A stretch of DNA of 64,000 bases from Myxococcota bacterium (lineage in GTDB: Bacteria; Myxococcota_A; Polyangia; Nannocystales; Nannocystaceae). Below the pieces are notes generated by a model that saw only the letters and a list, made by a program, of their open reading frames with translations, did no database searches and was not told where the DNA came from. A program made the translations under genes and the position numbers. Position 1 is the stretch's first letter. Every line of letters starts with the position of its first letter. The stretch covers positions 29,183-93,182 of the forward strand of contig JBCCHT010000050.1 of assembly GCA_039028615.1 (NCBI GenBank), read 5' to 3'. Of this stretch, positions 1 through 64,000 are shown in pieces.

Positions 1-5002
<5,002 letters not shown>

Positions 5003-5025
<23 letters not shown>

Positions 5026-5749
5026 GGCGGTGGGTGGCGAGGGTCAGCCACCACGCCATCCACCCGCCGAACACGTCGAGCAGGGCGTGCAAGAGGATGG
5101 GCAGCAGCAGGGACTCGGTCACCACGAAGATCGAGCCGAAGAACACCGAGAGCACGAAGATCTTCGCCATCGCCCGCCAGCCCTGGTAGCGGTGGATGGC
5201 GGCGAAGCCGAAAGCGGGCAGCAAGACCACCGCGACGAGGCCGGCCGGGCTGCTGCCCGTGAACACCAGCAAGTACGAGATGGCAAAGCCGCGGGCGATG
5301 ATCTCCTCGGTCAGGCCGGCCGAGGCCCCGAACACGCTGAAGTGACGCGCCTCGCGGAGGGTAGCGGGAAGAAAGGGCACCTCTTTCCGTAGCCGTCCCA
5401 GGGTCTCGATGCGCTTGGCGGCCGTGCACGCCCCCCGCCAGGTCTCGAAGGCGATCCACCCCACGAACGCCGCGGCGATGGCCAGCCCCGTGCCGCGCTC
5501 GGCCTGCTGCCAGGTCAGGCCGAGCGACGCGAAGGAGCGGCCGGCCGAGGCCCAGACCGCACAGGTCGCCCCGGCCGCGGCCAGCATGATGGCGCCGTTG
5601 ATCCAATAGATCGCCAGCTTGGCCTTGGTGTCGAACGACTCTTCGTGGCCGAGCGACTGGCCGCGGACCAGGTTGAACAGCGCGAACGCGCCGATGAGGC
5701 CGGCCAAGACGTGCTCTGCGAGGGTCGGATCGTCCATGCTCGACGTCAT
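5003..5749 (-). CDS. CPBP family intramembrane glutamic endopeptidase (CAAX/Abi-like)
   Basis: Multiple TM helices; motifs TEEIIARG, FAAIHRYQG, LLHALLD. Confidence 0.88.
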
Positions 5750-5751
5750 GA

Positions 5752-5773
5752 TAAAATTATGTTAAAAATTTTA
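5752..5773. promoter_or_regulatory. AT-rich inverted repeat, candidate operator between divergent genes
   Basis: TAAAATT-N8-AATTTTA fills the 28-bp gap between the CPBP gene and the HTH regulator, in otherwise GC-rich DNA. Confidence 0.6.
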
Positions 5774-5777
5774 CCAA

Positions 5778-6350
5778 TTGAAGACGCCGAAGCGACGCAA
5801 GACCTTCGTGGTCGAAGACGATGCTCAACGGGCGGCGCTGACCTCACCGGTTCGACTCGAGCTGATCGAGCACCTGGCGGCGATCGGCCCCGCTTCCGTC
5901 CGCGATCTCGCCGCTCGGGTCGGCAGCACGACCCACGCCCTGCACTATCACGTGCGACAGCTGCGAGACGTCGGCCTTTTGGTCCCGGCGGGCTCGCGCC
6001 GCAGCGGTGCCCGCGACGAGACGCTCTACGACCTCATCGCCGAGCGTATCGAGATCTCCATGGACTCCAGCCATGGGGCCCAGGCCGGCATCAAGACCGC
6101 GCGCACCATCCTGCGCAAGGCCGAGCGCGACTTCACGGCGATCGCCGAGGCGGCCCCCGAGCGACTCGAAGCGGGCGATGGCATGGCGTGTCGAGCCCGC
6201 GCTCGTCTTTCCCGGGGCGCCCACAAGGAAGTCCTGCAGCACCTGGCCGCCATCGATCGCATCTTCCAACGCGAGCTGAAGCGTGAGCACCCGCCCCAGG
6301 CCCGCACCGAGGCCTTCACGATGACCGTGGTGTTCGTGCCCGAGGTCTGA
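5778..6350 (+). CDS. ArsR-like winged helix-turn-helix transcriptional regulator
   Basis: AALTSPVRLELIEHL...SVRDLAARVG...LHYHVRQLRDVGLL pattern; TTG start. Confidence 0.85.
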   Translation: MKTPKRRKTFVVEDDAQRAALTSPVRLELIEHLAAIGPASVRDLAARVGSTTHALHYHVRQLRDVGLLVPAGSRRSGARDETLYDLIAERIEISMDSSHGAQAGIKTARTILRKAERDFTAIAEAAPERLEAGDGMACRARARLSRGAHKEVLQHLAAIDRIFQRELKREHPPQARTEAFTMTVVFVPEV

Positions 6351-6356
6351 GCGCCG

Positions 6357-6926
6357 CTACCTCGCGTCGGCGGGCTTGGTGTTGCGCTCGAGGTAGCCCC
6401 CCAGCGACTCGAGCCCGTAGACATCGTGGGAGTCGTCGTCGCGAGCACCGATCTCCAGGTACGCGATGCGAGCGGCCGCTTCCTCGCCGACGCCGGCCTC
6501 GATGATCTGCAGGCCGATCTCCGCCCACGCCTCGAGCCCGGGGTTCGGCACCAGCAAGCGGATCGCGGGCTGGGAGGGCGCCTCGTCGGGGCGCAGCGGC
6601 ATGAAGCTCAGGGCCTTGGCCTCGAAGACCATGCCCCCTGCGTCGACCTGGAACTCGAAGCCGCGAGCGGGTCGGAACGCGACGAAGGACCAGCCGGCCA
6701 CGCTCGGCGCCGACTCGACCACACGCCGCACGACGGCGAAGGCTTCGACCTCCCCGCCCGCCGTCACGACGACGGTTCGAGTGCCGCTGTCGTCGCTGAC
6801 CTCCGCTCCGATGCGCTCGTCGACGGCCGCCAATGCGCTCGTGATCGCCTCGCTCGCAGCGTCGGGGCTCATCGCCCGCAGCTCGTCCTCGCGCCCCGAA
6901 AGCCAGCTCCAGTCTGCCGTGCTCAT
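6357..6926 (-). CDS. Hypothetical protein (189 aa)
   Basis: C-terminal part of ORF 6357..7883, from MSTADWSW. Acidic, globular-looking sequence; the upstream part of that ORF is the antisense shadow of the next gene. Confidence 0.7.
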   Translation of the reverse strand: MSTADWSWLSGREDELRAMSPDAASEAITSALAAVDERIGAEVSDDSGTRTVVVTAGGEVEAFAVVRRVVESAPSVAGWSFVAFRPARGFEFQVDAGGMVFEAKALSFMPLRPDEAPSQPAIRLLVPNPGLEAWAEIGLQIIEAGVGEEAAARIAYLEIGARDDDSHDVYGLESLGGYLERNTKPADAR

Positions 6927-6989
6927 GGACCCCAGGTACCAGGGCGGGCAAAGGGAATGCAAGGGCGCCCCCGGGGCGTACGGGGGCCG

Positions 6990-7967
6990 ATGCGCATCAC
7001 CGCCACCTCCCTGGGATTGCTGGGAACGCTGCTCGCCGGGTGCATGGCTCCGATGGAGGCCGAGGACCTCGTGCTCGAAGACGCGGAGGCGGTGACCTTC
7101 GACGAGCTTCGGTCTGTCCCCGATGCGCAACGTCTGGCCCCAACCCCGCCGCCGCCGACGGTGGAGGTCGAGGTCGAGCCCCCGGTCCCCGCGGCGCGGT
7201 CGGGTTCCGCCGTGCGACCGCGCTTCATCGAGGATACGAGCGAGCAGTCCTGTGCTTCGGTCTGGGCGGCGGGCTTTCCCGCGATCTCGGCCGACGGCCA
7301 GACAGTGGTCGTGCCGCGAGCCGACCACCTGGAGCTCAGCATGATCTCCGGGGCGCTCGAGCTGCAGTGGCACGACGTCGGTAGCGGAGCGATCACGGAG
7401 GTCGATCCCGTCGTCGACGGCATGAACAATGAAAACGGCAGCTGCTCCACGATGGAGCGGGGAGATCATCGTCAGATCCAACGGGTCAACCGCGCTCTCG
7501 CCAAGCATCGCTGGCGTACGATGGAGCCCCTGCCCGTCGCGTTCTTCAACCCGGACACGGGTCACCAGGAGTACCGCGACGAGTATTTCGGTGACGTACC
7601 CGGCAGCGCCCGCGTGCCCCAGCTCGGAATCCGCCACGGTGAGATTTTCCTGCGGATCCCCGGCGTGCGGGTCCTCGAGCGTCACGCGGCCTCCGCCGAG
7701 CTCAATTGGCACCCCTTTGCCGTGTTCGGCGACCGCAGCACGGGCACCGCCGTCATCGTGAGCATGGATTGCGCGGGCGAGTCGTGTACCTGTGATCCCA
7801 GCTACACCGCGCAGGTCGTGCAGTGGCAGCCCGAGACCTTCGACGTCATCGAGCAGCGGCCCTGCCTCGACCCCGACACGCACGACGAGGTCGCGGACGG
7901 CTGGGCCATCTGCGAGCCGATCGATTTCGGCATCGGCACCGTCGGGTCCGCGTGGGCCATCGGCTGA
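6990..7967 (+). CDS. Hypothetical lipoprotein
   Basis: Signal peptide with lipobox LLAGC, Pro-rich linker, paired Cys residues (CAGESCTC). Confidence 0.75.
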   Translation: MRITATSLGLLGTLLAGCMAPMEAEDLVLEDAEAVTFDELRSVPDAQRLAPTPPPPTVEVEVEPPVPAARSGSAVRPRFIEDTSEQSCASVWAAGFPAISADGQTVVVPRADHLELSMISGALELQWHDVGSGAITEVDPVVDGMNNENGSCSTMERGDHRQIQRVNRALAKHRWRTMEPLPVAFFNPDTGHQEYRDEYFGDVPGSARVPQLGIRHGEIFLRIPGVRVLERHAASAELNWHPFAVFGDRSTGTAVIVSMDCAGESCTCDPSYTAQVVQWQPETFDVIEQRPCLDPDTHDEVADGWAICEPIDFGIGTVGSAWAIG

Positions 7968-8011
7968 CGAGCCCTCCTTGAGGTCTCATTGCATTCCTGT
8001 ACCATCCTCGC

Positions 8012-9553
8012 ATTCTGAATCTCGACCCAGAGGAGCTGATCGACAGCCGACTTCGCGTCCATGATGACAACCAAGTCGAGATCAAGCTCGACTACACCGT
8101 CGGCACGGACCGACGCCGTAGTCACTATCGCGTCACGACCTATTTCTTCATCCCGCGGAGCCTGGGCCTCGACTCACACTCGTACCAGCGCGACCAGTTC
8201 TATGCCGACGTCCAGGCCTACCTGCGCTTCAAGACGCCCAAGGTCTCGCTCGCGGAGCTGATCAACCCCAACGAGGCACGCTCGCCGCTGACCCGCGCCC
8301 AGCAGATCATGCACGCGGCCAACGGCTCGAGCGACGGCCTCGAGCGGACACGGCTGCAGCGTGAGCTACGACTGCTCGGCTGCCTCGTCCGCACCAACCT
8401 CCGCGACGGCGTCGCCGACATTCGCAACAAGACGGCGCGGCTCAACGAGCCCGAAGCGCAGAAGGTCCTGCTCGAGGACGTGCGACAGGCCATCGAGCGC
8501 CTCCTGTCCGACATCGACGAGCTGCTGTCCGGGTTCCGGGGGCTCCGCCCGGACTTCCTGCAGCCCAAGCACCCGCAGTGGCTCCGTGAGCTGTTCGAGT
8601 ACGTCGACGAGTACCTGAGCATCTCCGTCGAGAGCTACCTGACGGTCGTGCTCTCTCTGCTCGACGCCAGCGAGCCTCTACGACGAGCCATCAACGAGAC
8701 GCGACAGCTCGTGGCCCAGCGGGTGCTCGCCGAGCAGCAGCACCGCTCGGGCGCAGGCTACGTCAGCGTGCTCGACCCCGACGGCCAGAACCGGTCCTAC
8801 GTCCATCGCAAGAGCGCGCTCAAGAAGTTCATGAGCTCGGTCCTGTTCCTGGGGATGAGCAAGGAGCAAGCCGGCCGCCGTATGGCCAACCTCAGCGCCG
8901 GGATCGCAGCCGCGGTCGCCATGGCGTTCTCCACCGTCGCCGCGATTTGGTCGCAGGGGGTATACGGCCTCAACAGCTTCCCCTTCGTGATCGCGCTGGT
9001 CATCTCCTACGTGTTCAAGGACCGCATCAAGGAGTGGCTTCGCACCTACTTCTCCGGGTTGGTGTCTCGCTGGCTCTACGACTACAGCGTGCTGATCCAC
9101 GACCCGGTGCCCGACGCCGTCGTCGGCCGTTGCCGCGAGGCCTTCGGCTTTCTGTCCGCGAGCCGGGTCCCCGAGCACATCGTGCAGCTGCGGCACTGTG
9201 ACTCGAGCTCGATGCTGGAGCCCGACACCAAGCCCGAGGTCGTGATGAAGTACATCAAGGACGTCACGCTCCGGGGTCGCAGGATCCTCCGCGCCCACGG
9301 CCGCCTCGCCGACGTCAACGACATCATCCGCTTCAACATCTCCAGCTTCCTCGCCCGCATGGACGAGCCCATCCAAGCGGTCGAGAGCTACAGCGCCGAG
9401 CTCGATGCCGTGACCAGTGTTCCTTGCCCCAAGGCCTATCATGTCAACCTGGTGATGGTGCTCGAAGCCGAGGGCCGAGAGGCCTCCGTCGATCGGTTTC
9501 GCATCATCCTGGACAAGCACGGCATCCAAGACCTCCAGGTCGTGGCAGTCTAG
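8012..9553 (+). CDS. Hypothetical membrane-associated protein; true start probably upstream of ATG 8309 (non-canonical start codon)
   Basis: Frame is open from 7982. Region 8039-8308 reads as well-formed protein (IDSRLRVHDDNQVEIKLDY...TTYFFIPRSLG...FYADVQAYLRFKTP) but has no ATG/GTG/TTG. Two TM segments near AGIAAAVAMAF and FVIALVISYVFKDRIKE. Start coordinate uncertain. Confidence 0.75.
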   Translation: MLNLDPEELIDSRLRVHDDNQVEIKLDYTVGTDRRRSHYRVTTYFFIPRSLGLDSHSYQRDQFYADVQAYLRFKTPKVSLAELINPNEARSPLTRAQQIMHAANGSSDGLERTRLQRELRLLGCLVRTNLRDGVADIRNKTARLNEPEAQKVLLEDVRQAIERLLSDIDELLSGFRGLRPDFLQPKHPQWLRELFEYVDEYLSISVESYLTVVLSLLDASEPLRRAINETRQLVAQRVLAEQQHRSGAGYVSVLDPDGQNRSYVHRKSALKKFMSSVLFLGMSKEQAGRRMANLSAGIAAAVAMAFSTVAAIWSQGVYGLNSFPFVIALVISYVFKDRIKEWLRTYFSGLVSRWLYDYSVLIHDPVPDAVVGRCREAFGFLSASRVPEHIVQLRHCDSSSMLEPDTKPEVVMKYIKDVTLRGRRILRAHGRLADVNDIIRFNISSFLARMDEPIQAVESYSAELDAVTSVPCPKAYHVNLVMVLEAEGREASVDRFRIILDKHGIQDLQVVAV

Positions 9554-9568
9554 AAAAGACGGTGACCC

Positions 9569-11131
9569 ATGTCGATTCGCGTGACCCCTGTGCATCTCGT
9601 CCTCGGCGTCCTGACGGCCACTTCCGCGCTGTCGTGCTCGCTGTTCAAGGGCGCCATCTCGCAGCCGCCGACCATGGTCGAGCGCAGCTGGGCGGTCGAG
9701 TCTTTGTTCACCGAAGAGGGCACCCGCAAGCTCGACACGCCGTCGGTGTTCGTGGACGAGCACGGTCAGCCCGGGTTCGCGCTCGCCAACCGGGCGTTCA
9801 CCATGGGCGCGCAATCCATTGCGGTCGGAGAGCACTCCGATGAAGGTTGGCGCGTCTCGTTCCCGGAGATGGACGCCCCGTGGCGGGTCTGCGGTCGAGC
9901 CGAGGGCGATGGCGTCCTCGTCTCCCACGGAGAAACCAACGGGCCGCTGAGCGCGTTCACGTGGGACGGCACGACCACCGCGCCCGCCGAGGCCGGGTTT
10001 TGCCCCGAGCTGGCGCCCAACCGCCGCTTCACCGAGGGCCCGAGCGGCAACGACGAGCTCGAGCTGTCCAACGATGGGCGCACGCTGTGGCACAAGTCCG
10101 AGGGGCAGGCGTGCCCTCCTCACGACGTCACGCCCGGGTTCGTCATCGAGCAGTTCGCGTTTGCCGTGGGCGCCAACGGAAAGCCGAGCGCAGTCGTATT
10201 CGAACGCCCCGACAACGACGACGAGGCGCTGGGGCACCTTCGCCACGCCACCTGCGAGGGCGGAGCCTGGACCTCCTCCATGATCGCGCCGCAGTCCAAG
10301 GTGACCGCGGTCGGCCTCGCCCTGGCCGACGACGGGACCCCCCATGTGGTCTTCGTCGACGAGAGCGGCGGAGGCTCGACGTTACGCCACGCGACCCCCA
10401 GGAACGCGGCGGCGCCTGGGGACCACGATCCTCGGGTCCAACCGGCCGTCGATGCCTGCGCACGTCTGTGGCCGGCACCGCCGCAAGGCGAAGGGGTCGA
10501 GCCCTTCCAGAGCGGGGACGCCTTCCGCTGCGCCGTGCTCCAGCACGCCCCCGAGACCTCGGCGCAGGCCCTCGAGTCCTCGAGTTCCGCGTGCAGTGCC
10601 GACAATTCGACGGGCTGCATCCTCGCTGGTTCGTTGCACCACTGGCTCATGGGGCGCGTGTCGATCGTGCTCGAGGTGCCCACCGACGCGGGCAGCCGTT
10701 TTCAGATCGAGTGGTCGGGCCTGCGCGCCAACGGGATCGAGGCCGACGACGCCAAGGCGGCCGCGTTCTTTGGCAAGGCCTGCGACGATGGCGATGCTCG
10801 GGCCTGCATGCACCAGGCGTTCGTGTTGCCGGGCGACGATCCGAAGCGCCTCGAGCGGGCGACCACCGCGTGCCAAGCCGGACTCGCTTCAGCCTGCACC
10901 CTGGCGCTGGCGGCCCGCGGCGGCCGGCCGACGCCCGAGCTCGCCGCGATGGCCGAGCCCGCCCTACGAACCGCCTGCGAGGGCGATGACGCAGCTTCGT
11001 GCAATTCCCTCGGCGTGCTGCTGCACGTGGGCGGAGACGCGGCCGGAGCCCGCACCGCCCTCGACCAAGCGTGTCGGGCCGGCCTCGCGCAGGCGTGCGA
11101 CAACCTCGGTCGCGTGCCCGCCCGCCAGTAA
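9569..11131 (+). CDS. Lipoprotein with beta-rich N-terminal region and C-terminal Sel1/cysteine-rich helical repeats
   Basis: Signal ending SALSC; repeats KACDDGDARAC, ACQAGLASAC, ACEGDDAASCNSLG, ACRAGLAQACDNLG. Confidence 0.75.
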   Translation: MSIRVTPVHLVLGVLTATSALSCSLFKGAISQPPTMVERSWAVESLFTEEGTRKLDTPSVFVDEHGQPGFALANRAFTMGAQSIAVGEHSDEGWRVSFPEMDAPWRVCGRAEGDGVLVSHGETNGPLSAFTWDGTTTAPAEAGFCPELAPNRRFTEGPSGNDELELSNDGRTLWHKSEGQACPPHDVTPGFVIEQFAFAVGANGKPSAVVFERPDNDDEALGHLRHATCEGGAWTSSMIAPQSKVTAVGLALADDGTPHVVFVDESGGGSTLRHATPRNAAAPGDHDPRVQPAVDACARLWPAPPQGEGVEPFQSGDAFRCAVLQHAPETSAQALESSSSACSADNSTGCILAGSLHHWLMGRVSIVLEVPTDAGSRFQIEWSGLRANGIEADDAKAAAFFGKACDDGDARACMHQAFVLPGDDPKRLERATTACQAGLASACTLALAARGGRPTPELAAMAEPALRTACEGDDAASCNSLGVLLHVGGDAAGARTALDQACRAGLAQACDNLGRVPARQ

Positions 11132-11142
11132 GCCAGCCGGGT

Positions 11143-11841
11143 TCAGCGGGTGAGCACCAGCTCGCGACGACGCACCAGCAGCCCGGACAGCGTCACGCAC
11201 AGCGCGACGAGTCCCACCAGCACCAGGACCGACACCCACCACGGACCTGGCCCGCTGGCGGAGACCATGGGGAACGACGAGGGCTGGCCCAGCTCGGCGA
11301 GGTTGCGCATGTGCGAGCGCAGGGTGAGCGACGAGAGCCACCCGGGCACCCCCTGGAGCGCCTGCTCCCACACCAGCACATAGGCCAGGCCGAGCCAGGT
11401 GGGGCGCTTGAGCAGCAGGCCCCACAGGCCAAAGAGGCTCGCGTGGGCCAGGGTGCCGAGCACGGCGGCCGCGATCATGCGAGCGCCGTCTTCGAAGCCG
11501 TCGGCGGCGATGATCACCGCGGGCACGATGGCGATCAGCACGGGACCGATGGCCGCGACCAACCGCGCCCCGAACAGCGCCGCACGATTGACCGGCCGGG
11601 TGAAGCCGTAGGTCAGCGTCTGGTCCTCGACCTCCTCGCGGAGCACCCCGCCGCCGAAGGCCAGCGACATCAGGGGCACGAGGAAGATCAGCATGAGCTG
11701 ACCGAGCGCCCCGTGGGGCACATCGAAGAGGAAGCGCAGGATCGCGACGAGCACGGGCACCGCGATCACCCACACCAGCGTGCCCCGCCGCAGCAAGTTG
11801 CGGCGCAAGTGAAAGCCAGCCCAGAAAATCGCGGGGTTCAT
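11143..11841 (-). CDS. ABC-2 type transporter permease
   Basis: About 6 TM helices; EEVEDQTLTYGFTRPV motif; last gene of the ABC operon. Confidence 0.85.
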   Translation of the reverse strand: MNPAIFWAGFHLRRNLLRRGTLVWVIAVPVLVAILRFLFDVPHGALGQLMLIFLVPLMSLAFGGGVLREEVEDQTLTYGFTRPVNRAALFGARLVAAIGPVLIAIVPAVIIAADGFEDGARMIAAAVLGTLAHASLFGLWGLLLKRPTWLGLAYVLVWEQALQGVPGWLSSLTLRSHMRNLAELGQPSSFPMVSASGPGPWWVSVLVLVGLVALCVTLSGLLVRRRELVLTR

Positions 11842-11856
11842 GCTCAGGCTCGATCC

Positions 11857-12783
11857 TCAGTCGATGAGATAGCGATAGAGGCTCTCGAGGTCGGCATCGG
11901 GGGAGCCGAGCTTCTCGATGACCATGCCGAGCCGCGCCGCCTCGGTGGGCAGCACCCGGCACAGCTCGCTCAGGTTGGTGGTGGTGAGCTCGAGGGTGGT
12001 GTCGCCGACGACCTCGGCCGCCTGCACGTGCGGCAGAGCGACCAACGCCGCCGCCAGCGGACGCGGGCCCGAGACCTCGATGCGAAAGCGATAGGGCCGA
12101 TCGTCGAGCAGCGCCCGCAGGCGCGCGATGTCCCCGGTGGCGCGTAGCCGGCCGTAGCGGACCATCACCACCTGGTGGGTCATGGCCTCGACCTCGTGCA
12201 GCACGTGGCTGGAGACGATGACGCAGCGGCCCTGCTGGCCCAGCGTGCGCACGAGCGCGATGAGGTCGGCTCGCCCGATGGGGTCGGTGCCGGTCAGCGG
12301 CTCGTCGAGCAAGACGATGGGCGGGTCGTGGGCGATGGCCTGGGCGATCTTGGTGCGCTGCCGCATGCCCCGGCTCATCTCGCGGATGCGCTTGCCCATG
12401 TTGTCGGCCATGCCGACCTGCGCCAACGCAGCGTGGGCCCGCTGCCGAGACTCGCGCGCGGAGTACCCGAACAGGCGGGTCAGCGCGGTCACGAACGCCT
12501 CGCCCGTCTGCTCTTCGTAGAACTTGTCTTGCTCGGGGCACAGGCCGAGGCGACGGAAGATCTCGGGCTCGGCGAAGGGATCGAGCCCGCCCACGCGCAC
12601 CGTGCCCGTGTCGGGCCGAAGCTGGCCGGAGATGAGCTTGAGCAAGGTGGACTTGCCCGAGCCGTTGGGGCCGAGCAGGCCGGTCACCCCCGGACCGATC
12701 TCCAGATCGATCTCGTCGAGCGCACGCACCATGCCGAAGAGCTTGGTGACGCCGCGGACCTCGATGGCGGGCGGAGCGTTCAT
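11857..12783 (-). CDS. ABC transporter ATP-binding protein
   Basis: GPNGSGKST, MSRGMRQR, LLDEP, SSH; start MNAPPAIEV overlaps the upstream stop. Confidence 0.93.
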   Translation of the reverse strand: MNAPPAIEVRGVTKLFGMVRALDEIDLEIGPGVTGLLGPNGSGKSTLLKLISGQLRPDTGTVRVGGLDPFAEPEIFRRLGLCPEQDKFYEEQTGEAFVTALTRLFGYSARESRQRAHAALAQVGMADNMGKRIREMSRGMRQRTKIAQAIAHDPPIVLLDEPLTGTDPIGRADLIALVRTLGQQGRCVIVSSHVLHEVEAMTHQVVMVRYGRLRATGDIARLRALLDDRPYRFRIEVSGPRPLAAALVALPHVQAAEVVGDTTLELTTTNLSELCRVLPTEAARLGMVIEKLGSPDADLESLYRYLID

Positions 12784-13697
12784 CCCGAGACCTCCTTGCG
12801 CACCCGCCACATCAGCAAGGCGAGGCCAGCCGCGCTCAGCCCCGCGACGCACAGCATCGCCAGCGCCAACGAGGGGTTCACCGCCGGGCGATTGGTGAGC
12901 ATCGACAGCAGCATGCCGCTGCCTCCCGCGTCGAGCACCGAGTCGGCCAGGGTCTGGATGTTGCGCGACGGCGACAGATAGCCCGCCCAGCGGTGCCCGG
13001 CATTGGGCAGCTGCTCGCCGAGGAAGGTCAGCATCAGCATGCCGACCACGTAGAGCACGCCCACCGTACGACCGCGCTCTCCGATCGCGCTGAGACCCAA
13101 GATGGTGGTGGTGAGCAGGACGGCGGCGACCAAGACCCCGAGCAGCCCCGGCGGCAGCAGCCACCACAGCTCGGAGGACGTGCCCGGCGGGGCCATGCCC
13201 ACCGCGAACAGCCACAGCAAGAAGAACGGCACCACCATCACCGCGAAGGGCACCAGGCCCGCGGCCAGCAGCTTGCCGATGAGGTAGTCGCGCTGGCGGA
13301 GCGGCCGGGAGAAGTACAGCTCCATGGCCCCGGTGCGACGATCTTCGGCCACGAGCGGCGCGGCCACCATCGCCAGCAAGAACGCGCAGGCGACCATCTG
13401 CACGCCGATGAAGTTGGCCAGGGTCGCGTGCACGTCCCCCACCACCCCCTTGATGAAGGTCTGCGCCATGCCGACCGGGGCACCGTGGGTGGCCTGGGTG
13501 AAGCGCTCGGCGAGGATCTGGGCGGTCAGGGCCATGCCGTGGCCGAACACCGACATCGAACACAGGACCAGGCCGAACTTGGTGGAGCGCTTGCGCCACG
13601 CGAGGCTGAGCGCGGTGCGGGCGATGGGCCACGGCACCCAGCGGTGGGATCGCTCGGGCAGACGGCGGTAGCCGACCCCGAAGACCTGATCCTTCAT
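12780..13697 (-). CDS. ABC-2 type transporter permease
   Basis: EDRRTGAMELYFSRPL...DYLIGK motif; multiple TM helices; start MKDQVFG after GGAGG. Confidence 0.87.
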   Translation of the reverse strand: MKDQVFGVGYRRLPERSHRWVPWPIARTALSLAWRKRSTKFGLVLCSMSVFGHGMALTAQILAERFTQATHGAPVGMAQTFIKGVVGDVHATLANFIGVQMVACAFLLAMVAAPLVAEDRRTGAMELYFSRPLRQRDYLIGKLLAAGLVPFAVMVVPFFLLWLFAVGMAPPGTSSELWWLLPPGLLGVLVAAVLLTTTILGLSAIGERGRTVGVLYVVGMLMLTFLGEQLPNAGHRWAGYLSPSRNIQTLADSVLDAGGSGMLLSMLTNRPAVNPSLALAMLCVAGLSAAGLALLMWRVRKEVSG

Positions 13698-14620
13698 TGC
13701 ACCTCCTGGGGGCCGACCGCGGCCATGAACGCGTCTTCGAGTCGTTGACCGCGGGGCTGCACTTGCCACAGCGACACGCCCACCGCCGCCGCCGCGGCCC
13801 AGATGGCCTCGGGGCCATGGCCGGGAGCGAGGCGCACCCGCAGCGCGTCGGGCTGGGCTCCCGGGCTCACGCCGTGCCCGGCCTGGGTGAGTGTGCCCGC
13901 CAGCGGCCGCAGATCGTCCGAGCCGCGGATCTCGTAGTCGTCGTCGCCCATGCGCGCGCGCAGCTGCTCGAGCGTGCCCGCGTAGCGCACCTGGCCGCGG
14001 TCCATGATGATGCAGGCGTCGCAGGTGCGCTCCACGTCGTGGAGCAGGTGGGTCGACAGCAGCACGGCCGGACCATCGCCATCGCGCAAGCGCACGATGA
14101 GCTGCAAGAGTTCGTCGCGGCTGCTGGGGTCGAGGCCGCTGGTGGGCTCGTCGAGCATGAGCAGCTCGGGGTCGTGGACCAGGGCCATGGCGATCTTGAC
14201 CCGCTGGTGCATGCCCGTGCTGTACTCCTCGACCGGCCGCTGGCGTGCGTCGTCGAGGCCGACCAGGTCGAGCATCTCGTGGGCGCGCAAGAGTGCGATG
14301 CGCCGCGGCAGCCCGCACAGCTCCGCCGCGTAGGCCACCGATTCCAGCCCGGACAGCCCGGGAATGCGATGCGCCCCCTCGGCCGCGTAGCCCAGGCGCA
14401 TGCGCACCGCTCCGGGGTTGCGACGTGCATCGACCCCGAGCACGCCCACCTCCCCCGCGTCGGGTTTCAGCAGGCCCAGGCACGCGCGCATCAGCGTGGT
14501 CTTGCCCGCACCGTTGGGCCCGAGCAGGCCGACCGCGCGACCGTCGACGCGACAGGTCACCTCGTCGAGCGCCTTCAGGGCGCCGAATCGCTTGCTCACG
14601 CCGCGGAGGTCAAGCAGCAC
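13694..14620 (-). CDS. ABC transporter ATP-binding protein
   Basis: GPNGAGKTT, YSTGMHQR, MLDEPTSGLD, STH; GTG start inferred. Confidence 0.92.
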   Translation of the reverse strand: MLLDLRGVSKRFGALKALDEVTCRVDGRAVGLLGPNGAGKTTLMRACLGLLKPDAGEVGVLGVDARRNPGAVRMRLGYAAEGAHRIPGLSGLESVAYAAELCGLPRRIALLRAHEMLDLVGLDDARQRPVEEYSTGMHQRVKIAMALVHDPELLMLDEPTSGLDPSSRDELLQLIVRLRDGDGPAVLLSTHLLHDVERTCDACIIMDRGQVRYAGTLEQLRARMGDDDYEIRGSDDLRPLAGTLTQAGHGVSPGAQPDALRVRLAPGHGPEAIWAAAAAVGVSLWQVQPRGQRLEDAFMAAVGPQEVQ

Positions 14621-14768
14621 AGGCGCTTTGTACCGCACCCCCGCCGCCCTTCTTCCCGATTTCTCGACCAATCGCGATCCGGCGACGATGAACGGTCGGA
14701 GGCTCGACCCGAAGGGCCCCGCGGACCCGACCGCGCGAAACCGGCACGGACACGCTATCGTCGGGCCC

Positions 14769-16304
14769 GTGGCCGAGATTGCGGTCAGCGAAGCCGAAGC
14801 GCGCTTCGATCGTCGCCGTCGAGCGATAGGCCTGGTGGCGGCACCGCTGGTCCTGGTGGGGCTCATCGCGTGGCCCATGCCGGGACTGAGCTACGAGGCG
14901 CACATGCTGGCCGGCGTCGCGGCGATGACCGTGGTGCTGTGGGTCACCGAGGCCATCCCGCTGGCGGCCGCGGCTCTGCTCGGCCCCTCGCTCGCGGTGG
15001 TGCTCGGCGTGGCCAATGCCAAGGTCGCCCTGGCGGCGTTCGGCGATCCGCTGATCTTCTTGTTCCTCGGCGGCTTCCTGCTCGCGTCGGCGCTGTCTGG
15101 CCAGGGTTTCGATCGGCGCGCCGCGTTGTGGCTCGTCTCGCGACGCTTCGTGGGCGGCTCACCCACGCGGGCGCTTTATGCCGTGGGGGCGATCGGCTTC
15201 GCCTTCTCGATGTGGATCTCCAATACGGCCACCACCGCGATGCTGATCCCGGTGGCGCTGGGCCTGTACCAGACGGTGAAGCGGGTGGCCCCGGGTGACG
15301 AGGAGACCCGGCGCCAGCTCGATCGCTACGGCGGCGGCATGTGCCTCGCGCTGGCCTACGCGTGCTCGATGGGCGGCTCCACCACGCCGATCGGCACCGC
15401 CCCCAACGTCATCGCCGTGGCCATGCTCGACGAGCAGACCGGCACGACCATCGACTTTGCGACCTGGATGGCGCTGAGCCTGCCCGTGGCGCTGGTGATG
15501 ACCGCGATCATCCTGGTGATGACCGCCCGGGCCTTCCCCGCCCCGGTCGCACGCGTGGAAGGACTGACGGCGGAGGTCGAGCGCCTGCTCGCCGAGCTCG
15601 GCCCCCTGCGCCCGGGTGAGCGCCGCGTGCTCATCGTGTTCGGACTGACGGTGGCGGGCTGGCTGCTGCCCGCCATCCTCAAGCTCAGCCTCGGCGTCGA
15701 GCACCCCTGGGCGATCTGGGCGAAGGCATCGTTCAACGAGGGCGTCATCGCGATGGTCGGGGCGTGCTCGTTGTTCATGCTGCCCGCGAGCAAGGCCGAG
15801 CCGAACGAAGAGGCGCCGCGGCTGCTCACCTGGGACATGGCCCAGAAGATCGACTGGGGCACGCTGCTGCTGCTCGGCGGCGGTTTTGCCCTGGGCAAGC
15901 TGACCTTCAAGACCGGCCTGGCCGAGGCGATCGGCCGCGGTGTGCTCGACCTGGCGGGCCCCATCGCCCAGCACCCGGCGGGCCTTCTGGCGGCGGCGGT
16001 CCTGCTGGTGATCTTCCTGACCGAGGCCACAAGCAACACGGCGACCACCAGCATGATGCTGCCCGTGATCATCGGCATCGCCCAGGCCAGCGGCTTCCCT
16101 CCCGTGGCCACCGCGATCACGGTGACGCTGGCCGCGAGCTATGCCTTCATGCTGCCCGTGTCCACGCCGCCCAACGCCATGGCCTACGGCACGCGCCTGG
16201 TTCGGCTGGACTCGATGGTGCGGGTGGGCTTCCGCTTCAACCTCATCGGCTTCGCGCTGCTGTCCGCGCTGGGGATCGGCGTGCTCCAGGCCGTGTTCGG
16301 CTGA
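14769..16304 (+). CDS. SLC13/DASS family Na+-coupled dicarboxylate/sulfate symporter
   Basis: WVTEAIP, SMWISNTATTAM, TPIGTAPN, TSNTAT, FMLPVSTPPNA; GTG start inferred. Confidence 0.92.
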   Translation: MAEIAVSEAEARFDRRRRAIGLVAAPLVLVGLIAWPMPGLSYEAHMLAGVAAMTVVLWVTEAIPLAAAALLGPSLAVVLGVANAKVALAAFGDPLIFLFLGGFLLASALSGQGFDRRAALWLVSRRFVGGSPTRALYAVGAIGFAFSMWISNTATTAMLIPVALGLYQTVKRVAPGDEETRRQLDRYGGGMCLALAYACSMGGSTTPIGTAPNVIAVAMLDEQTGTTIDFATWMALSLPVALVMTAIILVMTARAFPAPVARVEGLTAEVERLLAELGPLRPGERRVLIVFGLTVAGWLLPAILKLSLGVEHPWAIWAKASFNEGVIAMVGACSLFMLPASKAEPNEEAPRLLTWDMAQKIDWGTLLLLGGGFALGKLTFKTGLAEAIGRGVLDLAGPIAQHPAGLLAAAVLLVIFLTEATSNTATTSMMLPVIIGIAQASGFPPVATAITVTLAASYAFMLPVSTPPNAMAYGTRLVRLDSMVRVGFRFNLIGFALLSALGIGVLQAVFG

Positions 16305-16316
16305 CCGCGAACGGCC

Positions 16317-17198
16317 TCAGCTCGGGCACGCGGCGGCCATCTGGGCGAACGCATCGAGGATGTCCGGCCAGGCCCCGCGCGGCAGGTCGTGGCCCATGCC
16401 TTCGACCCGCAGCAGTCGGGCATCGGGCATGACCTCGGCCGTACGCACGCCGCCGCGGAAGGGCACCAGCGGATCGGCGCTGCCGTGCACCACCAATGCG
16501 GGCACGTCGAGGCGAGCGAGCGATGCCCGGCGATCGGGGGCGGCCAGCACCGCGGTGATCTGTCGAGCGAAGCCCCGTGGCGAAGGCCCCCGCTCGAAGT
16601 GCAGGCCCGCGCGCTCCCGCAGCCCTGGTTCATCGAACAAGAACCCCGGGCTGCCCACGCTGCGAAAGAACTTCACCCACGAGTCCTCCGCTTCTCGCCG
16701 AGTGGTGGGTGCCTTGCGAAACAAGGCCTTGGCCGCCTTGGGATGAGGCACCAGCGAGCGGCGATCGCCCGGGCTCGACATGATGGAGGTCAACGATCGC
16801 ACCCGTCGCGGGTGCCGAATCGCGACGAGCTGGGCGATCATCCCGCCCATCGACGCGCCCAGCACATGCGCCCGCGGAATCTCCAGAGCATCGAGCAGTC
16901 CCGCCGCGTCGTCGGCCATGTCCTCGAGCCCGTAGGGCGCCCGCACCCGCTTGCCCGCGGCCCAGCGGGCGACCTCCACGGGGAAGCGCGGCACGCCGAG
17001 GTGATCGAGTCGCGTCGAGTACCCCGCATCGCGGTTGTCGAATCGCACCACCCGAAAGCCGCGATCGACCAGGCCCTGACAGAACTCTTCGGGCCAGAAC
17101 ACCAGCTGCGCGCCCAGGCCCATGATCATCAAGACGGCCGGGCCCTCCCCCGCGGATTCGTAACAGAGTTCGATTTCTCCGACGCGGGCCTGGGGCAT
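16317..17198 (-). CDS. Alpha/beta fold hydrolase
   Basis: IMGLGAQL, RFDNRDAG, nucleophile elbow GASMGG, HGSADPLV, GMGHDLP. Confidence 0.93.
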   Translation of the reverse strand: MPQARVGEIELCYESAGEGPAVLMIMGLGAQLVFWPEEFCQGLVDRGFRVVRFDNRDAGYSTRLDHLGVPRFPVEVARWAAGKRVRAPYGLEDMADDAAGLLDALEIPRAHVLGASMGGMIAQLVAIRHPRRVRSLTSIMSSPGDRRSLVPHPKAAKALFRKAPTTRREAEDSWVKFFRSVGSPGFLFDEPGLRERAGLHFERGPSPRGFARQITAVLAAPDRRASLARLDVPALVVHGSADPLVPFRGGVRTAEVMPDARLLRVEGMGHDLPRGAWPDILDAFAQMAAACPS

Positions 17199-17385
17199 GG
17201 GGCCGAGCTTCAGGGGACTGGTGGGTGTCGTCAAGCACCGCGCCGCTCACCGTCGACATTGCTCGCACAGAGGGCGTCCGGTCGCGAGATCGAGTGCTGT
17301 CACTTTCCACGAGAGCCCCTGTTCGTGCCCAGGTGAAACTAACTTCCCCCCGGGTCTCGGGCCCCGTCGGGCATGGTGACACCCG

Positions 17386-18477
17386 ATGCGGTGGATGGTT
17401 TCGCTCTCGGGTCTGGTGGTGGCGTGTTCCGTGGAGACGAACGATCCAGTGTTCGACCCCGCCGGGCTCGGCGATGACGACTCCACGGGGACGACCCCTA
17501 GCATCACCGCGGCGGCCGAGGGCTCCGCCACATCGGAAACCACGACCGCCCCGTCCTCCGGTGACGGAGTAGACGAAGGCTCGGGGGAGACGGACTCGAT
17601 CCTCCTCGATGTCGGCAGCACGCTCGACCTCGACCCCGGAGGCAAGGGCGGTGGTGAGGGCTGCGAGAAGATCGACTTCCTGTTCGTCATCGACAACTCC
17701 AACTCCATGTCGGACGAGCAGGCCCAGCTCGTCGCGGCCTTTCCCGGCTTCGTCGATGCGATCGTCGACACCCTGCCCGATGCCACCGACTTCCACGTGG
17801 GCGTGACCCGAACCGACGTCCAAGGCTTCGACGATACGCCCACCCCCGACCCCAGCAATCCCTGCGCCTACGTCATGGGCGGGCTGCTCAGTCATGGGAC
17901 CGAGCCGGACGACCACAGCGGGCTCGGCCCCGACTGCGGCTTTTCTTCGGGTGCCAACTACATGGTCAACTCCCCGTCGCTCACCGCCGAGTTCGAGTGC
18001 GTGGCCCCCGTGGGCACCCGCGGCAACACGGGCGAGCGACAAGCCGAGGCCACCCTCGCCGCGCTCTCGCCCGCCGCCGCCCAGGCCAGCGAGTGCAGCG
18101 AGGGCTTCCTGCGCAGCGACGCGCTGCTGGTCGTGGTCGTCATCACCGACGAAGACGACGACTGGAGCGCCCCCGACACGAGCCCCGCCGTCGACGTGCA
18201 GGCCTGGACCGACGAGCTCACCGCCGCCAAGGGTGGGATCGAGAGCAACGTGGTGTTCCTGCTCATCTCCGGGGGCTCGCCGTCCTGGGACACCTGCGGG
18301 CCGCTCGACTTCGGCAGCATGACCGGCGCCGACGACAGCCCCAAGCTCACCGCCTGGGCCCAGAACTTCAGCAACCACGTGCTGGGCAACGTCTGCGAGG
18401 CGGGCTACGAGGCCTATCTGCAGACCGCGATCTCCACCATCGAGACCGCCTGCATCGACTTCGAGCCCGAGGGTTGA
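17386..18477 (+). CDS. Myxobacterial lipoprotein with vWA-like domain
   Basis: Lipobox VVAC, Ser/Thr/Gly linker, KIDFLFVIDNSNSM (DxSxS), FLRSDALLVVVVITDEDD. Confidence 0.85.
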   Translation: MRWMVSLSGLVVACSVETNDPVFDPAGLGDDDSTGTTPSITAAAEGSATSETTTAPSSGDGVDEGSGETDSILLDVGSTLDLDPGGKGGGEGCEKIDFLFVIDNSNSMSDEQAQLVAAFPGFVDAIVDTLPDATDFHVGVTRTDVQGFDDTPTPDPSNPCAYVMGGLLSHGTEPDDHSGLGPDCGFSSGANYMVNSPSLTAEFECVAPVGTRGNTGERQAEATLAALSPAAAQASECSEGFLRSDALLVVVVITDEDDDWSAPDTSPAVDVQAWTDELTAAKGGIESNVVFLLISGGSPSWDTCGPLDFGSMTGADDSPKLTAWAQNFSNHVLGNVCEAGYEAYLQTAISTIETACIDFEPEG

Positions 18478-18562
18478 GGCGCTGATTCCGCTCCGCCCAT
18501 GGAGTGCAAATCAGGCCGCGAAAGGCCGTAACAACGCCCCGGTCGATCCTGTTCTTTGGCCG

Positions 18563-20419
18563 ATGGCCTCGTCTCCGCGCTCCCGAGCATCCCTGGTCGC
18601 CGTCACCGGATTGTTGGCCCTGGCAACCTGCCAAGACGAGGGCCTGCCGCCGTGCAACGCGCCACATGGCGACTGCCCGGTCGCCAGCACCGAGACCTTC
18701 GTCGACCCCCTGGTGCACGTGGGTCGAGCCGCCGGCCCCACCTTCATCGAGATCGTCGACGTCGTCACCCACGGCGACCTGGTGCTGGCGTGCACGGGCA
18801 CCAAGGGCCTGACCATCTGGGACGCCTCGGGCGATGGCGCGCCCCGACTGCTGTCGGAGAAGATCGGTCCCACCCACCAGGGCCTGGCCAACGGCAGCTT
18901 TCCCCGCTGCCAGCACGTGTCCGTCGACCCCACGGGTACTCGGGTGGTGATCACCAACCGCGGCGACGAGATCCAGCCCACCCCGTGGCTGTGGGTCTAC
19001 GACATCTCCGATCCGCGCAGCCCCGACGACATCGGCGGCTGGACCGACCTCAGCTCGATCGAAGGCGTGGTCTACAACGATGGCCTCGTCTACGCCGCCC
19101 TGCACGGCACGGGCGTGCTCGTCTACCGGGTGACCGAGGCGGGTGGAGTCGACATCCAGGGCGGCTACAAGGACGAGTTCTCCGACGCGTGGCAGCCTGC
19201 CCTGGCCGGCAACCACCTCTACGTGGCCGAGGGCGCGACGGGCCTGCGGATCTACGACGTCGAAAGCGGCGATCCAGAGCTGCTGTCCACTCTGCCGCTA
19301 CCGGGCTCGAGCCGTGACGTGATCGTCGAGGGTGACCGGGCCTATGTCGCCGACTCGGCCGGGATGGCGATCGTCGACATCAGCGATCCTCGCGACCCGC
19401 AGCTGCTCAGCCAGATCGACTCCGACGGCACCTCGCTGGCGCTGGCCATGGGCGCGGACGATACGGTGGTGATGGCCGAGTGGGACCAGGTTCGCGGCTA
19501 CGACGTCTCCGACCCGACCGCGGTGGAGACCGTCTTCGCCGAGACCGTCCCCACCGACGACGAGTTCTCCCGCGTGCTCGCCATCGATGCCGACCGCGAC
19601 CGTCGGCGGGTCTACGCGGGCGAGTGGCGCGGCCTTCAGGTGTTCGACCACGTGTCGGGAGGCCATGGCCCCGACATCTCGATCACGCCCAACGTGCTGC
19701 AGTACGGCCTGCTGACGGGAGGCGAGAGCGACTCGCGGGTGGTGGTCGTGCGCAACCGCGGCGACGTTCCCCTGACCGTGCACGACGTGGTCGGAGGCCC
19801 CGGCGTCACCGTGGACACCGAGTGCTTCCAGGTCCCGCCGGGCGGGGCCACGGCCATCGAGGTCACCTTGCAGGTCAACGACCACGACCAGGTCGACACC
19901 GGCCTGAAGTTCTGCTCGGACGACCCAGACGAGAGCGAGCACGTCGTCTCGCTGTCGGCCAACGTGCCCGGCCTGGGCGTGGGCGACGAGGTGCCCGCGT
20001 TCGCCCTCCAAGATCTCGACGGCAATACTTGGTCCACCGAGCAGCTACGCGGCAATATCGCGGTACTCGCGTATTTCGCCACCTTCTGACCCGTCTGCAG
20101 TCTGGAGTTTCCAGACCTCGAAACTCAGATCTGGCAGCGCTACGAGGACCAAGGGGTCGTCGTCTTGGGCATCGCCGGGGCGGGCCTGTTCGGCAACGAG
20201 ACCTCCGCGACCCTGGCCGCCTTCGTCGAACAAACCGGAATCACGTTCCCGGTGCTTCGAGGGGATGCCTCGTACTTCGACTACGCCAACCCGGACGGGG
20301 CCATCTCCCCCTTCCCGCTGGACGTGATCATCGATCGAGAGGGGCGGATCCGCTACCTGCGCCACGAATTCGACGGAGACGCGATGACCTCTGAAATCGA
20401 GCGTCTGCTGGCCGAGTGA
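18563..20419 (+). CDS. Putative selenoprotein: lipoprotein with LVIVD repeats, Ig-like domain and C-terminal TlpA/redoxin domain with U-x-x-C (Sec at TGA 20087-20089)
   Basis: ORFs 18563..20089 and 20165..20419 are in the same frame, separated by a single TGA. Read-through gives GDEVPAFALQDLDGNTWSTEQLRGNIAVLAYFATF-U-PVCSLEFPDL...GVVVLGI...ITFPVL...FPLDVIIDREGRIRY, a complete TlpA-like fold. A SECIS-like hairpin follows. Confidence 0.85.
20100..20116 (+). promoter_or_regulatory. Candidate bacterial SECIS element
   Basis: GTCTGGA-GTT-TCCAGAC: perfect 7-bp stem starting 10 nt after the UGA; the loop begins with GU, 17 nt after the UGA. Confidence 0.72.
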
Positions 20420-20618
20420 GCCCCGCAGGCCGCCCCACGGGCGGTGGATCGACCGGGGCCGTGATGCAAGCGACCACCGCGTGTGGAGTCTCGGAGCCGA
20501 CGGGGGTCCCCGGAGGCCATTGAGGCTGGCCCCAGGGCGGGCGGGGGTGATATCTCAAAACCCCGGCCGCGCCCCCTTACGGGTGCTTTGCCGGCCCCCA
20601 CGGAGGAACCCGGCCCAC

Positions 20619-21776
20619 ATGTCCAGCGACTTCATCGTGTTCGGCAGCCCGCTCATCGGGCCAGAGGAGATCGAGGCGGTCACCGAGACCCTGCGCACCT
20701 GCTGGCTGGGCACGGGTCCCCGGACCAAAGAGTTCGAAGAGAAGATCGCCGAGTACACCGGGGCCAAGCACGCGATCGCGGTGTCCTCGTGCACCGCCGC
20801 CCTGCACCTGTCGCTGGTCGCCCTGGGCATCGGCCAAGGCGACGAGGTCATCACCACTCCGATGACCTTCGCCGCCACCGCCAACTCCGTCGCCCACACC
20901 GGGGCGACCCCCGTGTTCGTCGACTGCCAGCGCGACACCCTCAACCTCGATCCGGCCGGGGTCGAGGCGGCGATCACCGAGCGCACCAAGGCCATCCTCC
21001 CCGTGCACTTCGCGGGTCGGGCCCTCGACATGGACGCGCTCACGGCCATCGCCAAGAAGCACGACCTGCACCTCATCGAGGATGCCGCCCATGCGCTCGA
21101 GACCCGCTACAAGGGCAAGACCATCGGCCAGACCGGGGGCGACACCGCCTGCCTGAGCTTCTACGTCACCAAGAACATCACCACCGGTGAGGGTGGGATG
21201 CTGCTGACCAACGACGACGAGATCGCTCGCAAGGCTCGGGTCTTGTCGCTGCACGGGCTGTCGGCCGACGCCTGGTCGCGCTTCAGCGACGCCGCGCCCA
21301 AGCACTACGAGGTCGTCGTTCCCGGCTACAAGTACAACCTCACCGACATTGCCTCCTCGCTCGGCCTCATTCAGCTCAGCCACATCGAACAGTGGCTGCC
21401 CAAACGCGACGCGCTGTGGGAGCGCTACAACGAGGCCTTCGCCGATCTGCCGCTCATCGTGCCCGCCCCGGTCGAGGCCGAGACCCGGCACGCCCGGCAC
21501 CTGTACACGCTGCTGGTGACGGACGACGCTCCCGTCGATCGCGATGGCTTCCGCGAGGGGCTGCACACCGAGGGCGTGGGCACGGGCATCCACTACGCGC
21601 CCCTGCACCGTCACCCCTACTATCGCGACCGCTTCGGGCATACCGACGAGCAGTTCCCGAACGCGTCGTTCATCGGTTCGCGTACGTTCTCGCTGCCGCT
21701 GTCGCCCAAGGTGACCGACGAGCAGGCGGACCGCATCATCGCCGCCGTCCGCAAGGTCGCCACGGGCGGCAAGTAG
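20619..21776 (+). CDS. DegT/DnrJ/EryC1/StrS family PLP-dependent aminotransferase
   Basis: SSCTAALHL, PVHFAG, IEDAAHA, SFYVTKNITTGEGG, GYKYN. Confidence 0.95.
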   Translation: MSSDFIVFGSPLIGPEEIEAVTETLRTCWLGTGPRTKEFEEKIAEYTGAKHAIAVSSCTAALHLSLVALGIGQGDEVITTPMTFAATANSVAHTGATPVFVDCQRDTLNLDPAGVEAAITERTKAILPVHFAGRALDMDALTAIAKKHDLHLIEDAAHALETRYKGKTIGQTGGDTACLSFYVTKNITTGEGGMLLTNDDEIARKARVLSLHGLSADAWSRFSDAAPKHYEVVVPGYKYNLTDIASSLGLIQLSHIEQWLPKRDALWERYNEAFADLPLIVPAPVEAETRHARHLYTLLVTDDAPVDRDGFREGLHTEGVGTGIHYAPLHRHPYYRDRFGHTDEQFPNASFIGSRTFSLPLSPKVTDEQADRIIAAVRKVATGGK

Positions 21777-21964
21777 GGCCGTAGAGCCCCGAAGCCCGCG
21801 TTCGCGCGGGCGCGCGGTCGACCCGGCCTGCCACGCCGCCTCCGTGCAGGTCTCGCCGAGGCCGGCCTGCAATTGCCGCACGGCCATCGCCGTCGAGCCG
21901 AGCGCAATCCTCCGAAAGATCAGCGATCGGCCCCCTGTGCTCGCTTCTTGCACATCGTCGGGGC

Positions 21965-22714
21965 ATGCGAACGTCGTGGTTTCGATTGTCGGTGCTGATC
22001 TTGGGCCTGTCCTCCGCGAGCTGTGGGGATTCCGAGGAGCTCGACCCCGCCGATGCCGAGCACGCGGACGCCATCTTGCTGGGCATGTGGGCCGACGACG
22101 TCGACATCGACGTCGGGGCGGAGGCCATCGTGTTCTCGAGCGACGGCGTTCCCAACCACGACGTGCTCGAGGCCTATGCCCTCTCCGATAGCTCCACCAT
22201 CCAGGTCGTGGCGAGCGACACCACCGTCAGCGTACCCGTGAGACCCGAGTACTCCAGCACCACCACCGCCACCGGCCTGGGGACCATCGGCTTCGCCATC
22301 AGCGGCGCGGTGTTCTTCAACCCCTACGAGGGCGACGGCGTGAGCGTGGCGGTGGACAACAACTTCGACGTGGGTGGCGTGCCCTTCATCGACGCCTGCA
22401 ACGGGCACCCTCTACCGCCCAGCGGCGGGAGCTACCACTACCACGCCATTCCCTATTGCATCACCGACGTGGTCGACACCGCGGGTGCCCACTCCTCGCT
22501 CATCGGTGTGCTGCTCGACGGCTTCCCCGTCTATGGACCCAACGGCGAGGGAGGCACCGCCCCCAGCGACCTCGACGAGTGCAGCGGCCACGACGGGGCG
22601 ACGCCGGAGTTCCCCGACAGCGTCTACCACTACCACCTCACCGAGACCTCGCCCTACAGCATCACCTGCTACCACGGGACCGTGGACGCAGGGGGCAACA
22701 CCGGACGTCCGTGA
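21965..22714 (+). CDS. YHYH domain lipoprotein
   Basis: Signal ending SASC; DACNGH, YHYH twice, DGFPVYGP, DLDECSGH. Confidence 0.9.
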   Translation: MRTSWFRLSVLILGLSSASCGDSEELDPADAEHADAILLGMWADDVDIDVGAEAIVFSSDGVPNHDVLEAYALSDSSTIQVVASDTTVSVPVRPEYSSTTTATGLGTIGFAISGAVFFNPYEGDGVSVAVDNNFDVGGVPFIDACNGHPLPPSGGSYHYHAIPYCITDVVDTAGAHSSLIGVLLDGFPVYGPNGEGGTAPSDLDECSGHDGATPEFPDSVYHYHLTETSPYSITCYHGTVDAGGNTGRP

Positions 22715-22741
22715 GGGCGCTACCGAGACGCGAGCGACGGC

Positions 22742-23455
22742 TCAGCTACGCACGTAGGTCCCGAGCAGCTTGTCGGCGAAGGGGAACGTGACGTTGAAGT
22801 TCGCCTTCGTCATGTGCTCGAGCTGATGATGGTGGTGGTGATGCGCCCGCAGGGAAGCCAGCGCGCGGCTACGACCCCACCGGGTGCGATCGAGCATCGC
22901 CTGCGGCAGGTGATGCAGCGTATGGATCAGCTCGTAGAGCAAGAAGTAGCCCACCGCCGACACGAGGAACACGCCGGCCAGACCCGGTCCCCCGATGAGC
23001 CCGGCCGCAACCGCGATGGGTGAGGCGCCCGAGAAGATGATGATGAGCGTGTACCAGGGCATCATCACCAGCGACAGATCCTGCACCTGGCGAATCTCCT
23101 GGTGCTGCCCCGTAAACGCGCGGTGATGAATGATCGCGTGCTTTTTGTAGAGCACCCGCGGCTGCAGCGGCTGGTGCATGGGGTAGCGATGGGTGGCCCA
23201 CTCGAAGACGTTGGCCACGAGCCAGAACACGGGCATCGCCAGCCATAGCCACGCCGAGGTGCCCAGGGTCAGCCACACGCCCAGCGCGGCGATGAGCGAC
23301 GCGATTCCGAACGTGCGGGTCAGGTGCACGGCCAGGGTGAACGAGGGCTCGATGTGCTCGTCACGCTTGCGAAGAACGCGCTCTCTCGACTGAGCGTCGC
23401 GCTCCTGCCCGGGCGCGATTGGTTCTTCGAGGCCGCGTCGCGTGCCATCGAGCAT
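22742..23455 (-). CDS. Fatty acid hydroxylase / sterol desaturase family membrane protein
   Basis: His boxes EWATHRYPMH, HAIIHH, YELIHTLHH, HHHHHH; NFNVTFPFADKLLGT. Start uncertain. Confidence 0.85.
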   Translation of the reverse strand: MLDGTRRGLEEPIAPGQERDAQSRERVLRKRDEHIEPSFTLAVHLTRTFGIASLIAALGVWLTLGTSAWLWLAMPVFWLVANVFEWATHRYPMHQPLQPRVLYKKHAIIHHRAFTGQHQEIRQVQDLSLVMMPWYTLIIIFSGASPIAVAAGLIGGPGLAGVFLVSAVGYFLLYELIHTLHHLPQAMLDRTRWGRSRALASLRAHHHHHHQLEHMTKANFNVTFPFADKLLGTYVRS

Positions 23456-23555
23456 GCATTCAGCATGACCTGCATACCCCCGACTGACCAGTCGTTCAAT
23501 CTAGGCAATCGTCCCACGAGCGGGACGGCGCGGGGGTCTGAAGCCCCCTCGGGAG

Positions 23556-24467
23556 CTAGGCCCCCGGGCGCGAGGTCATGGCCGCGGGTCGATGGCCGGC
23601 TTCATAGATCCGGCGTGGCGGCGGCTTGAGATCCCAGACCAGACCGACCCAGCTCATCGCGAGGAGGATGTAGTAGGTCATGTCGATCTCCCACCAGAAG
23701 AAGCCCTGACGGCAGGAGCTCATGGTGTGGTGGTGGTTGTTGTGCCAGCCCTCGCCCATCGTCAGCAGGGCGAGCACCCAGTTGTTGCGGCTGTCGTCGG
23801 TGGTCTCGTAGCGGCGCTTGCCCCAGATGTGGGCGAGCGAGTTGATGGTGAAGGTGCCGTGCCACAGCACCACCGTGCTGAAGAAGAACCCGATGAAGTA
23901 GCCCCACCAGCCCAGGAAGTACAGGCAGCCCAGGGCGAGGATGGTGGGCGGCAGCAGCCAGAAGCGATCGAGAAACACCAGCTCGGGATAGCGAGCGAAG
24001 TCTTTGATGCGCGCGGGGTCGAAGCCTTCGTTGTCGTCGAAGACCCACATGATCTGCGAGTGCCAAAAACCCCAGCGCACGGGCGAGTGCACGTCGCGAT
24101 CGGTATCGGCATGGCGATGGTGGTCGCGATGCTGGGCCGCCCACCACAGGGCGCCGCGCTGCGCCGAGCAGGTCGCCCCGAACGCGAACAAGAACTGCAC
24201 GAAGCGGCTGGTCTTGAAGCTGCGGTGCGAGAAGTAGCGGTGGTAGCCCGCGGTGATGAAGAACATCCGCACCCAGTACAGGACCACGGCGAGGATCCAC
24301 GCCGAGGCGGGTGCCCCCATGAGGATGCCCGCGACCGCCCCACCGATGCCCGCCACGTGACAGGCACCGAACTTGGCCATCTCCGACCACTGGTACTCGC
24401 GAGCGGACATGGCGATGCGACCCCGGGCGCGGGGCGGTGGTGCAGGAGGTAGCTCGAAGAGCTTCAT
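23556..24467 (-). CDS. Acyl-CoA (delta-9) fatty acid desaturase
   Basis: GYHRYFSHRSF, WWAAQHRDHHRHADTDRDVHSP, INSLAH, GEGWHNNHH. Start may be 24410. Confidence 0.94.
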   Translation of the reverse strand: MKLFELPPAPPPRARGRIAMSAREYQWSEMAKFGACHVAGIGGAVAGILMGAPASAWILAVVLYWVRMFFITAGYHRYFSHRSFKTSRFVQFLFAFGATCSAQRGALWWAAQHRDHHRHADTDRDVHSPVRWGFWHSQIMWVFDDNEGFDPARIKDFARYPELVFLDRFWLLPPTILALGCLYFLGWWGYFIGFFFSTVVLWHGTFTINSLAHIWGKRRYETTDDSRNNWVLALLTMGEGWHNNHHHTMSSCRQGFFWWEIDMTYYILLAMSWVGLVWDLKPPPRRIYEAGHRPAAMTSRPGA

Positions 24468-24633
24468 GAAATCGTCAGCCCAGGCTAGGGGTTCCCCCGG
24501 AGTTTAAAGCCGGTTGGGAGGGGAGAACACTGTGAAGTGGGAGTCCCCACCGATGCCCGACTTGTTCAAATCGAGAGAAGAATTTCCGAGATTTCATCCC
24601 CGGACCCACCTCCGTGAAAACTCACGGTTCGAC

Positions 24634-25533
24634 TCAGTAATACAGCGCCGCCATGGCATGCACGAGCATGAGCACCACGACCAAGACGGCCAAGGGGATG
24701 TGCATCAGCTGCCAATCGAAGATCCAGTGGTGGAGGCGACGCTCCTCCATGCACATGCGGATTTCCTGGATGATGCTCTCGATCTGGGTGACGAGCTCGT
24801 AGCGGGAGGGCTCGACGTTGGCCCGCAGGGCGTCGAGGGCCAGGCGCGCCTCGGACTCGCTGGCCAGGGACCCGGAAGCCTTGGAGCCGACCACGAAGGG
24901 CACGATCCGCGTGGCATAAAAGGACGCGATCGTCTCGAGATCGATGGCGTCCGCCTCGGCCCGCTCCTTGCTCGCGGGGGCCGACCCGACCTCGGGCAAG
25001 CCCGCCGCCCGCTCGGCCCGCGCCAGCTCGTGTGCCGCCTCGGGCTGCGGACCACACTCGGCGACCACCAGGTCGTGGACCCGCCGCCAGTGCCCCACCA
25101 GCAACGCGGGGAAGTAGCGATGGGGCGACTCGCGATGCAGGCGCGAGGTCATCAGCTTCGGGATGTTGACCTGGAGCACCGAGCCGACCAGGCCGCTGAT
25201 GGTCAGCAGCACCAGACCGCCCAAGAGCGCGGAGGTCAGGACTCCGCCCCACTGAAAGCCGCAGTGCAGCAAACCCAACAGCAGCGCCAGCGCTCCCAGG
25301 GCGTTGTGTGAGGCATTCCACCAGCGGATGGGCCCCATCCGCAGCCTCAGCATGCGCTTGCGGGGGCCCAGCAGCCCGCACGCCAGCAGCAGCGATGCCG
25401 CCCCGATCCCGAGCCACAGGCTACGACCGGTCCCGCCTCGTACCGGGGACAGCAGGATCTCCCCGGCGACGGCGGCCGACCCTGCGATGCCGACCAGCCA
25501 CCACCACGTGGCTCGCGAGGACATGCCCTTCAT
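24634..25533 (-). CDS. Integral membrane protein with four TM histidines (putative heme b binding, ferric-reductase-like)
   Basis: WWNASHNALGALALLLGLLH and WQLMHIPLAVLVVVLMLVH; starts 1 nt after the stop of the cNMP-ferredoxin gene. Confidence 0.7.
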   Translation of the reverse strand: MKGMSSRATWWWLVGIAGSAAVAGEILLSPVRGGTGRSLWLGIGAASLLLACGLLGPRKRMLRLRMGPIRWWNASHNALGALALLLGLLHCGFQWGGVLTSALLGGLVLLTISGLVGSVLQVNIPKLMTSRLHRESPHRYFPALLVGHWRRVHDLVVAECGPQPEAAHELARAERAAGLPEVGSAPASKERAEADAIDLETIASFYATRIVPFVVGSKASGSLASESEARLALDALRANVEPSRYELVTQIESIIQEIRMCMEERRLHHWIFDWQLMHIPLAVLVVVLMLVHAMAALYY

Positions 25534-25534
25534 C

Positions 25535-27199
25535 TCAGGCCCCCTCCTTCACGCCGCTGCGCCCCTCGAAGAAGGTGCGACCGTCGACGCGCTGCGCCGC
25601 TCCGGCCCCGCAGGCATACACGCACATCGGCGTGCCGTCGCCCACCGACGCGCACTGATCGCAGGTGACCGCCTTCTTCGCCTGACCTCGGCTCGCGATC
25701 TGGATCGCCTGGTAGGGGCACTGCTCGGAGCACAGCCCGCAGCCGATGCACCAGTCTTCGATCACGATCTCGTTGTCGAGGCCGCGGTGAATCGATCCCA
25801 CCGGGCAGCCGATCATGCAGGTTGGGTCCACGCACTGGCGGCAGGTATCGGGGACGAGGAAGTTGCCGAAGCGGGGCCCCTGGCGAGTGAGACGCGGGAT
25901 GCCCTGGTGGGTGTCGGCGCAGGCCCGCACGCAGTCGTTGCAGCGGGTGCAGGTGTCGAGGTCGATGAGCATGACCTTCTCGGCCCGGATCAACCCGAGG
26001 GCATCGGCGAGGCTCTCCACCGCGAAGGGCGTGGCGGGTGAGGCCTGGCTCTCGCGACGTTGTCGGAGGAAGCGACGGGCATTGGCCGCGATCTCCGAGT
26101 AGCCCTCGACCATCTTGTCGACGGTGCGCTTGGGAATGCGGATCAGCTCGGCGCCGAAGCGCCCGACCATCCTCCGCGACTGCCCCACGTCCTTGCCCGT
26201 GGGCGAGTAGACCTGGCAGCGGAACTCGTGGACCCCATCTTTGAGCACCTCGCCGATGGCCAGCGACTCCCCGCGCGAGATGTAGCGAATGACCCGCCCG
26301 CCCGGCTTGCCGCGGGTCAGGGCCAGGGTGCCCGCCCGCACGAGATAGATGGCGTCCGCCTCGTCGCCGACGTCGAAGACCACCTCGCCCGCCTTGCACG
26401 AGATCATTTGGGCGTGGCGCCGCACGGTGGCCAGGGCGTCGACCGGCGCGCCTTCGAAGAGCGGGATGCCGGTCAGGGCGCTCTGCAGCGAGCGCTTGCG
26501 GAAGATCTCGTCGAGGGTCTGCTTGAAGCGCTCGTTCTCGAGGGCCATCTCGAGCACGTTGCGGACCATCTCGATGACGTAGCAATCCTCGATGGCCCGG
26601 ATGCTGGCGCTGCGCGGGGTGTGGTTGAAGCAGCTCGTCTCCCCGAAGATCTCACCCTCGCGGAGGTAGGCCACCAGCGCCCCTTGGTCCTCGGCCTCCA
26701 CCGTCACCGTGCCGCCCGCGGCTTCGATCTGCTTGCGCCTCGAACGACGAAAGAACAGGTCGCCCAAGCGCGTCAGCCCGGAGGGATTCTCGACAGCGGT
26801 GGGAGCGGCATCGGGGGCGATGAAGACCTCGGCCTTGCGCGGCAGCTCGCTGTTGCCCGCGAGCAGAAACCCCGCCTTGGTGGCCGAGTTGGAGTCGATC
26901 TCGCCTTCGTGCTCGACCCGAGCACCATCGTTGCCGAGCGGCGGCAGCTCGAGCGCCCGCACGTCGGCATCGCGGAGCAAGTAGAACGCGGTCCAGCCCG
27001 GCTCCCCTTGGCGAACGATGAACTCTCCCGCCTGGTACTTGCGCACGACGGTCGCGCCCTGACCCAGCAACGAACGCAGCCGGCGATCGATGGAACGGGG
27101 GGCGCCCGCCAGCAATGGCGTGTGGCGGAGCTGCTCGGCCGTGAGCCGGATGTCGTCGTTGCGAACGCTCAGGCGATCCGGGTGCGCTTGCGTGGTCAT
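25535..27199 (-). CDS. Cyclic nucleotide-binding (2x) plus 4Fe-4S poly-cluster ferredoxin protein
   Basis: cNMP motifs GEFIVRQGEPG, GEIFGETS...PRSASIRA, GEVVFDVGDEADAIYLV; Cys sets CTRCNDCVRAC, CRQCVDPTCMIGCP, CIGCGLCSEQCP, CDQC...CVYAC. Confidence 0.88.
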   Translation of the reverse strand: MTTQAHPDRLSVRNDDIRLTAEQLRHTPLLAGAPRSIDRRLRSLLGQGATVVRKYQAGEFIVRQGEPGWTAFYLLRDADVRALELPPLGNDGARVEHEGEIDSNSATKAGFLLAGNSELPRKAEVFIAPDAAPTAVENPSGLTRLGDLFFRRSRRKQIEAAGGTVTVEAEDQGALVAYLREGEIFGETSCFNHTPRSASIRAIEDCYVIEMVRNVLEMALENERFKQTLDEIFRKRSLQSALTGIPLFEGAPVDALATVRRHAQMISCKAGEVVFDVGDEADAIYLVRAGTLALTRGKPGGRVIRYISRGESLAIGEVLKDGVHEFRCQVYSPTGKDVGQSRRMVGRFGAELIRIPKRTVDKMVEGYSEIAANARRFLRQRRESQASPATPFAVESLADALGLIRAEKVMLIDLDTCTRCNDCVRACADTHQGIPRLTRQGPRFGNFLVPDTCRQCVDPTCMIGCPVGSIHRGLDNEIVIEDWCIGCGLCSEQCPYQAIQIASRGQAKKAVTCDQCASVGDGTPMCVYACGAGAAQRVDGRTFFEGRSGVKEGA

Positions 27200-27286
27200 G
27201 GAGGGCGGGGGCGGCTGGGGATTTTCCCACCAAGGGCCGCGGCTCGACAATCAACGACATACCGCTCCTGTCGCCGTCGTGCACGG

Positions 27287-27306
27287 AAGCGACGCTTGTG
27301 TCGCTT
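27287..27306. promoter_or_regulatory. Palindrome, candidate enhancer (UAS) for the NifA-like activator
   Basis: AAGCGAC-N6-GTCGCTT; same C-K-A-C-N6-G-T-M-G core as the sites at 31288 and 36115. Confidence 0.5.
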
Positions 27307-27380
27307 TGTCGGGGCGCGGCTGGACCCCCACACGCCGCCAAGCCACGGATTTTCCTGGACTCGCGCCGTCCGGGGCCCGC

Positions 27381-27396
27381 CTGCACGGACCTTGCT
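27381..27396 (+). promoter_or_regulatory. Imperfect sigma-54 (-24/-12) promoter
   Basis: CTGCAC-N5-TTGCT; lacks the first G of the normally invariant GG. Confidence 0.35.
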
Positions 27397-27408
27397 CTGA
27401 CGAAGGCC

Positions 27409-29103
27409 GTGAGCAGCTCCACGCTGACCGAGCCCCGACGTCTGCCGATCGTCGACGCCCCGTCTCGGCGGCCGCCGGTCGAGCCTTCGCTGGTCGGCCT
27501 CCTCCAGGAGTCGCTGCGGGAGCAATCGGATCTCAGCGGAGTGGAGCGGTTCTCCACCCTGCACGAGGCGGGCGCCCTCGACTCGATGGCGAGTCGATAC
27601 TCCGCGCTGCTGCCCGCCACCGCGCCCGGACCCGGTCAGCAGTACGGCTTCGAGGTCGATCTCGACGCCTGCACCGGATGCAAGGCGTGCGTCACCGCTT
27701 GCCACACCCTCAACGGGCTCGACGACGGCGAGGCATGGCGCGACGTGGGCACCCTGCGAGGGGGCAGCACCGCCCGGCCCGTGATCCAGCCGGTCACCAC
27801 CGCGTGCCACCACTGCGTGGAGCCGGCGTGCCAGTCGGGGTGCCCCGTGCTCGCCTACGAAAAGGACCCGGTCACGGGCATCGTGCGGCACCTCGACGAC
27901 CAGTGCATCGGCTGCCAGTACTGCGTGCTCAAGTGCCCCTACGACGTCCCCAAGTACAACGCCCAGCGCGGGATCGTCCGCAAGTGCGACATGTGCTCGC
28001 AACGCCTCGCCGTAGGGGAGCCGCCCGCGTGCGCCCAGGCCTGCCCGACCGGAGCCATTCGCGTTCGTGTGGTGTCGACCGACGACGTCGTCGAGGCCTC
28101 GGAGGCGGGCCGCTTCTTGCCGGGCAGCCCGGACCCCATCTTCACCCTGCCCACCACCACCTTCACCAGCCGTCAGCCGCTGCCCACCAACATGCTGGCC
28201 GCCGACCACTACCGGGTGCACCGCGAGCACGCGCACCTGCCCCTGGTGTGGATGCTGGTGCTCACCCAGATGGCGGTGGGTGCCGTCGTCCTGCAAGAGC
28301 TCGTGCGACGCACGGCCGATGTCGGCGTGTCCACCTCGCAATCCCTGTTCGCGATGGTCGTGGGTTTCGTCGCCCTCGCGGCCAGCACCCTGCACCTGGG
28401 GCGACCCCACCTCGCGTTTCGGGCGGTGCTGGGCATTCGCCGATCGTGGCTGAGCCGGGAGATCGTGGCGTTCGGAGGCTTCGCGGCGCTTTCGGTAGGC
28501 TACGCGGCAACCCACGCCTGGGGCGGCCCGGCCCCCGCGTGGCTCGACCCGCTGGGCACGATGGTCTGCGTCGTGGGGCTCGGCGCGGTCGCGTGTTCGG
28601 CGATGGTCTATCACGACACCAAGCGCGTGGCCTGGGATCTATCTTCGGGCCTGCCGCGCTTCTTGCTGACGACCGCGATCTTGGGCGTGGTCGCTCTGCT
28701 GGTGACCAGCGCCCCCGGTTCGTTTCAGCCGATTCCCCCGCCGTGGATCCGCAGCCTGCTGCTCGTGCTGCCGCTGTTGGTCGGCCTGCGGCTCGGCCAT
28801 GAGCTGCTGGTGCTCCTGCACCGCCACGACCGTCGCCACTGCCCCAACAAGCGCACCGCGTTGCTGCTGATGGGCGAGCTGCGCTCGGTCCTGTGCACTC
28901 GCGTCGCGTTCGCGGCCGTCGGGGGCATCGGCCTCCCCGCCGTGCTGCTGTGGGCCGCCGATGCGCCCGGCATCCGGGTCGCGGCCGACGTGCCGATCTT
29001 CGTGGGGGCCATCGCCGCGCTGACCTTCGTGGGCGAGCTGCTCGCTCGCTACCTGTTCTTCGTCTCCGTCGTCTCTCCGAAGATGCCGGGAGGAGCGCTC
29101 TGA
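27409..29103 (+). CDS. Fused DmsB-like 4x[4Fe-4S] domain plus DmsC-like membrane anchor
   Basis: CTGCKACVTAC, CHHCVEPACQSGCP, CIGCQYCVLKCPY, KCDMC...PACAQACP; DmsC motifs PLVWMLVLTQMAVG, STLHLGRP, SWLSREI, GELLARYLFF. GTG start inferred. Confidence 0.9.
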   Translation: MSSSTLTEPRRLPIVDAPSRRPPVEPSLVGLLQESLREQSDLSGVERFSTLHEAGALDSMASRYSALLPATAPGPGQQYGFEVDLDACTGCKACVTACHTLNGLDDGEAWRDVGTLRGGSTARPVIQPVTTACHHCVEPACQSGCPVLAYEKDPVTGIVRHLDDQCIGCQYCVLKCPYDVPKYNAQRGIVRKCDMCSQRLAVGEPPACAQACPTGAIRVRVVSTDDVVEASEAGRFLPGSPDPIFTLPTTTFTSRQPLPTNMLAADHYRVHREHAHLPLVWMLVLTQMAVGAVVLQELVRRTADVGVSTSQSLFAMVVGFVALAASTLHLGRPHLAFRAVLGIRRSWLSREIVAFGGFAALSVGYAATHAWGGPAPAWLDPLGTMVCVVGLGAVACSAMVYHDTKRVAWDLSSGLPRFLLTTAILGVVALLVTSAPGSFQPIPPPWIRSLLLVLPLLVGLRLGHELLVLLHRHDRRHCPNKRTALLLMGELRSVLCTRVAFAAVGGIGLPAVLLWAADAPGIRVAADVPIFVGAIAALTFVGELLARYLFFVSVVSPKMPGGAL

Positions 29104-31271
29104 TGCTGTACACGCGAGTCGGACCGCATACCCGCGACCTCGAGCTTCATCCGAGCGGGCTGGGCCGAGTGCCGAGCGAGCTGCGAGAGTGTCGAACCAC
29201 GGGCTCGGTCTGTGGCTTCTGCTCGACCGGGTGCGAGCTGTCGATTCACACGCGAGACGGCCGTGCCCAGGGCCTGACCCCCTCCCCGACATGGCCGGTC
29301 AACCGGGGCGTCGCGTGTCCCAAGGGCTGGGAGGCCTTGGCGGTGACGCAGTCGGCCGCGCGAGCCACCACCCCGCTGCTGCGCGACGACGGGGGCGTCC
29401 ATCGACCCATCGCGTGGGACCGCGCCATGCGGCTCTTCGCCGATCGCTTCGGCGCCATCGCCCGCCGCCATGGGCCGGAGTCGGTCGCGTTCCTCTCCAC
29501 CGGCCAGATCCCCAGCGAAGAGATGCTCATGCTCGGCGTGCTGGCCAAGTGCGGCATGGGCATGGTGCACGGCGACGGCAACACCCGGCAGTGCATGGCC
29601 ACCGCCGTCACCGCCTACAAGGGCTCGTTCGGCTTCGACGCCCCGCCCTATACCTACGCCGACTTCGAGCAGTCCGATCTCATCGTCCTGGTCGGCTCGA
29701 ACCTGTGCATCGCTCATCCCATCCTGTGGTCGCGCGTCGTCGCCAATCGTCGAGACCCCGCGATCGTGACCCTCGATCCGCGCATGTCCGAGACGGCGCG
29801 GGCCAGCACGCTGCACCTGCGGCTGCGGCCGGGCAGCGATCTGGCGCTCTTCCATGGCGTCGCCCGGGCGCTCATCGAGCGAGGCGCGGTGGACCAAGCC
29901 TTCGTCGATGCATCCACCGTGGGATTCGAATCTTTTGCCCGCTTCGTCCAGGCCTACGACCTGCCGCGGGTCGCCTCCGCCACCGACCTCGAAGTGGCGC
30001 AGATCGAGCAGTTCATCGAACTCATCGCCGAGCGCGGTCGCGCCTCGTTTTGGTGGACGATGGGCATCAACCAGAGCCACCAGGGCACCCGCACCGCCCA
30101 GGCGATCATCAACGTCGCGCTCATGACCGGCAACATCGGGCGTCCGGGCACGGGGGCCAACTCGATCACCGGGCAGTGCAACGCCATGGGCTCGCGGCTG
30201 TTCAGCAACACCACGGCCCTCCCCGGCGGTTACCGCTACGACGACCCCAAGGGGCGCGCCACCGTGTCCCGGGCGCTGTCCATCGATGCCGGCCGCTTCC
30301 AGACCGAGCCCGGGCACGCCTACGACCGCATCGTCCGCGGCATCACCCAAGGCGAGATCAAGGGGCTGTGGATCATCGCGACCAATCCCGGGCACTCATG
30401 GATCGACCGTCGCACCATCGAAAATGCCTTGGGCATGCTCGACTTCGTGGTGGTGCAGGACCTGTTCGCCGACACCGAGACGGCGCGCCGGGCCGACCTC
30501 GTGCTGCCCGCGGCCGGCTGGGGCGAAAAGGACGGCACCTTCATCAACTCCGAGCGTCGGCTCGGCCGCATTCGCAAGGTCCAGCGCGCATCGGGGCAAG
30601 CCCTCGCCGACTTCCACATCTTCCGCTTGGCCGCCGCGGCCACGGGCAACGGGGCGCTCTTCGACACCTGGACGAGCCCCGAGCATGTGTTCCACAAGCT
30701 CAAGGCCACCACTGCCGGTCAGCCCTGCGACATCACGGGCATCGAAGACTACGCCATGCTCGACCGTCATGGCGGCATCCAGTGGCCGCTGCCCGCCGGG
30801 CACCCGGTCGAGGACCAACACCGACGGCTCTTCGAGGACGGCGTGTTCCACCACGAAGACGGACGGGCCCGCTTCGTGTTCGAGCCGCCACGCCCCCTGC
30901 CCGAGACCATCTCGGCCCGCTTTCCGCTGCTGCTCAATACCGGTCGGGGTACCTCGGCACAGTGGCATACCACCACCCGCACCCAGAACTCGACGGTGCT
31001 CGCCCGGTTGCACCCGCCTCAGGCGTACGTCGAGCTCCACCCGAGCGATGCCAAACACCGATGCATCGCCGATGGGGATCGGGTGCGGGTGGTGTCTCGG
31101 CGCGGCAAGATCCACGCCCGGGCTCACGTCACCCGCAGCGTTCGAATCGGCGAGGCGTTCATGGCCATGCACTACGCCACCACCAACCTCGTGACCCGGG
31201 CGCAGTTCGATCCGCACTCTCGCCAACCCGCCTACAAGGCGTGCGCGATCGAGATCCAGCGGCTCGAGTAG
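29103..31271 (+). CDS. nasA: Assimilatory-type nitrate reductase catalytic subunit (Mo-bisPGD, NasA/NarB family)
   Basis: CGFCSTGC...CPKG, DGNTRQCMATA, WTMGINQS, SITGQCNAMGSR, GWGEKDGTFINSERR, LNTGR...QWHT, DPHSRQPAYK. TGATG overlap with the upstream gene; no twin-arginine signal. Confidence 0.9.
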   Translation: MLYTRVGPHTRDLELHPSGLGRVPSELRECRTTGSVCGFCSTGCELSIHTRDGRAQGLTPSPTWPVNRGVACPKGWEALAVTQSAARATTPLLRDDGGVHRPIAWDRAMRLFADRFGAIARRHGPESVAFLSTGQIPSEEMLMLGVLAKCGMGMVHGDGNTRQCMATAVTAYKGSFGFDAPPYTYADFEQSDLIVLVGSNLCIAHPILWSRVVANRRDPAIVTLDPRMSETARASTLHLRLRPGSDLALFHGVARALIERGAVDQAFVDASTVGFESFARFVQAYDLPRVASATDLEVAQIEQFIELIAERGRASFWWTMGINQSHQGTRTAQAIINVALMTGNIGRPGTGANSITGQCNAMGSRLFSNTTALPGGYRYDDPKGRATVSRALSIDAGRFQTEPGHAYDRIVRGITQGEIKGLWIIATNPGHSWIDRRTIENALGMLDFVVVQDLFADTETARRADLVLPAAGWGEKDGTFINSERRLGRIRKVQRASGQALADFHIFRLAAAATGNGALFDTWTSPEHVFHKLKATTAGQPCDITGIEDYAMLDRHGGIQWPLPAGHPVEDQHRRLFEDGVFHHEDGRARFVFEPPRPLPETISARFPLLLNTGRGTSAQWHTTTRTQNSTVLARLHPPQAYVELHPSDAKHRCIADGDRVRVVSRRGKIHARAHVTRSVRIGEAFMAMHYATTNLVTRAQFDPHSRQPAYKACAIEIQRLE

Positions 31272-31287
31272 GCCCGAACGACGCCAA

Positions 31288-31303
31288 CCTACAAAATTGT
31301 AGG
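31288..31303. promoter_or_regulatory. Palindrome, candidate enhancer (UAS) upstream of nirB
   Basis: CCTACAA-AA-TTGTAGG, about 100 bp upstream of a sigma-54 site. Confidence 0.62.
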
Positions 31304-31397
31304 AAGCGCGCCCGAGGCGAACACAAACGTCGTTTCAAAGCGTGTGAGGCTTCATAATTTCTCGTCTTCCCCGGCACTTGGGCACCCACTCGGCGGG

Positions 31398-31413
31398 CGG
31401 CACGACATTTGCA
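31398..31413 (+). promoter_or_regulatory. Sigma-54 (-24/-12) promoter of nirB
   Basis: CGGCAC-GACAT-TTGCA, ending 15 nt before ATG 31429. Confidence 0.78.
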
Positions 31414-31428
31414 TTGAAGCCCCCCACC

Positions 31429-34353
31429 ATGAGCGACAGCAAAGCTCGGATCGTCGTCGTCGGTAATGGCATGGTGGGACATCGGTTCTGCGAACGACTC
31501 GTAGAGCAGGGGATCCAACAACGTCACCGCGTCGTCGTATTCGGCGAGGAGCCATGGTCGGCCTACGACCGCGTCCACCTCAGCGAGTACTTCGCCAGCC
31601 GCGATCCGCTGGAGCTCGGCCTTCGCTCGAGAGACTGGTACGCGCAGGTCGGGATCGAGCTGCGGACGGGGACCGCGATCGTCTCGATCGATCGCGAAGC
31701 GCAGGTCGTCGTCGATGATGCCGGGCAGGCGCACGGCTACGACCAGCTCGTGCTGGCTACCGGCTCGTCGTGCTTCATGCCTCCCGTGCCCGGCATCGAT
31801 CGGCCCGGCGTTTTTCCCTACCGCACCATCGCGGACCTCGACCGGATCATCGCGTACGCCGAGGGTCGAGGTCGCGGCACGATCCTCGGCGGAGGCTTGC
31901 TCGGGCTCGAGGCGGCCAAGGCCCTGAAGGAGCTGGGGGTGGACACGACCATCGTCGAGATGGCGCCGCGGCTGATGCCCCGGCAGCTCGATGACGCGGG
32001 GGCGCGCGTGCTCGGCCGCACCATCAAAGACCTCGGTTTGGCGCTACGCCTCGGTGCCCGCACCACCGAGCTCGCCGGCCGAGACGCGGTGCAGCGGCTG
32101 GTGTTCGACGACGGCACCCAGCTGGACACGGACATGGTGGTCGTCTCCGCCGGAGTTCGGGCCCGCGACGAGCTCGCGCGTGAAGCCGGGCTGGAGCTCG
32201 GGCCGCGGGGAGGCGCGGCCGTCGATGCTCATCTGCAAACCTCGGATCCCCAGATCTTCGCGATCGGTGAGGTCGCCGCGTTCCACGGCGAGCTGTACGG
32301 CCTGGTCGCCCCCGGCTATGCGATGGCCGACGTGCTGGCCAAGCGCCTCGCGGGCACCGATGCCACCTTCGAGCGCCCCGATCTCTCCACCAAGCTCAAG
32401 CTCCTGGGCGTGGACGTGGGCAGCTTCGGCGATGCCTTTGCCGAGGGCGACGACATCGATTGCATCACCATCGAGGACCTGCGCAACCGGATCTACAAGC
32501 GCATCAACATCCGTCGCTCCGACTCCGCCCTCGTCGGCGGGATGCTGGTGGGCGACGTCAGCCAATTCGCCCAGCTCGATCACCTGGCCCGCAGCCGCAC
32601 TCCGATCCCCGACTCACCCGAGCGCCTGATCATCGGCGACCCGGCGGCCCCCGCCGCCCGCCTGCCCGACGAGGCGGGCGTCTGCTCGTGCGAAGGCGTC
32701 TGTGCGGGCACCATCCGTCGCACGATCCAGCAGCAGGAGCTCGACGCGGTGGACGGCATCAAGCGCTGCACCAAGGCCGGCACCGGCTGCGGCGGCTGCG
32801 TGCCCATGCTCGAGACGATCCTCGACGAAGAGCTCGCCGCCGCGGGCAAGGCCGTGTCGCGCAGCCTGTGCCAGCACTTCGACCATAGCCGGCAGGATCT
32901 GGTCAGCATCATCAAGGTCGAGCAGCTGCGCAGCTTCGACGAGATCATCGAGCGCCACGGCCGAGGACAAGGCTGCGAGATCTGCAAGCCGGCCGTCGCC
33001 TCCATCCTCGCCAGCCTGTGGAACGAGCTGGTGGTCGAGCATGCGAACATCCAGGACACCAACGACCGTTTCCTCGCCAACATCCAGCGCGGCGGCACCT
33101 ACTCGGTGATCCCCCGCGTGCCCGGCGGAGAGCTGTTGCCCCATCAGCTGGTCGCGCTCGGTCGCATCGCCCAGGACTACGACCTGTACACCAAGATCAC
33201 GGGCGGGCAGCGGGTCGCCCTATTCGGCGCCCGGGTGGAGGACCTGCCGAAGATCTGGGAGGAGCTCATCGAGCACGGGTTCGAGAGCGGCCACGCCTAC
33301 GGCAAGGCCCTGCGTACGGTGAAGTCCTGCGTGGGTACCGACTGGTGCAGGTATGGCATCGGTGACTCGTGCGGGCTCGCGATTCGGGTGGAGAAGCGCT
33401 ACCGCGGCATTCGAGCGCCCCACAAGATCAAGATGGCGGCCTCCGGCTGCATCCGCGAGTGCGCCGAGGCCCGCAGCAAGGACGTGGGCTTCATCGCGGT
33501 GGAGGGCGGCTGGAACGTCTATGTGGGAGGCAACGGCGGCGCCAAGCCCCGGCACGCCGAGCTGCTGGCCGAGGGCGTCGACGAGACGACCGCCATTCGC
33601 TACGTCGACCGATTCCTCATGTACTACATCCACTCTGCCGACAAGCTGACCCGCACCGCGGCGTGGATCGAGAGCCTCGAGGGCGGCATCGACTATGTGC
33701 GCTCGGTGGTCGTCGACGATGCGCTGGGCATCGCCGACCGCCTCGAGCGAGACATGGCACGCCTGGTCGACACGTATGCGTGCGAGTGGAAACGAGTCGT
33801 GGAAGACGAAACCCTACGGGCTCGCTTCACGCACGCCGCGACCGATCGGCACGGCGATCCCAACGTGCGTTTCATACGGGTGCGCGGTCAAAAGCGGCCC
33901 GCGCCCTGGAGCGAACCGGCCAAGGCTCCGCGTAGCAAGACCCGCCTGCCGACCTTTCAGCCCACGCGTGCACGGTGGGTTCGCGTTGGAAGCGCAGCGG
34001 AAGTCCCGCCAGACGCGGGCACCACCTTCCGGTATGGTTCCTTCCAGATCGCCGTCTTCAACTTCGCGAGTCGCGGACGCTTCTATGCCACCCAAAACAT
34101 GTGCCCGCACATGCAGGACATGGTGCTCGCGCGAGGCCTCACCGGAGATGATAATGGAGTCCCCAAGGTGATCTGCCCCATGCACAAACGAAGGTTCTCG
34201 CTCGAGTCGGGCCAGTCCCTCGACGGTGATCTTCCCGGCATTCGCACCTTCCCCATCCGAGTCGAGGCCGGCCAAGTCTTCGTGAAGCTCCCCCCCGCCG
34301 ACAGCCACGAACTCACCACGCCCGCGTGCGGGCGGAAATCGAGCCCACGATGA
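31429..34353 (+). CDS. nirB: NADH-dependent nitrite reductase large subunit fused to a NirD Rieske domain
   Basis: VVGNGMVG, GGGLLGLEAA, TKLKLLGVDV, BFD Cys (CSC...GCGGC), QDTNDRFLANIQ, siroheme Cys (CVGTDWC, SGCIREC), C-terminal Rieske CPH...CPMH. Confidence 0.95.
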   Translation: MSDSKARIVVVGNGMVGHRFCERLVEQGIQQRHRVVVFGEEPWSAYDRVHLSEYFASRDPLELGLRSRDWYAQVGIELRTGTAIVSIDREAQVVVDDAGQAHGYDQLVLATGSSCFMPPVPGIDRPGVFPYRTIADLDRIIAYAEGRGRGTILGGGLLGLEAAKALKELGVDTTIVEMAPRLMPRQLDDAGARVLGRTIKDLGLALRLGARTTELAGRDAVQRLVFDDGTQLDTDMVVVSAGVRARDELAREAGLELGPRGGAAVDAHLQTSDPQIFAIGEVAAFHGELYGLVAPGYAMADVLAKRLAGTDATFERPDLSTKLKLLGVDVGSFGDAFAEGDDIDCITIEDLRNRIYKRINIRRSDSALVGGMLVGDVSQFAQLDHLARSRTPIPDSPERLIIGDPAAPAARLPDEAGVCSCEGVCAGTIRRTIQQQELDAVDGIKRCTKAGTGCGGCVPMLETILDEELAAAGKAVSRSLCQHFDHSRQDLVSIIKVEQLRSFDEIIERHGRGQGCEICKPAVASILASLWNELVVEHANIQDTNDRFLANIQRGGTYSVIPRVPGGELLPHQLVALGRIAQDYDLYTKITGGQRVALFGARVEDLPKIWEELIEHGFESGHAYGKALRTVKSCVGTDWCRYGIGDSCGLAIRVEKRYRGIRAPHKIKMAASGCIRECAEARSKDVGFIAVEGGWNVYVGGNGGAKPRHAELLAEGVDETTAIRYVDRFLMYYIHSADKLTRTAAWIESLEGGIDYVRSVVVDDALGIADRLERDMARLVDTYACEWKRVVEDETLRARFTHAATDRHGDPNVRFIRVRGQKRPAPWSEPAKAPRSKTRLPTFQPTRARWVRVGSAAEVPPDAGTTFRYGSFQIAVFNFASRGRFYATQNMCPHMQDMVLARGLTGDDNGVPKVICPMHKRRFSLESGQSLDGDLPGIRTFPIRVEAGQVFVKLPPADSHELTTPACGRKSSPR

Positions 34354-36017
34354 ACGACACGCGCGCCATCGATCTGCTCTTCGACATCACGCACGCCCTG
34401 CTCTCCGATCACAAGGAGCTCGAGCCCAAGTTCAACCGCGTACTCAAGCTGCTCCAGGGGGCGGGCCTGCAACGCGGGGTGGTGGCCCTGCACGACGAGG
34501 GCACCAACGAGCTGCGCATCGTGGCCGCCAACGGGCTGACCGCGGCCCAGCGCCGAAAGGGTCGCTACCTGCCCGGCGAAGGCGTGCTCGGCCAGACCTT
34601 CGAGCGCAAGGCCCCCACCGTCATCCCCTCGATCGCGGACAACGACAACTTCCTCAATCGCACCGAGAGCCGCGACACGGCCCAAGCCTCCAACACCGCG
34701 TTCGTGTGTGTGCCCATCGCCACCGCGGGGGACGGCCCCGTGCTCGGCACGCTGTGCGGCGAGCGAATCTTCGATGGCGACGAGCAGATGACCGACGATG
34801 TTCGCCTGCTCAGCATCATCGCCGCGGTCATGGCCGACGTGATCCGCACCTGGCGGGCCCACAGCGCCGAGATGGTCGAGGTCCTCGATCGCCGCGAGGT
34901 CCAGCGCTCGTCGGGGGTGAGCTTCGACTCCATCCCCAACGTGCTGGGCACCACCCGGCGCATGGCCGAGGTGGCTCGTCTGGTCGAGTCGGTCTCGCGC
35001 AGCGACGCCACCGTGCTCTTGCGGGGCGAGAGCGGCACGGGCAAGGAGCTGGTGGCCTCGGCCATCCATGCGGCCAGCGATCGTCGAGGCAAGCCCTTCA
35101 TCACCGTCAACTGCGGAGCGCTGCCCGACAAGCTGGTGGAGACCGAGCTGTTCGGGCACGTGCGGGGGGCCTTCACCGGGGCCTCGCGCGACAAGCAGGG
35201 CCGCTTCCAGGCGGCCGACGGCGGCACGATCTTCCTCGACGAGGTGGGCGAGCTGCCGCTGCCGATGCAGGTCAAGCTGCTGCGGGTGCTGGCCAAGGGC
35301 GAGGTGCACCCGGTCGGCGGCACCGACCCCGAGCACGTCTCCGCCCGGGTCATCGCCGCCACCAACGTCGACCTCGAGAAGGCCATGGACCAGGGGTCCT
35401 TCCGCGAGGACCTCTACTATCGGCTCAACGTGTTCCCCATCTTCATCCCGCCGCTGCGGGAGCGAAAGGGCGACATCACCCTGCTCATCGATCACTTCGT
35501 GCGCCACTACTCCAAGGAGCACGGTCGCGACGTGCGACGGGTGAGCTCGCAGGCCATCGAGATGATGACCTCGTACCAGTGGCCGGGGAACGTGCGCGAG
35601 CTGGAGAACTGCGTGCTGCGAGCGGTGCTGCTCGCCACCGAAGGCACCATCCGGGCGCAGCACCTGCCTCCCACCCTGCAGACCGGCCTGTCGAGCGGCA
35701 CCGCCCTGGAGGGCTCGTTCACCGAGCTCATGGCGACCTACGAGCGCGAGATCCTCATCGACGCCATGACCGACGCCGAGGGCATCCTCAAGCGCGCGGC
35801 CGAGCGCCTATGCACGACCCCGCGTGTGCTCGCCTATCGACTCAAGAAGCACGGCCTGCACGGCACGCTGGTGCGGGCCCGTCAGGGTGAGCAGCACCCC
35901 ACCGGGGAACGCCCGGCCATGCCCGCCGCCGAGGCAGGCGCGGGCCGGCCTCCGCACGAGCCGGTCAAGCCCACCAAGGCCGCGCCGCCTCGTCGCAAGC
36001 TTCGCGGCGCAAACTAG
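34350..36017 (+). CDS. NifA-like sigma-54 enhancer-binding protein (GAF-AAA+-HTH)
   Basis: N-terminal GAF (KGRYLPGEGVLG...FLNRT...FVCVPI), GESGTGKE, GAFTGA, FLDEVGE, FREDLYYRLNV, WPGNVRELEN, C-terminal HTH; ATGA overlap with nirB. Confidence 0.93.
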   Translation: MNDTRAIDLLFDITHALLSDHKELEPKFNRVLKLLQGAGLQRGVVALHDEGTNELRIVAANGLTAAQRRKGRYLPGEGVLGQTFERKAPTVIPSIADNDNFLNRTESRDTAQASNTAFVCVPIATAGDGPVLGTLCGERIFDGDEQMTDDVRLLSIIAAVMADVIRTWRAHSAEMVEVLDRREVQRSSGVSFDSIPNVLGTTRRMAEVARLVESVSRSDATVLLRGESGTGKELVASAIHAASDRRGKPFITVNCGALPDKLVETELFGHVRGAFTGASRDKQGRFQAADGGTIFLDEVGELPLPMQVKLLRVLAKGEVHPVGGTDPEHVSARVIAATNVDLEKAMDQGSFREDLYYRLNVFPIFIPPLRERKGDITLLIDHFVRHYSKEHGRDVRRVSSQAIEMMTSYQWPGNVRELENCVLRAVLLATEGTIRAQHLPPTLQTGLSSGTALEGSFTELMATYEREILIDAMTDAEGILKRAAERLCTTPRVLAYRLKKHGLHGTLVRARQGEQHPTGERPAMPAAEAGAGRPPHEPVKPTKAAPPRRKLRGAN

Positions 36018-36033
36018 CCTCGCCGGGCCGAAC

Positions 36034-36071
36034 CGACGACCGATGCCTTCGTAGGAGGGTGTCGGTCGTCG
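36034..36071 (+). terminator. Strong hairpin after the activator gene
   Basis: CGACGACCGATGCCTTC-GTAG-GAGGGTGTCGGTCGTCG with G-U pairs; weak U tail. Confidence 0.45.
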
Positions 36072-36114
36072 ACGTTTCGAACGAAGCGACACTTCGCCGC
36101 GCCGCTGCGACGGC

Positions 36115-36136
36115 CGACCGACGAGAGTGTCGGTCG
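36115..36136. promoter_or_regulatory. Palindrome, candidate enhancer (UAS) upstream of the nitrate transporter
   Basis: CGACCGAC-N6-GTCGGTCG, about 115 bp upstream of a sigma-54 site. Confidence 0.55.
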
Positions 36137-36241
36137 CCCGGCGACGCCGCTCGAGCCACGACCGAGGTCTCCTGCCGCCAAGCGCCAACGATTACACCGA
36201 AATCCCGCGACCGAGCGGGCGTCGCCGCGCCGCCGGGTCCT

Positions 36242-36257
36242 TGGCACCGCGCTTGCT
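36242..36257 (+). promoter_or_regulatory. Sigma-54 (-24/-12) promoter of the nitrate transporter
   Basis: TGGCAC-CGCGC-TTGCT, a consensus match. Confidence 0.85.
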
Positions 36258-36291
36258 CTGAACACGGGCACTCCCACCCGAGCCCGTACCC

Positions 36292-37602
36292 ATGAAGGCG
36301 TCCCAGGCTACTCGTATCTCGCTCACCGACTTTCGCTCCGCCCCGATGCGGAGCTTCCACGTCACCTGGATGAGCTTCTTTCTGTGCTTCTTCGGGTGGT
36401 TCGGCATCGCCCCGCTGATGGCGGTGGTGCGCGAGGAGTTCAGCCTCACCCCCGAGCAGTTGGGCAACATCATCATCGCTTCGGTGGCGACCACCGTCTT
36501 TGCCCGGATCGGCATCGGGACCCTCTGCGATCGCATCGGGCCGCGGCGGGCCTACGCGGGGCTGCTGACCCTGGGCGCGGTGCCGGTCATGGGCATCGGG
36601 CTCGCGCAGGACTACATGAGCTTCCTGCTGTTTCGGCTCGCCATCGGCGGCATCGGGGCGAGCTTCGTGATCACGCAGTACCACACGTCCCGGATGTTCG
36701 CGCCGACGGTGGTCGGCACCGCCAACGCGACCACGGCCGGATGGGGCAACCTCGGGGGCGGCGTGGCGCAGCTGGTCATGCCGCTTCTGTTCGGGGCCAT
36801 CGTCTCGCTGGGGATCGACTCCGCGCTGGGCTGGCGGCTGACCATGCTCGTCCCCGGCGTGGCCATGCTGGTGATGGCGGTGGTCTACCTGCGCTGCACC
36901 CAGGACTATCCGCAGGGCAACCACGCCGAGCTCGCCGCCCTGGGCCGACTCCCCGTGAAGGCCAGGAACACCACGGGCTCGCTCAAGTCCGCGCTGGCCG
37001 ATAGCCGCGTGTGGTGCCTGTTCGTGGTCTACGGCGCCTGCTTCGGGGTCGAGCTCACCATCAACAACGTGGCGGCGATCTACTTTCACGACCGCTTCGG
37101 GCTCTCGCTGGCCATGGCGGGGATCATCGCCAGCCTCTTCGGCCTGATGAACCTGTTCGCCCGCACGCTGGGCGGTCACTTCGGCGACACGCTGGGCATC
37201 CGCTACGGCCTGCGAGGGCGGATCTACTTCCTCGCCTCGATGGTCTTGGCGGAGGGCATCGCCCTGATGGCGTTTTCCCGGCTCTCCTTCCTGCCCGTGG
37301 CCGTCGCGATGATGCTGGTGTTCAGCCTCTTCGTGCAGATGGCCGAGGGCGCGACCTTTGCCGTGGTCCCCTTCATCAACGACAAGGCGCTCGGGGCCAC
37401 CTCGGGGCTGGTCGGCGCAGGCGGCAACATCGGGGCGATCGCGGCCGGCTTCCTCTTGCGCACCGAGGGGGTCGGCATCGCCGATGCCCTGCTCTACATG
37501 GGCGTGGGGGTGGTGGTGGCTTCGATCTTTGCCCTCGCCGTGCGCCCCACCCCGGAAGAACGACGATCGACGGAACGGCTCAGCGACGTGGTGCCTGCCT
37601 GA
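36292..37602 (+). CDS. narK: Nitrate/nitrite MFS transporter (NarK/NRT2 family)
   Basis: MRSFHVTW...FFGWFGIAPL, ASFVITQYHTS, GTANATTAGWGNLGGG, FGVELTINN, FGLMNLFARTLGG, GLVGAGGNIG. Confidence 0.93.
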   Translation: MKASQATRISLTDFRSAPMRSFHVTWMSFFLCFFGWFGIAPLMAVVREEFSLTPEQLGNIIIASVATTVFARIGIGTLCDRIGPRRAYAGLLTLGAVPVMGIGLAQDYMSFLLFRLAIGGIGASFVITQYHTSRMFAPTVVGTANATTAGWGNLGGGVAQLVMPLLFGAIVSLGIDSALGWRLTMLVPGVAMLVMAVVYLRCTQDYPQGNHAELAALGRLPVKARNTTGSLKSALADSRVWCLFVVYGACFGVELTINNVAAIYFHDRFGLSLAMAGIIASLFGLMNLFARTLGGHFGDTLGIRYGLRGRIYFLASMVLAEGIALMAFSRLSFLPVAVAMMLVFSLFVQMAEGATFAVVPFINDKALGATSGLVGAGGNIGAIAAGFLLRTEGVGIADALLYMGVGVVVASIFALAVRPTPEERRSTERLSDVVPA

Positions 37603-37637
37603 ACCCCACCTACCCAACTGCACCACACGCAACGAGC

Positions 37638-37674
37638 AACGCCGCGGGACCGAGAGGTCTCGCGGCGTTTTTTT
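37638..37674 (+). terminator. Intrinsic terminator after the nitrate transporter
   Basis: AACGCCGCGGGACC-GAGA-GGTCTCGCGGCGTT followed by a T run. Confidence 0.85.
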
Positions 37675-37729
37675 CATGTCCGCCGTGCATGCGCCGGCCG
37701 AGCGGAGGGCTCAGCCGACGCGATCGCGA

Positions 37730-38803
37730 CTAGCCGGGCGGAATGTAGTTCTCGCAGGCAACGTCGATGACGGCGATCGCCTCGTCGAAGACCGGCATGT
37801 AGTCCGGAGCGCAAATGTCGGCCAAGAAGCCGTTGTCGCCGAACATCATGGTGAAGGCCGCCATGTTGTTCGCGTCGCCGCCGAAGCAGGCGCCGCCCGG
37901 CGTGTTGACCAACGAGAGCACCACGATGTTCTCGGGGATGCCGGCCTTGGCCGCGACGACGTCGTCGTACCAGGTCATCGGCGTGCCGATGGAGGTGTTG
38001 TCGGGCTCGTCGGTGATGATGACGATGACCAGCAGGGCCTCGTCGCGGAGGAAGCCGAAGTTGCACTCGCCGGGGTCGGCCCCGACGCCAGTGACCGTCT
38101 CCACGACCGCCTGCATCGCCCGCTCGGTGGCGTCACCCGAGGTGCCGATCTGCGCGGCACAGCTGAACGCCGTGGCGAGGTCGTCCATCTCGGTCATGTA
38201 GTTCTCGCCCTCGGCGTACGGACCACACATCGCGTTGCTCGAGTTGCTGCCGCCGGTCGACACCACCAGCGAGCTCAGCTGCTGGCAGCCGGCGATGTTG
38301 GGAGAGTAGGCGTCGGTCGTCACCACGCCCACGTGGTAGCTCTCGACCTCTTCGAGGCTGTTTTGGATGCCGTCGATGAACGCCGGGAAGTTGGCCACGA
38401 GGTTGGCCTGCTCGTCGCCCATGCTGCCGGAGTTGTCGATGACGAACAGGAAGTCGACCTCGCCGCACTCCTCGTCGAGGGGCGGTGCCTCGGGGATCTC
38501 GCCCAGGTCGAACACGAAGCCGGGACCGGTGGAGTCGGTGGACTCGCCGCCGGGATCACCCGTGGTGCTCGTGGCAGAGCCGGTCTCGTCCGGCGGGGTG
38601 TCGTCGGTCGTGGCACTCGTCGTCGCAGCGGGAGGCGTCTGTGCGTCCGAGGTTGCCGTGGTGGTGGCCGGCGTCGCAGCGCTGGTTCCAGAGTCGGCGT
38701 TCTCGGAGGCATTGGCGGTGTCAGCCGTGTCCTCTTCGGCTGGGCACGCCAGCAGAGGCATGCACAGCAACGGCGCAACAAAAGACAAACGGGACTTCAA
38801 CAT
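37730..38803 (-). CDS. Myxobacterial lipoprotein with vWA-like domain (paralog of 17386..18477)
   Basis: Lipobox LLAC, Thr/Ser linker, EVDFLFVIDNSGSMGDEQ, FLRDEALLVIVIITDEPD. Confidence 0.87.
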   Translation of the reverse strand: MLKSRLSFVAPLLCMPLLACPAEEDTADTANASENADSGTSAATPATTTATSDAQTPPAATTSATTDDTPPDETGSATSTTGDPGGESTDSTGPGFVFDLGEIPEAPPLDEECGEVDFLFVIDNSGSMGDEQANLVANFPAFIDGIQNSLEEVESYHVGVVTTDAYSPNIAGCQQLSSLVVSTGGSNSSNAMCGPYAEGENYMTEMDDLATAFSCAAQIGTSGDATERAMQAVVETVTGVGADPGECNFGFLRDEALLVIVIITDEPDNTSIGTPMTWYDDVVAAKAGIPENIVVLSLVNTPGGACFGGDANNMAAFTMMFGDNGFLADICAPDYMPVFDEAIAVIDVACENYIPPG

Positions 38804-39552
38804 GGGTAGATGACCTCGGCGTAAGGAGGCGTTCTACTAGAACTGTCCCTCCGCATACACAGCGTACTCGATCTGAACCCCCTCGTGGGGTGCAGCAACA
38901 CACAGTTTATTTCGTTCCTGGGGGTTTTAGCGCCGGCTGGCTGGGGTTTGGCGGCGACGCTGTCCCACATCGTCGTCAATGTCGCCGGCCTCGGCGCGAC
39001 CTCGATTAAATGAGAAAGAGCACAGGTTTGAGCCGACCGAAGAGGAGCCCAGCACCGACGCGCGGCGCCTCCTCGACCCCACGACCACGCGCGCCGACTC
39101 GCAGACTCGCAAGTCGAACAACCGCACTGAAGAAATGCGCACGATGGGGGTAGATGCCGACACATTGGCATTGGTTCACGCCGCGTCCGCTGCGCCCTGA
39201 ATCGCCGGGGACACGGCGAGGAACGACGATCTGCGAACTCTGCCGGCCTGGCCCCAGGGACCCGACCTCAACACGACGCATGCACTGAATGGCCCGACCC
39301 TCGGTCGAGCTTCATCAAAAATTCATAGGGCAGGTCACGGGGCCGGACGACCGGCTGACTTTCTCGTTCGCCGAGGGGATCGATTCTCGTCGAGCCCGGT
39401 CTACCGGATGCGAACGAACCTGCCGCCCCCCGGCTCGAGCGCCTCGCCATCACTCCGATGTCGCGAGCAGTCCGAGCCCGCTCGTGACCGGCAGGACTCC
39501 CTTTCGACGCATCGCCCGACGTCCATGCGGCCGTCGTGTTCGTGAGCCTGCC

Positions 39553-40083
39553 ATGCCAGCCAACGACTATCACTTCGAAGAGCAGTGGAGCATCCCCGGC
39601 TATAGCCCCCGCCAAGTGTATGAGGTGCTTTACAACGCGAGCATCCTGCCGGACTGGTGGTCGGGCGTGTACCTCGAAGCCGTCCCGCTACGAAACTATG
39701 CGCGCCCGATGGTCGGCGCGAAGGTCCGCGCCAAGGCCCGCGGCTTCCTGCCCTATACCCTGAGCTTCACCCTCGAAGCGCTGGAGCTCGAGTACGGCCA
39801 GCGACTGCAAGCCCGGGCCACGGGCGACTTCGAAGGCGTCTGGACGGCGGAGCTCCACGACGACGGCGAGGGCGGCACCCGGGTGGCAATCGACTGGCGA
39901 GTCACCGTCGACAAACCACTGATTCGGTTCCTGTCGCCGATCCTCAAGCCGCTGTTCGCGTGGAATCACTGCTGGACCACGCCCCGCGGGGAGCGAGGCC
40001 TCATCCGGTATCTCGACCAAAGACACCGCCCCGCGCTCGTCGACACCTCGGTCCTGTGCCCTCCGGGCTATGCCCACGCATGA
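39553..40083 (+). CDS. SRPBCC (polyketide cyclase/START-like) family protein
   Basis: DYHFEEQW...PDWW, RGFLPYTL, GDFEGVW, LKPLFAWNH. Confidence 0.82.
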   Translation: MPANDYHFEEQWSIPGYSPRQVYEVLYNASILPDWWSGVYLEAVPLRNYARPMVGAKVRAKARGFLPYTLSFTLEALELEYGQRLQARATGDFEGVWTAELHDDGEGGTRVAIDWRVTVDKPLIRFLSPILKPLFAWNHCWTTPRGERGLIRYLDQRHRPALVDTSVLCPPGYAHA

Positions 40084-40505
40084 AGATCCGCCACGAAGTC
40101 GTCATCGCCCGCCCCTGCCCCGAGGTCTTCGCGTTCGTGACCGACCTGCGCAACGAGACGCGGTGGCAGCCTCAGATCGAGTCGGTCACGCTGTGCGAGC
40201 CGCTGCGACGGGGCGCATGTTTTCACGAGCGACGGGTGACCTTGGGGCGGACCTTCGACTGGAACTTCCGCATCACCGAGTTCGACCCGCCGCGCTCGAT
40301 CTCCATCGAGACGATCGAGGGCACCATGCCCTACCGCGGCACTCGGAGCTTTCACCCCGTGCCGGGCGGGACTCGGGTGGTCGAGTCGGGTGAGCTGCAG
40401 CTCCCGATCGGCCTGCGCTGGCTGGGCCCCGTGCTCGCCCGCTGGTCCCGACGACCGCTGCGGCAGGCCTACGAGCGGCTCCGCGTGCTCATGGAGAACA
40501 GCTAG
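40080..40505 (+). CDS. SRPBCC family protein
   Basis: VIARPCPEVFAFVTDLRNETRW...ITEFDPPR...GGTRV; ATGA overlap with the previous gene. Confidence 0.85.
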   Translation: MKIRHEVVIARPCPEVFAFVTDLRNETRWQPQIESVTLCEPLRRGACFHERRVTLGRTFDWNFRITEFDPPRSISIETIEGTMPYRGTRSFHPVPGGTRVVESGELQLPIGLRWLGPVLARWSRRPLRQAYERLRVLMENS

Positions 40506-42129
40506 CGCGATCGCTGGCGCGGTCGAGGATGTCGAGCACCGCTTCGACCCCGAAGGGCTTGGGGAGAAACCAGGTGTTGTGGTCGCCGCGGGTGGCCGCC
40601 TCGCCCGCGTCGCTGTGCCCCGACATCAGCACGACGGGCAAGCTGGACGAGCGCCGTCGAATGGCCTCCAGCGCGTCGAGCCCGTTCGCCCCCGGCATCA
40701 TCACGTCGATCAGCACCATCTCGACCGCGGCTCCGTGCTCGTCCAGCAGCGCGATCGCCCGGCGGCCATCGTCCGCCTCGACCACGGAGTAGCCGGTCCG
40801 CTCGAGGATCTGCGACACCAGCGAGCGAATATAGGGCTCGTCGTCGGCCACCAGCACCAACCCGCTATTGTCTCGCCGGGGCGACGCCGCGATGCGGGGC
40901 GCGATGGGCTCGACGTCGCACAGCGGCAGCAGCACGCAAAAGCGCGTGCCCTCGCCGGGGCTCGAGTCCACGAGCACACCCCCGCGGTGTCCGGTCACCG
41001 TGCCCAGCGTGGCCGCCAGCCCGAGGCCGTGCCCTTCCTGCTTGGTGGTGAAGTAGGGCTCGAAAATTCGCTCGAGCGTCTTGGGCACCATGCCGCAGCC
41101 ATCGTCGACGACGTCGAGCAACACGTAGGTCCCCGCCACCAGGGGCTCGCGCGAGCGGACTCGCCGGAGCGTGGTGTCGTCCACGTCCGCCACCCGGGTG
41201 CTCACCCGGACCGTCCCCACGCCCTCGGGCAGCGCCTGGTAGGCGTTGGTGACCAGGTTCATCAGAACCTGCTTGAGCTGAGCGTTGTCCACCAACGCCA
41301 CCGCCGGTCGCTCACCGAGGTCGAGCTCGAGGCTCGCCGTCTTGGCGAACGTGACCCGCACCAGGTGGGCGGTCTCTCGGATCAGGTTGCGCAGGTCGGT
41401 CGGCAGCAGCTCTCCTCGGCCTCGGCCGGCATAGGCGAGCAGCTGGGCGGTGAGCGAGGCCGCCTGCTTCGCCGCATTGACGATCTCTCGCCCGCACTGC
41501 GCCGCCTCGTCTCCTTCCACGATCCCCGCCTCCAGCAGGCTCGCCTGGCCCAGCACCGCCGTGAGCAAGTTGTTGAAGTCGTGCGCGACCCCGCCGGCCA
41601 GCAGCTCCAGTCCCTCTCGCTGCTGCGCGAGCCGAAGCGTGCGCTGCATCTGACGCTCCTGGGTCGTCTCCTGCATGATCGCGAAGACGCTGCGCACCGC
41701 GCCCTGCTCGTCCACGTGCGGCACCAAGATCATGCGAAACCAAATGGCACGCGCGTCGGAGCCCCAGGTCTCGGACGCGCGCTCCATGTCGATGGCGAAC
41801 TCCTCGCTCACCACCACCTCGCCCGCGTAGGCCCGCTCGTACACGGGCAGCAGCCCCGTCTCCTTGGAGAAGGGATCGGTCAGGATGTTGAACTTGCCCA
41901 GCACCGACTCGGCCGACGGCAGCCCGAGAAAGCGCACCATCGCGTCGTTCATCCACATCGCGTAGCCGTCGGCGTCGTAGACCTCGAGGCCCACGTCGAC
42001 CTGCTCCAACGCCGCGTACATGTGGCGTTGCTCCGACTTGGATTCGGCCAGTTCGGCCTCGAGTTGCGCGATCCTCCGACGAAGCGTCGATTCGACGCTT
42101 GATGCTTCCCCCACACCTGTTCGTATCAC
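40489..42129 (-). CDS. Hybrid sensor kinase (PAS - HisKA - HATPase - receiver)
   Basis: AGGVAHDFNNLL, QVLMNLVTNA, DDGCGM, FEPYFTTK...GLGL, receiver VLVADDE...DVMMPGANG...KPF. Confidence 0.93.
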   Translation of the reverse strand: MIRTGVGEASSVESTLRRRIAQLEAELAESKSEQRHMYAALEQVDVGLEVYDADGYAMWMNDAMVRFLGLPSAESVLGKFNILTDPFSKETGLLPVYERAYAGEVVVSEEFAIDMERASETWGSDARAIWFRMILVPHVDEQGAVRSVFAIMQETTQERQMQRTLRLAQQREGLELLAGGVAHDFNNLLTAVLGQASLLEAGIVEGDEAAQCGREIVNAAKQAASLTAQLLAYAGRGRGELLPTDLRNLIRETAHLVRVTFAKTASLELDLGERPAVALVDNAQLKQVLMNLVTNAYQALPEGVGTVRVSTRVADVDDTTLRRVRSREPLVAGTYVLLDVVDDGCGMVPKTLERIFEPYFTTKQEGHGLGLAATLGTVTGHRGGVLVDSSPGEGTRFCVLLPLCDVEPIAPRIAASPRRDNSGLVLVADDEPYIRSLVSQILERTGYSVVEADDGRRAIALLDEHGAAVEMVLIDVMMPGANGLDALEAIRRRSSSLPVVLMSGHSDAGEAATRGDHNTWFLPKPFGVEAVLDILDRASDRASCSP

Positions 42130-42286
42130 GCGCCTTCGCGAAGCGGCGACGAACGACCGTGGTCAACCGAAGCGCGCTGAAGCGAGCTTCGTGGCCTCTC
42201 CAATCGAAGGCCGGTGGAAACGATGTTCGAATGCAGACGACCGACGTTCGAGTGAACCCGAGTCTTCGTCATGTGTCGTAGGGTGT

Positions 42287-42892
42287 TCACCCACCGACGC
42301 GGCTCGGTACGGGCTCGACCCCGCGCGAAGGCTCGCGCGACCCTGCCTCTAAAAGCCGCCCCCGCGCCCCAATGCGACGTCGAACGATGAAATGTTCGAA
42401 GGCCCCCACCATGCGTCGCACGAATAGGAGCGCGGGGGTCTGGCGAAACGAACGCAAGTAGACCCGCGCGGTCTGGTCGTCGACGGTCACCACCATCGTC
42501 ATCGTGCCCGGACCCCCGAGCCTTCGCGCCTGCTGGGCGAGCGCCTCGGCTTCGGCGTGCTCGCACTCGATGGCCGACGTGGTGGCGACCCCGTTCGCCC
42601 TCACGGCTGGCCGCGGCACCACGGGATAGAACGGCTGCACTGGCCCCCGCCACTGCCAGATCCACCCCCCGACCTCGCGAACTTCTCGGTACTCCGCTCG
42701 CTGCAGGGGCGCACAGGGATCGGGGTCGTCTTCGGAGAGGGCAGTCGACTCGAGCTGGGCGTGCAGCTGCCCGTCGGGCCCGCGCCACAGCACCAGCGAC
42801 TCGCCGAAGCGCCGCACGACGACGGGTCGGCAGTCGCACACCTCACCGGCATCCGCGACCACTGCCCACCCCGATTCTTGCGGCTCCACCAT
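42287..42892 (-). CDS. Degenerate Rieske-oxygenase-like protein lacking cluster ligands
   Basis: GWAVVA...RPVVVRRFGESLVLWRGPDGQLHA...VREVGGWIWQWRG resembles Rieske flanking strands; no CxH or CxxH motif. Confidence 0.55.
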   Translation of the reverse strand: MVEPQESGWAVVADAGEVCDCRPVVVRRFGESLVLWRGPDGQLHAQLESTALSEDDPDPCAPLQRAEYREVREVGGWIWQWRGPVQPFYPVVPRPAVRANGVATTSAIECEHAEAEALAQQARRLGGPGTMTMVVTVDDQTARVYLRSFRQTPALLFVRRMVGAFEHFIVRRRIGARGRLLEAGSREPSRGVEPVPSRVGG

Positions 42893-43127
42893 CCCTCGGC
42901 TCCACCAAGAAGCTGAACGAGGCCTCCGAACGGCGCACGCAAGTCGGCCGTGGAACACCGAGAACGGTCGTTCTGCCCCCGATGGAGGAGCCGGCGCATG
43001 CGTCGAGCGTCCGAGCAGCCCCACCGATCGCGGGCCGGATTGGCGAGCCGCAGACGGCCTACACGCACGCACCAATCGGCACCGCCCTCTCGGAAACCGG
43101 TGGAAATATTTGATTTGCTCCGCCAAA

Positions 43128-44057
43128 ATGCGATCAATGTTAGCTTTTGGTTGGGCTGGCAAGGCCTCGCTTCGCCCTCCCGGATCCGCCATGGGTCTGG
43201 CGATGGCGCTGGCGGCATGCGGCCCTCAGCACGGTCCATCGGGCTCCAACAACGACGGCACGGGCGCGACCACGCCCGCCGAGGCGACCTCTTCGGACAC
43301 GGCGAGCACCAGCTCGACCGACGGCTCGCTCGACGACGACTCCGGCTCGACGAGTGCGTCGTTCGTGCCCGAACCCGACATGGGCATCGGCGCCGACGAC
43401 TGCAACCAGTTCACCCAAGACTGCCCGCCGGGCGAAAAGTGCATGCCGTGGGACGACAGCGGCGGCACGGCCTGGAACGCGACCCGCTGCGTAACGATCG
43501 CCGACGACCCGGGTGCGCCCGGCGACCCGTGCACGGTGGAAGGCGTAGGCAACTCGGGCATCGACGACTGCGAGCTCGGGACGATGTGCTGGGACGTCGA
43601 CCCCTTCACCTTGACTGGCGTGTGCGCGCCGCTGTGCAGCGGCAGCGTGGACAGCCCCGCGTGCGAAGACCCGAACCGGTACTGCTGGATCTCGGCCGAC
43701 GCGGCCGTGGTGCTGTGCCTGCCGCTATGCCATCCGCTCGCGGGCGACTGCCCGGCCGAGCAAGGCTGCTATGCGAATACGCCGGGGTGGCGGTGCGCCC
43801 CCTCCTCGTCGAGCGGCGAGGGCGTCTACGGAGCGAGCTGCGAGTTCATCGATGAGTGCGAGCCGGGGCTCGTCTGCATCCAAGCGTCCACGGTTCCCGG
43901 CTGCGGGGACTCGGGCGGGTGCTGCTCGGAGCCCTGTGACCTCGACGCCCCCGATTGCCCACACGCAGGCGAAGGGGTGACGTGCGTGCCTTGGTACGAC
44001 CCCGGAACCGCCCCGCCAGGCTTCGAGAACGTGGGCGTGTGCGCCCTTCCCCCATAG
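43128..44057 (+). CDS. Cysteine-rich myxobacterial lipoprotein
   Basis: Lipobox LAAC, Ser/Thr linker, QDCPPGEKCMPW...WNATRC...GDPCTVEG...DDCELGTMCWDVD. Start uncertain (43128 or 43191). Confidence 0.82.
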   Translation: MRSMLAFGWAGKASLRPPGSAMGLAMALAACGPQHGPSGSNNDGTGATTPAEATSSDTASTSSTDGSLDDDSGSTSASFVPEPDMGIGADDCNQFTQDCPPGEKCMPWDDSGGTAWNATRCVTIADDPGAPGDPCTVEGVGNSGIDDCELGTMCWDVDPFTLTGVCAPLCSGSVDSPACEDPNRYCWISADAAVVLCLPLCHPLAGDCPAEQGCYANTPGWRCAPSSSSGEGVYGASCEFIDECEPGLVCIQASTVPGCGDSGGCCSEPCDLDAPDCPHAGEGVTCVPWYDPGTAPPGFENVGVCALPP

Positions 44058-44071
44058 GAATCGACTCATTG

Positions 44072-45028
44072 ATGGACGTATCGAATCAACCTTCGCCGCG
44101 CACCGACCCCGTCGTCATCGGGTTCGTGGCCAGTGCCGTGGCTTTGATGATGTCTTGTGGCCCGCAGGTGGTCCCGATGAGTTCCGATGGCGACACGAGC
44201 ACGGGCGCCCCCGAGTCGAGCGAGAGCACCGCGGCCACCCCACCACCATCGCCGCCGCCACCACCCGCTCCGGGCACGACCTCCGGCTCGACGAGCGGCT
44301 CGGTCGACGACGGCTCGGGCGTGACCAGCTCGTCGTTCATCCCCGTCCCCGACTCGGGCACCGACTTCATCTGCGACCTGTTCACGCAAGACTGTCCGCC
44401 CGGGGAAAAGTGCATGCCGTGGGCCAACAACGGTGGCTCGACCTGGAATGCGACCCGCTGCTCGCCGATCGTCGACGCTCCGGGAAGCGCGGGCGACCCG
44501 TGCACGGTGGAAGGCAGCGGGACCTCGGGCCTCGACGACTGCGAGCTCGGCACGATGTGCTGGGACGTCGACCCCCGCACCAATACTGGCGAGTGCGTCG
44601 CGTTGTGCACGGGGAACGAGGTCAATCCCATCTGTGAAGACCCCGAGACCTTCTGCTCGATCCCCGCCGATGGCGCGCTCGTACTGTGCCTACCCCGATG
44701 CCATCCGCTCGAGGACGACTGTGAAGACACCCAAGGGTGTTATCCCACGCACACCGAGTGGCAGTGCATCCCCACCGCGACCATGGGCGATGCCGTCTAC
44801 GGGACGCCGTGCGAGTTCCTCAATGGGTGCGAGCAGGGGCTCATCTGTCTCGGCCCCGAGGCATTTCTCGATTGCGAAGGACCGATCGGGTGCTGCGGGG
44901 AAGTCTGCGACCTCGACGATCCTCAATGCACCGACGCAGACCAGGGAATGATCTGTACCCCGTGGTACGCGAACGAAGACGCCCCGCCGGGCGCAGAGAA
45001 CCTGGGCGTGTGCGCGCTGCCTGCCTGA
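44072..45028 (+). CDS. Cysteine-rich myxobacterial lipoprotein (tandem paralog)
   Basis: Signal ending MMSCGPQ; same Cys scaffold as the previous gene, ending GVCALP. Confidence 0.85.
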   Translation: MDVSNQPSPRTDPVVIGFVASAVALMMSCGPQVVPMSSDGDTSTGAPESSESTAATPPPSPPPPPAPGTTSGSTSGSVDDGSGVTSSSFIPVPDSGTDFICDLFTQDCPPGEKCMPWANNGGSTWNATRCSPIVDAPGSAGDPCTVEGSGTSGLDDCELGTMCWDVDPRTNTGECVALCTGNEVNPICEDPETFCSIPADGALVLCLPRCHPLEDDCEDTQGCYPTHTEWQCIPTATMGDAVYGTPCEFLNGCEQGLICLGPEAFLDCEGPIGCCGEVCDLDDPQCTDADQGMICTPWYANEDAPPGAENLGVCALPA

Positions 45029-45100
45029 AATGACCCCACCGTGGCGAGCCACGAACCTCCGTGGTGTACGCCATCGGTCGCGGGACTCCGAGCTGAACGC

Positions 45101-46252
45101 TCACCGACGACGACGAGGCCGTAGCGCCGCCACCACCATGCCCAGGAACGTCCACTGCGGCCATTTCGGGCTCGGCCCCGTGCTCGAGCACCCGCAGCCC
45201 GCGTCCGCGGTCGGTTCCTCGAGGCTGCACGCCGCCGACGATTGCTCCCACGTCACCGTGCGAACCTCGTCGCCGAGGCGAGCTTCGACGCTCAGCGTGT
45301 GCACCACGGGCTCTCGTCCCGGCTCGTGGCACTCGATCTCGGTATGGGCGTAGGTGCTGGGATCGACATCCGACGCCGAGAACTTCACGTCCCCTTCGAC
45401 GAGACTCCACCGCGCGGGCACCCCCTGCACGGGCCGGCCCTGGTCATCCCGGGCGAACGCACGCAGGCCCGCGAACCCCGGGTAGTCCTCGTCGAGGAAG
45501 AGCAGCAGCTCGAAGTCCTGCAGCGACGAGGCGGGCACGGCTTCGAGGATCGCCGGCTCGGTCTCCACGCCGCCGACCCGCAGACTCAACGCCCGCGTCT
45601 CGCCCGGGGCCAGGCGCAGCTCCACGGGTTGGCTCTCGGGATCGTCCACGGGGTCGGCGGGCGTCACGAGCACGTCGCCGTGGGTCCAGGCGACGTTCTC
45701 GTTCGAGTCCCGGGTTTGTAGGCCGACCTCGATGCTCAGCGAGGCGCCTTCCACCACGGGCACGACCTCGCCGGGTGCGACGACCAGCTGCTCGCGGGTC
45801 CACCCATCGGGCTCGGTGATGGTCTCGAAGTCGTAGTAGACCGCGGTACGCAGCTGCTCGGGCGCGACGGCTCGAATCACGAGCGTGTCGTCCGAGAGGT
45901 CCCCGGGGCAGGACACCGAGGTTCGCCGCAGGTGGACGGTGGTCTCGCCCGGCTCGTCCAAGGACAGGCAACGGCCCTCGAGCTCGGCGACCCCTTCGGC
46001 GGACAGCTCGAAGCAATCGTCGATGTCGCTCTGGTGGCGAGTGAACAGGTCCTCCTCGAACCAGCCCTGAAAGTGAAGGCAGACCTCCGAGCCCACCGCC
46101 ATGGTCCCGCCGGACTCCCAGCGCGGGATCCCGGGGTGGTGGAACTGCTCCGCGCTGAGGGCCACGCGTCCGCTCTCGGAGACGAAGTCCACATCACACG
46201 CACCCAGCAACATCGCGAGCGCAACCAGCCCGATCTTCGATCGTTCCACCAT
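45101..46252 (-). CDS. MYXO-CTERM sorted protein with N-terminal lipobox
   Basis: LLGAC at the N-terminus; C-terminal GCGCSS...hydrophobic helix...RPRRRR; GGAGG upstream. Confidence 0.82.
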   Translation of the reverse strand: MVERSKIGLVALAMLLGACDVDFVSESGRVALSAEQFHHPGIPRWESGGTMAVGSEVCLHFQGWFEEDLFTRHQSDIDDCFELSAEGVAELEGRCLSLDEPGETTVHLRRTSVSCPGDLSDDTLVIRAVAPEQLRTAVYYDFETITEPDGWTREQLVVAPGEVVPVVEGASLSIEVGLQTRDSNENVAWTHGDVLVTPADPVDDPESQPVELRLAPGETRALSLRVGGVETEPAILEAVPASSLQDFELLLFLDEDYPGFAGLRAFARDDQGRPVQGVPARWSLVEGDVKFSASDVDPSTYAHTEIECHEPGREPVVHTLSVEARLGDEVRTVTWEQSSAACSLEEPTADAGCGCSSTGPSPKWPQWTFLGMVVAALRPRRRR

Positions 46253-46400
46253 CCAAAACCTCCCGGCGTATCGCCGCAGGTGATGGTCGCAGCATAGGGG
46301 TATTTGGATTCCACGCGCAGCGGCGTTCGTCACAATCCCCCCTCCCCTGCGACGAATCACCGCAGGGAGACCGGCCGCTCGGTTCACCCCGAACGTCGGT

Positions 46401-47837
46401 TCAATCGTCGATGCACTTCCCCGAGTACGACTGTTTGCCGCCGGGCCAGCCGTCGCCGTGCAGCCGGAACGCGTGGGCCGTTTCGGGACCGGTGACCTCC
46501 GCCATCGCCGCTTCGAATCCGTTGCCGACCTCGAGCACATGCCGGACCCAACGCTGGGACAGCGACAGCTCGCCGAGGTTCGCGGGAGGCTCGACCAGTC
46601 CGGCGCGCTCCTTGGCCACGCGCCGTCGCTCGTCTTCCATCGAGTCTGCATCGAGCAAGTCGGTGGTCACCGCGGCGAGCGCTCGAATGGGAAGCTCGGC
46701 CGCGCTCTCCGGGCTGCCTCCGCCCGCCTCCACGTACATGTCGCGCAGCTGCTGGTGATACCCGTTGCGGTACTGCATCACGCGGTCGCGCAGCGCCTGC
46801 CCCTGCTGCTCGCTCAGGCCGAGCACCGCGGGCGGAGGCAGCCGGGGCTCGCGATCGCGGTCGAGCAGGAAGCTCGGCGTATCCACGCGCACCATGGCGC
46901 AGCGAGCCATCTCGCGGAGGGTCTCCGGGTCCGGGTCCACGAACGAGCACCCGGGCAATCGCGAGTCGTGGGCACACTCGATCGGATCGGGCGCCTCCCC
47001 AGCTTCGACCTCCGCATCGGCTTCGGTCGCGCCGTCGGCGAGCTTGGCCAGGTCTTGGCGGGCCTGCTTGAGCTGACGGTCCTGCTCGTTCTTGTCGGCG
47101 CGTAGCTTGGCCACCGCCGCATCCGGCGAGTCGCCGCGGCCCGAGGCCGACTCCGAATCCAGGCGATGCGGCGCGTGCCCGGGACCGGCTCCCGCCCGCT
47201 GCCCGGCATCGACGGTGACCGACGCGGAATCGTCGGCGAGCGCGACCCGACCTTCGTACACGGTGACCACCACCGCGGTGGCGAGGGCGGCCCCGACGAG
47301 ACCACTGGTGAGCTTGGGATTGTCCTTGAACATGGGATTGACCTCCACGGAGAAGCAGGTGCCCGTGACCTCGACGGTGCCGTAGGGGGTGACGACGTCG
47401 AAGGCCGGGCCGGAATCGACGCGGTAGAACACCGAGCCGGAGTCCTGCTCGATGCGGGCGACGCCCTGGTCGTCGACGCGCCAGCGCAGCTCGCTGCCCG
47501 CCTCGCCGACCATGACCGCGCGACCGGGCAGGGTGATCGTCTCGCGACTCACGAGGTCGACCTGACCTCGGGTCGCTTCGTAGCCGCTGGGTCGGGCCAG
47601 CCACAGCACGGTGGCGGCCGCGATGGCCGTAGCCCCGGCGACCCAACCCCAGGGCACGCGGCGGCGCGGTGTGACCTCGGGCTCGCGCACCGTCACGGGC
47701 GCGGCGGCCTCGGGCTCGCTCGTCTCGAGGGCGACCACTTCGGGGGCTCCCTCGGACTGGCGCCAGGCCTCGACCACGCGCTCGGCGAAGCCGTCCGGCG
47801 GTGTGGCGGGCTCCCACAGCTCGTACTCGTCAGCCAT
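46401..47837 (-). CDS. FecR-domain anti-sigma factor
   Basis: PPDGFAERV, TM helix, GSVFYRVD...FDVVTPYGTVEVTGTCFSVEV...VTVYEGRV; overlaps the sigma factor stop. Confidence 0.87.
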   Translation of the reverse strand: MADEYELWEPATPPDGFAERVVEAWRQSEGAPEVVALETSEPEAAAPVTVREPEVTPRRRVPWGWVAGATAIAAATVLWLARPSGYEATRGQVDLVSRETITLPGRAVMVGEAGSELRWRVDDQGVARIEQDSGSVFYRVDSGPAFDVVTPYGTVEVTGTCFSVEVNPMFKDNPKLTSGLVGAALATAVVVTVYEGRVALADDSASVTVDAGQRAGAGPGHAPHRLDSESASGRGDSPDAAVAKLRADKNEQDRQLKQARQDLAKLADGATEADAEVEAGEAPDPIECAHDSRLPGCSFVDPDPETLREMARCAMVRVDTPSFLLDRDREPRLPPPAVLGLSEQQGQALRDRVMQYRNGYHQQLRDMYVEAGGGSPESAAELPIRALAAVTTDLLDADSMEDERRRVAKERAGLVEPPANLGELSLSQRWVRHVLEVGNGFEAAMAEVTGPETAHAFRLHGDGWPGGKQSYSGKCIDD

Positions 47838-48399
47838 CGAACACCTCCTTGCCCATCAGCTCTCGCAAGCGAGCCCGCGCCCGAGCCACGCGGGCCTTGA
47901 CCGCGCTGGCCTTGATCCCCAGGGCCTCCCCGATGCCCGCGTCGTCGAGCCCATGGAACTCGCGCAGGACCAGCGCGGCCTGCTGCTCGGGGGTCACCAA
48001 CGAGATGGCACGATAGAGCGCCTGGCGAGCATCCACCCCCGCCTCGGGACCCCGCACGGGCACCTCGTGCTCAAGCGGCTCGAGAGCGGGTCGCTTGCGG
48101 TTGAGCTCGTTGATCGCCAGGCGCGAGGCGATGCACAAAAGCCACGTCGACAGCCGCGCGGGTCCATCGAGTTCGAAGCGCGGCAGGGCGCCAAAGGCCC
48201 GCACGAAGACCTCCTGGGCCAGATCTTCGACCTCGGCGGAGCGACCGCGGGGGCCGAGCATGCGACCGAGCAGGGCGAACACGGGGCGCTCGTAGTGCCG
48301 CACGAAGGCCGTACACGCCCCCGGATCGCCCCGTTGCGCACGGCGCAGCGTCAGCTCGTCGAGCTCGGACGCAGGGCGCTTGGGGTTGGCGGAGTGCAC
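47830..48399 (-). CDS. ECF RNA polymerase sigma factor
   Basis: RAQRGDPGA, VEDLAQEVFVRAF, LSTWLLCIA, LVLREFHGL...IGEALGI...VKARVARAR. GTG start inferred. Confidence 0.92.
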   Translation of the reverse strand: MHSANPKRPASELDELTLRRAQRGDPGACTAFVRHYERPVFALLGRMLGPRGRSAEVEDLAQEVFVRAFGALPRFELDGPARLSTWLLCIASRLAINELNRKRPALEPLEHEVPVRGPEAGVDARQALYRAISLVTPEQQAALVLREFHGLDDAGIGEALGIKASAVKARVARARARLRELMGKEVFDG

Positions 48400-48512
48400 G
48401 TGTGCGGCGAGGCCCACTGTACCGTTGCACCGCCGCCGGGCCGCCAGGTAACGCGGGGGCGTCGATTTTTTTTGCCCGCGAAGCGCGCGGGCGTCGGAGG
48501 CGGCCGGGAGGC

Positions 48513-48551
48513 AAAAAAAGAACCGCGGGTACCCGAAGGCACCCGCGGCTC
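48513..48551 (-). terminator. Intrinsic terminator after the OmpA gene
   Basis: Minus strand GAGCCGCGGGTGCC-TTCG-GGTACCCGCGGTTC followed by T7. Confidence 0.9.
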
Positions 48552-48582
48552 GAACAACCCGCTGCCCCACGCAGCGATGTGC

Positions 48583-50064
48583 CTACTTGGTCAGGATCTT
48601 GAACTCGATCCGTCGGTTCTCCGCCCGCCCCGACTTGGTGTCGTTGGTCGCGACGGGCTCATCCGGCCCCGCCCCGCGGGTGGAGATCCGGCTCGCATCG
48701 ATCCCGTGATCGACCAGCCAGCTCTTCACCGCCGCCGCGCGGTCGGCCGAAAGCTTCATGTTGTCGTCGTGCTTGCCTCGGCTGTCGGTATGCCCGGAGA
48801 TCTCGACGCGGATGTCGGGATACTCGGCGAGCACCTTGGCCGCCTCTTGCAGCGTCTTCTCGGAGCGCTTGCGAATGTCGGCCTTGCCGGTCTCGAAGAC
48901 GATGCCCTTGATGGCCCCGGTGAACTTCTTGACTTCCTCGGGCACCTCGTCGGGACAACCGTCCCCGTCCTGGTAGCCGTTGGGCGTCTCTGGCTCGTTC
49001 ACGCACTTGTCGTCGTCGTCCAAGATCCCGTCGCCGTCAGCGTCGCGCACCGGGCATCCGTCGGGCTCGACTCCCGACTCCTCGGGGCAGGCATCCACGT
49101 CGTCGAGGAAGCCGTCGCCGTCGGAGTCACCGACCGGGCAGCCATCGGGCGCCACGCCGGCCTCGGTCGGGCACTTGTCCTCGGTGTCGAGGAAACCGTC
49201 ACCGTCGGAGTCGCCCACCGGGCACCCGTCGGGCTCGACCCCCGACTGATCGGGACAGGCATCGTCTTGGTCGAGGAAGCCGTCGCCGTCGCGATCGGAA
49301 GGCGCCTTGGCCTTGGGCTTGGGCCCCAGCCGCACCACGAGCCCGAGCAGGTACTCCTCGCTGTCGGAGACGTCGTCGCCGATGGCCTTCTCGGTCAGGT
49401 TCTGGCGGATGTCGAAGCGCAGGCCGATGTTGCGGGTGATGTGGAACTTGACGCCACCGCCGTAGGAGAACAGGAAGTCGAGGTCGTTGCCGAAGGCGGT
49501 GTCGTCACTCGACACGCCCAGGAAGCCGACGCCGAGCGAGGCGAAGGGCACGATCCGCCAGAAGGGCAGCTGGAAGATCGGCTGCACGCGGCCCGTGTAC
49601 ATCAGCGCCGAGTCGCCGGTACCGGCCGCGGACGCGGGCAGGACCCCCAGCTCGCCTTCGACCCCCATGAAGCTCAGGAAGTAGTAGCCGAAGCGAGCGC
49701 CGATCTCGGGGGCGACACGACCGTAGCGTTGGAAGGGCAGGTTGTCGTCGCGCAGGCCGAGGCCGCGTGACAGCACGCCCACGCCACCGAAGACGCCGAG
49801 CTCCCAGCTGTTGCGTCGCGGGGCGTGCCGCTTGATCCACGGCTTGGCCTTCTCCGCCTCGATGGCTTCCTTGCGCGCCGCCTTGCGGGCTTCCTTGTCG
49901 GCTTTGGACTTGCCGTCCGCCTTGCCGTCCGCCTCGGCTCCGCCCGAGCCCAGGGTCACCGAGCCCTCGGCCGAGCCCCCGGCTTCGGGCCCCGCCATGG
50001 CGATTGAAGGAACGCCGAGCGCTGCGAGCAGGGCGAGGCTACGAACGATGGCAAGCTGATTCAT
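48583..50064 (-). CDS. OmpA family outer-membrane protein with thrombospondin type-3-like Ca-binding repeats
   Basis: Signal peptide, beta-barrel region, tandem D(S/R)DGDGFLDxxDxCP repeats, EISGHTDSRG...LSADRA...NRRIEF. Confidence 0.93.
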   Translation of the reverse strand: MNQLAIVRSLALLAALGVPSIAMAGPEAGGSAEGSVTLGSGGAEADGKADGKSKADKEARKAARKEAIEAEKAKPWIKRHAPRRNSWELGVFGGVGVLSRGLGLRDDNLPFQRYGRVAPEIGARFGYYFLSFMGVEGELGVLPASAAGTGDSALMYTGRVQPIFQLPFWRIVPFASLGVGFLGVSSDDTAFGNDLDFLFSYGGGVKFHITRNIGLRFDIRQNLTEKAIGDDVSDSEEYLLGLVVRLGPKPKAKAPSDRDGDGFLDQDDACPDQSGVEPDGCPVGDSDGDGFLDTEDKCPTEAGVAPDGCPVGDSDGDGFLDDVDACPEESGVEPDGCPVRDADGDGILDDDDKCVNEPETPNGYQDGDGCPDEVPEEVKKFTGAIKGIVFETGKADIRKRSEKTLQEAAKVLAEYPDIRVEISGHTDSRGKHDDNMKLSADRAAAVKSWLVDHGIDASRISTRGAGPDEPVATNDTKSGRAENRRIEFKILTK

Positions 50065-50419
50065 GGTGCTGAGTGCTTCCGCTGGGGTGACCAGGTGACG
50101 AAACGTGGGCGAACCGGAGACCCGCGAGGGCGTTCAGTGGGCGACGCTTCGCGTTCATGCCGGGTCCGCGCCCGTCCCCACCAGCAAAGTCCAGGCCAGC
50201 TTTTCGATCCGCATTGATTCTCATGAATCGGGCGCTGTCCCAGTGGTCCCCAGCGTGATGGGGGTGGGGCGCCACGCCACGCTGCGGCGTGAGGCCGCAG
50301 ACATGGGGCTCCCTGCAAGGGCTCCCAGGGCCTATTCGGGCCAAACTGGCGGAGCGCGTGAGCCCGGTCGCGTACGCCTCGAGCCTGGGGAGCCTTGCCC
50401 CGCGTTAGGCTCCGCAACC

Positions 50420-52084
50420 ATGGCACGCGAGATTCGGGCCCCGCGGGGGCAGGAGCGCTCGTGCAAAGGCTGGCCCCAAGAGGCCGCCCTTCGCATGCTG
50501 ATGAACAACCTCGACCCGGAGGTCGCAGAGCAACCCCAGGACCTCGTCGTCTACGGCGGGACGGGCAAAGCCGCGCGCACCTGGGAGGACTTCGATCGCA
50601 TCGTCGCGTCGCTGCGCGACCTCGAAGACGACGAGACGCTGATCGTCCAGAGCGGCCGCGCCCAGGGCATCTTCAAGACCCACGCCGACGCGCCGCGGGT
50701 GCTCATCGCCAACAGCCTGCTCGTGCCCAAGTGGGCGACCTGGGACGAGTTCAATCGCCTCGAGGGCCTGGGCCTGACCATGTACGGCCAGATGACCGCG
50801 GGCAGCTGGATCTACATCGGCACCCAGGGGATCTTGCAGGGCACCTACGAGACCTTTGCCGCCTGCGCGCGCCAGCACTTCGGCGGCGATCTCAGCGGCA
50901 AGCTGGTGGTCACGGGCGGCCTCGGAGGCATGGGCGGCGCCCAGCCCCTGGCCGCGACCATGAACAATGCGGCCATCCTGTGCGTCGAGGTCGACCCCCA
51001 CCGCATCCAGCGGCGGCTCGAGACCGGCTACCTCATGAAGTCGAGCCAGACCCTCGACGAGGCGCTGTCGCTGCTCGAAGAGGCCAAGCGCAAGGGCGAG
51101 GGACTCTCGGTCGGCCTGCTGGGCAACTGCGCCACCGTGCTGCCCGAGCTGGTCCGCCGCGGGGTCATCCCCGACGTGGTCACCGACCAGACCAGCGCCC
51201 ACGACGAGCTCAACGGCTACGTCCCCGACGGGCTCACGCTCCAGGAGGCCATCGAGCTGCGCAACCGCGATCCCGAGGAGTACGTTCGCCGCAGCGTCGA
51301 CGCCATGGGCCGACACGTCGCCGCCATGCGGGCCATGCAGGACAAGGGCTCCATCGCGTTCGACTACGGCAACAACATCCGCGCCCAGGCGGTCACCGCT
51401 GGGGTCGAGGATGCCTTCGAGATCAAGGGCTTCATCCCGCTGTACATCCGCCCGCTCTTTTGTGAAGGGCAAGGCCCCTTCCGCTGGGCTGCGGTCTCGG
51501 GCAACCCCGAGGACATCCGCAAGACCGACGAAGCGATCTTGGAGCTGTTCCCCGAGAAGGTCGCGCTGCGCCGCTGGATCGAGCTGGCGCGCGAGCACGT
51601 GGAGTTCCAGGGCCTGCCCTGCCGCATCTGCTGGCTCGGCTACGGCGAGCGCCACCGCGCCGGCCTGCGCTTCAACGAGATGGTGAAGAACGGCGAGCTC
51701 GAGGGGCCCATCGTCATCGGTCGCGACCACCTCGACTGTGGCAGCGTGGCCTCGCCCAACCGCGAGACCGAGGCCATGAAGGACGGCTCCGATGCCATCG
51801 CCGACTGGCCCGTGCTCAACGCGATGATCAATACGGCCGCGGGTGCGACCTGGGTCTCCGTGCATCACGGCGGCGGCGTGGGCATCGGCTACTCGCTGCA
51901 CGCGGGCATGGTGGTGGTGGCCGACGGCACCGACGCCGCCGCGCGCCGCCTGGAGCGAGTGCTCACCACCGACCCCGGCATGGGCGTGGTGCGACACGTG
52001 GACGCCGGCTACGACGAGGCTCAGAGTTTCGCCGAGCAGCACGACGTGCGCGTGCCCGGTCGGACGACTCTCAAGGGCAAGTAA
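50420..52084 (+). CDS. hutU: Urocanate hydratase
   Basis: [69 protein letters not shown]. Confidence 0.98.
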
Positions 52085-52157
52085 AGGGGCCAGGCACCGC
52101 GGCTCGGGGTGAGCTTCGCCCTCGGCAGCGGTGCCGCCAGCCTGATACACAGGGGGC

Positions 52158-53411
52158 ATGCCCAAGCGCCGCCTGCTGCATCGCGCCCGCTCCATCGTGA
52201 CCCTCGACGGCCCCGCCGGGCCGCGGGCGGGCGAGGCCATGAGCGAGCTGGCCATCCTCGAGCACGGCAGCGTGGCCATCGACGAGCGCGGGCGCATCGC
52301 CTGGGTCGGGCCGCACGACCGCGTGCCCGCCGAGTACCTCAACGACAGCGACGTGTTCGACTGCCGCGAGCGCACCCTCGTGCCCGCGCTGGTCGATCCG
52401 CACACGCACGCGGTGTGGGGCGGCAACCGTCGCGACGAGCTCGAGCTTCGTCTGGCCGGGGCCGACTACGAGGAGATCTTCGAAAAGGGCGGCGGCATCC
52501 TGTCGAGCGTGCGTCAGACTCGGGACGCCCGCGAGGACGACCTGTACGCCCAGAGCCTCGCCCGCCTCCGACGCATGCGGGCCGCGGGCACCACCACCTT
52601 CGAGATCAAGAGCGGCTACGGACTCGACGTGGAGACCGAGCTCCGCCAGCTACGGGTCGCCCGACGCCTGCGCTCGGCCGGCTTCCGCATCAAGACCACC
52701 TGCCTCGCCGCCCACGCCATCCCGCAGGAGGCCCGCGACGAAGAGGGAGGTCGCGAGGCGTTCGTCGATCGCGTCTGCGAAGAGATCCTGCCCACCGTGG
52801 CCGCCCACCGCCTCGCCGACTACGTCGACGTGTTCTGTGACCGCGGCGCCTTCACCCCCGAAGAGTCCCGTCGCGTGCTCGGCAAGGCCAAGGAGCTCGG
52901 CTTCGAGCTGCGCGTGCACGCCAACGAGCTGGGCAGCACGGGCGGGGCCCGCATCGCCGCGGAGATGGGCGCGGCCTCGGCCGATCACCTGCTGCACCTC
53001 GACGACGACGAACGCAAGGCCCTGCGCGAGGCCGGCGTCGTCGCCACCCTGCTGCCGGGGACGTCCCTGGTGTTGGGCAAGGGCTACGCCGACGGGCGCG
53101 CGCTCGTGCGAGACGGCGTCGCGGTCGCCGTGGCGACCGACTGCAACCCGGGCAGCTGCGCCCTCGAGAACCTCGCCATGGTCTTGGGCTTGGCCTGCTA
53201 CGGCAACCGCCTCAGCCCAGCCGAGGCGCTGTGCGCCACCACCCACAACGCGGCGGCATCGCTGCGCCTGGACGGCGAGGTCGGCTCGATCGCGGTGGGC
53301 AAGAGCGCCGATCTGCTCGTGCTCGACACCGACGACTATCGCGACCTCGTGTATCACGCTGGCTCGCCGCTCATCGGGGCCGTGTGGCAAGCGGGCGAGC
53401 TGGTGGCGTAG
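52158..53411 (+). CDS. hutI: Imidazolonepropionase
   Basis: DPHTH, GGGILSSV, EIKSGYGL, DVFCD, HANEL, SADHL, ATDCNPGS. Confidence 0.96.
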   Translation: MPKRRLLHRARSIVTLDGPAGPRAGEAMSELAILEHGSVAIDERGRIAWVGPHDRVPAEYLNDSDVFDCRERTLVPALVDPHTHAVWGGNRRDELELRLAGADYEEIFEKGGGILSSVRQTRDAREDDLYAQSLARLRRMRAAGTTTFEIKSGYGLDVETELRQLRVARRLRSAGFRIKTTCLAAHAIPQEARDEEGGREAFVDRVCEEILPTVAAHRLADYVDVFCDRGAFTPEESRRVLGKAKELGFELRVHANELGSTGGARIAAEMGAASADHLLHLDDDERKALREAGVVATLLPGTSLVLGKGYADGRALVRDGVAVAVATDCNPGSCALENLAMVLGLACYGNRLSPAEALCATTHNAAASLRLDGEVGSIAVGKSADLLVLDTDDYRDLVYHAGSPLIGAVWQAGELVA

Positions 53412-53424
53412 CGTACGAGCACAC

Positions 53425-54219
53425 GTGATCGACCCGAGTCACTGGTACCTGCTGCCCGTCGGGCTCGGCGTCGCCTCGGTGGCGATGGCGGTGGGGATCT
53501 CGGGGTCGAACTTCTGGTTGCCCTTGTTCCTCGTGGCGCTGTCGCTGCCGCCCCGCATCGCGTTTTGGATGGCCTTGGCCACGATGGTCTTCGGCTCGGG
53601 CTCGGGAGTCGTCCGCAACCTTCGCGCAAAGACCATCGACGGTCGGCTCGCGGGGCACCTGCTGCTGCTGGCCGGGCCCGCCGCGATGCTCGGCTCGTTC
53701 GTCGCGACGCTCGTGCCCGCCGCTCCGCTGCTCGTGTTGTTCGCCCTCATCGCCGCGCTGTCGGGAGTGCGAGCGCTGCGACCCGTGGCCCCGGTCGAGC
53801 CCAACGGTGCGCAGAGGGCCACGGCCGAGCGCATGGGTCCGCTGCGCATCGCGGCCGGGGTCGGGGGTCTGCTGCAAGGCTTGGTGGCCACCGGGTGCGG
53901 GACCTTGTTGCTGCCTGCCCTGCTCGAGCATCGCCGCGCCGCCGCCCCGCGCCTGGTCGGGACCAGCGTGCTGGTGGTGTTCGTCAGCGCCATAGCCGCG
54001 GCCCTCGCCCGCCTCGATGGGTCGATGCTCGCGGCCCTGGCCGCCCGGCAGGAGACCATCGTGAGCATGCTGGCCTTCGCCGCGCCCGGGGTGGTGCTGG
54101 GTGGGCAGCTGGGTCCCCGGATCGCCCAGCGGCTGCCCCGACGAACCCTGCGTCGCTGCTTCGGCGTCCTATTGCTCTTGGTCGCTGTTCTGGTGGTGGT
54201 ACGAGCGTTCGGGGCCTGA
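53425..54219 (+). CDS. TauE/SafE (sulfite exporter-like) membrane protein
   Basis: VASVAMAVGISG...P, multiple TM helices, GGQLGPRIA...LRRCFG; GTG start inferred. Confidence 0.82.
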   Translation: MIDPSHWYLLPVGLGVASVAMAVGISGSNFWLPLFLVALSLPPRIAFWMALATMVFGSGSGVVRNLRAKTIDGRLAGHLLLLAGPAAMLGSFVATLVPAAPLLVLFALIAALSGVRALRPVAPVEPNGAQRATAERMGPLRIAAGVGGLLQGLVATGCGTLLLPALLEHRRAAAPRLVGTSVLVVFVSAIAAALARLDGSMLAALAARQETIVSMLAFAAPGVVLGGQLGPRIAQRLPRRTLRRCFGVLLLLVAVLVVVRAFGA

Positions 54220-54304
54220 TCGGGTTCGCTCGGGATCCGCTCGCGCAGATCGCGGGCGGCGATTTTCGTGCAACGGTTCGGCGCCCGCGGCCGAAAACCG
54301 TCCC

Positions 54305-55810
54305 GTGGCAACCACCTCGTGCCTGCCCCGCGTGGCCCTCGCCCCCGCGGAGCCCCTGGCCTCCTCGCGCTGGTTGGGTCGCTACGAGCTGCTCGAGCAG
54401 GTCGGGCGCGGGGCCACGGCCGAGGTGTGGCTGGCCCGGCGCCCACTCATGCCCGGGGCCCTCAAGCCCTGCGCCCTCAAGATCATCCACGAGAGCATCG
54501 CCGCGGGTGACCGGCAGCGCCACGCTTTCCTCAAAGAGGCCCGCCTCGCCCTCAAGATGTCGCACGCCAACATCGCGTCCATCTTCGACGTCGGCGAGGC
54601 TTCGGGTCGCTTGTTCATGGCCCTCGAGTGGGTCGACGGCGTGCACCTGCGGCACTTCACCGAGCGGGTCCGGGCCAGCGAGGGTCCGCTCGCGGTCGAC
54701 GAAGCCTGCTACCTCATCGGCGAGATCTTGCAGGGCCTGCGCTACGCCCACGGCCTCCGCGTGCAGGGCCAACCCCTGGGCGTGGTGCACCGCGACATCG
54801 CCCCGCACAACGTGCTCGTCAGTGCGGCGGGCGAGGTGAAGCTGCTCGACTTCGGCATCGCCCGGGTCCGCGGCGAGTTCAGCTCCGGCACACACATCAA
54901 AGGCCGCGCCCGCTACATGGCGCCCGAGCAATTCGACGGGCACGCCGAGCAGGCCTCCGACCTGTTCTCCGTGGGCGCTGTGTTTCACGAGCTCCTCGAC
55001 GGTCAGCGATTCCGCGAGGGCTTCGACCGCGGTCACGACTGGCATCGGGTGGTCGAGCGAGCGCCGCTCCCCGTGCTGTCGCGAGCCGACGTCCCCCCCG
55101 AGGTCGAAGCCCTCCGGGTCGCCCTGCTGCAACCCGACCCCCGCCAGCGCATCGCCACCGCCGACGAGGCCCTCCGCTGGCTCGCCAAGTGCCCCTGCTC
55201 CACCGGGGCCCTGGCGCTGCGCGGCCGCTACCAACGCTGCGTCGGCCAGCGTCATCGCACCGGTCTCACCCGGCCGTGGACCACCGTCCCCTGCTCCACC
55301 ACCGACGCGGACACCGAGCGTGCCCCTCGTGCGCGAAGTCGCTCGCGTGGAGACACCACCACCCAGAGCTCTCCCAACGCCGTCGTCCGGCACCGCGCCG
55401 CACCGGCCCTCCGACCGCGTGTCCGTGCCTCCGTGTTGCAGCAGCTTTCGTGGGCGCTTTGGGGTCTGTCGGCGGCGCTGGCCACCACCGCGTTGGCCCT
55501 GTTCCTGGCGCCGGCGGAACCACGCCCTCAGCCGTGCATCCACGAGCCCGAGGTCGCCGCGGGCGCGGCCGCTTTGCTCTCATTGCGGGGCAACGACTTG
55601 CCCCGAGCCCAAGTCCGCATCGACATGCAGGTCGTCGAGGTCGCCGAGGGGCACAATTGCTGGCTGTCTCCCGGGGTACACGAACTGCAATGGCGAAGGT
55701 CCCCCGAGCAACCCTGGACGAGGCTGGGCTCTCGCATGCTCACTTCCGCCAAGGAGCACCTGCTTCGGGTCAGCGAGGACGGATTGGTGATTAGCGCGTA
55801 CGATCCCTGA
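54305..55810 (+). CDS. Ser/Thr protein kinase with a C-terminal TM segment
   Basis: GRGATAEV, ALK, HRDIAPHN, DFGIA, YMAPEQ, SDLFSVG. Start uncertain. Confidence 0.9.
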   Translation: MATTSCLPRVALAPAEPLASSRWLGRYELLEQVGRGATAEVWLARRPLMPGALKPCALKIIHESIAAGDRQRHAFLKEARLALKMSHANIASIFDVGEASGRLFMALEWVDGVHLRHFTERVRASEGPLAVDEACYLIGEILQGLRYAHGLRVQGQPLGVVHRDIAPHNVLVSAAGEVKLLDFGIARVRGEFSSGTHIKGRARYMAPEQFDGHAEQASDLFSVGAVFHELLDGQRFREGFDRGHDWHRVVERAPLPVLSRADVPPEVEALRVALLQPDPRQRIATADEALRWLAKCPCSTGALALRGRYQRCVGQRHRTGLTRPWTTVPCSTTDADTERAPRARSRSRGDTTTQSSPNAVVRHRAAPALRPRVRASVLQQLSWALWGLSAALATTALALFLAPAEPRPQPCIHEPEVAAGAAALLSLRGNDLPRAQVRIDMQVVEVAEGHNCWLSPGVHELQWRRSPEQPWTRLGSRMLTSAKEHLLRVSEDGLVISAYDP

Positions 55811-55818
55811 ACCAGCGC

Positions 55819-57438
55819 ATGCCCAACTCGGCCGACCCCAACCGCGCGACTCGTGCATACCGCGCCGCCGTCCCCGTCGACGAAGAAGACATCCACCCCG
55901 GTGCCGTCGTCGGTGAGGGCCGCTTCGAGATCGCGGGGATCATCGGTCGAGGTGCGATGGCCTCGGTGTTCCGCGCCCGCGACCACCGACGCGATCGGGA
56001 CATCGCCCTCAAGGTGTTGGCCCGCAAGTACATCGGCCACCACGACCGCGAGCGACGTTTCGAAAACGAAGCGCGGCTGGGCAGTCGATTGCAGGGTCAC
56101 CGCAACGTCGTGGCCCCGCTCGAGGCCGGCGTCCTCGAGGACTGCGGCGGTCGCATGTTCCTCGCCATGGAGCTGGTCCGCGGCCCCACCCTCACCGACC
56201 TCGTGGCGATGCACGGTCCGCTGCCCGTCGACGAGGCCTGCATGTACGCCCGCGACGTCGCCCGGGCCCTCCGCGACCTCCACCAGGGCGGCGTGGTCCA
56301 CCGCGACATCAAGCCCGAGAACGTCATCGTGGTGCAGACGGCCGAGGGCCGCGTGGCCAAGCTGCTCGACTTCGGTCTGGCGGCCGACATCGGCACGGGC
56401 TCGAGCGCCGACAACCGACAGACCCGGCTCGGCGAGCGGCCCGGCACGCGGCACTACATGTCGCCCGAGCAGGCCTGGGACGCGCCCGCCCACCCCGTCT
56501 TCGACATCTACGCCCTCGGCGTCACGCTGTACGAGTTGCTCACCGGGCACCCGCCCTTCTTCGAGCTCGACGACGCCGAGGTCATCGCCCGCAAGTGCGA
56601 CCTCACCCTGCCCGTCCCCTCGATCAAGGGGAAGCGCGAGGGCATGCCGCCGCGGCTGGAGATCCTCATCGACGCCTGCCTCGAGCCGGTCGCCAAGAAA
56701 CGCCTGCCCAGCATCAACGCGTTCCTCAAGCGCCTCGATGCAATCACGCAGAACTCGGGCAGCCCGGCCCCGCGCGCGCGCCAGCAGACCAGCATGGTCG
56801 GTCAGGCCCGGACCATCGAGCCGGCCAAGCGCAAGAAGAGCCGCCTGCCCGAGATCATGGCTCAAGCCGCGGCCAAGAAGCAGCAGCCCGAGTTCGCCGC
56901 GGCCGGGCCCTCCTCCCCCGACGCGCCCACGCCCGATCCCGATCGGCAGGTCAGTCGCCGCGCCGTCAATCGGGCCGTCGAAGGCCTGGCCCAGTCCGCC
57001 ACCGCGCTCGGGGGCCAGCCCGCCCATGTTCCATACCTGCAACCCACCGCTCCGGGTCCGCAGGCCTCACCGCCCGTCGCCGCGCCGCCCGTCGCCGCGC
57101 CGCCCGTCGCTTCGCCTCCGCCCGCCTCGCCCAACCTCGGTCCGGCACCCGCGGGTCCGGTCTACACCGCCGGAGTGCAGGCCCCCGCCAGCGATCCCTA
57201 CCAAGCGGTGAGCCCGGGTCACGCCAGCGACCCGTACCAAGCCGCAGCGGCTGTCCCTGCGGGCGCACCTCATCCCGGGGCCTATGCCGCCCCCGCTCCC
57301 GTCCCGCCGCGCACGACCCAGCGCCGTCGCCCCGCGCCCACCAACCGCGCGGTGGTCATCGCCCTCATCGCGGGCGCAGTGCTCAGCGCTCTGTTGGTCG
57401 TGGGGCTGTGGCTGTGGCTGGGCGCTCGCGCTGGCTGA
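55819..57438 (+). CDS. Ser/Thr protein kinase with Pro-rich tail and C-terminal TM anchor
   Basis: GRGAMASV, IALK, HRDIKPEN, DFGLA, GTRHYMSPEQ, DIYALG; PPVAA repeats. Confidence 0.93.
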   Translation: MPNSADPNRATRAYRAAVPVDEEDIHPGAVVGEGRFEIAGIIGRGAMASVFRARDHRRDRDIALKVLARKYIGHHDRERRFENEARLGSRLQGHRNVVAPLEAGVLEDCGGRMFLAMELVRGPTLTDLVAMHGPLPVDEACMYARDVARALRDLHQGGVVHRDIKPENVIVVQTAEGRVAKLLDFGLAADIGTGSSADNRQTRLGERPGTRHYMSPEQAWDAPAHPVFDIYALGVTLYELLTGHPPFFELDDAEVIARKCDLTLPVPSIKGKREGMPPRLEILIDACLEPVAKKRLPSINAFLKRLDAITQNSGSPAPRARQQTSMVGQARTIEPAKRKKSRLPEIMAQAAAKKQQPEFAAAGPSSPDAPTPDPDRQVSRRAVNRAVEGLAQSATALGGQPAHVPYLQPTAPGPQASPPVAAPPVAAPPVASPPPASPNLGPAPAGPVYTAGVQAPASDPYQAVSPGHASDPYQAAAAVPAGAPHPGAYAAPAPVPPRTTQRRRPAPTNRAVVIALIAGAVLSALLVVGLWLWLGARAG

Positions 57439-57520
57439 GCGCCATTCTGGCCCAGGCGCACGTCACGCGACGCGAGGGACTGGAACCCGGTCCGCGTTCC
57501 GGTCATAACGTCGTCGCACC

Positions 57521-58810
57521 ATGACCAAGACCAGCGAGCAGCTCTTCACCAGTGCCCAGCGGGTGATCCCCGGTGGCGTCAACAGCCCGGTACGAGCCTT
57601 CGCTTCGGTCGGCGGCGCGCCGCCGTTCATCGCCCGCGCCAACGGTGCGCACCTGTGGACCGAGGACGGCACCCAGCTCATCGACTACGTCGGCACCTGG
57701 GGTCCCGCCTTGCTGGGCCACGCTCACCCCGAGGTCGTCGAAGCGGTCACCAAGGCCGCCGCCGATGGCCTGAGCTTCGGCGCGGCCACCCGAGCCGAGG
57801 TCGAGTTCGCCGAGCTCGTGTGCTCGATGGTCCCGAGCCTGAAGGACGGGCTCGTCCGCATGGTCTGCTCCGGCACCGAGGCCACCATGAGCGCCCTGCG
57901 AGTCGCCCGTGGCTTCACCGGTCGCTCCAAGGTCGTGAAGATGGACGGGGCCTATCACGGGCACGCCGACATGCTGCTCGTCGCCGCCGGCTCGGGCGCG
58001 GCCACGCTGGGCATCCCCGGCTCGGCCGGCGTGCCCGCGCGGGCGGTCGAGGACACCCTGCTGCTCCCCCACAACGACCTCGAGGCGGCCACCGCCCTGT
58101 GTGAGAAGCACGGGGACGAGATCGCCGCGATCATCGTCGAGCCCGTGGCCGGCAACATGGGCTGCGTGCCCCCGCGCCCCGGCTACCTCGAGGGCCTGCG
58201 TGAGCTGACCAGCAAGCACGGCATCGTCTTCATCTTCGACGAGGTCATGACCGGCTTCCGCGTCGCCCGGGGCGGCGCGCAGGAGCGCTTCGGGGTCACG
58301 CCCGACATGACCTGCCTCGGCAAGATCGTCGGCGGCGGCATGCCCGTGGCCGCCTACGGTGGCCGCCGCGACATCATGGAGAAGGTCGCCCCGCTCGGCC
58401 CCGTCTATCAGGCGGGCACGCTCAGCGGGAACCCGCTCGGCGTCGCCGCGGGCCTCACCACCCTGAAGATCATCGAGCGCGATCCGCCCTACGCCCGCCT
58501 CGAAGAGCTCTCCGCTCGCCTCGCCGACGGACTCTCCGAGCGCGCGGCCGCGGCCGGAATCCCGTTCCACGGCAATCGTGTCGGCGCCATGCTCACCGGC
58601 TTCTTCCAAGACGGGCCGGTCCACGACTACGACGACGCCAAGAAGAGCGATCTCGATCGCTTTGCGCGCTATCACCAGGGCATGCTGAGCGAGGGGATCT
58701 ACCTGGCCCCGTCTCAATTCGAGGCCGCGTTCGTGTCGATCGCTCACGACGAGGCGCTCATCGACCAGACCCTGGACGCGGCCGCCAAGGCCTTCGCCGC
58801 CCTCGCCTAG
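57521..58810 (+). CDS. hemL: Glutamate-1-semialdehyde 2,1-aminomutase
   Basis: [59 protein letters not shown]. Confidence 0.97.
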
Positions 58811-58862
58811 CCCACCCCGAGCGAACCATTCCCCCACCCGTACCGCCGAGGCTCGACACCCG

Positions 58863-59162
58863 ATGGCCCCCTCCGACCCCAAGACCCCGCCCAAACGAGC
58901 GATCTGGTTCCAGTACACCGACGCCTCGTCCATCGGGATCGAGATGGCGGTGGCGATCAGCATCGGAGCCGTGGGGGGCTACTACATCGAGCGCTATCTC
59001 ACCCATTGGTCCCCCTGGACCATGCTGATCGGATTTGCGGTAGGGGTCGCGGCCGCGGTCAAGGCCGTGCTACGCACGGCTCGGACCTACCAGGCCTCGC
59101 TGAGGCGCGACGCCGAAGAGCAAGCGGCCCAGTCCGACGCCAACGAGGACGAAGACGCATGA
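58863..59162 (+). CDS. AtpZ/AtpI family small membrane protein
   Basis: SSIGIEMAVAISIGAVGGYYIER...PWTMLIG; first gene of the Fo block. Confidence 0.85.
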   Translation: MAPSDPKTPPKRAIWFQYTDASSIGIEMAVAISIGAVGGYYIERYLTHWSPWTMLIGFAVGVAAAVKAVLRTARTYQASLRRDAEEQAAQSDANEDEDA

Positions 59163-59572
59163 GCAACCCGCCCAACTCGACCCCCCTTCTGCGGAGCGCC
59201 GCGGGTTGGATGGTGGTGTTGGTGGCGATCGCTGGCGCGATCTCTCACTGGCTGTTCGGGCGCGAGATGAGCCTGGGTGTCGCGCTCGGGGCGCTCGTCG
59301 GATTCGCCAACTTGTTGCTGCTCGCGAGGGCCCTCGGAACAGTCCTCCGCGACCCCGAACAGTACCGTCCGACAGGGGCGCGAACTTGGGTTCTACCGGG
59401 CGTAATCCTGCTCAAGTGGCCATTCATCCTCCTTGCGCTGGCTATGATCCTTTGGTACATGCCGGCCCGACCTGAAGGGGTGGCCCTTGGTGCCCTCCTT
59501 GCCCTCGCGGCGGCATCCATCGCCGCGATTCGGGCCAAGCAGGGCAGCAACGTTCCGACCTCCTCTTCCTGA
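59159..59572 (+). CDS. atpI: ATP synthase subunit I
   Basis: Four TM helices, GVALGALVGFANLLLL; lies between atpZ-like gene and atpB. Confidence 0.75.
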   Translation: MSNPPNSTPLLRSAAGWMVVLVAIAGAISHWLFGREMSLGVALGALVGFANLLLLARALGTVLRDPEQYRPTGARTWVLPGVILLKWPFILLALAMILWYMPARPEGVALGALLALAAASIAAIRAKQGSNVPTSSS

Positions 59573-59577
59573 CTGCC

Positions 59578-60366
59578 ATGGGCGATCACGACACTTGGTA
59601 CACGCTGCTGCCGTTCTGGCACGACTTCGAGCACACGTTCGAAGAAGGCCTGCGCCGCGACTGGAAGTTCCTGATGTTTCAGGACACGCACTTCACCATG
59701 GTTCACGTGGTGGGGGCGCTCATCGCCGCGGTCCTCATCCTCGTCGCCACGCTTCGCTACCGCAGCAACCTCAGTAGCAGCGAGACGCGCAACGGCCTGC
59801 TCCCGAGCCGCCGCTTCACCCTCGCCGCCATGATCGACGGCATCGTCGGCGCCACCTACAAGCTGTCGGTCGACGTCATGGGTGAGAAGGACGCCAAGAA
59901 GTTCCTTCCCCTGACCGGCACGCTCGCGCTGTTCATCCTCTGCTGCAACATGCAGGGCCTCATCCCGGGCCTGCTGCCGCCGACCGACACGCTCAAGACC
60001 AACCTGGCGCTCTCGCTGCTGGTCTTCATCGTCTACAACGTGATGGGCGTCTATCGGAACGGCATGAGCTACCTGAGCCACTTCTTCGGGCCCAAGCTCG
60101 GCGGCTTCCCCTGGCTCTTCCCCATCTTCCTGCCCGTCGAGATTGCCTCGCACTTGGGCCGCCCGGTGTCGCTTTCCTTGCGGCTGATGGGCAACATCCT
60201 CGCCGACCACAAGGTCGTGCTCGCCATCGCCGGCCTCATCGCCGTGGTGGCCCCCGTACCCTTCCTTCTGCTGGGAGTTCTGGTCGTCATCGTCCAGACT
60301 CTCATCTTCACCCTGCTGACGATCATCTACATCGGCGCCGCCATCGAGCACCACGCCGACCACTGA
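59578..60366 (+). CDS. atpB: ATP synthase Fo subunit a
   Basis: NMQGLIPG...[28 protein letters not shown]. Confidence 0.97.
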
Positions 60367-60404
60367 TCGAGCACCCTTCGTCGGAATCCCACAGGACACC
60401 AACC

Positions 60405-60731
60405 ATGACCCGTCGTCTTTCCTCCCTCGTCGCTTTCGTGACCTGCTTCCTCGCGCCGATGATCGCGATGGCTGCTCCCGCCGCTGGCGGTGGTGGTCCC
60501 AACGACGGCATCTTCGCCATCGCGATGGGCTTCGGCATGGGCCTCGCCGCCCTTGGCTGTGGCATGGGTCAGGGCCGCGCTGCCGCTGCCGCCCTCGAGG
60601 GCATCTGCCGTAACCCGAACGCCGCCGAGAAGGTCAACACCCCGATGCTTCTGGGTCTCGCCTTCATCGAGTCGCTGACCATTTTCACCCTGGTCACCGC
60701 GTTCCTCATCTACGGCAAGTTCGGAACCTAA
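60405..60731 (+). CDS. atpE: ATP synthase Fo subunit c with N-terminal extension
   Basis: [12 protein letters not shown] loop, GLAFIESL. Confidence 0.96.
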
Positions 60732-60802
60732 ACAGACCTCCGGGCTCGGTGCCATCATCACGGTGGCACCCCGGCGTGCTCTCTCGAGAGCCAGGGTTTT
60801 TG

Positions 60803-60838
60803 TCGAAGCCGGTCGTCCCCACGGACGATCGGCTTCGA
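60803..60838. repeat. 16-bp stem hairpin downstream of atpE
   Basis: TCGAAGCCGGTCGTCC-CCAC-GGACGATCGGCTTCGA (one G-T pair). Confidence 0.6.
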
Positions 60839-60961
60839 TCGTTTCGAACGCCCGCCGCGGGGCTGCTCTCCCATGCGCGCACAACCCAATGCGACGCAGG
60901 TACTCCTCGTCGAAGCGCTCCCACGAGCGTCCTCCCGTCCACGGTCCGCCTCCGCGGACGA

Positions 60962-61110
60962 CACGTCGCGATGGTCGTCGCCGCGCCGAGTCGGAAACGC
61001 CCTCACCTCCCTCCGCGCCGGGTCAGCACCAACCCACGCTCTCGCCCCTGGCACGTTGCGAATGGTCGTCGCCAGCCCGAATCGAGACGCCTCACCTCCT
61101 CCTTGCCGGG
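60962..61110 (+). repeat. Degenerate ~60-bp direct repeat, two copies about 90 bp apart
   Basis: CACGT.GCG(A)ATGGTCGTCGCC...ACGCC(C)TCACCTCC...GCCGGG at 60962-61023 and 61052-61110. Confidence 0.6.
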
Positions 61111-61318
61111 CGCGCGCGAACCGTCGTGCCACCACTTCGTGCGATGGCAGGAGCGAAGCCGTTAAGACGTACCGCCACAGCACCTGTCGCATGGCCGCGA
61201 CCCACTTTCACGTCGCGAACTTCCAACAATGCTGCTTTCGGGCGAAGGGCCGCCCGAGGCACGCATTAGGCCACCTTTCGGGCTCTTGATCGCGGTCGGG
61301 TGGTGATACCTTCCGCGC

Positions 61319-61870
61319 GTGCGAAACCGGAATCTGATGCGAGGCCTCCTGTCCCTTCCCCTGTGCGCGATGCTTGCGGCCACTGGCGGCTGCGACGACG
61401 CGAAGAAGGACGCGAAGAAGGACGACAAGGCTGCCGCCAAGGACAAGAAGGACGGCAAAGACGCCAAGAAAGCCGACGGCGCCGACGCCAAGAAGGCCGA
61501 CGGTGGCGATGCCAAGGCCGACGGTGGAGACGCCGCGGCGGCCGACGGTGGCGGCGACCTCATCAAGGCCAACGCCGTCGACTGGTACAAGGAGTACATG
61601 GCGGTCAAGGGTGCCGACGCCATGAAGTACATGGGCAAGAAGGTCGAGGTCACCGGCAAGGTCAAGAAGATCATCACCGAGATGGACGAGTCCCAGAAGG
61701 TCTGGCTCGTGGGTGAGGGCGAAGGCTGGGTCTCGCTGCAGTTCACCGACAAGGGTGCGAAGGTCAAGGAGATGAAGCCGGCCGAGGGTTCGGACCTCAC
61801 GGCGACCTGTGGCATCGGTGGTGCGTCGCCGGGCAAGTTCGTCATGATGGTGGACTGCGAGGTCAAGTAA
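61319..61870 (+). CDS. Lipoprotein with Lys/Asp/Ala linker and OB-fold (tRNA_anti-like) domain
   Basis: Signal ending TGGC, DAKK repeats, AVDWYKEY...KYMGKKVEVTGKVKKI...ATC...DC. Confidence 0.8.
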   Translation: MRNRNLMRGLLSLPLCAMLAATGGCDDAKKDAKKDDKAAAKDKKDGKDAKKADGADAKKADGGDAKADGGDAAAADGGGDLIKANAVDWYKEYMAVKGADAMKYMGKKVEVTGKVKKIITEMDESQKVWLVGEGEGWVSLQFTDKGAKVKEMKPAEGSDLTATCGIGGASPGKFVMMVDCEVK

Positions 61871-61906
61871 TCACCTCCTCGCGTCAGTCCCCGACGCGAC
61901 TTGCCG

Positions 61907-61948
61907 AAACGCCCTGCTGGTCTGGTGGCCGCGGGGCGTTTTGCTTTG
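61907..61948 (+). terminator. Probable intrinsic terminator
   Basis: AAACGCCCTGC...GCGGGGCGTTT followed by T-rich sequence. Confidence 0.6.
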
Positions 61949-62033
61949 GTTTGGGTGTCGAGGTGGGGAATGGGGAGCTCGGGGGCTCCTGCGATCGGGA
62001 GAGGGCTTGGAGAGGGCTTGGCGAGTGTTCGAA

Positions 62034-62559
62034 TGAAGGGCTCGCCTGTTGACGGCTGGAACCCTCCCCGGACGTGCTCGGCGGCCGTTGCGGCCGAGTG
62101 TTTCGCGGCGGGTGTCGGCGGCCGCCTCCGCGCGACCGGGCCCCCTCCATCCTGCGCGGCTTCGCTTCAGCCCTCCCCGCGGCGCAGTCTCTCGGGCGGA
62201 CGGTTGTGGCGCTCTGCTTAGGTGGTGGGAAGCTTGCTTCGATGCCTTTTGATGGTGCGTTTCCTTCGACGCTGGTTGCTTTGGCCGGGTTTTAGGCCTT
62301 GGCGATGGGTGATGTGGGCCTGGGTGCTTGTGCGAAGGGAGGAGTGCTTGGAGAGGGTTCGGTGACTGTTCGACTGAAGGGCTCGCCTGTTGACGGCTGG
62401 AACCCTCCCCGGACGTGCTCGGCGGCCGTTGCAGCGGGGTGTCTCGCGGCGGGTGTCGGCGGCCGCCTCCGCGCGACCGGGCCCCCTCCATCCTACGCGG
62501 CTTCGCTTCAGCCCTCCCCGCGGCGCAGTCTCTCGAGCGACCGGTTGTGGCGCTCTGCT
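62034..62559 (+). repeat. Left array of a ~342-bp repeat (two 185-bp cores plus linker)
   Basis: Cores at 62034-62218 and 62375-62559 (TGAAGGGCTCGCCTGTTGACGG...GTTGTGGCGCTCTGCT), period 341. Confidence 0.92.
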
Positions 62560-62599
62560 CCGGCAATTAGCAGGAAGACTTGAGGGGCAGTTGTTGCGC

Positions 62600-63116
62600 T
62601 TTGTTCGGCGAAGCGGTGGAGAGTTTCGCGGATGACTGTCGGGCTGTACTCCGGCGGAGCGGCGAAGGGCCTGCGGGGATAGGGCCCCCTACTTCATCGA
62701 AGAGGCGGAGTGCCTGCGGGGATAGGGCCCCCTACTCTGGCGGAGCGGTGGAGGGCGTACGGGGACTGGGCCTCCTGCTTCGGCGAAGCGGAGGAGTGCT
62801 CGACGAGCAGTTGTCATGCACTGCTCCTGTGAAGCGGTGGGTGCTCGAGAAGCAGTTGTGGCGGCCTGCTTCGGCGAAGCGGTGGAGATTTCGCGGGTGA
62901 TTTTGGGGCTGTGCTCTGGCGGAGCGGCGGAGGGCCTGCGGGGATTGGGCGCGCTGCTTCAGCGAAGCGGTGGAGTGCTCGAGAGGCAGTTGTCACGCAA
63001 TGCTCCAGCGAAGCGGTGAAGTGCTCGAGGCGCAATTGTGGCGCTCTGCACCGGCGAAGCGATGGAAGGCTCGCGGTGGAGGTCGTGGCGCCCTGCTTCG
63101 CCGGAGCGGTGGAGTA
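62600..63116 (+). repeat. Tandem array of 12 degenerate ~45-bp units, each with a mini-hairpin (REP-like)
   Basis: Consensus CTGCTYC-GGC-GRAGCGGTGGAG; hairpins start at 62603, 62649, 62692, 62735, 62778, 62824, 62869, 62914, 62957, 63003, 63049 and 63096 (spacing 43-47). Confidence 0.85.
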
Positions 63117-63124
63117 CTCGAGGT

Positions 63125-63460
63125 GAGGACGTGTCAGAAATTCTGTGGGTGAAGGCGTCGGCCTGAAGATGGGCTCCGAGCAAACGAAGGAGCAACCATG
63201 GAAGCCGAAGTCATCGACAACTTGATCAAGAAGCTGGATCTGAAGCCCGGTGCAGAGCTGTTTAGCGCCAATGGACTGGTGAAGCAGATAACCGAACGGC
63301 TCGTGGAGAAGGTCCTAGAGGTCGAGATGGAGGAGCACCTGGGCTACCCCAAGGGCGAGCGTGGCGACGTTCCCCGGCCCAACCCACGCAACGGCACGAG
63401 CTCGACGCGAGTGAGAGCCGACGACGGCGAACTCGATCTGAAGGTGACACGCTCGCGATG
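63125..63460 (+). mobile_element. IS256-family left end with truncated transposase
   Basis: Candidate terminal repeat GAGGACGTGTCAGAAATTCTGTG at 63125; AAGGAG + ATG 63198; N-terminal transposase motifs. Confidence 0.8.
63198..63460 (+). pseudogene. IS256-family transposase N-terminal fragment
   Basis: GLVKQITERLVEKVLEVEMEEHLGY...NPRNG...GELDLKVTR, then similarity is lost and the frame runs into the repeat; no DDE domain. Confidence 0.85.
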
Positions 63461-63508
63461 GGCCACGGTGCTTTCGGAACGATCAACCCGGCCACGAGCA
63501 TGGGGAAT

Positions 63509-64000
63509 AAGCTTCCCACCACCCAAGCAGAGCGCCACAATCGTTCGCCAGAGAGACTGCGCCGCGGGGAGGGCTGAAGCGAAGCCGCGTAGGATGGAGG
63601 GGGCCCGGTCGCGCGGAGGCGGCCGCCGACACCCGCCGCGAAACACCCAGCTGCAACGGCCGCCGAGCACGTCCGGGGAGGGTTCCAGCCGTCAACAGGC
63701 GAGCCCTTCAGTCGAACATTCGCCGAACCATCGCCAAGCACTCCACCACCAATGCACAAGCACCCAGGCCCACATCACTCATCGCCAAAGGCTTCAAACC
63801 CGGCCAAAACACCCAGCGCCGGAGCAACGCACCATCAAAAAGCGTCGAAGCAAGCTTCCCACCACCTAAGCAGAGCGCCACAACCGTTCGCCCGAGAGAC
63901 TGCGCCACGGGGAGGGCTGAAGCGAAGCCGCGTAGGATGGAGGGGGCCCGGTCGCGCGGAAGCGGCCGCCGACACCCACCGCGAAACACCCCGCTGCAAC
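63509..64000 (-). repeat. Right array of the ~342-bp repeat, inverted relative to the left array, truncated by the window end
   Basis: Cores at 63526-63710 and 63869->64000 (period 343); linker 63711-63868 is a diverged reverse complement of 62219-62374. Confidence 0.92.

What the first reader, a model, noticed from the sequence alone, without database searches (positions are those of the whole stretch)
18563..20419. Hidden selenoprotein: exported LVIVD-propeller / Ig / redoxin fusion with a U-x-x-C active site
Seen: the ORF track ends this gene at TGA 20087-20089, but the TGA sits exactly where the first Cys of a TlpA-type WATW-C-x-x-C motif belongs (YFATF-TGA-PVC). The same frame continues for 109 more codons that complete the thioredoxin fold (SLEFPDL, GVVVLGI, ITFPVL, cis-Pro region PFPLDVIIDREGRIRY). 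Known: UxxC thioredoxin-fold proteins are a major class of bacterial selenoproteins and are routinely split by gene callers. Inference: a 618-aa membrane-anchored, extracytoplasmic seleno-oxidoreductase. It has a lipoprotein signal (LALATC), about 6-7 LVIVD-like blades, an Ig-like spacer (VRNRGDVPLTV...SDDPDE) and a Sec-redoxin. I do not recognise this domain combination as characterised. The propeller could recruit substrates, for example the many Cys-rich surface proteins encoded nearby.
Basis: partly seen in the sequence, partly recalled or inferred. Interest (0 to 1): 0.9.

Follow-up and report, generated by a model that had tools for sequence, protein, structure and literature searches.

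The report
Selenocysteine redoxin docked on propeller lipoprotein
The apparent stop codon in this gene almost certainly encodes selenocysteine, making one exported redox protein whose active site is predicted to sit on a seven-bladed propeller; it belongs to a widespread family that protein databases usually cut short, within a known kind of selenoprotein.

Summary
Confirmed. TGA 20087-89 is in frame at the first Cys of a redoxin CxxC, with 109 sense codons after it. The genome has selA, selB, selD and tRNA-Sec, and two full-length paralogs with TGA in the same column. Of 87 distinct family loci fetched, 85 have TGA and 2 TGC. The hairpin after the TGA meets the published bacterial SECIS rules and covaries. 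All 34 of 401 phylum genomes with the gene have selA. The model is a 7-blade propeller + Ig + redoxin. In a natural Cys homolog, the redoxin's active-site helix is predicted to dock on the propeller's conserved top face (score 0.92, best control 0.01), as in the solved NHLRC2/SOQ1 structures, though it is not a member of that family. Best reading: a cell-envelope, cleft-gated Sec thiol-disulfide reductase; substrate unknown. No neighbour genes are conserved, so the 'nearby Cys-rich clients' idea is unsupported. UxxC redoxin selenoproteins are known; I did not find this fusion in print. This scan reported the same family earlier from other genomes.

The parts
18563..20419 (+). Whole gene: 618-aa selenoprotein when TGA 20087-89 is read as Sec
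   Evidence: homolog frames close 99-116 codons after the TGA, with TAA or TAG in 10 of 20 loci
18563..18631 (+). Probable lipoprotein signal peptide ending in Cys23 (atypical Thr at -1)
   Evidence: Cys in 64 of 66 rows with a residue in that column; closest relative has VTAAC; lipidation is inferred
18704..19654 (+). Seven-bladed LVIVD-type beta-propeller (aa 48-364); conserved top-face residues E63, R133, E167, H181, W210, W307, R337
18791..18910 (+). Cys77 (18791-93) and Cys116 (18908-10): probable structural disulfide between blades 1 and 2
   Evidence: both present in 77 of 85 full-length rows, both lost together in 6 Sec-type rows, 2 rows trimmed at C77; the bond itself is inferred
19670..19963 (+). 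Ig-like spacer (HYDIN/ASH/choice-of-anchor D type), aa 370-467
   Evidence: its two Cys are not conserved (16 of 78 and 11 of 78)
19970..20416 (+). TlpA/ResA-like redoxin domain with U509-P-V-C512, docking helix 514-523 and aromatic-Pro loop 584-585
20087..20089 (+). In-frame TGA read as Sec509
20100..20116 (+). Upper stem-loop of the bacterial SECIS (7-bp stem, GUU loop, apical G at 20107, 17 nt after the UGA); lower stem extends to about 20137
   Evidence: consensus rules from PMC13188914

Best explanation
One gene encodes an exported, probably lipid-anchored selenoprotein. SelB binds the in-frame SECIS hairpin just after UGA 509 and inserts Sec (strongly supported by comparison, about 0.97; not shown by experiment). 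The chain folds into a compact unit: the Ig spacer returns the TlpA-like redoxin onto the top face of the 7-blade propeller, and helix 514-523 (conserved E515, P517, D518) sits on the conserved cup (R133, E167, H181, W210, W307, R337). This leaves U509-x-x-C512 at the rim of an inter-domain cleft (predicted, about 0.8). It works as a dedicated cell-envelope thiol-disulfide reductase or isomerase: Sec509 attacks a substrate disulfide or oxidised thiol admitted by the cleft, Cys512 resolves the intermediate, and the DsbD-type membrane transporter re-reduces it (inferred from TlpA, PilB and SOQ1 precedent). The cleft covers part of the usual thioredoxin substrate face, so the client is likely a specific peptide or small molecule, or the domains open to admit a protein.
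For: Sec machinery in the genome: selA 1.8e-93, tRNA-Sec 68.6 bits with TCA anticodon, selB 2e-18, selD 7e-115. Three paralogs here, all TGA. TGA in 19 of 20 loci among relatives, in 47 of 47 motif matches in the GTDB scan (the motif favours Sec forms) and in 52 of 53 matches in an even phylum sample. All 34 genomes with the gene have selA, against 248 of 401 overall (kin are not independent). SECIS: 88% of cells paired, 21 cells with double-sided changes, 0 of 500 shuffles as high, slid controls 15-52% paired. Over 85 TGA loci the six core pairs hold in 76-85 loci each, the apical G in 84, and the codon at +7 is TTT in 46 and never TTC, whereas Phe at -4 is TTC in 75; genome usage of AGT, TTT and CCA is 2.7%, 9.7% and 3.4%. 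Cys forms exist (11 of 64 representatives of at most 750 aa) and are scattered on the tree (10 changes, at least 7 forced). 63 of 67 non-self propeller-pocket hits end exactly at the Sec column, so this propeller travels with the redoxin. Full-length model pLDDT 94, pTM 0.91. Propeller + redoxin of natural Cys homolog P0041, folded as two chains: score 0.92, best of 3 controls 0.01; the mark was reached by 116 of 157 solved complexes and 2 of 215 mismatched pairs (counts only rough with my own alignment); runs agree in at least 95% of contacts; partner pLDDT at least 83. Seven conserved polar or aromatic propeller residues map to that interface. One DsbD-type gene is present.
Against: No experiment shows Sec insertion, export, activity or substrate. 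The docking pass may reflect likeness to solved Trx-propeller structures such as NHLRC2 and SOQ1; it was run on a 30%-identical Cys homolog, and only 12 of the 59 alignment rows extend past the CxxC. Mean conservation at the interface is only slightly above the rest (0.48 vs 0.41 in the propeller, 0.52 vs 0.50 in the redoxin), and the redoxin helix is also constrained by the SECIS. NHLRC2, the closest architectural analogue, showed no insulin-reductase activity (PMC6107167). The copies in G002 (the closest relative) and G010 are broken upstream of the TGA. G026 (83% complete) has a TGA copy but neither selA nor tRNA-Sec was found; tRNA-Sec was also not found in G001 and G013 (72% and 71% complete). 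The lipobox is atypical here. The genome's DsbD-type protein appears to lack the N-terminal Ig domain (113), and which membrane the protein sits in is unknown, so the electron source is not secured.
Confidence: 0.55

Rival explanations
1. Same selenoprotein, but a peroxidase or sulfoxide-type antioxidant enzyme: Sec509 reduces peroxides or oxidised Met/Cys residues held in the propeller cleft, comparable in outcome to SOQ1 or PilB.
For: Best Pfam match is AhpC-TSA, with weak GSHPx and peroxiredoxin matches. SOQ1 lumenal domains have methionine sulfoxide reductase activity (10.1101/2024.11.01.621559 abstract). The cleft looks better suited to small substrates.
Against: The motif is U-x-x-C with C512 in 85 of 85 rows, not the peroxiredoxin T-x-x-U or GPx U-x-x-T listed in PMC13188914 Table 1. 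SOQ1's activity depends on a Cys pair in its Ig-like domain; the Ig Cys here are in 16 and 11 of 78 rows.
Confidence: 0.2
2. Folding catalyst (isomerase or oxidase) for the Cys-rich exported proteins of these bacteria, with the propeller recruiting unfolded clients.
For: The window has several Cys-rich exported-looking ORFs. Some homologs carry long Cys-rich N-terminal extensions (L102, L103). Several paralogs occur per genome (up to 5).
Against: No conserved neighbours over 42 loci apart from tandem paralogs and pairs of close kin. The conserved propeller face is predicted to be occupied by the redoxin. Immediate neighbours are a DegT aminotransferase, a hydrolase, a transporter and an unassigned lipoprotein.
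Confidence: 0.13
3. Intramolecular relay: the Sec-redoxin regenerates a catalytic Cys77-Cys116 pair or a metal site in the propeller, which is the true enzyme (as the TlpA-like domain of PilB recycles its fused MsrB, or like the LVIVD-type binuclear hydrolase 5HRM/5IOJ).
For: C77 and C116 are in 74 of 75 rows of A2 (43) and lie on the face that meets the redoxin; neighbours G79, F113 and Q117 are in the predicted interface. PilB precedent (PMC6210582). 5HRM/5IOJ are among the three best sequence matches of the propeller profile (E 1.6e-6, 3e-6), and 5IOJ aligns over 311 of 328 residues (Z 32.3, rmsd 2.6).
Against: Both Cys are lost together in 6 Sec-type members that keep UxxC (104). Neither is named in the predicted interface (an unnamed residue is uncertain). 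The 5HRM match is repeat-level, and its Z ranks 20th among generic WD40 propellers. At the blade position of its metal ligands (ligand identity recalled) this protein has mostly V, W, R or L.
Confidence: 0.1
4. The TGA is a true stop (nonsense pseudogene or split gene), or an assembly error.
For: Databases hold the 508-aa product. Two relatives have broken copies.
Against: TGA in 85 of 87 family loci, whose proteins are mostly 25-60% identical to this one; covarying SECIS; intact downstream domain; selA in all 34 carriers; contigs read TGA.
Confidence: 0.02

Closest known systems
Predicted bacterial UxxC thioredoxin-fold selenoproteins: 'Prx-like thiol:disulfide oxidoreductase' (PF00578), 'Redoxin family protein' (PF08534), 'thiol-disulfide isomerase-like' (cd02966) in Table 1 of PMC13188914
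   Same: PF00578/PF08534 domain, UxxC motif, in-frame SECIS, truncation by gene callers.
   Different: Here it is the C-terminal domain of a 618-aa exported fusion with an LVIVD propeller and an Ig domain. No entry among the 119 in the table names such a fusion. None of the 11 NCBIfam models matched reaches its cut-off.
NHLRC2 / SOQ1 (TlpA-like Trx + NHL propeller + beta-stranded or Ig-like C-terminal domain)
   Same: The same three fold types; the CxxC sits at the cup of the propeller with conserved residues lining the cleft (PMC6107167; 10.1101/2021.03.16.435614); SOQ1's domains are extracytoplasmic (lumenal) and membrane-anchored.
   Different: Seven LVIVD blades against six NHL blades; order propeller-Ig-Trx against Trx-propeller-Ig; F-U-P-V-C against CCINC; no conserved Cys pair in the Ig domain. 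Analogy, probably convergent.
TlpA/ResA/CcmG extracytoplasmic reductases and the N-terminal domain of Neisseria PilB
   Same: ResA is the best NCBIfam match (NF002854, E 5e-18, 65 bits against a cut-off of 170); membrane-anchored TlpA fold; PilB shows such a domain fused to its client and fed by DsbD (PMC6210582).
   Different: Sec instead of Cys; a fused propeller rather than Msr domains; no ccm, sco or dsb neighbourhood seen.
OS_HP2 / DUF1573 UGC selenoprotein (NF041425)
   Same: Weak match of the Ig domain (E 2.4e-6, 27.8 bits against a cut-off of 100).
   Different: There the Sec is in a UGC motif of the Ig-like protein; here the Ig domain has no TGA.

Membership tests
Bacterial selenoprotein (SelB/SECIS) | In-frame UGA aligned with Cys in homologs | tested here: met
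   85 TGA and 2 TGC family loci; 11 full-length CxxC representatives
Bacterial selenoprotein (SelB/SECIS) | SECIS: 3-9 nt loop with G(U) in the first two positions, 4-16 bp stem, 16-37 nt from UGA, MFE <= -7.5 kcal/mol | tested here: met
   GUU loop, 7 bp, 17 nt, -13.3 kcal/mol for 45 nt; covariation; rules. The folding z-score of 84 nt alone is only -1.47
Bacterial selenoprotein (SelB/SECIS) | selA, selB, selC and selD in the genome | tested here: met
Bacterial selenoprotein (SelB/SECIS) | Selenium shown in the protein | not testable with these tools
   needs MS or 75Se labelling
UxxC redoxin (PF00578/PF08534) | Domain above the Pfam cut-off with UxxC at the active-site position | tested here: met
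   61.4 bits (cut-off 26) and 46.1 bits (26.6); C512 in 85 of 85 rows
ResA/TlpA/DsbE NCBIfam families | Score at or above the curated cut-off | tested here: not met
   ResA 65.5 of 170, TlpA 18.6 of 230, DsbE 20.5 of 359
NHLRC2/SOQ1 | CC(I/V)NC motif, six-bladed NHL propeller, Trx before propeller | tested here: not met
   F-U-P-V-C, seven blades with LVIVD match and no NHL match, reverse order
NHLRC2/SOQ1 | CxxC domain packed on the propeller cup, conserved residues in the cleft | tested here: met
   by prediction only, on a Cys homolog
Peroxiredoxin / GPx selenoproteins | TxxU (Prx) or UxxT (GPx) motif | tested here: not met
   motif is UxxC
OS_HP2/DUF1573 selenoprotein | UGC motif in the Ig-like domain; NF041425 cut-off | tested here: not met
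   no TGA in the Ig domain; 27.8 of 100 bits
Sphingobium-type binuclear propeller hydrolase (5HRM/5IOJ) | His/Glu metal ligands on the top face | tested here: inconclusive
   fold and repeat similarity only; ligand list recalled; no coordinates available
Bacterial lipoprotein | Signal peptide with lipobox Cys | tested here: inconclusive
   Cys23 conserved in 64 of 66 rows, but Thr at -1 here; no signal-peptide predictor was run

The most novel reading that the evidence does not exclude
This is a distinct class of cell-envelope selenoenzyme with a composite active site, Sec at the mouth of a propeller cup, that reached the NHLRC2/SOQ1 architecture independently with another propeller type and domain order. 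It acts on a specific small-molecule or oxidised-residue substrate held in the cup, and it is one of the larger uncatalogued selenoprotein families of Myxococcota-like bacteria. It would give a Se-labelled bacterial handle on what thioredoxin-on-propeller enzymes do.
Probability: 0.3. Interest if true: 0.75.

Novelty: new variant of a known kind. Interest (0 to 1): 0.55.

Why it matters
It adds a widespread, multi-copy, exported selenoprotein family (34 of 401 sampled phylum genomes; also contigs labelled Acidobacteriota and others) that databases mostly store as a truncated 'choice-of-anchor D' or hypothetical protein. It gives an unusually clean natural series of SECIS covariation in which RNA pairing drives paired amino-acid changes (S/G with D, V/A with E, N with D coded GAT) in the helix that also docks on the propeller. 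If the docked cleft is real, it parallels NHLRC2/SOQ1, whose chemistry is only partly known. The principle (UxxC redoxin recoding) is established, so the surprise is moderate.

Tried and rejected
Literature: 'selenoprotein'+'LVIVD' 0 papers; 'selenoprotein'+'Myxococcota'+'selenocysteine' 0; the four deep-Sep supplements hold none of six terms (LVIVD, choice-of-anchor and four taxon names). Searches listed no paper on this fusion by title or abstract start, and 98 returned only unrelated preprints. Haft and Tolstoy 2025 (PMC12013261) is not held, subscription journals are not searched, bioRxiv supplements are closed, and I did not open the GOS datasets, where members could sit unnamed. Fold searches gave only generic 7-blade propellers; NHLRC2 and SOQ1 were not among the rows shown, which does not exclude them. 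ESM Atlas: generic LVIVD clusters; the best cluster for a Cys homolog scored 0.80, a lead only. No match in plasmids at 1e-20. No RNA holder listed. Neighbourhood clustering found nothing conserved. The first homolog search timed out; the first maximum-likelihood tree did not finish, so FastTree was used. My genome-wide SECIS scan is too permissive to be a test (158 of 1156 TGA candidates had a hairpin). Rejected: TGA as a general sense codon (it ends many frames here, including this gene, and tRNA-Trp reads CCA); read-through of the final TGA (homologs end there with TAA or TAG); a SOQ1-like relay through the Ig Cys (not conserved). Dropped before counts: 86 of 150 representatives longer than 750 aa, and one TGT hit in L042 that is a neighbouring TlpA-like gene. 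No atomic coordinates were available, so U509 distances were not measured.

Full report
Observation. The frame from ATG 18563 has a single internal stop, TGA 20087-20089 at codon 509 (AYFATF-TGA-PVC), and then runs 109 codons to TGA 20417-20419. Pfam places LVIVD repeats, a HYDIN-type Ig domain (370-464, just under its cut-off) and AhpC-TSA/Redoxin domains (473-614) that span the TGA. Logan contigs agree: one from run X1 (possibly the source sample) covers 18400-20125 with no differences, and a 151-nt contig from another study covers 20028-20178 with two differences, none listed at the TGA.

Sec machinery. The genome (12.3 Mb, 68% GC, 96.7% complete) has selA, tRNA-Sec with a TCA anticodon, selB and selD. 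Several of the closest named relatives of the protein lie on contigs labelled Nannocystaceae or Myxococcota. Two more full-length paralogs (C1, C14; 34% and 32% identity) have TGA in the same column.

Family. Among 41 genomes (own plus 40 relatives), 11 match; 19 of 20 distinct loci have TGA and 1 has TGC. A GTDB scan gave 42 loci with 47 motif matches, all TGA; that motif favours Sec forms. An even sample of 401 phylum genomes gave 53 matches in 34 genomes, 52 with one TGA and 1 without; in the 29 loci read, the TGA is in the Sec column in 28 and one is TGC. All 34 genomes are in the selA-positive list (compared by eye), against 248 of 401 overall; kin are not independent. Exceptions: G026 (83% complete) has a TGA copy but no selA or tRNA-Sec found, and tRNA-Sec was not found in G001 or G013 (72% and 71% complete). 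The copies in G002 and G010 are broken upstream of the TGA. Of the top 150 protein representatives, 64 are at most 750 aa: 49 end exactly at the Sec column, 11 are full-length CxxC proteins and 4 are other; the stop codon of the 49 is inferred. Of 67 non-self hits to the conserved blades, 63 end at that column and 4 have other C-terminal tails. Cys forms are scattered on a FastTree tree of 85 full-length rows (10 label changes, at least 7 forced by strong branches).

SECIS. A 7-bp stem with a GUU loop lies at 20100-20116, its apical G 17 nt after the UGA. It meets all four consensus rules quoted in PMC13188914, although the folding energy alone is unremarkable (z -1.47). The comparative signal is strong. 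In 19 loci, 88% of cells pair and 21 change on both sides; 0 of 500 shuffles reach these values and slid controls pair 15-52%. Across 85 distinct TGA loci the six core pairs hold in 76, 79, 85, 84, 79 and 85; six loci use a shifted hairpin; the two TGC loci do not form the stem (2 of 6 pairs in L095). Codon choice is forced: at +7 TTT occurs 46 times and TTC never, while Phe at -4 is TTC in 75 of 85; AGT, TTT and CCA have genome usages of 2.7%, 9.7% and 3.4%. Pairing couples residues +4 and +9 (S or G with D-GAC, V with E-GAA, A with E-GAG, N with D-GAT).

Structure. AlphaFold on 78 sequences gives pLDDT 94 and pTM 0.91 for the mature chain (Sec modelled as Cys): seven blades, an Ig sandwich and a thioredoxin fold (propeller alone). 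Conserved non-repeat residues (E63, C77, R115, C116, H118, R133, E167, H181, W210, W307, R337, W355) fall in b-c and d-a loops by the secondary-structure list, which is the top face. C77 and C116 are kept together in 77 of 85 rows and lost together in 6 Sec-type rows, which fits a dispensable structural disulfide. Folding the propeller and redoxin of natural Cys homolog P0041 as separate chains scored 0.92 against a best control of 0.01; that mark was reached by 116 of 157 solved and 2 of 215 mismatched pairs (rough with my own alignment), the runs agree in at least 95% of contacts, and partner pLDDT is at least 83. Mapped to this protein, the interface is E63, F113, Q117, R133-Q138, E167, H181, W210, W307 and R337 against A506-F508, P510, V511, L514-I523, G541-G559, D578-S582 and H601-D606. 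The pass may come from likeness to solved Trx-propeller structures, only 12 of 59 rows cover the redoxin past the CxxC, and mean interface conservation is only slightly raised.

Mechanism. Directly seen: the frame, the hairpin, the machinery and the conservation. Predicted: the fold and the docking. Inferred: lipidation (Cys23 is conserved but Thr at -1 is atypical), Sec509 as nucleophile and Cys512 as resolving residue (established thioredoxin chemistry, own knowledge), and re-reduction by the single DsbD-type protein, which appears to lack the N-terminal Ig domain. I put a cleft-gated thiol-disulfide reductase or isomerase at 0.55, a peroxidase or sulfoxide reductase at 0.2, a general folding catalyst for Cys-rich proteins at 0.13, a relay to the propeller Cys pair or a metal site at 0.1, and a true stop at 0.02. 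No neighbourhood is conserved over 42 loci.

Comparison with what is known. UxxC PF00578/PF08534 selenoproteins are catalogued, but none of the 119 entries in Table 1 of PMC13188914 names a propeller or LVIVD fusion, the fusions described in PMC2398784 are different, and no NCBIfam model reaches its cut-off. It resembles NHLRC2/SOQ1 in having a CxxC at the propeller cup but fails their defining motif, blade type and domain order. What I saw of each paper: PMC13188914, passages and section 7 parts 1-2 of 3 with the whole table; PMC2398784, PMC6107167, PMC6210582, PMC11277490, 10.1101/2021.03.16.435614 and 10.1101/2022.05.06.490989, passages; 10.1101/2024.11.01.621559, abstract and outline; PMC2447325, abstract; PMC12013277, four supplements searched; PMC12013261, nothing (not held). 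The lipobox consensus, the cis-Pro assignment of P585 and the 5HRM metal ligands are recalled, not from a call.

Earlier notes. This scan reported what reads as the same family from other genomes (e1-3386726, e1-1398381, e1-7819805). I saw them after forming my reading; they are unchecked AI notes and are not used as evidence.

Verdict. A real, mis-annotated selenoprotein of a large family that I did not find in print: a new architectural variant of a known kind. The most interesting open point is the predicted Sec-on-propeller cleft and its substrate. Interest 0.55.

Noticed in passing
G000 C18:139362(-), C6:131401(-), C68:22945(+), C23:169194(-): Other likely Sec codons in this genome: two AhpC/TSA-like W-U-P-x-C sites, a DsbA/DsbG-like Q-U-P-Y-C site with an 8-bp hairpin, and a C-S-C-S-U-G site after a 946-codon frame with a 10-bp hairpin.
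   Followed up: no
L111:892-2211(-): The only DsbD-type gene found has the membrane and C-terminal thioredoxin parts (WCLPC) but apparently no N-terminal Ig domain.
   Followed up: partly
L006 (G000 C12:10471-11406): selD lies in a 627-aa open frame with no internal stop, so it is probably a Cys-type fused SelD.
   Followed up: no
L029, L030, L031, L034, L036: Tandem pairs of family paralogs, both with TGA and SECIS.
   Followed up: partly
L102, L103: Family members with several hundred residues of Cys-rich repeats between the signal peptide and the propeller.
   Followed up: no
L089, L092, L097, L099, L100, L110: A subgroup with a shifted SECIS hairpin (GGUC loop); the five placed on the tree form one clade that has lost both propeller cysteines.
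   Followed up: partly
L011/L027/L045 (G002) and L012/L046 (G010): Copies broken upstream of an intact TGA and SECIS; in G002 residues of about 140-304 are not matched. Decay or assembly error is not resolved.
   Followed up: no
window:20028-20175: Summed contig depth in run X1 more than doubles over the TGA and SECIS because other contigs match only there, a sign of nucleotide-level conservation.
   Followed up: no
window:27298-37602: By sequence motifs, a nitrate/nitrite reduction cluster (Fe-S protein with membrane anchor, molybdopterin enzyme, NirB-like reductase, sigma-54 activator, NarK-like transporter); read from translations only.
   Followed up: no
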